Of a DNA stretch of 24,000 nt, positions 1-24,000 are shown piece after piece; position 1 is the first letter of the stretch; every line of letters begins with the position of its first letter. Where the stretch lies: the NCBI RefSeq assembly GCF_003231495.1, contig NZ_PQWO01000015.1:1493-25492 (forward strand), given 5' to 3'. A program made the position numbers and the translations under genes. Origin of the DNA: Acaryochloris thomasi RCC1774. Lineage in GTDB: Bacteria; Cyanobacteriota; Cyanobacteriia; Thermosynechococcales; Thermosynechococcaceae. The notes under the pieces were generated by a model that worked only from the letters and a program-made list of their open reading frames with translations, searched no databases and was not told where the DNA came from.

Positions 1-444
1 TCGACCGAATGCTTCGGCGAAAGCATCAAGCTGCATTGCATACTTCGAAAAGGCAACCTGTTCCTCCGTCACCACCGGTTCTTTCAACACACCATCGGCC
101 AGTTCATGCTGCATTTGCGATTGAATGCGATCAACCGGATTTCGCATGATGTAGATAAAGCGGAATTCAGCCCCCTCCACCTGAGCAATGCGTTTCACCA
201 CATCTAGATACCTTGGATACATCGTGTACCCTGTCGATGCCTCTAGCGCAATCCGGTGTTCCGGCTGCCACTGCCACAGATCTCGGTACTGCTGCAGTCC
301 CTGGTGATAGCGTCGATCGTCACAGAAAAAAAAGGGTTCTTTGTTGCGACTGGGTGAAACTTGAGGATGCTCTGCCAGGTAGTGAAACAAGCTTGTGGTG
401 CCGCACTTCATTGCACCAATAATTAGGGCAAATGTTTTGATCAT
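1..444 (-). CDS. Sulfotransferase family protein (N-terminal 148 aa; 3' end lies beyond the window start)
   Basis: Absent from the ORF track because it runs off the window. My translation from ATG at 444..442 reads MIKTFALIIGAMKCGTTSLFHYLAEHPQVSPSRNKEPFFF...FRFIYIMRNPVDRIQSQ... and stays in frame to position 1. GAMKCGTTSL fits the 5'-phosphosulfate-binding loop of PAPS-dependent sulfotransferases, and RNPVDRIQS fits the 3'-phosphate-binding R...S motif. Confidence 0.8.
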   Translation of the reverse strand, partial: MIKTFALIIGAMKCGTTSLFHYLAEHPQVSPSRNKEPFFFCDDRRYHQGLQQYRDLWQWQPEHRIALEASTGYTMYPRYLDVVKRIAQVEGAEFRFIYIMRNPVDRIQSQMQHELADGVLKEPVVTEEQVAFSKYAMQLDAFAEAFGR

Positions 445-505
445 AGAGATGAGGGCATAGGAAAGCTAAATTTCAAATATTGAGTCCACGGGTTGCCAGC
501 GGCCG

Positions 506-1303
506 TCAACATTCAGAACCCAATAGCAGCTTAATATACTCGCTGTAAATCGCATCTGCATCTGCTAGTAGCCTAATATTTTGTGGTTGCCCCAGCTCCT
601 GCTTTTTAGCTTTCTTAAAGGGTTTGCGCCGTTCTAGCTCTGCAGCATTGTGAGTTCTAGGCTTAATGGTCTGATTAACCGTCTCAACATTAATGATGTC
701 AAAATGCCTGTCAAACCTTTGATTAAGAATGCTCACCAACTGATCTAACTGCTGCGTGGTTTGCTCAAAGGTACTCACCACACAGGAGGGAGCATAGGGC
801 AAAAGCTTCTCATAAAAGCCAATATAACCCTTTAAGCCTTGACAAACCGAAAGATGGGGCCAACGACTCGTCAATGAGATCACGGTGTCTGCTGGTTCAC
901 GAATCGTCAACCAAACCGGTACCTGATGCTTCACCGCCTTCATCACCTGCACCGGAGAATGGAGGTGATGGGCGAGACGGACCGGCTGTGTTTGGCAGAG
1001 CTGAAAGGCCTCCGTCGCAAAGCTATTTGCAGAGCCTTGAAAACCATCAATCACCAGCTCAGTCTCTGCCGTCACCTGACATTCTTCAGGATTGAGTCCC
1101 TTAGTTTGACGCTTAAACTTTGACCACCAAAGATAAGGCTGATAAAACATCCACAGCGATGGCTCCCTCGCCACTAATGAGTACAGCGAGAAGCTTTGCT
1201 GCCGAGGCTTATTCATCAGAGAACTTTGCTGCAGCTTAAGGAGCGATTGATTGATAGCGGCGGGGATCAACGTGGGTTCCTCGTAGGGGCGATTGGGTGG
1301 CAT
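506..1303 (-). CDS. Hypothetical protein, possibly a divergent sulfotransferase-like P-loop enzyme
   Basis: 265-aa ORF with an ATG start at 1303, 61 nt upstream of and co-directional with the sulfotransferase. 'VIDGFQGSANSFATEAF' resembles the G-x-x-(K/R)SGxT(F/W) loop of some sulfotransferase families, and a 'LTIREPADTVISL' R...S element follows. The match is weak. That it is a CDS is more certain than its function. Confidence 0.45.
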   Translation of the reverse strand: MPPNRPYEEPTLIPAAINQSLLKLQQSSLMNKPRQQSFSLYSLVAREPSLWMFYQPYLWWSKFKRQTKGLNPEECQVTAETELVIDGFQGSANSFATEAFQLCQTQPVRLAHHLHSPVQVMKAVKHQVPVWLTIREPADTVISLTSRWPHLSVCQGLKGYIGFYEKLLPYAPSCVVSTFEQTTQQLDQLVSILNQRFDRHFDIINVETVNQTIKPRTHNAAELERRKPFKKAKKQELGQPQNIRLLADADAIYSEYIKLLLGSEC

Positions 1304-1452
1304 GAATTTGAATAACGTTGAGGGTATCTCTAAACAGTCATAACCGATATAGATTGATCATCCAAGGACAGAAGTAGACTGCCGTCAGGCTTTGGTCTGA
1401 TTGAAATTACTCCAGCCTCAGAAAGGCATCCAGCTTCGCCCTAGATTAGCGC

Positions 1453-2616
1453 TTAAACGTTCTGTTCCCCACTCGTTGACTGACGATCTTGCAAGGCATT
1501 TTTATACAGCGTTAGTCTATGTTCGGCAGTGCGCTGCCAGCTAAATCTCTGAGCCGTACGATAGGCATTAGCACGCAGTTCTACCAGAAAGGGCAAATCT
1601 GACAATAGTTTTTCTAAACCAGCTTCAATGGCCGCCTGATCACGAATAGGTACGACAATAGCGTCATACCCATCTTTAACAATTTCTAGTGGCCCAGCCG
1701 TTTCAGTCGTAATAGGAGCCAAGCCACAGGCCATTGCTTCGACCAGACCTTTACCAAAGGCCTCCGATAAGGAGGGGAAAAGTTGAATATGGTGATCTTC
1801 AAGAAGAGAAGGGAGATCAGCATGTTCAAAGTGGGGGAGCACGGTGATGCGATCGCGTACACCAACTTCAAAGTCATCCAATACTTTGCTCTCAGAACAG
1901 CCCGTGCCCAAGAAACTCACGCGCACCTGTGGATAGCGCTTCAAAATATTATTGAGGGCCGGGACACTATACTGAATACCTTTGCGGGTAATATAGGTGC
2001 CAACAAGTGCGATCGCAACGCCTTGATGCTCAGCCTCCGTCATCGGCAACAACGGCAATCCTAAGAAAGACTCAGGAATACCGTTAGCCACAATATGAAC
2101 ATGCGATTCTGAGACACCCAACTGTTGAACAACGCATTCTGCCTCTAAATGATTCAGCAGCAACACCAAATCAGACCTTCGCAGTGAGATCGCAACCTCT
2201 AGGAGCTGCAAACTGCCCCGATATAGAGGGTATTGCCAACTTAGCTTCAGCGATCCCCTTCGCTGCTCTTCCAGGCGATCTAAATGAATCAGCTGCTCAA
2301 GATAATGACTACGAGTACTCAATAGAGGCCGACGACGCTCTCCCCGGAGAAACAGTGCCCACCACCAAACATCCCCCGTAGAGGCATCTACAACATCAAT
2401 AAAGCCTCTACGAAGACAGGCCACTAGATGTACCGCAAGATACCCAGGAAAGACAACCTCCTTCAACCTATCAGGCATCCACTGAGGTAAGTCATTAAAA
2501 GAGTAGTAGGTGACATCATGCCCCAGCGACAGATAATGCTGTCCCAGCTGAAAAGTACTACCAGCCGCACCCGCATTAGGAGTGAGACGCTCATGTATTG
2601 TCAAAAGGATTTTCAT
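1453..2616 (-). CDS. Glycosyltransferase family 4 (GT-B fold, retaining)
   Basis: The ORF track gives 1453..2622 from a TTG. An in-frame ATG at 2616 yields the typical 'MKILLTIHERL...' N-terminus. The C-terminal E-x7-E region 'SEAFGKGLVEAMACGLAPITTETAGPLEIVKDG' is diagnostic of GT4. Confidence 0.9.
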   Translation of the reverse strand: MKILLTIHERLTPNAGAAGSTFQLGQHYLSLGHDVTYYSFNDLPQWMPDRLKEVVFPGYLAVHLVACLRRGFIDVVDASTGDVWWWALFLRGERRRPLLSTRSHYLEQLIHLDRLEEQRRGSLKLSWQYPLYRGSLQLLEVAISLRRSDLVLLLNHLEAECVVQQLGVSESHVHIVANGIPESFLGLPLLPMTEAEHQGVAIALVGTYITRKGIQYSVPALNNILKRYPQVRVSFLGTGCSESKVLDDFEVGVRDRITVLPHFEHADLPSLLEDHHIQLFPSLSEAFGKGLVEAMACGLAPITTETAGPLEIVKDGYDAIVVPIRDQAAIEAGLEKLLSDLPFLVELRANAYRTAQRFSWQRTAEHRLTLYKNALQDRQSTSGEQNV

Positions 2617-2709
2617 CAACAAAGTTTCGAGTCAGGACAACTGAAGCACATATCCTCTTAGAGATTCATCAAAAAAGATCAATACTATTTCAATCAAACA
2701 GAAAGCCCA

Positions 2710-4137
2710 CTATTGACTCAACTCAGACTCAACACCTTCAAGAATCCCTCGATAGTAAGCATTAGCAGCAAGAGAAATACCCGCAAACCCCCAAAAAACC
2801 ATCGCCAAAGTAGAAATAAAAATCAAGTTAAGACCAACTTGAAAAAACAGACCAATAGCAATGGCCCTAGATGCGCTTGCAAAATCATCATTCTGTGATT
2901 TTTTTTCTGAGAACACCTTCCACAGAAGCAAGTAGATTCCGGCAGCAAAAAAAGTAATGCCGATCCAACCTAGCCAAAACATCATCGGCAAAATTGCTCC
3001 ATCAAAGGTTGAGATTTTAGTCAGTCGGCTCAGATCAAAGCCAACGCCCCTACCAATCACTTCTTTGATTGCCTCACCAAACAAAGCATTATAGGCAGCC
3101 CGCCTTACACCAATACTATTGTCACCAGAGAGATCCGTTAAGCTGCCAAGTCGCTCAGTAATGAAGCCAGAGAAAGGCTCCGTCAAACTTAAGGGGATCA
3201 TCACAGCAATAGAGACAGAGATCAAAAGGATAATTCGGACCTGCCGCTGAGGTTTCAACGATGGCAGAAAGATAGCCATACTGATCAGCCAACTAACCCA
3301 TCCCGCGCGTGCTCGGGATAGCAGAAAATTCAAATAGCCAAAAATAGAAGCGATAAAAGGTAGGGACTTTCCAGCATGGCATAGCATCAGCAGGAGTCCT
3401 GGAAATATGAGACCTGCAAATTGCTGACGTCCCTCTGCCGTGCTGAAAAGGCCAAAAGCGGAATTGACTCCCTGAGAAACCTCATTCTCTTTTTCAATAT
3501 GTAGCAAATAGAGTTGATCCCATTGTGGCAAGATCAGCCTTTGAAATATCCCATAGACACCCATAACAATGAGGCCCCATAGGAAAACACTCAAGAACAC
3601 TTTTCTATACTTAGGATAGTTTGGCGAGTCAAGAAACAAGTGAAACCCAAAGAATATAGGCCCTAACAGCTTTAATGTTCCGTAGGTATTTGCATTCAAT
3701 GGATTTCCCTGTATAGTCCCAACAATAAACGCATAGACAACGCTAGAGATGCAGAGCAGAAAAGGTAAAGCTTTCTTGTCATACAGATAAGGCAGATAGC
3801 GAAAAAATGTAATTGCACTCACCCAAGTTACTAAAAGAGGCGTTAGGACAAAATCGCCAGGCGTCAATCCTCCTTCTCTAAAGTCAATGAGGCGGCGAAC
3901 GAAGGGTCCAATAAACCATAGCCACCAAGTAAAGCCGACATAGTAGTGCGGCATTCTAAAGTAAAAAAAGCACGCTATATATAAAGATCCAACCGGGAAT
4001 AAGAGAGCTGCAGCTTTGCCAACACCTGCGGCCAGGGAAAGCCCCATCAAACCAACAAAACCGACAATCAATATCCAAGACTTTTTAAAGTCAGGGGAAG
4101 TGGAGGCTATAGAAGGATTAGCAGTACGAACAAACAT
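2710..4137 (-). CDS. O-antigen ligase / Wzy-like polysaccharide polymerase family membrane protein
   Basis: 475 aa and very hydrophobic, with at least 10 hydrophobic segments by eye and one larger hydrophilic loop (…HIEKENEVSQGVNSAFGLFSTAEGRQQFAG…). It is AT-rich and embedded among glycosyltransferases, which is the usual signature of Wzy/O-antigen-ligase-family proteins. Confidence 0.7.
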   Translation of the reverse strand: MFVRTANPSIASTSPDFKKSWILIVGFVGLMGLSLAAGVGKAAALLFPVGSLYIACFFYFRMPHYYVGFTWWLWFIGPFVRRLIDFREGGLTPGDFVLTPLLVTWVSAITFFRYLPYLYDKKALPFLLCISSVVYAFIVGTIQGNPLNANTYGTLKLLGPIFFGFHLFLDSPNYPKYRKVFLSVFLWGLIVMGVYGIFQRLILPQWDQLYLLHIEKENEVSQGVNSAFGLFSTAEGRQQFAGLIFPGLLLMLCHAGKSLPFIASIFGYLNFLLSRARAGWVSWLISMAIFLPSLKPQRQVRIILLISVSIAVMIPLSLTEPFSGFITERLGSLTDLSGDNSIGVRRAAYNALFGEAIKEVIGRGVGFDLSRLTKISTFDGAILPMMFWLGWIGITFFAAGIYLLLWKVFSEKKSQNDDFASASRAIAIGLFFQVGLNLIFISTLAMVFWGFAGISLAANAYYRGILEGVESELSQ

Positions 4138-4372
4138 AATTCAATCAACAAAAGGCTTGCAGGTGGGTAGGCCAAATTAAATTCAAGGCTTCCAGGAGTG
4201 GCTATCTAAACATTTATAAATTTCGCAGAGAAAATCTCATAAATCCGCTTTTATTTATCCAAAATTCAAAGACTTTATCATTACCTCCAAAGTCTTCAAT
4301 CATTTATTTTATTGGCATTCTGGCATTCAAGCGAGACCAAAACAGAGCATAAATTTTTAATAAATTGACTAT

Positions 4373-5623
4373 CTAAGCACCTTTAGACATCTGAACTTTT
4401 CTATAAATATCTAGCAGTTGCTGATTTAGATCGGTGATATCAAAGTTCTCTTCTACATACTTCCTCCCAACGTGGCCCATTTCTGCCCAGCTTCCTGGAT
4501 TCTCAATCAAATACATAAGTCGATCAACCAGCGCTGTAACATCACGTTCGGGAACCAGAAAAGCTGACCTTCCCTGGATAACGCTGTCTGGAAAACCATT
4601 ATGCAATGTGGCGACGACCGGTAAGCCCATGGCCTGTGCTTCTTGCAAAACAAGACCTTGCCCCTCCCTATCCTGGTTTGCAGCAGTTACGCTCGCTAAG
4701 ACAAAGATATGAGCTTGCTCATAGTATTTCTGCACCTCCTCCTTCGTCTTCCAGCCCAGTAAATGTACAGAGTCCTGTAGACGAAGTTCAACAATAAGTT
4801 GTTGAAGCCGACGGAGGAGAGGGCCGTCTCCGACAATCTCATACTGGATATTAGGATACTTTTCAATAACTTTAGAGACAGCTCTAATTGAATACTCAAT
4901 GCCTTTTTTCTCGACCAGACGCGCAACCGTTAGCAGCCGAATGGGAGCATTCTCCTGAGAAACCTCACGTTCTCGGAAAGAATAAAGTGAGACGTCAAGA
5001 CCAACAGGCAAACGTACAATCTTATCTGCAGCACAGTGCAGATCCATCAGCTTCTCAATTGTGAACTGTGAGTTAGCTGTGATGACATTTGCTTTTTGAA
5101 AAAGCTCTTTGTATACATCACTACCACTGAGTGCGGGAATCACATTGACGTCATAACCGTGGAAAGATGTGACAATCTGACCTGCAACAGCTCCAATCTC
5201 CCTGAGCTTAACGCCCATCGCACCAACGTGCCCATGATGACAGTGAACAATATCGTAATGATGATCCTCTCTACTTACAAAGGGAATTGCCCGATAGAAC
5301 AACCTCATTGAAGCCGCAAGCTCACCATGCCTATATATATTCAGTGCTTCAAGCAAAGGACGGAGTCTTGTATTGGTACTGCGAAAGAGCAGAGGCAACA
5401 CACCCAGAGCTCTCGCAACCCAGTTTTTCGGAACAGTCGGGTAATAGAAAATACATTTTTGTAGCTCATACCTATCGATATCTCCGTGCTTCTTGACGAC
5501 CTTAGATGGGCACTCAGCATAAATATCAACCTGATGACCACAATCAATTAAAGCTGTGATTTGGCTGAGGATAAACGTTTCCGATACGCTAGGAAACTCT
5601 CCGATTAGAAATGCAATTCTCAT
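4373..5623 (-). CDS. Glycosyltransferase family 4
   Basis: The ORF track extends to 5665. The ATG at 5623 ('MRIAFLIGEFPSVSETF...') removes the overlap with the upstream gene and gives the canonical GT4 N-terminus. E-x7-E region: 'EGQGLVLQEAQAMGLPVVATLHNGFPDSV'. Confidence 0.9.
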   Translation of the reverse strand: MRIAFLIGEFPSVSETFILSQITALIDCGHQVDIYAECPSKVVKKHGDIDRYELQKCIFYYPTVPKNWVARALGVLPLLFRSTNTRLRPLLEALNIYRHGELAASMRLFYRAIPFVSREDHHYDIVHCHHGHVGAMGVKLREIGAVAGQIVTSFHGYDVNVIPALSGSDVYKELFQKANVITANSQFTIEKLMDLHCAADKIVRLPVGLDVSLYSFREREVSQENAPIRLLTVARLVEKKGIEYSIRAVSKVIEKYPNIQYEIVGDGPLLRRLQQLIVELRLQDSVHLLGWKTKEEVQKYYEQAHIFVLASVTAANQDREGQGLVLQEAQAMGLPVVATLHNGFPDSVIQGRSAFLVPERDVTALVDRLMYLIENPGSWAEMGHVGRKYVEENFDITDLNQQLLDIYRKVQMSKGA

Positions 5624-5636
5624 TATGAATGACAAA

Positions 5637-6377
5637 CTATGCGATTGAAGCGATCTTCTCGGCAACTAGACAATATCCTAGAGGAAATTTGTGTGATGTT
5701 TTATCTGAGCGTCTTCGGCCCATGTGAGATTTGATCAAGGCTTTGCTTAATCTGAAGTGAAGGGACGATAGGATGGAAGAGCCGACTAGCTGTTTAGCCA
5801 TAATATCTAGAATCACCTCTAGAGCACCACCATATGCATCTAGCAATAAAATATTCAGATTATTCTCTTCACAAAACATCCTCAGCGAAAATTCTGTGTA
5901 TCGAAAATAGTCATAGGGGGTTTCGTGGAGCCAATAAAAGAAAGGGACGGTCAAGATAAGTTTTCCCTTTGGCTTCAAAACTCTGGCTATTTCGCGCATG
6001 ACTAACTGCGGATTTGAAATGTGCTCTAGCACATCTGTCATGAGAACCGTATCAAATCGCGAGTCACTCAAGGGTATACCCTCATTGAGATTGACCGCAT
6101 GATCGAGATACATCTTTTGATGTAGGCTATCGGCCCAATCAATACAGATGTTATCCGTCACCAAGTTCTTATACATCTGGTAGAGCGGAACATCACCACA
6201 ACCGAGATCTAGCAGGACACCGCTTGCGTGCTTTTCAATCAGCTCCTGATAGACGCTAACCTGAATGGAGGCAATGAAACGAGAGCCAATGGCCACTTGT
6301 TTCGGATCCATTGATAAGCTATACCCTTCGCTGGACTGGATGAATTTAGTTTCACTCCATAATTCCTTATTGATCAT
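5637..6377 (-). CDS. Class I SAM-dependent methyltransferase
   Basis: SAM-binding motif I 'VLLDLGCGDVPLY', post-I acidic residue and motif III-like 'VLKPKGKLILTVP'. The track start at 6440 is a TTG. The ATG at 6377 ('MINKELW...') is more plausible. The stop lies 13 nt before the next GT4 start. Confidence 0.85.
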   Translation of the reverse strand: MINKELWSETKFIQSSEGYSLSMDPKQVAIGSRFIASIQVSVYQELIEKHASGVLLDLGCGDVPLYQMYKNLVTDNICIDWADSLHQKMYLDHAVNLNEGIPLSDSRFDTVLMTDVLEHISNPQLVMREIARVLKPKGKLILTVPFFYWLHETPYDYFRYTEFSLRMFCEENNLNILLLDAYGGALEVILDIMAKQLVGSSILSSLHFRLSKALIKSHMGRRRSDKTSHKFPLGYCLVAEKIASIA

Positions 6378-6671
6378 AAAAGCCGCATTTGGTGGACCAC
6401 CTTGAATAAAACATAAGAGCCTCAACTGATGACCACGCAATTATCACGCAGAACGTCATGACTCCCACTAGTCTACAAGGTCAAACAGGAAACAATCAGG
6501 GTAGACTCAACAACCGATGTCTCGTAGCGATATCCTTCAGCATCAGTCAATGGTTACCACTGAAATAAGGGTCACATCGCTGCAGAGAAAGCTCTTTGAG
6601 CCTTTTTGCACTATTGTCTCAATCTCAAGCTCGAAATAGGCTTTTCACAAAGATAGGCACAAGTTATGAGG

Positions 6672-8951
6672 TCAAGCTCTGAGGTACTTGTAGTTTTTAG
6701 TCGGCTGATTGACGCCATTTGCGACTAAGCCAATGAGGTTGAGTTTGTCCAGAATATCAACAGCATTCGATAACTCAGTGCGAGTGATTTTGTCCATTCT
6801 GCCTACCATAACCACGCCGTCACACCCAAGACCAACAGGGATAGTATCAACCAGTCCTAAAACCGGTGGGCTGTCTACAAGAATAAGATCATAACTATCT
6901 TGAAAAGCACTGATGACCTCCTTCATCCGTTCAAGGCTCAATAGCTTCACCGGGTCCGCAGCAGAGGGGCCTGCAGTTAAAACATCCAAACTCAGATCTG
7001 AAGGGGGCAGGCGACGTAAGCTCGAGGAGGCTTCGCTCTCTTCACCCAAGTCGTCCTCGACATCGTCCCAGCGCATATAAACCCATTGAGGCGCTGACTG
7101 CCACTCTTGAGCTGGAATATCGCCGGTAAGTAGCGTAGAGAGCCCGTGGTGGTTAGTCAGATTGAACACTCGATGCAGGCTGGGATTACGCAAATCAGCA
7201 TCAATAATAAGTACACGCTGATCTAGACGTGAAGCGCTGATGGCTAGGCCGAGAGACAGGGTCGATTTTCCTTCCCCCGACAAGGCTGAAGTCACCATCA
7301 GGGACTTGTAGGGAACCCCCCCCTTCAGGAGTTGAATGTTGGCATAAATGAGATCTAGAGCCTCCCTAAGCGGTTTCCACTGAAATAGATCGGGGGTCGT
7401 AAACTCTTGAATATTATTTTGATAGAACGGAAGAGTTGCAAGCGCCTCCCTTGCCTCAGCTTGAGTCAATGCAGGAAGTGTTCCCAGCAGCGGTAGAGAA
7501 ATATTATTGCCTAAGTCCTCTGAGTTGTGAACGGTATCATCCAGTGATTCGCGTACAAACGCAGCAATACTGCCCAAAAATAGTCCTGCAACTGTACCCA
7601 GCAATAAATTTCTGATCACGTTGGGACTAGTCTGTTCACCTAAAAGCGGCGCTTCTACAATTTGCCAATCAAAGCCACCCTGAGCAATTGACAATCCCAG
7701 TTCTTGACGGGCATCCAGAAGTCGTTGGAGTGTGGCTTGGCGAACCTGAACTTCGGGCTGTAGTCGGCTATATTGAGCAATCAGCTCTGGAAACTCTCGC
7801 AGCTCAGCCTCTAACTTGGCCTCGGTTTGCGCTAAGCTCTGATCTCGAGCGGCCAGCCCTGCCAGAGTATTTTGAGCTTGGGTTAGCTGGTTAGCAAGAC
7901 CGACGTCACCGCGTCCAAACTGACCTTGTGAAAGAATGGATTGATCACCGACTGCCCCTACACCATTGGGCAGTACTCGACTCTCTTCTTGCCTTAGCAA
8001 AGCTATCTGCTCTTCTCGCTGTTGCCTGAGATCTTGGAGAATCGGGTGTTCTGCTGTAAGCTGCTGCTGCTGTCGTGACAACTCTAGCTCTGTTGTCTGA
8101 ATTTGATTGAGAAGAGCTTGGTATCGCGGTGATTCACTCAAACGGGCTGTTGAACGCGCTTGCCTAGGAGATGCCTCAATCTGCTGCTGTAGTGTCTCAT
8201 AACTGGCTTTAGCTTCTCGGTATTGAGCCTTGAGAGATTCTCGCTCCTGCTTAACACTGGCCAACTGACTGGTCGTGACGCCAGCTTGCTCAGCAGGGTC
8301 AATGACATTTTCCCCCCGCCGAAAGGCCTGCAGCGCGGCTTCTGCCTCTAAAACACTTTGACGGATCTCGGGTAACTGCTCGTTGATAAAGGCAAGCCCC
8401 TTCGATAAGCGCTGTTTCTGCTGCTCCAAATTATAGACTTGGAAAACAGAGAGTAAAGTTTGCAAAATACGCTGGGTTTTAGCCGGATCGTTACTGGTGT
8501 AGTCTGCGGATAAAACATTAGTTGCAATCTGGCCCTGTCCTGTTCGGTCAGCCCCATAGACTGGAGAAACTTCGAGGGCTCCCTGTATTTCTTCGACAGT
8601 TATATCTGGATAATCTTGCTGCAGTAAATCGATGGCCTTCTGAAGCAGTTCAGAACTACGCAGAATCTGGATTTGTGTGTTCGGATCGATTTCTACATTT
8701 GGATCTGTAAACTTATCTTCTGTCGCCTGACCGCGTCCTTGCTTCGCCGTGTAATTAGACTCAATCAAGATTCTCATCGAGCTTTGATATTCAGGCTCTG
8801 ATCGAATTGTCCAAAGAATAGCTACACAGAGAACGCCCGCAAATGTTCCAAGGAACCAAACTCGGCGACGCAGGAGAATTGCTAATAAATGACCATAGCC
8901 CCAGTCTTGCTCTTTGATATTACTTTCATTCTTAATAAGAGTTCCAGTCAC
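6672..8951 (-). CDS. Polysaccharide co-polymerase / tyrosine autokinase (Wzz-Wzc, GumC-like) protein
   Basis: 759 aa. It has an N-terminal TM (FLGTFAGVLCVAILW), a long Gln/Glu-rich coiled-coil periplasmic domain and a second TM (LLLGTVAGLFLGSIAAF). The C-terminal P-loop domain carries Walker A 'SALSGEGKST', Walker A' 'VLIIDADLRNP' and Walker B 'LILVDSPP'. The start codon is GTG at 8951. Confidence 0.85.
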   Translation of the reverse strand: MTGTLIKNESNIKEQDWGYGHLLAILLRRRVWFLGTFAGVLCVAILWTIRSEPEYQSSMRILIESNYTAKQGRGQATEDKFTDPNVEIDPNTQIQILRSSELLQKAIDLLQQDYPDITVEEIQGALEVSPVYGADRTGQGQIATNVLSADYTSNDPAKTQRILQTLLSVFQVYNLEQQKQRLSKGLAFINEQLPEIRQSVLEAEAALQAFRRGENVIDPAEQAGVTTSQLASVKQERESLKAQYREAKASYETLQQQIEASPRQARSTARLSESPRYQALLNQIQTTELELSRQQQQLTAEHPILQDLRQQREEQIALLRQEESRVLPNGVGAVGDQSILSQGQFGRGDVGLANQLTQAQNTLAGLAARDQSLAQTEAKLEAELREFPELIAQYSRLQPEVQVRQATLQRLLDARQELGLSIAQGGFDWQIVEAPLLGEQTSPNVIRNLLLGTVAGLFLGSIAAFVRESLDDTVHNSEDLGNNISLPLLGTLPALTQAEAREALATLPFYQNNIQEFTTPDLFQWKPLREALDLIYANIQLLKGGVPYKSLMVTSALSGEGKSTLSLGLAISASRLDQRVLIIDADLRNPSLHRVFNLTNHHGLSTLLTGDIPAQEWQSAPQWVYMRWDDVEDDLGEESEASSSLRRLPPSDLSLDVLTAGPSAADPVKLLSLERMKEVISAFQDSYDLILVDSPPVLGLVDTIPVGLGCDGVVMVGRMDKITRTELSNAVDILDKLNLIGLVANGVNQPTKNYKYLRA

Positions 8952-8975
8952 AGTTAAATACCAATATATTTATAT

Positions 8976-10088
8976 TTATGCCCTAACGAGCTTTGGTGCC
9001 GCTCGTCTATCGCAAAATTGATCAATCACCTGATCTACTTTCTGAAAAAATATCGTTTCAGAGAAATTGGAAAGTGCATGTTCTTGAATACTACGATAAT
9101 CCCAGTTTATCCCTGCAGCTGAAGTAACAGCATCCTGAACAGACTCGGCAGTCTGGCTTTTGAAAAACACACCTGTCTGTCCCGGAACCTGCGTGTCTAA
9201 GACCCCACCTGCACCATAAGCAATGACAGGTGTACCGCTGGCATTCGCCTCTATTGGCACTAAGCCGTAGTCTTCTAATGCAGCAACTAGGACAGCTTGA
9301 GCGTGGGCCATCAACTCCATTCGAGTTGAATCAGACACCGGGCCAAGGAACTCAATATTAGAACCGGCTCTCGCTTTGAGCTGCATTTCTTCAGGCCCTT
9401 CGCCAATGATCTTTAGTGGCAGTTTGAGTGCATTAAAAGCATCAACAACAACATCAATTCGCTTGTAGCTCAGCAGACGAGAACAGACAAGATAGTAGTC
9501 TTGCTTCTGGCTCGAAAAGGAAAATTTACTGGCATCAATGGGATAATTTACAACTAATGCATTCTGAGAATAAATATTTTTAATTCTACTAGCCACGGTC
9601 GTTGAGTTCGCAATGTACAAATCTGGCTCTCTCGCCGAGGCAAGATCTGTACTTCTCATTGCTTGAAAGATGGGCTGAATGAGGGCATAGAATTTCTGGT
9701 ACCCTGAAAACTTTCTCAAGTATGTTTCGGTATCCCACAGAAAACGGGTGACGTTGTGACAGAAACAAATGTGTTGTGCGTCAGGGCGTTTACGTACTGA
9801 CTTCGCAAAGCTAGTGCTGCTGCTAATGAGTAAGTCATAGTCTCGCAAGTCCAAGGCTCGAAAGGCTGAATAATAGAATGGAGCCATAAGCCGAAAGTGT
9901 TTACTGGCTCCAGGGATATTTTGGAGAACTGTCGTTTGAACCGCTCGATCACCCAGTTCGATTGTCTCTACTGGGTCATAAAGCGACGTATAGATATCAG
10001 CGGTCGGAAAGTGATGGCACAGTAGCTTGAAAACTCGCTCTGCCCCCCCTCTTTGAGTTAAGTAATCGTGGATTAGTGCAATTTTCAT
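8976..10088 (-). CDS. Glycosyltransferase family 4
   Basis: The track ORF starts at a TTG (10214). The ATG at 10088 gives 'MKIALIHDYLTQRGGAERV...', a classic GT4 start. The C-terminal sugar-donor region is 'LEDYGLVPIEANASGTPVIAYGAGGVLDT'. Confidence 0.85.
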   Translation of the reverse strand: MKIALIHDYLTQRGGAERVFKLLCHHFPTADIYTSLYDPVETIELGDRAVQTTVLQNIPGASKHFRLMAPFYYSAFRALDLRDYDLLISSSTSFAKSVRKRPDAQHICFCHNVTRFLWDTETYLRKFSGYQKFYALIQPIFQAMRSTDLASAREPDLYIANSTTVASRIKNIYSQNALVVNYPIDASKFSFSSQKQDYYLVCSRLLSYKRIDVVVDAFNALKLPLKIIGEGPEEMQLKARAGSNIEFLGPVSDSTRMELMAHAQAVLVAALEDYGLVPIEANASGTPVIAYGAGGVLDTQVPGQTGVFFKSQTAESVQDAVTSAAGINWDYRSIQEHALSNFSETIFFQKVDQVIDQFCDRRAAPKLVRA

Positions 10089-10624
10089 GAACGATTCTGT
10101 GTTGGGAACTGCAAAAATGGGTGACGCGATGAAGAAAAATTGGGACAGGACGGCTGATTGACTCCATTTTAGGCGTTTTCTGACTCTAAGCTTAGCAATG
10201 AACCTTAGGGACAAACCTGGAGTCGTTCAGCCATACCGTTGCGAGCAATATGACTATCGTGGAGACAGCATAATTAAACGCACCCGCTTTTGGCTATTAG
10301 ACCTATTTGTTCATATGTCTTAACATGACTAGGGGACATTGGTTAGTATTTCAGACAACACCATGTAGCCAACCTTAATGGACGGATGGCTGTCTGCAAT
10401 GTTTCAGCACTGAGAACCACTGCCAACATAAGACCATGGCAGGTTGCTCATACTGTCACCCAGTTACTGAGGAAAAATAAGCCAATGATGGCAAGCGCTT
10501 AGAATCTTTTGCGGTAAGCCGCTTACCCCCTCATTCAGTATACTTTCCTGTTTTTTGAACCGCCACATCGTCTACGGTATGGGGCATTTATTTGAGCAGA
10601 TGTTGGATTTTGACGTTGGACTCA

Positions 10625-12439
10625 CTAAAGCTGATAGTTCTGCGCCTGTGTTCTAAACAAATGAGCATAGCTTTGATCTGCTGCCATGAGTTCAGGGTGT
10701 GTTCCCTGCTCGATGATTTCTCCCTGGCTCATGACATAGATGCGGTCGGCTAATTTGACGGTGGAGAGACGATGGCTAATAAGGATTGCGGCCTGTTGTT
10801 GAATGAGTTGACGGAATTGCTGAAAAACCTCAAATTCAGCCTTAGGATCCATGGCACTGGTGGGTTCGTCTAGGACAATAAGTTGAGACTCACGTAAAAA
10901 AGCGCGGGCAAGGGCAATTTTCTGCCACTGTCCGATGCTAAGTTCTTCACCCTGATCAAACATTTTGCCAAGGACGGTGGCGTACCCTTGGGGCAGTCTT
11001 GTGATGACGCGATCGGCACCTGAGCGGTAAGCGGCGGCCTGAACTTTGTTGTCTTCGGTAGAAATATCTATATTCCCAAGCCAAATATTATCTTGAGCAG
11101 TGAAATGATACTTTGCGTAGTCCTGAAAAATGACGCTAATTTGGCGCCTAAGCTCAAGGGTGCTAAAGTCCCGCAGGTCAATGCCATCGATGGTGATGCT
11201 GCCTTGGGTGGGATCGTAGAGGCGGCACAGTAATTTAATCAGAGTTGTTTTGCCTGAACCATTTTCGCCCACGAGGGCAACGACTTCACCCGGTTGGACT
11301 TTGAGGTTGATATTTTTCAGCGCTTGCCGCTGGGTGGTGCCGTACTGAAAGCTGACGTGGTTGAAGGTGATACCAGCTTGAAAGGGAATGGGGACTGGCT
11401 GATGCTGAGTGGGTTCTATCACCCTGGATTTGATGTCTAAAAATTCGTAGAGGTTTGCCAGAAACAGGTTGTCTTCATAGAGTCCTGAGATGCTGGTTAA
11501 GAAGCCTCTAAGGTTAGTTTGCCCTTTTTGAAGAGCCTGATAGTAGAGAACTAAATCGCCAAGCTGTAGGCTACCCTGCAAGGTTTGGTAAATGATGTAG
11601 GCAAAGATAGCGAAGACAAACAGGCCAGCACTGGCCTGGGCCCCAAAAAAAGCGGCAGAACGCTTGGATGCGATCGCAACTCGTTCTCGATAGAGCTGGC
11701 GTCTAATCTTCTGGTATCTTTGGCTGAACAGCTTCCCAAGGCCAAACAGGCGGATTTCCTTCGCAAACTGATCCGAGGTGAGCATCCATCCCAAATAACC
11801 GGATTGACGCTCAAGCTGGGTGCGACGTCGCTGCCAGCGGTAGACCACGCGAGAAAAAATGAGGCGCACACAAACCGCAGGAATAGCCGCCCCCATCAAA
11901 ACGACAATCACTCCCCAGTGAAGTGACAGCAATAGACCCGCCATAGCCGCAAGAGATAGACCATTTTGGCCGCACTGCGCCAAGTGACTCAGAATTTGTG
12001 TGGGTCGGAATGGAGCCTCTTGCTGGGCTCGCTGAAGTGTGTCGTAATAGCGAGAATTTTCGTAAAATTCGAGATCGGCCTCAATCGACTTTGCATGAAT
12101 AATACCCTGCATTGAGTCAGTGACTTGCTGTGCATGGGCCGTATTGACCAGCTCAGAAAGAGAGCTGCAGAGCGTCGTGAGTACCGTCACCAAAGCCGCT
12201 AATGCAATCAGAGGCAGAATACTCTCAAATGCAGCCTCCTTATTGGCCACCGTGAGGTTGGCGGTGACAGCATCAATCACTAGCTTCGTTAAGTAGATAG
12301 AAGCCAACGGCAGCAGCCCCTGGACAAAAATAAGGCTGATGCGGGCCACCGTCCAAGCGGGACTACTCTGCCACACCAGCTTCAACATCGGCAGCAGCCG
12401 GTTCATTCGCCGTAGCTGGCGTAAACGCGCGGCTGGCAT
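10625..12439 (-). CDS. ABC exporter, fused permease + ATPase (type I exporter; lasso 'D'-like position)
   Basis: An N-terminal roughly 6-TM domain is followed by an NBD with Walker A 'GENGSGKTT', signature variant 'LSIGQWQK', Walker B 'LIVLDEPTSAMD' and H-loop 'ILISHRL'. The ATG at 12439 ('MPAARLRQLRR...') avoids overlap with the upstream gene, whose stop is at 12459. The track start at 12496 is probably an over-extension. Confidence 0.9.
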   Translation of the reverse strand: MPAARLRQLRRMNRLLPMLKLVWQSSPAWTVARISLIFVQGLLPLASIYLTKLVIDAVTANLTVANKEAAFESILPLIALAALVTVLTTLCSSLSELVNTAHAQQVTDSMQGIIHAKSIEADLEFYENSRYYDTLQRAQQEAPFRPTQILSHLAQCGQNGLSLAAMAGLLLSLHWGVIVVLMGAAIPAVCVRLIFSRVVYRWQRRRTQLERQSGYLGWMLTSDQFAKEIRLFGLGKLFSQRYQKIRRQLYRERVAIASKRSAAFFGAQASAGLFVFAIFAYIIYQTLQGSLQLGDLVLYYQALQKGQTNLRGFLTSISGLYEDNLFLANLYEFLDIKSRVIEPTQHQPVPIPFQAGITFNHVSFQYGTTQRQALKNINLKVQPGEVVALVGENGSGKTTLIKLLCRLYDPTQGSITIDGIDLRDFSTLELRRQISVIFQDYAKYHFTAQDNIWLGNIDISTEDNKVQAAAYRSGADRVITRLPQGYATVLGKMFDQGEELSIGQWQKIALARAFLRESQLIVLDEPTSAMDPKAEFEVFQQFRQLIQQQAAILISHRLSTVKLADRIYVMSQGEIIEQGTHPELMAADQSYAHLFRTQAQNYQL

Positions 12440-12458
12440 AGACGTGCCTACGGGTGGC

Positions 12459-12911
12459 TCACAATAAATCGATGCCCAGCGACGGCATGGGGACAAATCG
12501 CTTCAGATCAGGCAATAGGCCAATGACGACAGAGCCCTCAAGCTCGATCCAAGCATGAGCCTCAAGGCAGTTATTCTGATCTTTGGCAACCCCAATACGT
12601 AAATCAGGCATATAGCCTCGGCGCGACATGAGAACCTGCGTCGTCAGCGCACGGGCAAGGCACTTGACGTGTCCCGGCATCAAATGACTGCTCACGTCCA
12701 CGGCCCAAACAATTTTATGAATCGAGCCGCAGCCAATGGAAGAGACCGGCAACGCCTGCGGGCTGTGACTTATCTTATAGAGAAACTGCTGTAGCCTCTT
12801 GAAGGGAAGTTGCCATAGCCCCAGACGCACCAACCCTAGCAGGATAAAAGCCTTTAATAGCAGCAGGCGATCTCTAGCAGGCAGGCGCACAAACTTAAGC
12901 AGTGACTTCAT
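12459..12911 (-). CDS. Transglutaminase-fold cysteine protease, lasso-peptide B2-like (McjB C-terminal-domain-like)
   Basis: Residue numbering follows the 153-aa track ORF. '...GHVKCLARALTTQVLMSRRGYMPDLRIGVAKDQNNCLEAHAWIELEGSVVIG...' matches the C...L..G....L..GV......AHAW.E..G pattern of lasso leader peptidases, with a candidate triad of Cys87, His122 and Asp138. It has an N-terminal hydrophobic helix. The ATG at 12911 (the track uses TTG at 12920) overlaps the upstream PqqD-like gene by 17 nt. Confidence 0.8.
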   Translation of the reverse strand: MKSLLKFVRLPARDRLLLLKAFILLGLVRLGLWQLPFKRLQQFLYKISHSPQALPVSSIGCGSIHKIVWAVDVSSHLMPGHVKCLARALTTQVLMSRRGYMPDLRIGVAKDQNNCLEAHAWIELEGSVVIGLLPDLKRFVPMPSLGIDLL

Positions 12912-13185
12912 CTTTAACAACTACGAGCTGCGCTTCAATCATATCGTTCAGAAGGGCAAAGACATCGGCTTCACACTGTGCCGGATCAACCTCATATTCC
13001 TGCAGAATGGCATCACAAATATCAGCCACGGCTTGAGGCTGCTGCAGCAACTTCCAAACGCTGGCCCCTACCTCATTTAGGCCGTAATACATGCCCGTTT
13101 TGAGGTTGAGAATCACAGACTCGTCCACCAACTCGGATGAGACTTGATCCGGTGCAATGACGACAATACTCTTTTTGCTAATCAC
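12895..13185 (-). CDS. PqqD-family RiPP recognition element (RRE), lasso-peptide B1-like
   Basis: 96 aa. 'ESVILNLKTGMYYGLNEVGASVWKLLQQPQAVADICDAILQEYEVDPAQCEADVFALLNDMIEAQLV' follows the PqqD-family pattern of beta-strands plus a winged helix (..lLN..tG.yy.LN..g..iW.ll....t...i...l...y.v.......Dv..fl..l...glv). The start is GTG at 13185, with an in-frame TGA two codons upstream. Confidence 0.8.
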   Translation of the reverse strand: MISKKSIVVIAPDQVSSELVDESVILNLKTGMYYGLNEVGASVWKLLQQPQAVADICDAILQEYEVDPAQCEADVFALLNDMIEAQLVVVKDEVTA

Positions 13186-13510
13186 AGGTCAGCTTAGATC
13201 GATACAACTAAAAAGACATCTTGAGATCCCTTGAACCCAACATCAACCCTGCTCTCTTTAGGCATTAGATTGATGAAGAATATTGTGGATTTCAAGCCTT
13301 CAATTTTTCACTCTTGAAATAAGTTAAGAGGAACATTGAGATTAGACAGATGCTTTAGAGACCCCCTATCACTAAGCTCTGCCGAATGTGCCTCCAAGCT
13401 AGCATAATATCCTCAGTCCTCCTACTCAAAACAGGTCGGACACATCCATCATCAAATCATGCTGTGACCATGCCCCAAAGACGGCAGAGAAAGACATAAC
13501 AGCTTGCCTT

Positions 13511-14356
13511 CTATCTCGCCCAGCGACTGCCCTTCCACAAACCGATCAGTAAAATAGCTGCGATCAACGCGCCGATATGCCACTTAACAGATTGCTTCAG
13601 CAGCCGGTTGCGCTGGCCCGTTAGTTTGATTAGCCGATTGCTTTCAAGCACCCGCTGGCGTTGAGCAAGGGCATCTGAGAACTGACCTCTTAAAGGCTCT
13701 ACATCTTCTGTCTCTGATGACGGTAGGTCGAGTTCTGCAACGCGATATCTCTGGGCAATCGCGGCCAACTGTGACGGTGTTGTTGCTTGCTGTACCAGCT
13801 CTTCCACCTGCTGTATTCGGACTAACTGCTGTTCGGTATTGATGTTGACCCGCTCTTGCGCCATTTGATCGAGCCGCAGCGTATCCGTAATACCTAAAGG
13901 AATCACCAACAGAAAGATCAGACCGGCCAACAACGTTATCCAAGACAGCAGCTTGAGAATCGGAAATTCCCATCTTGCACGGGGCTTCCGTTCACCGAAA
14001 AAGACCAGCAGCAGCCCTAGCAACGGCACCGGCACGCGCTCCACAAGTTGACCAATGGTTTGAAATTCCCAAGCTGGATCGGTAAAATAGGAGGGATAAA
14101 AGATTGCGGCCAAATCCAGCCCTACAAAGAGCAGTAGACCATAGCCGACCCAATGAAATAAGCTGGCGGCGCGAAAGACACTAAAGTAGAACTGCTGCAG
14201 TTCTCGGCTACTGTTTGGGAGACGCTTCTGCTGAAAGGGGTTACCACCCAATTTCTTCTTTGGAATCATAGACTTGAGAAGATACCTCACAGTAGTGCGG
14301 TTACGCTGGTCGTTAGTATATCCGAGCAAAAGTATCGTCGTATTGCTGGGTGACAA
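13511..14356 (-). CDS. Membrane protein with central coiled-coil segment (possibly HpsJ-family-like)
   Basis: It has three or four hydrophobic segments (LFHWVGYGLLLFVGLDLAAIF; VPVPLLGLLLVFF; LLSWITLLAGLIFLLVIPL; C-terminal IGALIAAILLIGLW). These flank a Gln/Glu-rich helical stretch (RLDQMAQERVNINTEQQLVRIQQVEELVQQ...). The track start is a TTG (14356), and ATG at 14269 is an alternative. The HpsJ resemblance is from memory of the family architecture only. Confidence 0.5.
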   Translation of the reverse strand: MSPSNTTILLLGYTNDQRNRTTVRYLLKSMIPKKKLGGNPFQQKRLPNSSRELQQFYFSVFRAASLFHWVGYGLLLFVGLDLAAIFYPSYFTDPAWEFQTIGQLVERVPVPLLGLLLVFFGERKPRARWEFPILKLLSWITLLAGLIFLLVIPLGITDTLRLDQMAQERVNINTEQQLVRIQQVEELVQQATTPSQLAAIAQRYRVAELDLPSSETEDVEPLRGQFSDALAQRQRVLESNRLIKLTGQRNRLLKQSVKWHIGALIAAILLIGLWKGSRWAR

Positions 14357-14396
14357 CGACTTGAAAACGGATAATGTGCATCCGTAAGAAGTGACT

Positions 14397-15257
14397 TCAG
14401 ACTTTTTGAGAATCAGAAGAAGTCTGATGAGCCTGACTAGGCTTCAGAACGGTTAGGCACAGGCTACCAAATAGGAGGACTGCGATACAAACAAATATCA
14501 ATGCTCCCCCCTGACTATGCCAATATTCAAAAGCAGCATTGTCTGGATAGGTTGAGAGAATCGCTAATAGGGCAACTCGGATAGCATTAACGAAAAAGCC
14601 CAAAGCCACTGCAACGATTGGCAGCAGAATTTTTTGGCTTTTGCGGGTGGGGAACAGGACAAGAAACAGGACTGAAACACCCAGCATATAAAGCATCAGA
14701 TTGAGTCCCGAACAGCTCGGAACAACTTCAACCCCCCCATCGGGTAACCGGATAATATTGTTATCGACCAGTGCGACCTGAGCGCCGGTATACCAGAGCA
14801 AAAAGGTTGAGAAAGCTGCGGTGAACGGGGCTAAAAGATTGGGAATCACAGCAAGGGCCAACCGAGGCAGTCCCAGAAAGAAAAAGATAATCAGCTCTTG
14901 GCGGTACTGTCCCAGACCTCGTAAGCCGGAGGCCAAGGTTCCAACGCTAATAAAGGCCAACAGTGGGAAAAAACCGACAAACTTTTCACCCGGAGTTCCC
15001 ACACTTTTTGCCAATAGCAAGCCCAAAAGCGCGATACTCACCAGAATTGAAATCAGGTCGCTATCGAGCCGTAGCTGCTCTCGCTTATCTGAGAGGGTGG
15101 ACCAGGCAGCAGCAATAAAGGTGATGCTGAGGGCTAGGTGAGAGTAAGTCTCCGCACTCACATTAAGGTGCAGAAAAATCGCGGCTAAGGCTGCTGAAAT
15201 AAGGATCAGGCCACGGACGGGGACTGTATAAGATTTTCCAAGGGTAGGATTAATCAT
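14397..15257 (-). CDS. Exosortase family protein (cyanoexosortase CrtA/CrtB type)
   Basis: 286 aa, polytopic. The three exosortase catalytic signatures appear in order: Cys in 'VEVVPSCSGLNLMLYM', Arg in 'FFVNAIRVALLAIL' and His in 'FEYWHSQGGALIF'. The start is ATG at 15257. Confidence 0.85.
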   Translation of the reverse strand: MINPTLGKSYTVPVRGLILISAALAAIFLHLNVSAETYSHLALSITFIAAAWSTLSDKREQLRLDSDLISILVSIALLGLLLAKSVGTPGEKFVGFFPLLAFISVGTLASGLRGLGQYRQELIIFFFLGLPRLALAVIPNLLAPFTAAFSTFLLWYTGAQVALVDNNIIRLPDGGVEVVPSCSGLNLMLYMLGVSVLFLVLFPTRKSQKILLPIVAVALGFFVNAIRVALLAILSTYPDNAAFEYWHSQGGALIFVCIAVLLFGSLCLTVLKPSQAHQTSSDSQKV

Positions 15258-15414
15258 AAAGATAAATTCTCGACTGCAGCAGAGCGGCGCTTTTTGCTTA
15301 AGCCATGGTCTGAAGATGGTTTAGATCTAAAGGGTGAGATAGCTTGGGTTCCATATCACCGCTGAGGGAACGGTGTAGCGTGACCCGGATGCCGTATGGA
15401 TTTAGGTTACTAGT

Positions 15415-16338
15415 TTAGCGATCATTGGTAATATCCTGAGCGATCTGGGCTGCAATTCCGGGCAAACATGCCAAGGTCTTGGGGCGTCTGAGCTGGAAAA
15501 GGGGACAGGCTTGGGCAAGCGCCGCACATTGAGAAAAATGCGCGCTATCTCGAGCAGGCAAGATGACTTTGAGACCAGCAAATCGCAGGAGTTCGATGAC
15601 GGCTTTTTGCGGTGATAGAGGGGTGATGCTCAACTGTGGGTCGGTGCTGAGAATAAAAATACGGTCGAGTTTTTGGGGTTCACAGACGGGTGGATCGATT
15701 CTGTAGAGATGTTTTTCAGACAGCAAGGGCTGTGAAGGCGCTTTGATCTTGAGTGCTTGGGCCATCTGAGGATTGAGCTTGATAGGAGTACCTGCGATCG
15801 CAACTCTGATTGGCGTAGATAAATCAATCACCGTCAGATCATCGGTGAGCAGTAGGTGGCCTTGGGCATGGAGCGCTGCCGCCATCGAGGACTTACCCTC
15901 ACCAGAATCGGCAAGAAAGACCACGGCTTTACCTGCGATACTGACGGCGCTGCCGTGGAGCACCAATCGCCCCCTTTGATAGCAGATCAGGGCCATCACA
16001 ATGCCGGTAATCGCTTGGCGAATCCCTTCTGGCGAGGCGTCGGGCACTGGGATAACGGTGACCTGAATACCGCTCTGCAGCAAAAAAACGCCCACACCTT
16101 TGAGATACACCACGGCCGAATCGGGTGTTACCTGAAAGCCCAGGGGCTGCGGCAGCAGTTCCTCAGGAATGTGATCGCGGTAATCTCCTTCTTGGAGCCG
16201 AATCGTAACGGGGTTCGCTTCAGGTATCTCGGCTGTGGAGAGTTCAGGAAAAGGGATATCAGAAAGAAGCGTCAACCCAAAGGCCGTGTGGACGTGCTGT
16301 TGAGCTGGCAATGGGTGCGTCAAATTGCGGGGTGACAC
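15415..16338 (-). CDS. HPr kinase/phosphorylase C-terminal-domain-like P-loop protein (HprK-related kinase)
   Basis: 'LVLHGSAVSIAGKAVVFLADSGEGKSSMAAALHAQGHLLLTDDLTVI' matches the HprK C-terminal core (HG..v...G.gvl..G.SG.GKS..a..L...G..lv.DD). GTG at 16338 is the only available start. It is the first gene of the co-directional string after ligA. Confidence 0.75.
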   Translation of the reverse strand: MSPRNLTHPLPAQQHVHTAFGLTLLSDIPFPELSTAEIPEANPVTIRLQEGDYRDHIPEELLPQPLGFQVTPDSAVVYLKGVGVFLLQSGIQVTVIPVPDASPEGIRQAITGIVMALICYQRGRLVLHGSAVSIAGKAVVFLADSGEGKSSMAAALHAQGHLLLTDDLTVIDLSTPIRVAIAGTPIKLNPQMAQALKIKAPSQPLLSEKHLYRIDPPVCEPQKLDRIFILSTDPQLSITPLSPQKAVIELLRFAGLKVILPARDSAHFSQCAALAQACPLFQLRRPKTLACLPGIAAQIAQDITNDR

Positions 16339-16468
16339 GCTGTTCGGCTTCCGATACGAGAGATGGCGGGTGAATTGCGCCCCAATCTTAACTCATGGAT
16401 CCAGAAACAGGAAGGTTCAGGCCACATGGGTGTGAGAGATGAACGCTGAGCCTGAGAGTCTCCCGATA

Positions 16469-18508
<2,040 letters not shown>

Positions 18509-18555
18509 TCAAGGGTTCGTTGTCGCTTGTAGACTCATCTGCACAGACCGTTATA

Positions 18556-18855
18556 CTACGCATCCGTGGCGGGTTCAGTACCAGATGAATTGCCGCCATA
18601 GCTGAAGAAAGCCAGAAATGCGATCGCAAAGTCCAGGCTTGCCGGTCCCAGCAGCCCGACAATAGACTGAATACTGCCGTACTTTTCGGTATAGACATAC
18701 AGGCCAATATTGGCAATCCCGAACAAAAACCAGGTGAGCCAACTGACCCCTGCGGCGGACCGACGCTTGAAAATATCTGTGAGCTGAATCAGCGTCGCCA
18801 TCGGAATAATGACGGCGGGTAGCCAACCCGACAAACTCACAACCGTTGCATTCAT
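18556..18855 (-). CDS. Small three-TM membrane protein, SemiSWEET / PQ-loop-like
   Basis: 99 aa. 'PMATLIQLTDIFKRRSAAGVSWLTWFLFGIANIGLYVY' aligns by eye with the SemiSWEET core (..PQ..k..KtrSa.giS...........lw..Y), with the PQ dipeptide replaced by IQ. The overlapping ORFs 18575..18868 and 18486..18716 lack any such pattern. Confidence 0.55.
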   Translation of the reverse strand: MNATVVSLSGWLPAVIIPMATLIQLTDIFKRRSAAGVSWLTWFLFGIANIGLYVYTEKYGSIQSIVGLLGPASLDFAIAFLAFFSYGGNSSGTEPATDA

Positions 18856-18989
18856 ATCCAGTACTCATAGAGGTGATCTGCCCACTGCCTAGTGTCGCTC
18901 AAGATCTCTGCGGTGACTAGTCCCTTGGCCCTTTGAGCTGTGGGGACTTTATAAGGGGGTCCGGCCAGCGCAACTCGAAAGGAGAAGCG

Positions 18990-19049
18990 ATGCTAATGGC
19001 GTTCGCGACCTCCGTCATTCACCCCAACAAGCTTAGTGACACTCGATAA
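18990..19049 (+). CDS. Candidate small ORF (19 aa, MLMAFATSVIHPNKLSDTR)
   Basis: An AAAGGAG Shine-Dalgarno sequence (18978-18984) lies 5 nt upstream of the ATG at 18990. The TAA stop (19047-19049) sits in the loop of a perfect 10-bp hairpin. An intrinsic terminator lies about 70 nt downstream. Whether it is translated cannot be judged from sequence alone. Confidence 0.25.
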   Translation: MLMAFATSVIHPNKLSDTR

Positions 19050-19059
19050 AGTGTCACTA
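19034..19059 (+). other. Perfect 10-bp inverted repeat / stem-loop (TAGTGACACT-cgataa-AGTGTCACTA)
   Basis: I checked the base pairing position by position: 19034-19043 pairs with 19059-19050, leaving a 6-nt loop. Confidence 0.6.
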
Positions 19060-19118
19060 CCTCGACAGACACCGGGAAGCAGCAGGGTATTGTTTAGCTC
19101 GTGAGGAGTGATTCAAAC

Positions 19119-19168
19119 AAAAAGCCCCGGGAGTCGAAACAAGGAAAGACGTCCTAGGGCTTTTTTTT
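19119..19168 (+). terminator. Rho-independent terminator (potentially bidirectional)
   Basis: The stem GCCC(C)GGGAG.../...GTCC(TA)GGGC pairs 19124-19135 with 19148-19160, with one mismatch, one G-U pair and one bulge. It is followed by T8 (19161-19168) and preceded by an A5 tract. It lies between divergently oriented genes, so it ends an otherwise unannotated plus-strand transcript. Confidence 0.6.
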
Positions 19169-19225
19169 ATTGGTGCATTTAGAGACCTCACCGGTCTTCG
19201 CCGAAATCTCATCCTTTCTGTACCC

Positions 19226-19660
19226 ATGAGCCTCGTTCCTGAAGTTCGGCTTGCAAATGAAACCGACAGCGTCTCTATTGCAAATCTCCTTAGCACTTTG
19301 GGATACCCCTGTTCAGATACGGCTGTCCGTCGTCGGTTGGCAAAGCTTGTGGCAGGCAGTTCAGTTACGTTCGTCGCGGTTTCGGACTCTCGCATTATTG
19401 GTTTAGTCTCTGCACACAAAGTTCCTCTGCTGCATGAGGATGGTTGTGCCGCAATCATGACCTCATTGGTCGTTGACCAAAGGTCCCGCAGCAAAGGCGT
19501 TGGACGCTGCTTAGTCAACAATATTATGAGTTGGGCAGGAAAAGCAGATTGCCTAAAACTGACCGTAACAAGTTCCCTTTGTCGTGATCAGGCTCATTCA
19601 TTCTATCGACACATAGGGTTTGACCAAAACGGTTACCGCTTCACAATGAGGCTTGAATAG
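19226..19660 (+). CDS. GNAT family N-acetyltransferase
   Basis: 144 aa. The acetyl-CoA-binding motif A is 'LVVDQRSRSKGVGRCLV' (Q/R-x-x-G-x-G/A). The C-terminal 'AHSFYRHIGF' is typical of motif B. Confidence 0.85.
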   Translation: MSLVPEVRLANETDSVSIANLLSTLGYPCSDTAVRRRLAKLVAGSSVTFVAVSDSRIIGLVSAHKVPLLHEDGCAAIMTSLVVDQRSRSKGVGRCLVNNIMSWAGKADCLKLTVTSSLCRDQAHSFYRHIGFDQNGYRFTMRLE

Positions 19661-19865
19661 CATGGAGTCACTACGCTTGGCGCATAGGATTTTCCTGCAG
19701 GTAAGCGTCATGCTCTATCAATGAACCATGGGTGACATCGTCTTGCCAATCCAAGGATATATTTCCACTTAAGTCCCCTGTCACGTTTGGAACTTTCCCT
19801 TTGGGCCACTGGTCTCAAAAGCTACCAACACGCCAATCCCACGGCGTCGCATTGAGGAGATCCCC

Positions 19866-20519
19866 ATGACACAACCGCGACTAACAACCCAGGCCGGACT
19901 TGCAACCTTAATCGCCCTAGGACTGAGCGCCGGCAGTTTGACACCGCTCCTAGCACCGCAGCCCGCTACCGCACAAATTTTCCGTCGTTCCGATGGTCGG
20001 CTCAAGATTGCAGAGGGAACGAAGATCCGAACCACTCGTTCAGGCGCTAAGCGCATTATCATCAACCCGGACGAAAGCATGCCCATCTCACTGACCACGA
20101 CCCAAGCGGTCCGCTCCAGAAGAGGCACTGTTGTGATCCCACGCGGCAGCACCATCAGAGGAAAGTTGGCACCTCGACGAGGCGGCACTCAGTTTATTGC
20201 CGACTCCTTGATCCTTAAAGACGGAGGACGGTTCAACATTAGGGCTAATTCTGACGTTATTACCCGCACCAGAGAAGTTGATAGAGGTCGCCGAACCGAT
20301 CCCATCTGGCAGGGTGCGCTTGTCGGGGGAGCCGCCACCGCTGCAATCTCTGAGATCTTTGGTGAAGCCGGTATCTTCAAAGTGCTGGCGGGTTCAGGTG
20401 CAGGTGCTTTGGGCGGATTTCTCTTAGGCGGTCGGGATAAGGCTGAAGTCAGGGTGATAGACCCACAAACCGACCTAGATTTGACTTTAAGGTCTGATTT
20501 ATTCCTGAGTCGTTCCTAA
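19866..20519 (+). CDS. Secreted hypothetical protein with C-terminal glycine-zipper segment
   Basis: A GAGGAG Shine-Dalgarno sequence lies 6 nt upstream of the ATG. The signal peptide is 'LATLIALGLSAGSLTPLLAPQPATAQ'. The middle is Arg-rich and beta-like, and the Gly/Ala-rich segment is 'GALVGGAATAAISEIFGEAGIFKVLAGSGAGALGGFLLGG'. I recognised no family. Confidence 0.7.
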   Translation: MTQPRLTTQAGLATLIALGLSAGSLTPLLAPQPATAQIFRRSDGRLKIAEGTKIRTTRSGAKRIIINPDESMPISLTTTQAVRSRRGTVVIPRGSTIRGKLAPRRGGTQFIADSLILKDGGRFNIRANSDVITRTREVDRGRRTDPIWQGALVGGAATAAISEIFGEAGIFKVLAGSGAGALGGFLLGGRDKAEVRVIDPQTDLDLTLRSDLFLSRS

Positions 20520-21016
20520 TGGGCGGCGAGATTCGCATCGGCTTGGCAGGCTTCTACGAGACGGAGATCGTTATCGCTGACCTCACCGATGGGGTGATAA
20601 GAATTAAGGCTCACAGTATGTCTGTAAACCTGCTGCTCATAGCCCATGACCGTCAGCTCTAACTGCTTGGCCTTGAGATCGCCGCGAAAACAGTCAAAGG
20701 AGGACTGAGGCATATAGAACGCGCCAATCACTCGCTGGTTTCGAACTCGGAAGACAAAATATTCTGTCTGTGCCTGTTCTGGCTTCTGAGTTCTGCCATA
20801 CAGGTAAGTCCCATCTTGCAGACTGGGCTGGGCCTTCAAAGAAACCGCAACGGCGCTGCTTTCTTGCTGTTGCCATTCGGGCTGTTGAGCCTGAACCTCA
20901 GCCCCCTGCATGCTCAATCCAGCACCACTGAATAGAGCAAGCCACAGTATCTTCTTACAGAGAGAGGCTGAGAGAAATAACCGGGCTTTGCCAATATGTA
21001 AATGTGGAACCAACAT
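20516..21016 (-). CDS. Secreted hypothetical protein
   Basis: 166 aa with an ATG at 21016. The N-terminal hydrophobic signal-like segment is 'ILWLALFSGAGLSMQGAEVQA', followed by a Gln-rich linker and then a globular region with two Cys residues. I recognised no family. Confidence 0.6.
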   Translation of the reverse strand: MLVPHLHIGKARLFLSASLCKKILWLALFSGAGLSMQGAEVQAQQPEWQQQESSAVAVSLKAQPSLQDGTYLYGRTQKPEQAQTEYFVFRVRNQRVIGAFYMPQSSFDCFRGDLKAKQLELTVMGYEQQVYRHTVSLNSYHPIGEVSDNDLRLVEACQADANLAAH

Positions 21017-21336
21017 GTCTCAAACCGCCAAACGGTAAATCATCAGAACCTAAGGCAAAACGCGGATCCTATCTCAACCTCATCTCAGCTCTATACCTCT
21101 GTTATAGCCTTGAAAAATTAAATAAACGAGATACGAAAGGAATCAAAGCTGTAATGGCTCTGTTCTCTCATTCTCTCTGGTTAACAGTGTGTTCCAGGTG
21201 AGATCGTTACAATTTCTCAAATCTTGATAAAAAGCTTCGCATTTTGGCTCGATTTATTGCCTTGAGTGTGTGTTTATCTTAGCTTTGACGCTTTTATCAA
21301 TGCTTCTTCCCTAAGATATATTTTTCTTTTTTCAAC

Positions 21337-22074
21337 TTATATTCTTTGCTCTGTTTTTTGCAGCGGAGAGAGGGGGCGATACCACCTTGCAAGATGGTGA
21401 GGACTGACCCCCAGATAGTAGAGCGATAGCAAAATCCAGTTCCTGAGGGTGCAGAACAAGATCCCTTCTTGTTCCCAGCGCCGTGCCGATACGGAGACGC
21501 GATCGCAAATCAAAGCAATCGGCAGCCGCTGGCGTTTGAGCCGTCGCATCAGATCTACGTCTTCCAGAATCGGGAAATCAGGGTAGCCCCCCAGAGCATG
21601 AAAGGTCGTACGGGCGATAAAGATCGCCTGATCACCGTAAGGAAGACGCGTCAGGCGCGTGCGCAAACTGGCCCCACGACTGATCCACCCCAAAATCCAG
21701 CGAGGAGAATCGATAGAAAAATCGAAGGCTCCAGCGACCGCCTTCGTCTTTTCGATGGTGTATACAATTTTCTGCAGTGCTTGGGATGGCAGCCTTGTAT
21801 CAGCATGGAGAAATAGTAGAATGCGGCCCTGGGCACATTCTGCTCCAGCGTTCATTTGATGACCTCGTCCAGCCTTAGCCACAACACCCACAGTACCCTG
21901 CGGAAGATATTGCAGCGTCGATCCTTGAGGATCACCATCAACCACAATGACTTCATAGGCGATCGAGCCTGCGATTGCGGCGATCTGCTCTAAGGTACGT
22001 GCGATGGTGACCCCCTCATGGAGAACCGGAACAATCACAGAAATATCAGGTGCGACAACGCTCGAAGATGTCAT
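21337..22074 (-). CDS. Glycosyltransferase family 2 (TIGR04283-like)
   Basis: 'ISVIVPVLHEG', 'VIVVDGDPQGST' and 'LLFLHADTRLP' are GT2 (GT-A) signatures. The 245-aa size and the pairing with a DUF2064 gene fit the TIGR04283 family. Confidence 0.8.
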   Translation of the reverse strand: MTSSSVVAPDISVIVPVLHEGVTIARTLEQIAAIAGSIAYEVIVVDGDPQGSTLQYLPQGTVGVVAKAGRGHQMNAGAECAQGRILLFLHADTRLPSQALQKIVYTIEKTKAVAGAFDFSIDSPRWILGWISRGASLRTRLTRLPYGDQAIFIARTTFHALGGYPDFPILEDVDLMRRLKRQRLPIALICDRVSVSARRWEQEGILFCTLRNWILLSLYYLGVSPHHLARWYRPLSPLQKTEQRI

Positions 22075-22771
22075 GCTGATGTCGACTTAGATACGCCATG
22101 CTCTGGGACTGCTGGCCCTGCTGATTCTGCTGGTAGAACCGCTGCAGTTCATTTAGGGTATCGATATCATACCAAGTGGGCAGCTCATAGATAGGCCGAG
22201 CATGGTGTTCAAGGATTCTTAGGGTTTGTGATCGCACCTTCTCCGTGCTCCACTCAATCCCCTGAAACACCTGCGGGCAATAATTTTCAGCAGTGAAACC
22301 AAGGGCATAGTAGCCCCCATCCTCACTGGGGCCTAAAACCACCTGCCCCGCCGCTAGCTGCTCAAGCGCTGTCTGCAGGTAGTTCAGGGGCAGATCGGGA
22401 CTATCGCTGCCAACGATTAAAGCCTGCTCATATCCCAACTCAAAGCAGCGGTTGAAAGCATGGGACATGCGATCGCCCAACGCCTTCCCCTGCTGCGGAT
22501 AATATTGCTGCCCCTTCAACCACTCAGCAATCTGGAGCCGAGCGTCATCGGGGGCAAAAAAGATCAGGGGTATTACAGGGAGCTGACAAAGGGTTACCAG
22601 CACGTCCTGGGCAAAGTAGGTATATAGCTCAGCCGCGCGTTCGTTGCCAATCGTTTTTCCTAAACGCGTTTTCACTTTGCCTGGGTAGGGCGCTTTGACA
22701 AACATCAGTACGCAGGCTTTTCCCTGCACTGGCAAGCTAGCGCTTATGCTCTGTGTCGAAAGATCGTTCAT
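22046..22771 (-). CDS. DUF2064 / TIGR04282-like nucleotidyl- or glycosyl-transferase
   Basis: The N-terminal 'VLMFVKAPYPGKVKTRL' is the hallmark DUF2064 motif, with 'LIVGSDSPDLP' and 'GPSEDGGYYALG' further on. Its 3' end overlaps the GT2 start by 29 nt. Confidence 0.8.
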   Translation of the reverse strand: MNDLSTQSISASLPVQGKACVLMFVKAPYPGKVKTRLGKTIGNERAAELYTYFAQDVLVTLCQLPVIPLIFFAPDDARLQIAEWLKGQQYYPQQGKALGDRMSHAFNRCFELGYEQALIVGSDSPDLPLNYLQTALEQLAAGQVVLGPSEDGGYYALGFTAENYCPQVFQGIEWSTEKVRSQTLRILEHHARPIYELPTWYDIDTLNELQRFYQQNQQGQQSQSMAYLSRHQHDIFERCRT

Positions 22772-22953
22772 ACCCTATATTTTCCTACAGCGTCCCACAA
22801 CGGCAGCGTTTAACCCCCAGCTCAGTGGAACCAATTTAGAGACGCAAGACAAGTTGACTCAGGAACCTGATGCTCAGGAACAACGTCCAGCTATCAAAGT
22901 GCCATAGTCGCTTCTCACTCCATCTTAATAATCCTTAGTTAGGAGATTAACCG

Positions 22954-23352
22954 ATGCCAAGCACATGGACTCAAAAGCTTATCCCCAGCTGTTTAACCGC
23001 AGCCGTCGCTTCTGTCGCATTATTCCCAATCCAGCCTGCAGCCGCTGTCCCTGATATCTTGCGGGATATCGGAGTAGGCGCAGGAACAAATGTTGTGACC
23101 GGCGCAGTAACCCGTGATGGTTCCGCTGCGGGGAATGCCGTAGGGGGGGCTGCCTCAGGCGCAGCCGTCAACGCAACTCGTAGAGCCACAGGCGCACGAC
23201 GCAACCGGAATTCAACCGGTGGCTTAGCCCGTGATGCAGCCGTTGGCGCTGCCGCAAACACCGTTACCGGTGAAATCACCAATAACGGCTCCACCGTCGG
23301 CAATATCGTTCGAGGTGCAGCCACAGGTGTTCTCATCAATATCCTCGATTAG
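22954..23352 (+). CDS. Secreted Gly/Ala-rich protein with an internal tandem duplication
   Basis: An AGGAG Shine-Dalgarno sequence lies 9 nt upstream of the ATG. The signal peptide is 'CLTAAVASVALFPIQPAAA'. Two roughly 39-aa repeats flank a basic linker (TRRATGARRNRNSTGG). The antisense ORF 22971..23339 is a GC-rich mirror artefact. Confidence 0.7.
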   Translation: MPSTWTQKLIPSCLTAAVASVALFPIQPAAAVPDILRDIGVGAGTNVVTGAVTRDGSAAGNAVGGAASGAAVNATRRATGARRNRNSTGGLARDAAVGAAANTVTGEITNNGSTVGNIVRGAATGVLINILD

Positions 23353-23400
23353 TCATCTATCAAGACTCTTATAGGATCCAGGTCTGCAGATTCATGAGGG

Positions 23401-23445
23401 GCAGCAGGCAATCGACAAGCTTTCCATGCATCAATTGCCTGTTGC
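23401..23445. other. 12-bp stem-loop between convergent genes (possible transcription stop or RNA-stability element)
   Basis: GCAGCAGGCAAT (23401-23412) pairs with ATTGCCTGTTGC (23434-23445), giving 11 Watson-Crick pairs and one G-U pair around a 21-nt loop. There is no flanking U-tract on either strand, so it is not a canonical intrinsic terminator. Confidence 0.35.
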
Positions 23446-23469
23446 TGTCTCTGCTTCAAAACGTAGCGA

Positions 23470-23967
23470 TTAGGGTAGCCAACTCCCTAATAACTCTTGC
23501 AGCATTACCATCGCCTCTGCACGCGACTGCCCAGTATTGTCTTGATGACGCTGCCAGAACTTATTCCACCAATCTTCAGGCTGCTGTTTCGGTCCTTCAT
23601 ATTCAGTGGGGCGTCCTGTCTCACCTTCAACCACCAAACTACCCACATAATCGGCATCTTCGTAGACACGGGCAATCTGCTGATGAATCGCCTTCATATC
23701 AGTTTCTGAGACAGCCCCATTACTGGTCGCCTTATAGAACTGAACGGTTACCCGAATGGGCAACTTAGGGTCTCGCTCAATCTCAAGGGCATCAATTTCA
23801 GTAAACGGCCCTTCCACCTCACCGTGGCCAATCACAGCGGCTTCAACGTCGCTCCTCTTTTCAAACGCAGCATCCTCTTCAGGCGCACCGACTGCCAGCG
23901 GTAGAAGCTCTTGGTCACCAAACGTCAGCGGCTGCTTTTGCTTCAGCGGCACTTGAATCAGCATCAC
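23470..23967 (-). CDS. Hypothetical acidic protein (possibly longer; frame open to window end)
   Basis: The track ORF is 165 aa and starts GTG-ATG at 23967/23964. The same frame has no stop between 23968 and 24000 (…SEAAEEKGLNLV-MLIQV…), so the true N-terminus may lie outside the window. I recognised no motif. Confidence 0.55.
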   Translation of the reverse strand: MMLIQVPLKQKQPLTFGDQELLPLAVGAPEEDAAFEKRSDVEAAVIGHGEVEGPFTEIDALEIERDPKLPIRVTVQFYKATSNGAVSETDMKAIHQQIARVYEDADYVGSLVVEGETGRPTEYEGPKQQPEDWWNKFWQRHQDNTGQSRAEAMVMLQELLGSWLP

Positions 23968-24000
23968 TAGGTTGAGTCCTTTCTCTTCTGCTGCCTCAGA

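Follow-up and report, generated by a model that had tools for sequence, protein, structure and literature searches.

The cyclase-less lasso-type genes of Acaryochloris thomasi as a probable deletion remnant that is still under purifying selection

Why does a genome keep the accessory genes of a lasso peptide cluster next to an exosortase gene if the cyclase is missing? The question is raised by a 24-kb stretch of DNA (the window) from Acaryochloris thomasi RCC1774, for which a prediction made from the letters alone (the original prediction) had proposed six minus-strand genes. ORF calling verified these six minus-strand ORFs and their coordinates, and all features located below lie on the same strand. 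The 17-nt overlap of the PqqD and B2 ORFs (12895-12911), the 19-nt spacer from B2 to the ABC exporter gene (12440-12458) and the 325 nt between HpsJ and PqqD were likewise recovered, as was the list of ORFs of at least 500 aa in the window, which comprises only the Wzc-like protein (759 aa), the ABC exporter (623 aa if counted from a TTG) and LigA (676 aa).

The proposed gene identities proved correct, on profile scores for PqqD, B2 and CrtA and on other support for HprK. The PqqD-family RRE (lasso B1; 12895-13185, 96 aa) scored 79.9 bits against PF05402 (cut-off 23.4). Against NF033536 it reached 75.7 bits, slightly under the cut-off of 80, in the range of the cyclase-bearing relatives (75.7-78.4 bits); in the alignment, the RRE core is identical in the cyclase-less and cyclase-bearing groups. 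B2 (12459-12911, 150 aa), the lasso leader peptidase with the transglutaminase fold of a cysteine protease, matched NF033537 with 113.9 bits (cut-off 33) and also PF13471 (78.7 bits). Its Cys/His/Asp set is indeed intact, Cys84 and His119 being invariant and Asp135 nearly invariant in the alignment. The protein is 100% identical to B2 of A. thomasi RCC1774. In split-B systems, in-vitro work has found B2 to be active in the absence of the cyclase. The MsbA-like ABC exporter, a half transporter of the lasso D type (10625-12439; 604 aa from the ATG at 12439), scored 120.7 bits against ABC_tran and 27.7 bits against ABC_membrane, slightly under the cut-off of 28. It carries no peptidase domain, its N-terminus can be aligned with those of L004 and L005 (loci of our comparison are numbered with L), and the cassette ABC proteins of other loci are its orthologues (phmmer, 720-860 bits). 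The original reading, an accessory gene set as in split-B lasso clusters with a kinase, was upheld.

For HprKa (15415-16338, 307 aa), an HprK-like P-loop protein, the profile itself fell short (27.6 bits against Hpr_kinase_C, under the GA threshold of 33.3). The assignment nevertheless stands, because it is backed independently by the P-loop DSGEGKS, HG and TDD motifs, all invariant, by the match of the family profile to HprK/P structures in the PDB (1jb1, 2qmh, 1ko7; E 7e-5) and by 30% identity (tblastn, 1e-29) to HprKb, the in-cassette kinase of L004. The HprKa sequences form a clade of their own, and HprKa is an older paralogue of the kinase inside cyanobacterial lasso cassettes. A relocated cassette kinase was considered and rejected, as the paralogue stands beside a full cassette in L004 and L009. 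Two unrelated genes stand between HprKa and PqqD, and any role of HprKa in a peptide pathway is conjectural. The first of these genes encodes cyanoexosortase A (CrtA; 14397-15257, 286 aa; TIGR03763 274.1 bits, cut-off 150; PF09721 134.5 bits). The product of the second (13511-14356), proposed to be a coiled-coil membrane protein, matches NF050013 (252.3 bits, cut-off 140), which makes it the HpsJ-like partner of CrtA; the true start is likely to lie near 14269, giving ~252 aa, and the HpsJ-like proteins of relatives have 250-254 aa.

The cyclase is indeed absent from the 24 kb: with the cyclases of two relatives as queries, the best tblastn hit had an E value of ~0.9. A precursor gene with a lasso-type leader was found neither in the 24 kb nor in the syntenic contigs; the original prediction had not remarked on this second loss. 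We also searched a database in which both A. thomasi and P01_A01_bin.17 are represented by named proteins; such searches list the best matches only, need 5-residue words in common, and can find small ORFs only where these have been called. Neither organism appeared among the best 120 cyclase matches, all with 44% identity or more (for an orthologue, ~60% should be seen), and the precursor profile search gave 19 matches, none of them from the A. thomasi clade. B2 of A. thomasi was represented by a single protein among the matches listed in the B2 search.

Comparison with other cyanobacteria suggests how this state arose. The usual order, PqqD-B2-cyclase-precursor(s)-HprK-ABC(-NTP_transf_5), was found in 69 of 77 species-level loci, and this cluster type is already known, being modelled by NCBIfam (precursor NF033528, cyclase NF033535). 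In the closest cyclase-bearing relatives, the order is LigA-HprKa-CrtA-HpsJ-PqqD-B2-cyclase-precursor-HprKb-ABC-GT4-Wzc. The L004 cyclase scored 820 bits against NF033535 (cut-off 525) and the L004 precursor 45.8 bits against NF033528 (cut-off 33); a cyclase gene lies between B2 and ABC in L004, L007, L009 and L010, a precursor gene in L004 and L007, and the layout of L007-L010 is like that of L004 as far as the contigs extend. The window is collinear with L004 (blastn) apart from L004 positions 10434-14034, which are missing. This segment of ~3.6 kb, absent from the A. thomasi lineage, holds the cyclase, the precursor and HprKb, and in its place the stop codon of B2 and the start codon of ABC are a mere 19 nt apart in the window. 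Thus, the cyclase-less layout is not a distinct pathway design but a deletion derivative of the canonical cluster still seen in the syntenic L004, L007, L009 and L010. The junction (TGA, 19 nt, ATG) is homologous in L005, L092 and L093, L006 is also among the loci that have it, and no remnants of cyclase, precursor or HprKb were detectable there. The PqqD-B2-ABC genes are therefore what remains of a cyanobacterial lasso cluster of the paeninodin-like, kinase-containing type, from which cyclase, precursor and HprKb were removed by a single, clean deletion in the A. thomasi lineage; the event is old, since the junction is common to four diverged lineages. As the precursor and the second kinase went along with the cyclase, no substrate is left in cis.

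The surroundings of the remnant are conserved as well. Between HpsJ and PqqD there is a non-coding motif, TGCTAGCTTGGAGGC (13390-13404), which is invariant across 5/5 aligned relatives and occurs once, at the same site, in each of L004-L010, while each of 81 other loci lacks it (in the window, a single match against 0 expected). It marks a conserved element heading the PqqD-B2-ABC genes and may be the promoter or operator of this unit. Directly downstream of ABC, another non-coding element (~50 nt, with its core at 10553-10567) is conserved among the window, L005 and L004; an exact 14-mer of it was found only in L004, L005, L006 and L092, and no conserved ORF or Rfam match was found in it. There follows the start of an EPS block, with a GT4 glycosyltransferase gene (8976-10214; Glycos_transf_1 73.2 bits) that is syntenic in L004 and L005 and a gene for a Wzc-like polysaccharide co-polymerase/tyrosine autokinase (6672-8951; TIGR01007 109.3 bits, cut-off 108), whose product also matches Wzz, CbiA, AAA_31 and, below the Pfam cut-off, GNVR (21.3 bits).

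Are the surviving genes still in use? In comparisons that span dS 0.15 to >1, dN/dS was 0-0.05 for PqqD, 0.06-0.23 for B2, 0.04-0.05 for the ABC exporter, 0.10-0.13 for HprKa and 0.07-0.12 for CrtA. Furthermore, the ORFs are intact across four lineages, and amino-acid divergence in cyclase-less lineages is no faster than in cyclase-bearing pairs. The genes are under strong purifying selection, and therefore the remnant still does something, although dN/dS tells that genes are in use and not for what purpose. A non-functional relic, decaying since the loss of its core genes, would account for the missing cyclase, precursor and kinase and for the lack of a substrate in cis; it is strongly disfavoured by the selection analysis and highly improbable, the more so as the upstream motif is kept and the shared junction argues against independent, very recent deletions. 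Unlikely too, if less so, is a split but otherwise ordinary pathway, in which cyclase and precursor(s) moved elsewhere in the genome and a threaded lasso is made in trans. In its favour, the RRE and B2 show the very conservation seen in cyclase-bearing relatives, and cyanobacterial RiPP precursors are often scattered over the genome, as in the case of the prochlorosins. However, the database searches described above gave no cyclase or precursor from this clade and only one A. thomasi B2, and the clean disappearance of three adjacent genes looks like loss rather than transposition. The low dN/dS of the ABC exporter fits, in addition, an immunity ('cheater') remnant, kept to pump out the lasso peptides of related cyanobacteria while PqqD and B2 ride along. 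Exporters of the lasso D type such as McjD confer self-immunity, orphan immunity genes are frequent among bacteriocin systems, and similar sample series contain cyclase-bearing relatives as well. Yet the constraint on PqqD is tighter still than that on ABC, B2 has kept its catalytic residues, and hitch-hiking genes should decay over dS >1; moreover, we know of no activity of these cyanobacterial peptides. We regard this explanation as improbable, though not quite as much so as a split pathway.

The neighbouring exosortase pair suggests a further possibility, namely that RRE, B2, ABC and HprKa have been co-opted into exosortase/EPS biology and act on a surface-polymer component of CrtA/HpsJ/Wzc, for instance in the processing or export of a PEP-CTERM-related or EPS-associated peptide. 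Indeed, CrtA-HpsJ lies amid the lasso-type genes, between HprKa and PqqD, in all 8 clade lineages despite saturated synonymous divergence, 28 of the 77 lasso cassettes of cyanobacteria have a Wzc-like gene within 10 kb, the arrangement varying among them, and capsule loci house lasso clusters and clusters for linear polyphosphorylated peptides (LPP) in Bacillota. The conservation of the adjacency that the original prediction asked about is thus real, but confined to one clade: CrtA is adjacent in 2 of the 77 species-level loci and not in the other 75. Nor does it always go with a missing cyclase, as cyclase-bearing clade members have the identical adjacency, which is therefore uncorrelated with cyclase loss. 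In addition, the clade-specific motif stands between HpsJ and PqqD, the unchanged RRE core suggests a lasso-type leader rather than a new substrate, and no candidate substrate was found. Co-option is accordingly doubtful, if the least improbable of these alternatives. No evidence for mechanistic coupling of the lasso-type genes to the exosortase was found, and such coupling is not supported; CrtA/HpsJ is inferred to have come to lie beside these genes in an EPS locus as a neighbour that is stable but specific to the clade.

With moderate confidence, we favour the reading that the locus is a deletion remnant of a lasso cluster which still works as a cyclase-independent module. Most likely, it acts in leader recognition, cleavage and export on a hypothetical peptide encoded elsewhere. 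The RRE would bind a leader of the YxxPxL type, B2 would cleave the leader off, and the ABC pump would export the linear core peptide, which the paralogous HprKa might phosphorylate; the gene for the substrate would have to lie beyond the 24 kb. Of the options in the original prediction, the first, a linear leader-processed (phospho)peptide pathway, is still the most plausible. Indirect support comes from cyclase-less sister cassettes of other cyanobacteria, which have precursors of their own, and from the LPP family of Bacillota, which has been studied experimentally. In L040, one such sister cassette, there are four (RGG)n precursors with leaders, and cassettes of the L027 type combine Thr-rich precursors with genes for GT2, an epimerase and GT14.

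Among known systems, the HPr-rel-A system (TIGR04352 and TIGR04353), cited in the original prediction and indeed present under these family names in the TIGRFAMs/NCBIfam library, likewise combines a P-loop protein resembling HprK with a member of the PqqD family. However, the window is not a member: HprKa is far under the TIGR04352 cut-off (39.6 vs 200 bits), and the window PqqD has no TIGR04353 match at E <= 0.01. The cyanobacterial lasso clusters modelled by NCBIfam (NF033528 lasso_cyano, NF033535 lass_lactam_cya, NF033537 B2, NF033536 PqqD) are predicted only, and lasso peptides have been termed 'underexplored in Cyanobacteria' (PMC9967302). PqqD, B2 and ABC of the window are orthologous to theirs, with the same order, translational coupling and RRE core, and syntenic relatives hold the full set at this very locus; the window differs in having no cyclase, precursor or in-cassette kinase, and its clade has no NTP_transf_5 after ABC. 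The paeninodin-type clusters of Bacillota, with split B1/B2, a precursor-phosphorylating HprK-like kinase, a nucleotidyltransferase and an ABC exporter, share with the window the accessory set of RRE, B2, HprK-like kinase and MsbA-like exporter, and the best model for the window PqqD is the Bacillus-type NF033536. In contrast, the window belongs to another phylum, has no cyclase, precursor or NTP-transferase, and the function of its kinase is putative. The LPP clusters of Bacillota combine RRE, HprK kinase, MsbA-like pump and NTP-transferase without a cyclase (PMC13381572, Nat Commun 2026); they are often embedded in capsular polysaccharide loci, their leaders are of the YxxPx(L/V) type, and their product stays linear (PMC13381572). 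Although they have an NTP-transferase and precursor genes of their own, neither of which is present in the window, they resemble it in the combination of RRE, HprK-like kinase and MsbA-like pump with no cyclase.

HMM searches of the encoded proteins bear out the gene-level description of the locus in the original prediction, and all six minus-strand ORFs that it listed are present exactly where it placed them. They encode an HprK-like protein (HprKa; 15415-16338; Hpr_kinase_C 27.6 bits, below the GA of 33.3), cyanoexosortase A (CrtA; 14397-15257; TIGR03763 274 bits, cut-off 150), an HpsJ-like CrtA-associated protein (13511-14356; NF050013 252 bits, cut-off 140), PqqD, i.e. the RRE or lasso B1 protein (12895-13185; PF05402 79.9 bits, cut-off 23.4), the lasso B2 leader peptidase (12459-12911; NF033537 113.9 bits, cut-off 33) and an MsbA-like ABC exporter (10625-12439). 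The predicted spacing was found as well (pqqD and B2 overlap by 17 nt, with gaps of 19 nt between B2 and the exporter gene and 325 nt between hpsJ and pqqD), and ORF calling agrees that only the Wzc-like protein, the ABC exporter and LigA reach at least 500 aa in the window. LigA is encoded upstream of these genes, and GT4 glycosyltransferases, a methyltransferase and the Wzc-like protein downstream. With CrtA and its HpsJ-like partner both above cut-off, the window contains a cyanoexosortase A system as defined. On NF033536, the window PqqD scores 75.7 bits, below the cut-off of 80, as do those of cyclase-bearing relatives (75.7-78.4 bits). At 100% identity, the B2 protein matches one from Acaryochloris thomasi RCC1774; in its catalytic set, Asp135 is nearly invariant, and Cys84 and His119 are fully so.

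Both the RRE (B1) and B2 parts of a lasso cluster are thus present, and the predicted absence of a cyclase was confirmed: no asparagine-synthetase-like macrolactam cyclase was found in the 24-kb window, where tblastn with the cyclases of two relatives gave E values of at least 0.9. A precursor HMM and a leader HMM, the latter from 79 precursors, revealed no precursor with a YxxPxL leader in six-frame translations of the window and the related loci L005 and L006 (best E 0.11). The gaps of 325, 410 and 157 nt were checked for small ORFs as well; none is precursor-like, and comparison of these gaps with relatives shows indels whose lengths are not divisible by three.

B2 relatives are abundant among cyanobacteria. 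A scan of species-representative genomes gave 450 of them; 80 loci were fetched, the ORFs called in all of these were classed against seed proteins, and 77 loci were informative. Canonically, the genes run PqqD-B2-cyclase-precursor (1-5 copies)-HprK-like-ABC, often with an NTP_transf_5 gene after the exporter gene, and a cyclase is present in 69 of the 77 loci. On NF033535 (cut-off 525), the cyclases of relatives reach 820-1084 bits; on NF033528 "lasso_cyano" (cut-off 33), the small ORFs of these relatives reach 46-67 bits. The family is therefore already modelled by NCBIfam, and it is known as predictions only. Cyanobacterial lasso peptides have been called underexplored (PMC9967302), and our literature searches for a characterised or named cyanobacterial lasso product found none. 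Cassettes with as many as five diverged precursor genes in tandem occur in Moorena (L013, L050, L059, L075) and in L015, L018 and L046; L013 and L059 also have a second HprK-like gene after that of the exporter. By eye, the precursors of L001, L004, L007, L015, L024, L028 and others have a conserved leader Thr, a Gly about five residues on and an Asp six or seven residues past that Gly (e.g. ...ITRAF|GSSAAED). Such spacing would be compatible with a macrolactam of 7 or 8 residues; the leader Thr, usually penultimate to the cleavage site, would then lie farther away from it.

The history of the window is revealed by its closest cyclase-bearing relatives. Synteny between the window and the locus L004, whose B2 is 65% identical, extends from the DUF2064/GT2 genes past LigA as far as Wzc and the methyltransferase, and the order in L004 is LigA-HprKa-CrtA-HpsJ-PqqD-B2-cyclase (657 aa)-precursor (57 aa)-HprKb (the in-cassette kinase, 300 aa)-ABC-GT4-Wzc. 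The same CrtA-HpsJ-PqqD-B2-cyclase order is found in L007/L008, L009 and L010, within the reach of their contigs. According to blastn, the window and L004 are collinear except for L004 positions 10434-14034, which have no counterpart in the window; at this point the window reads TGA, 19 nt, ATG. The window's layout without cyclase is shared by L005/L006 (B2 83% identical), L092 (91%) and L093 (87%), where the 19-nt junction is homologous as well. As these four lineages share the junction, the cyclase, precursor and HprKb genes were lost in a single deletion in their common ancestor; remnants of the deleted genes are not detectable. The window locus thus derives by reduction from a cluster family that is known, though from predictions only, and its point of interest is the long retention of the remaining genes under selection after the loss of cyclase and precursor.

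The lasso-type genes are preceded by a separate element. The motif TGCTAGCTTGGAGGC (13390-13404, minus strand), which contains the palindrome GCTAGC, is a clade-specific, non-coding sequence upstream of pqqD, invariant in every CrtA-linked clade member and absent from all other loci; it marks a conserved element heading these genes. In the cyclase-less lineages, ~190 nt of additional conserved non-coding sequence lie between TGCTAGCTTGGAGGC and the pqqD start. The conserved 5' region of pqqD has a weak consensus fold (-18.7 kcal/mol over 256 columns) and no Rfam match, and a promoter and terminator scan gave counts equal or close to shuffled expectation. Another conserved element of ~50 nt is located just past the ABC stop codon (~10520-10567, minus strand; core 10553-10567, TGTGGCGGTTCAAAA...AGTATACTGAATGAGGGGG) in the window, L004, L005, L006 and L092, with neither a conserved ORF nor an Rfam match. 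Elsewhere, positions 19095-19169 (plus strand) match the Rfam Cyano-1 sRNA (50.9 bits, gathering score 41), antisense to and inside a 154-aa ORF (19057-19521) that has no family match and is probably spurious.

Pairwise Nei-Gojobori comparisons among the four deletion-bearing lineages (dS 0.15 to above 1) gave dN/dS values of 0.00-0.05 for PqqD, 0.06-0.23 for B2, 0.04-0.05 for ABC and 0.10-0.13 for HprKa, next to 0.06-0.19 for the comparison neighbours CrtA and HpsJ; the estimates are approximate for pairs whose dS exceeds 1, and those of the window-L092 pair, which is not saturated, are consistent with them. LigA had a dN/dS of 0.06 in one comparison (window-L005). Internal stops are absent from the genes compared. 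At the amino-acid level, PqqD, B2 and ABC of the cyclase-less lineage have not diverged faster than those of pairs with a cyclase, and the RRE core (ESVILNLKTGMYYGLNEVGAS.W.LLQQP) is identical in the two groups, with equal model scores. A recent deletion or decay was rejected on the shared junction together with the dN/dS values.

The HprK-like assignment of 15415-16338 is weaker than the calls for the other genes, but it is backed by the invariant motifs (DSGEGKS P-loop, HG, TDD), by the PDB HprK/P entries that are the best matches of its profile (E 7e-5, P-loop region alone) and by 30% identity (1e-29) to the relatives' cassette kinase. A relocated cassette kinase was considered and rejected: because L004 and L009 possess HprKa besides a complete cassette and HprKa forms its own clade, it is an older paralogue of the cassette kinase. 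The HPr-rel-A system (TIGR04352 and TIGR04353), which the original prediction brought up, does not apply, as HprKa scores 39.6 bits against a cut-off of 200 and the window PqqD has no TIGR04353 match. A metagenome scan with the HprKa alignment returned three short contigs only (43-45% identity), which offer no gene context bearing on the exosortase.

In the original prediction, the locus was read as a pathway that does without a cyclase by design and is linked to an exosortase; this is only partly right. The absence of the cyclase holds, whereas the locus proved to be a reduced derivative and the adjacency clade-specific. Each of the clade's eight lineages, with or without cyclase, has CrtA-HpsJ between HprKa and PqqD (L007 has no HprKa), but CrtA occurs near a lasso cassette in only 2/77 species-level loci, both from Thermosynechococcaceae MAGs. 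The adjacency thus is conserved but lineage-specific and uncorrelated with cyclase loss. Our literature searches found no work linking exosortase, PqqD and HprK. Of the 77 cassettes, 28 have a gene for a Wzc-like polysaccharide co-polymerase no more than 10 kb away, in varied arrangements, e.g. divergently upstream in Nostocales, where a conserved 106-aa protein is encoded between Wzc and PqqD, and co-directionally downstream in the Acaryochloris clade. In addition, the window encodes a TIGR04283 "arsenosugar biosynthesis glycosyltransferase" (244 bits, cut-off 182) overlapping the DUF2064 gene; the pair occupies 21337-22771 (minus strand) and is syntenic in L004 and L005.

Judged from these sequences, the remnant most likely would serve as a leader recognition, cleavage and export module for a substrate encoded elsewhere. 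The RRE would recognise the leader of a trans-encoded peptide, presumably of YxxPxL type since the RRE surface is unchanged, B2 would cut it off and the ABC exporter would export the product; the paralogous putative kinase HprKa also remains. As no precursor is present in cis, the substrate would have to be encoded elsewhere. That the locus is instead a non-functional relic is very unlikely, given the low dN/dS, the shared junction, the unaccelerated divergence, the unchanged RRE core and B2 residues and the retained upstream motif. The exporter could have been kept for immunity, with PqqD and B2 hitch-hiking; this we regard as unlikely, and the very low dN/dS of PqqD weakens it. Co-option of the genes into exosortase/EPS biology appears rather unlikely.

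A split ordinary cluster, with the cyclase supplied in trans, is quite unlikely, and negative database searches make it less probable. Searching a collection of 5.8 billion proteins with the nearest cyclase returned no protein of A. thomasi or of the annotated MAG P01_A01_bin.17 among the best 120 matches; an orthologue would be expected at ~60% identity, a level reached among these by Thermosynechococcaceae MAGs and L004 alone. Those unnamed NCBI matches that were checked have neither accession nor organism name, whereas the annotated B2 of A. thomasi has them. The precursor profile returned 19 proteins, none of this clade, and the B2 database search revealed a single A. thomasi B2. The module with a substrate encoded elsewhere gains plausibility from precursor-bearing cyclase-less sister cassettes and from a parallel in Bacillota.

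Indeed, other cyclase-less cyanobacterial cassettes retain their own precursors. In L040 (Symploca sp. SIO2C1), four tandem small genes (10669-12041) lie between B2 and an HprK-like gene and encode a lasso-type leader (MLKTWNTPELTVQGSVEELTQ) and a core of (RGG)n repeats; the order is PqqD-B2, the four precursors, HprK-like, a fatty-acid-hydroxylase-family protein (FA_hydroxylase), ABC and an NTP_transf_5-like protein (weak seed match), with no cyclase within 10 kb. A further type is shared by L027 (4053-13511), L048, L073, L078 and L084, of which four are from Nostocales genomes and one is from an uncultured cyanobacterium. In L027, it starts with PqqD, 2-3 precursors (MKKNYSEPELKAHGKISGLTQQVGGSGGFGTTT..., Thr-rich cores), an HprK-like protein and two GT2-TPR glycosyltransferases, and continues with an NAD-epimerase/dehydratase, a GT14 "Branch" (Core-2/I-branching) protein on the opposite strand, B2, ABC and NTP_transf_5. 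These five loci are without cyclase and may encode a linear O-glycopeptide pathway, possibly with mucin-like products. A second "orphan" set, PqqD-B2-HprK-like-ABC, occurs in L049 (9712-13535; Cyanobacteria bacterium P01_A01_bin.123), where a distance of 10 kb includes neither a cyclase gene nor an ORF with a leader; this set lies among unrelated genes (MFS transporter, P-type ATPase, PLP decarboxylase) rather than in an EPS locus.

We tentatively propose, as a possibility that may well prove wrong, that cyanobacteria have repeatedly converted the lasso B1/B2/kinase/exporter toolkit into cyclase-independent, B2-dependent linear-peptide pathways (A. thomasi clade, L040, L027 type). The A. thomasi clade would then have long kept the toolkit without cyclase, precursor and cassette kinase, around CrtA/HpsJ in an EPS locus, processing a trans-encoded leader-bearing peptide that possibly acts at the cell surface. 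If so, B2-dependent linear RiPPs would be a class so far undescribed, and an active remnant would mean that the lasso leader recognition and cleavage pair works, and is selected for, without ring formation. The natural "minus-cyclase" genotype beside "plus-cyclase" sister genomes could help in asking what these cyanobacterial peptides do and why the cassettes sit so often in polysaccharide loci. In this clade, "Lasso peptide biosynthesis B2 protein" annotations or antiSMASH-style lasso calls need not mean a lasso product.

The parallel in Bacillota is provided by their linear polyphosphorylated peptides (LPP), which are made without a cyclase by an RRE, an HprK kinase, a signal-peptidase-I-like protease, an MsbA-like pump and an NTP-transferase, from precursors with the pattern YxxPxVLxHQxIxFETxxS (PMC13381572, 2026). 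LPP clusters frequently lie inside capsule loci (PMC13381572), and the Wzc association of the cyanobacterial cassettes parallels this position of Bacillota lasso and LPP clusters. The window falls outside the LPP cluster definition (PMC13381572): unlike LPP clusters, it has no NTP_transf_5, precursor or signal-peptidase domain among its scanned ORFs. Like them, it possesses an RRE, an HprK-like protein and a pump, and the remnant, if active, would be a cyanobacterial, B2-based counterpart of the Bacillota linear phosphopeptides.
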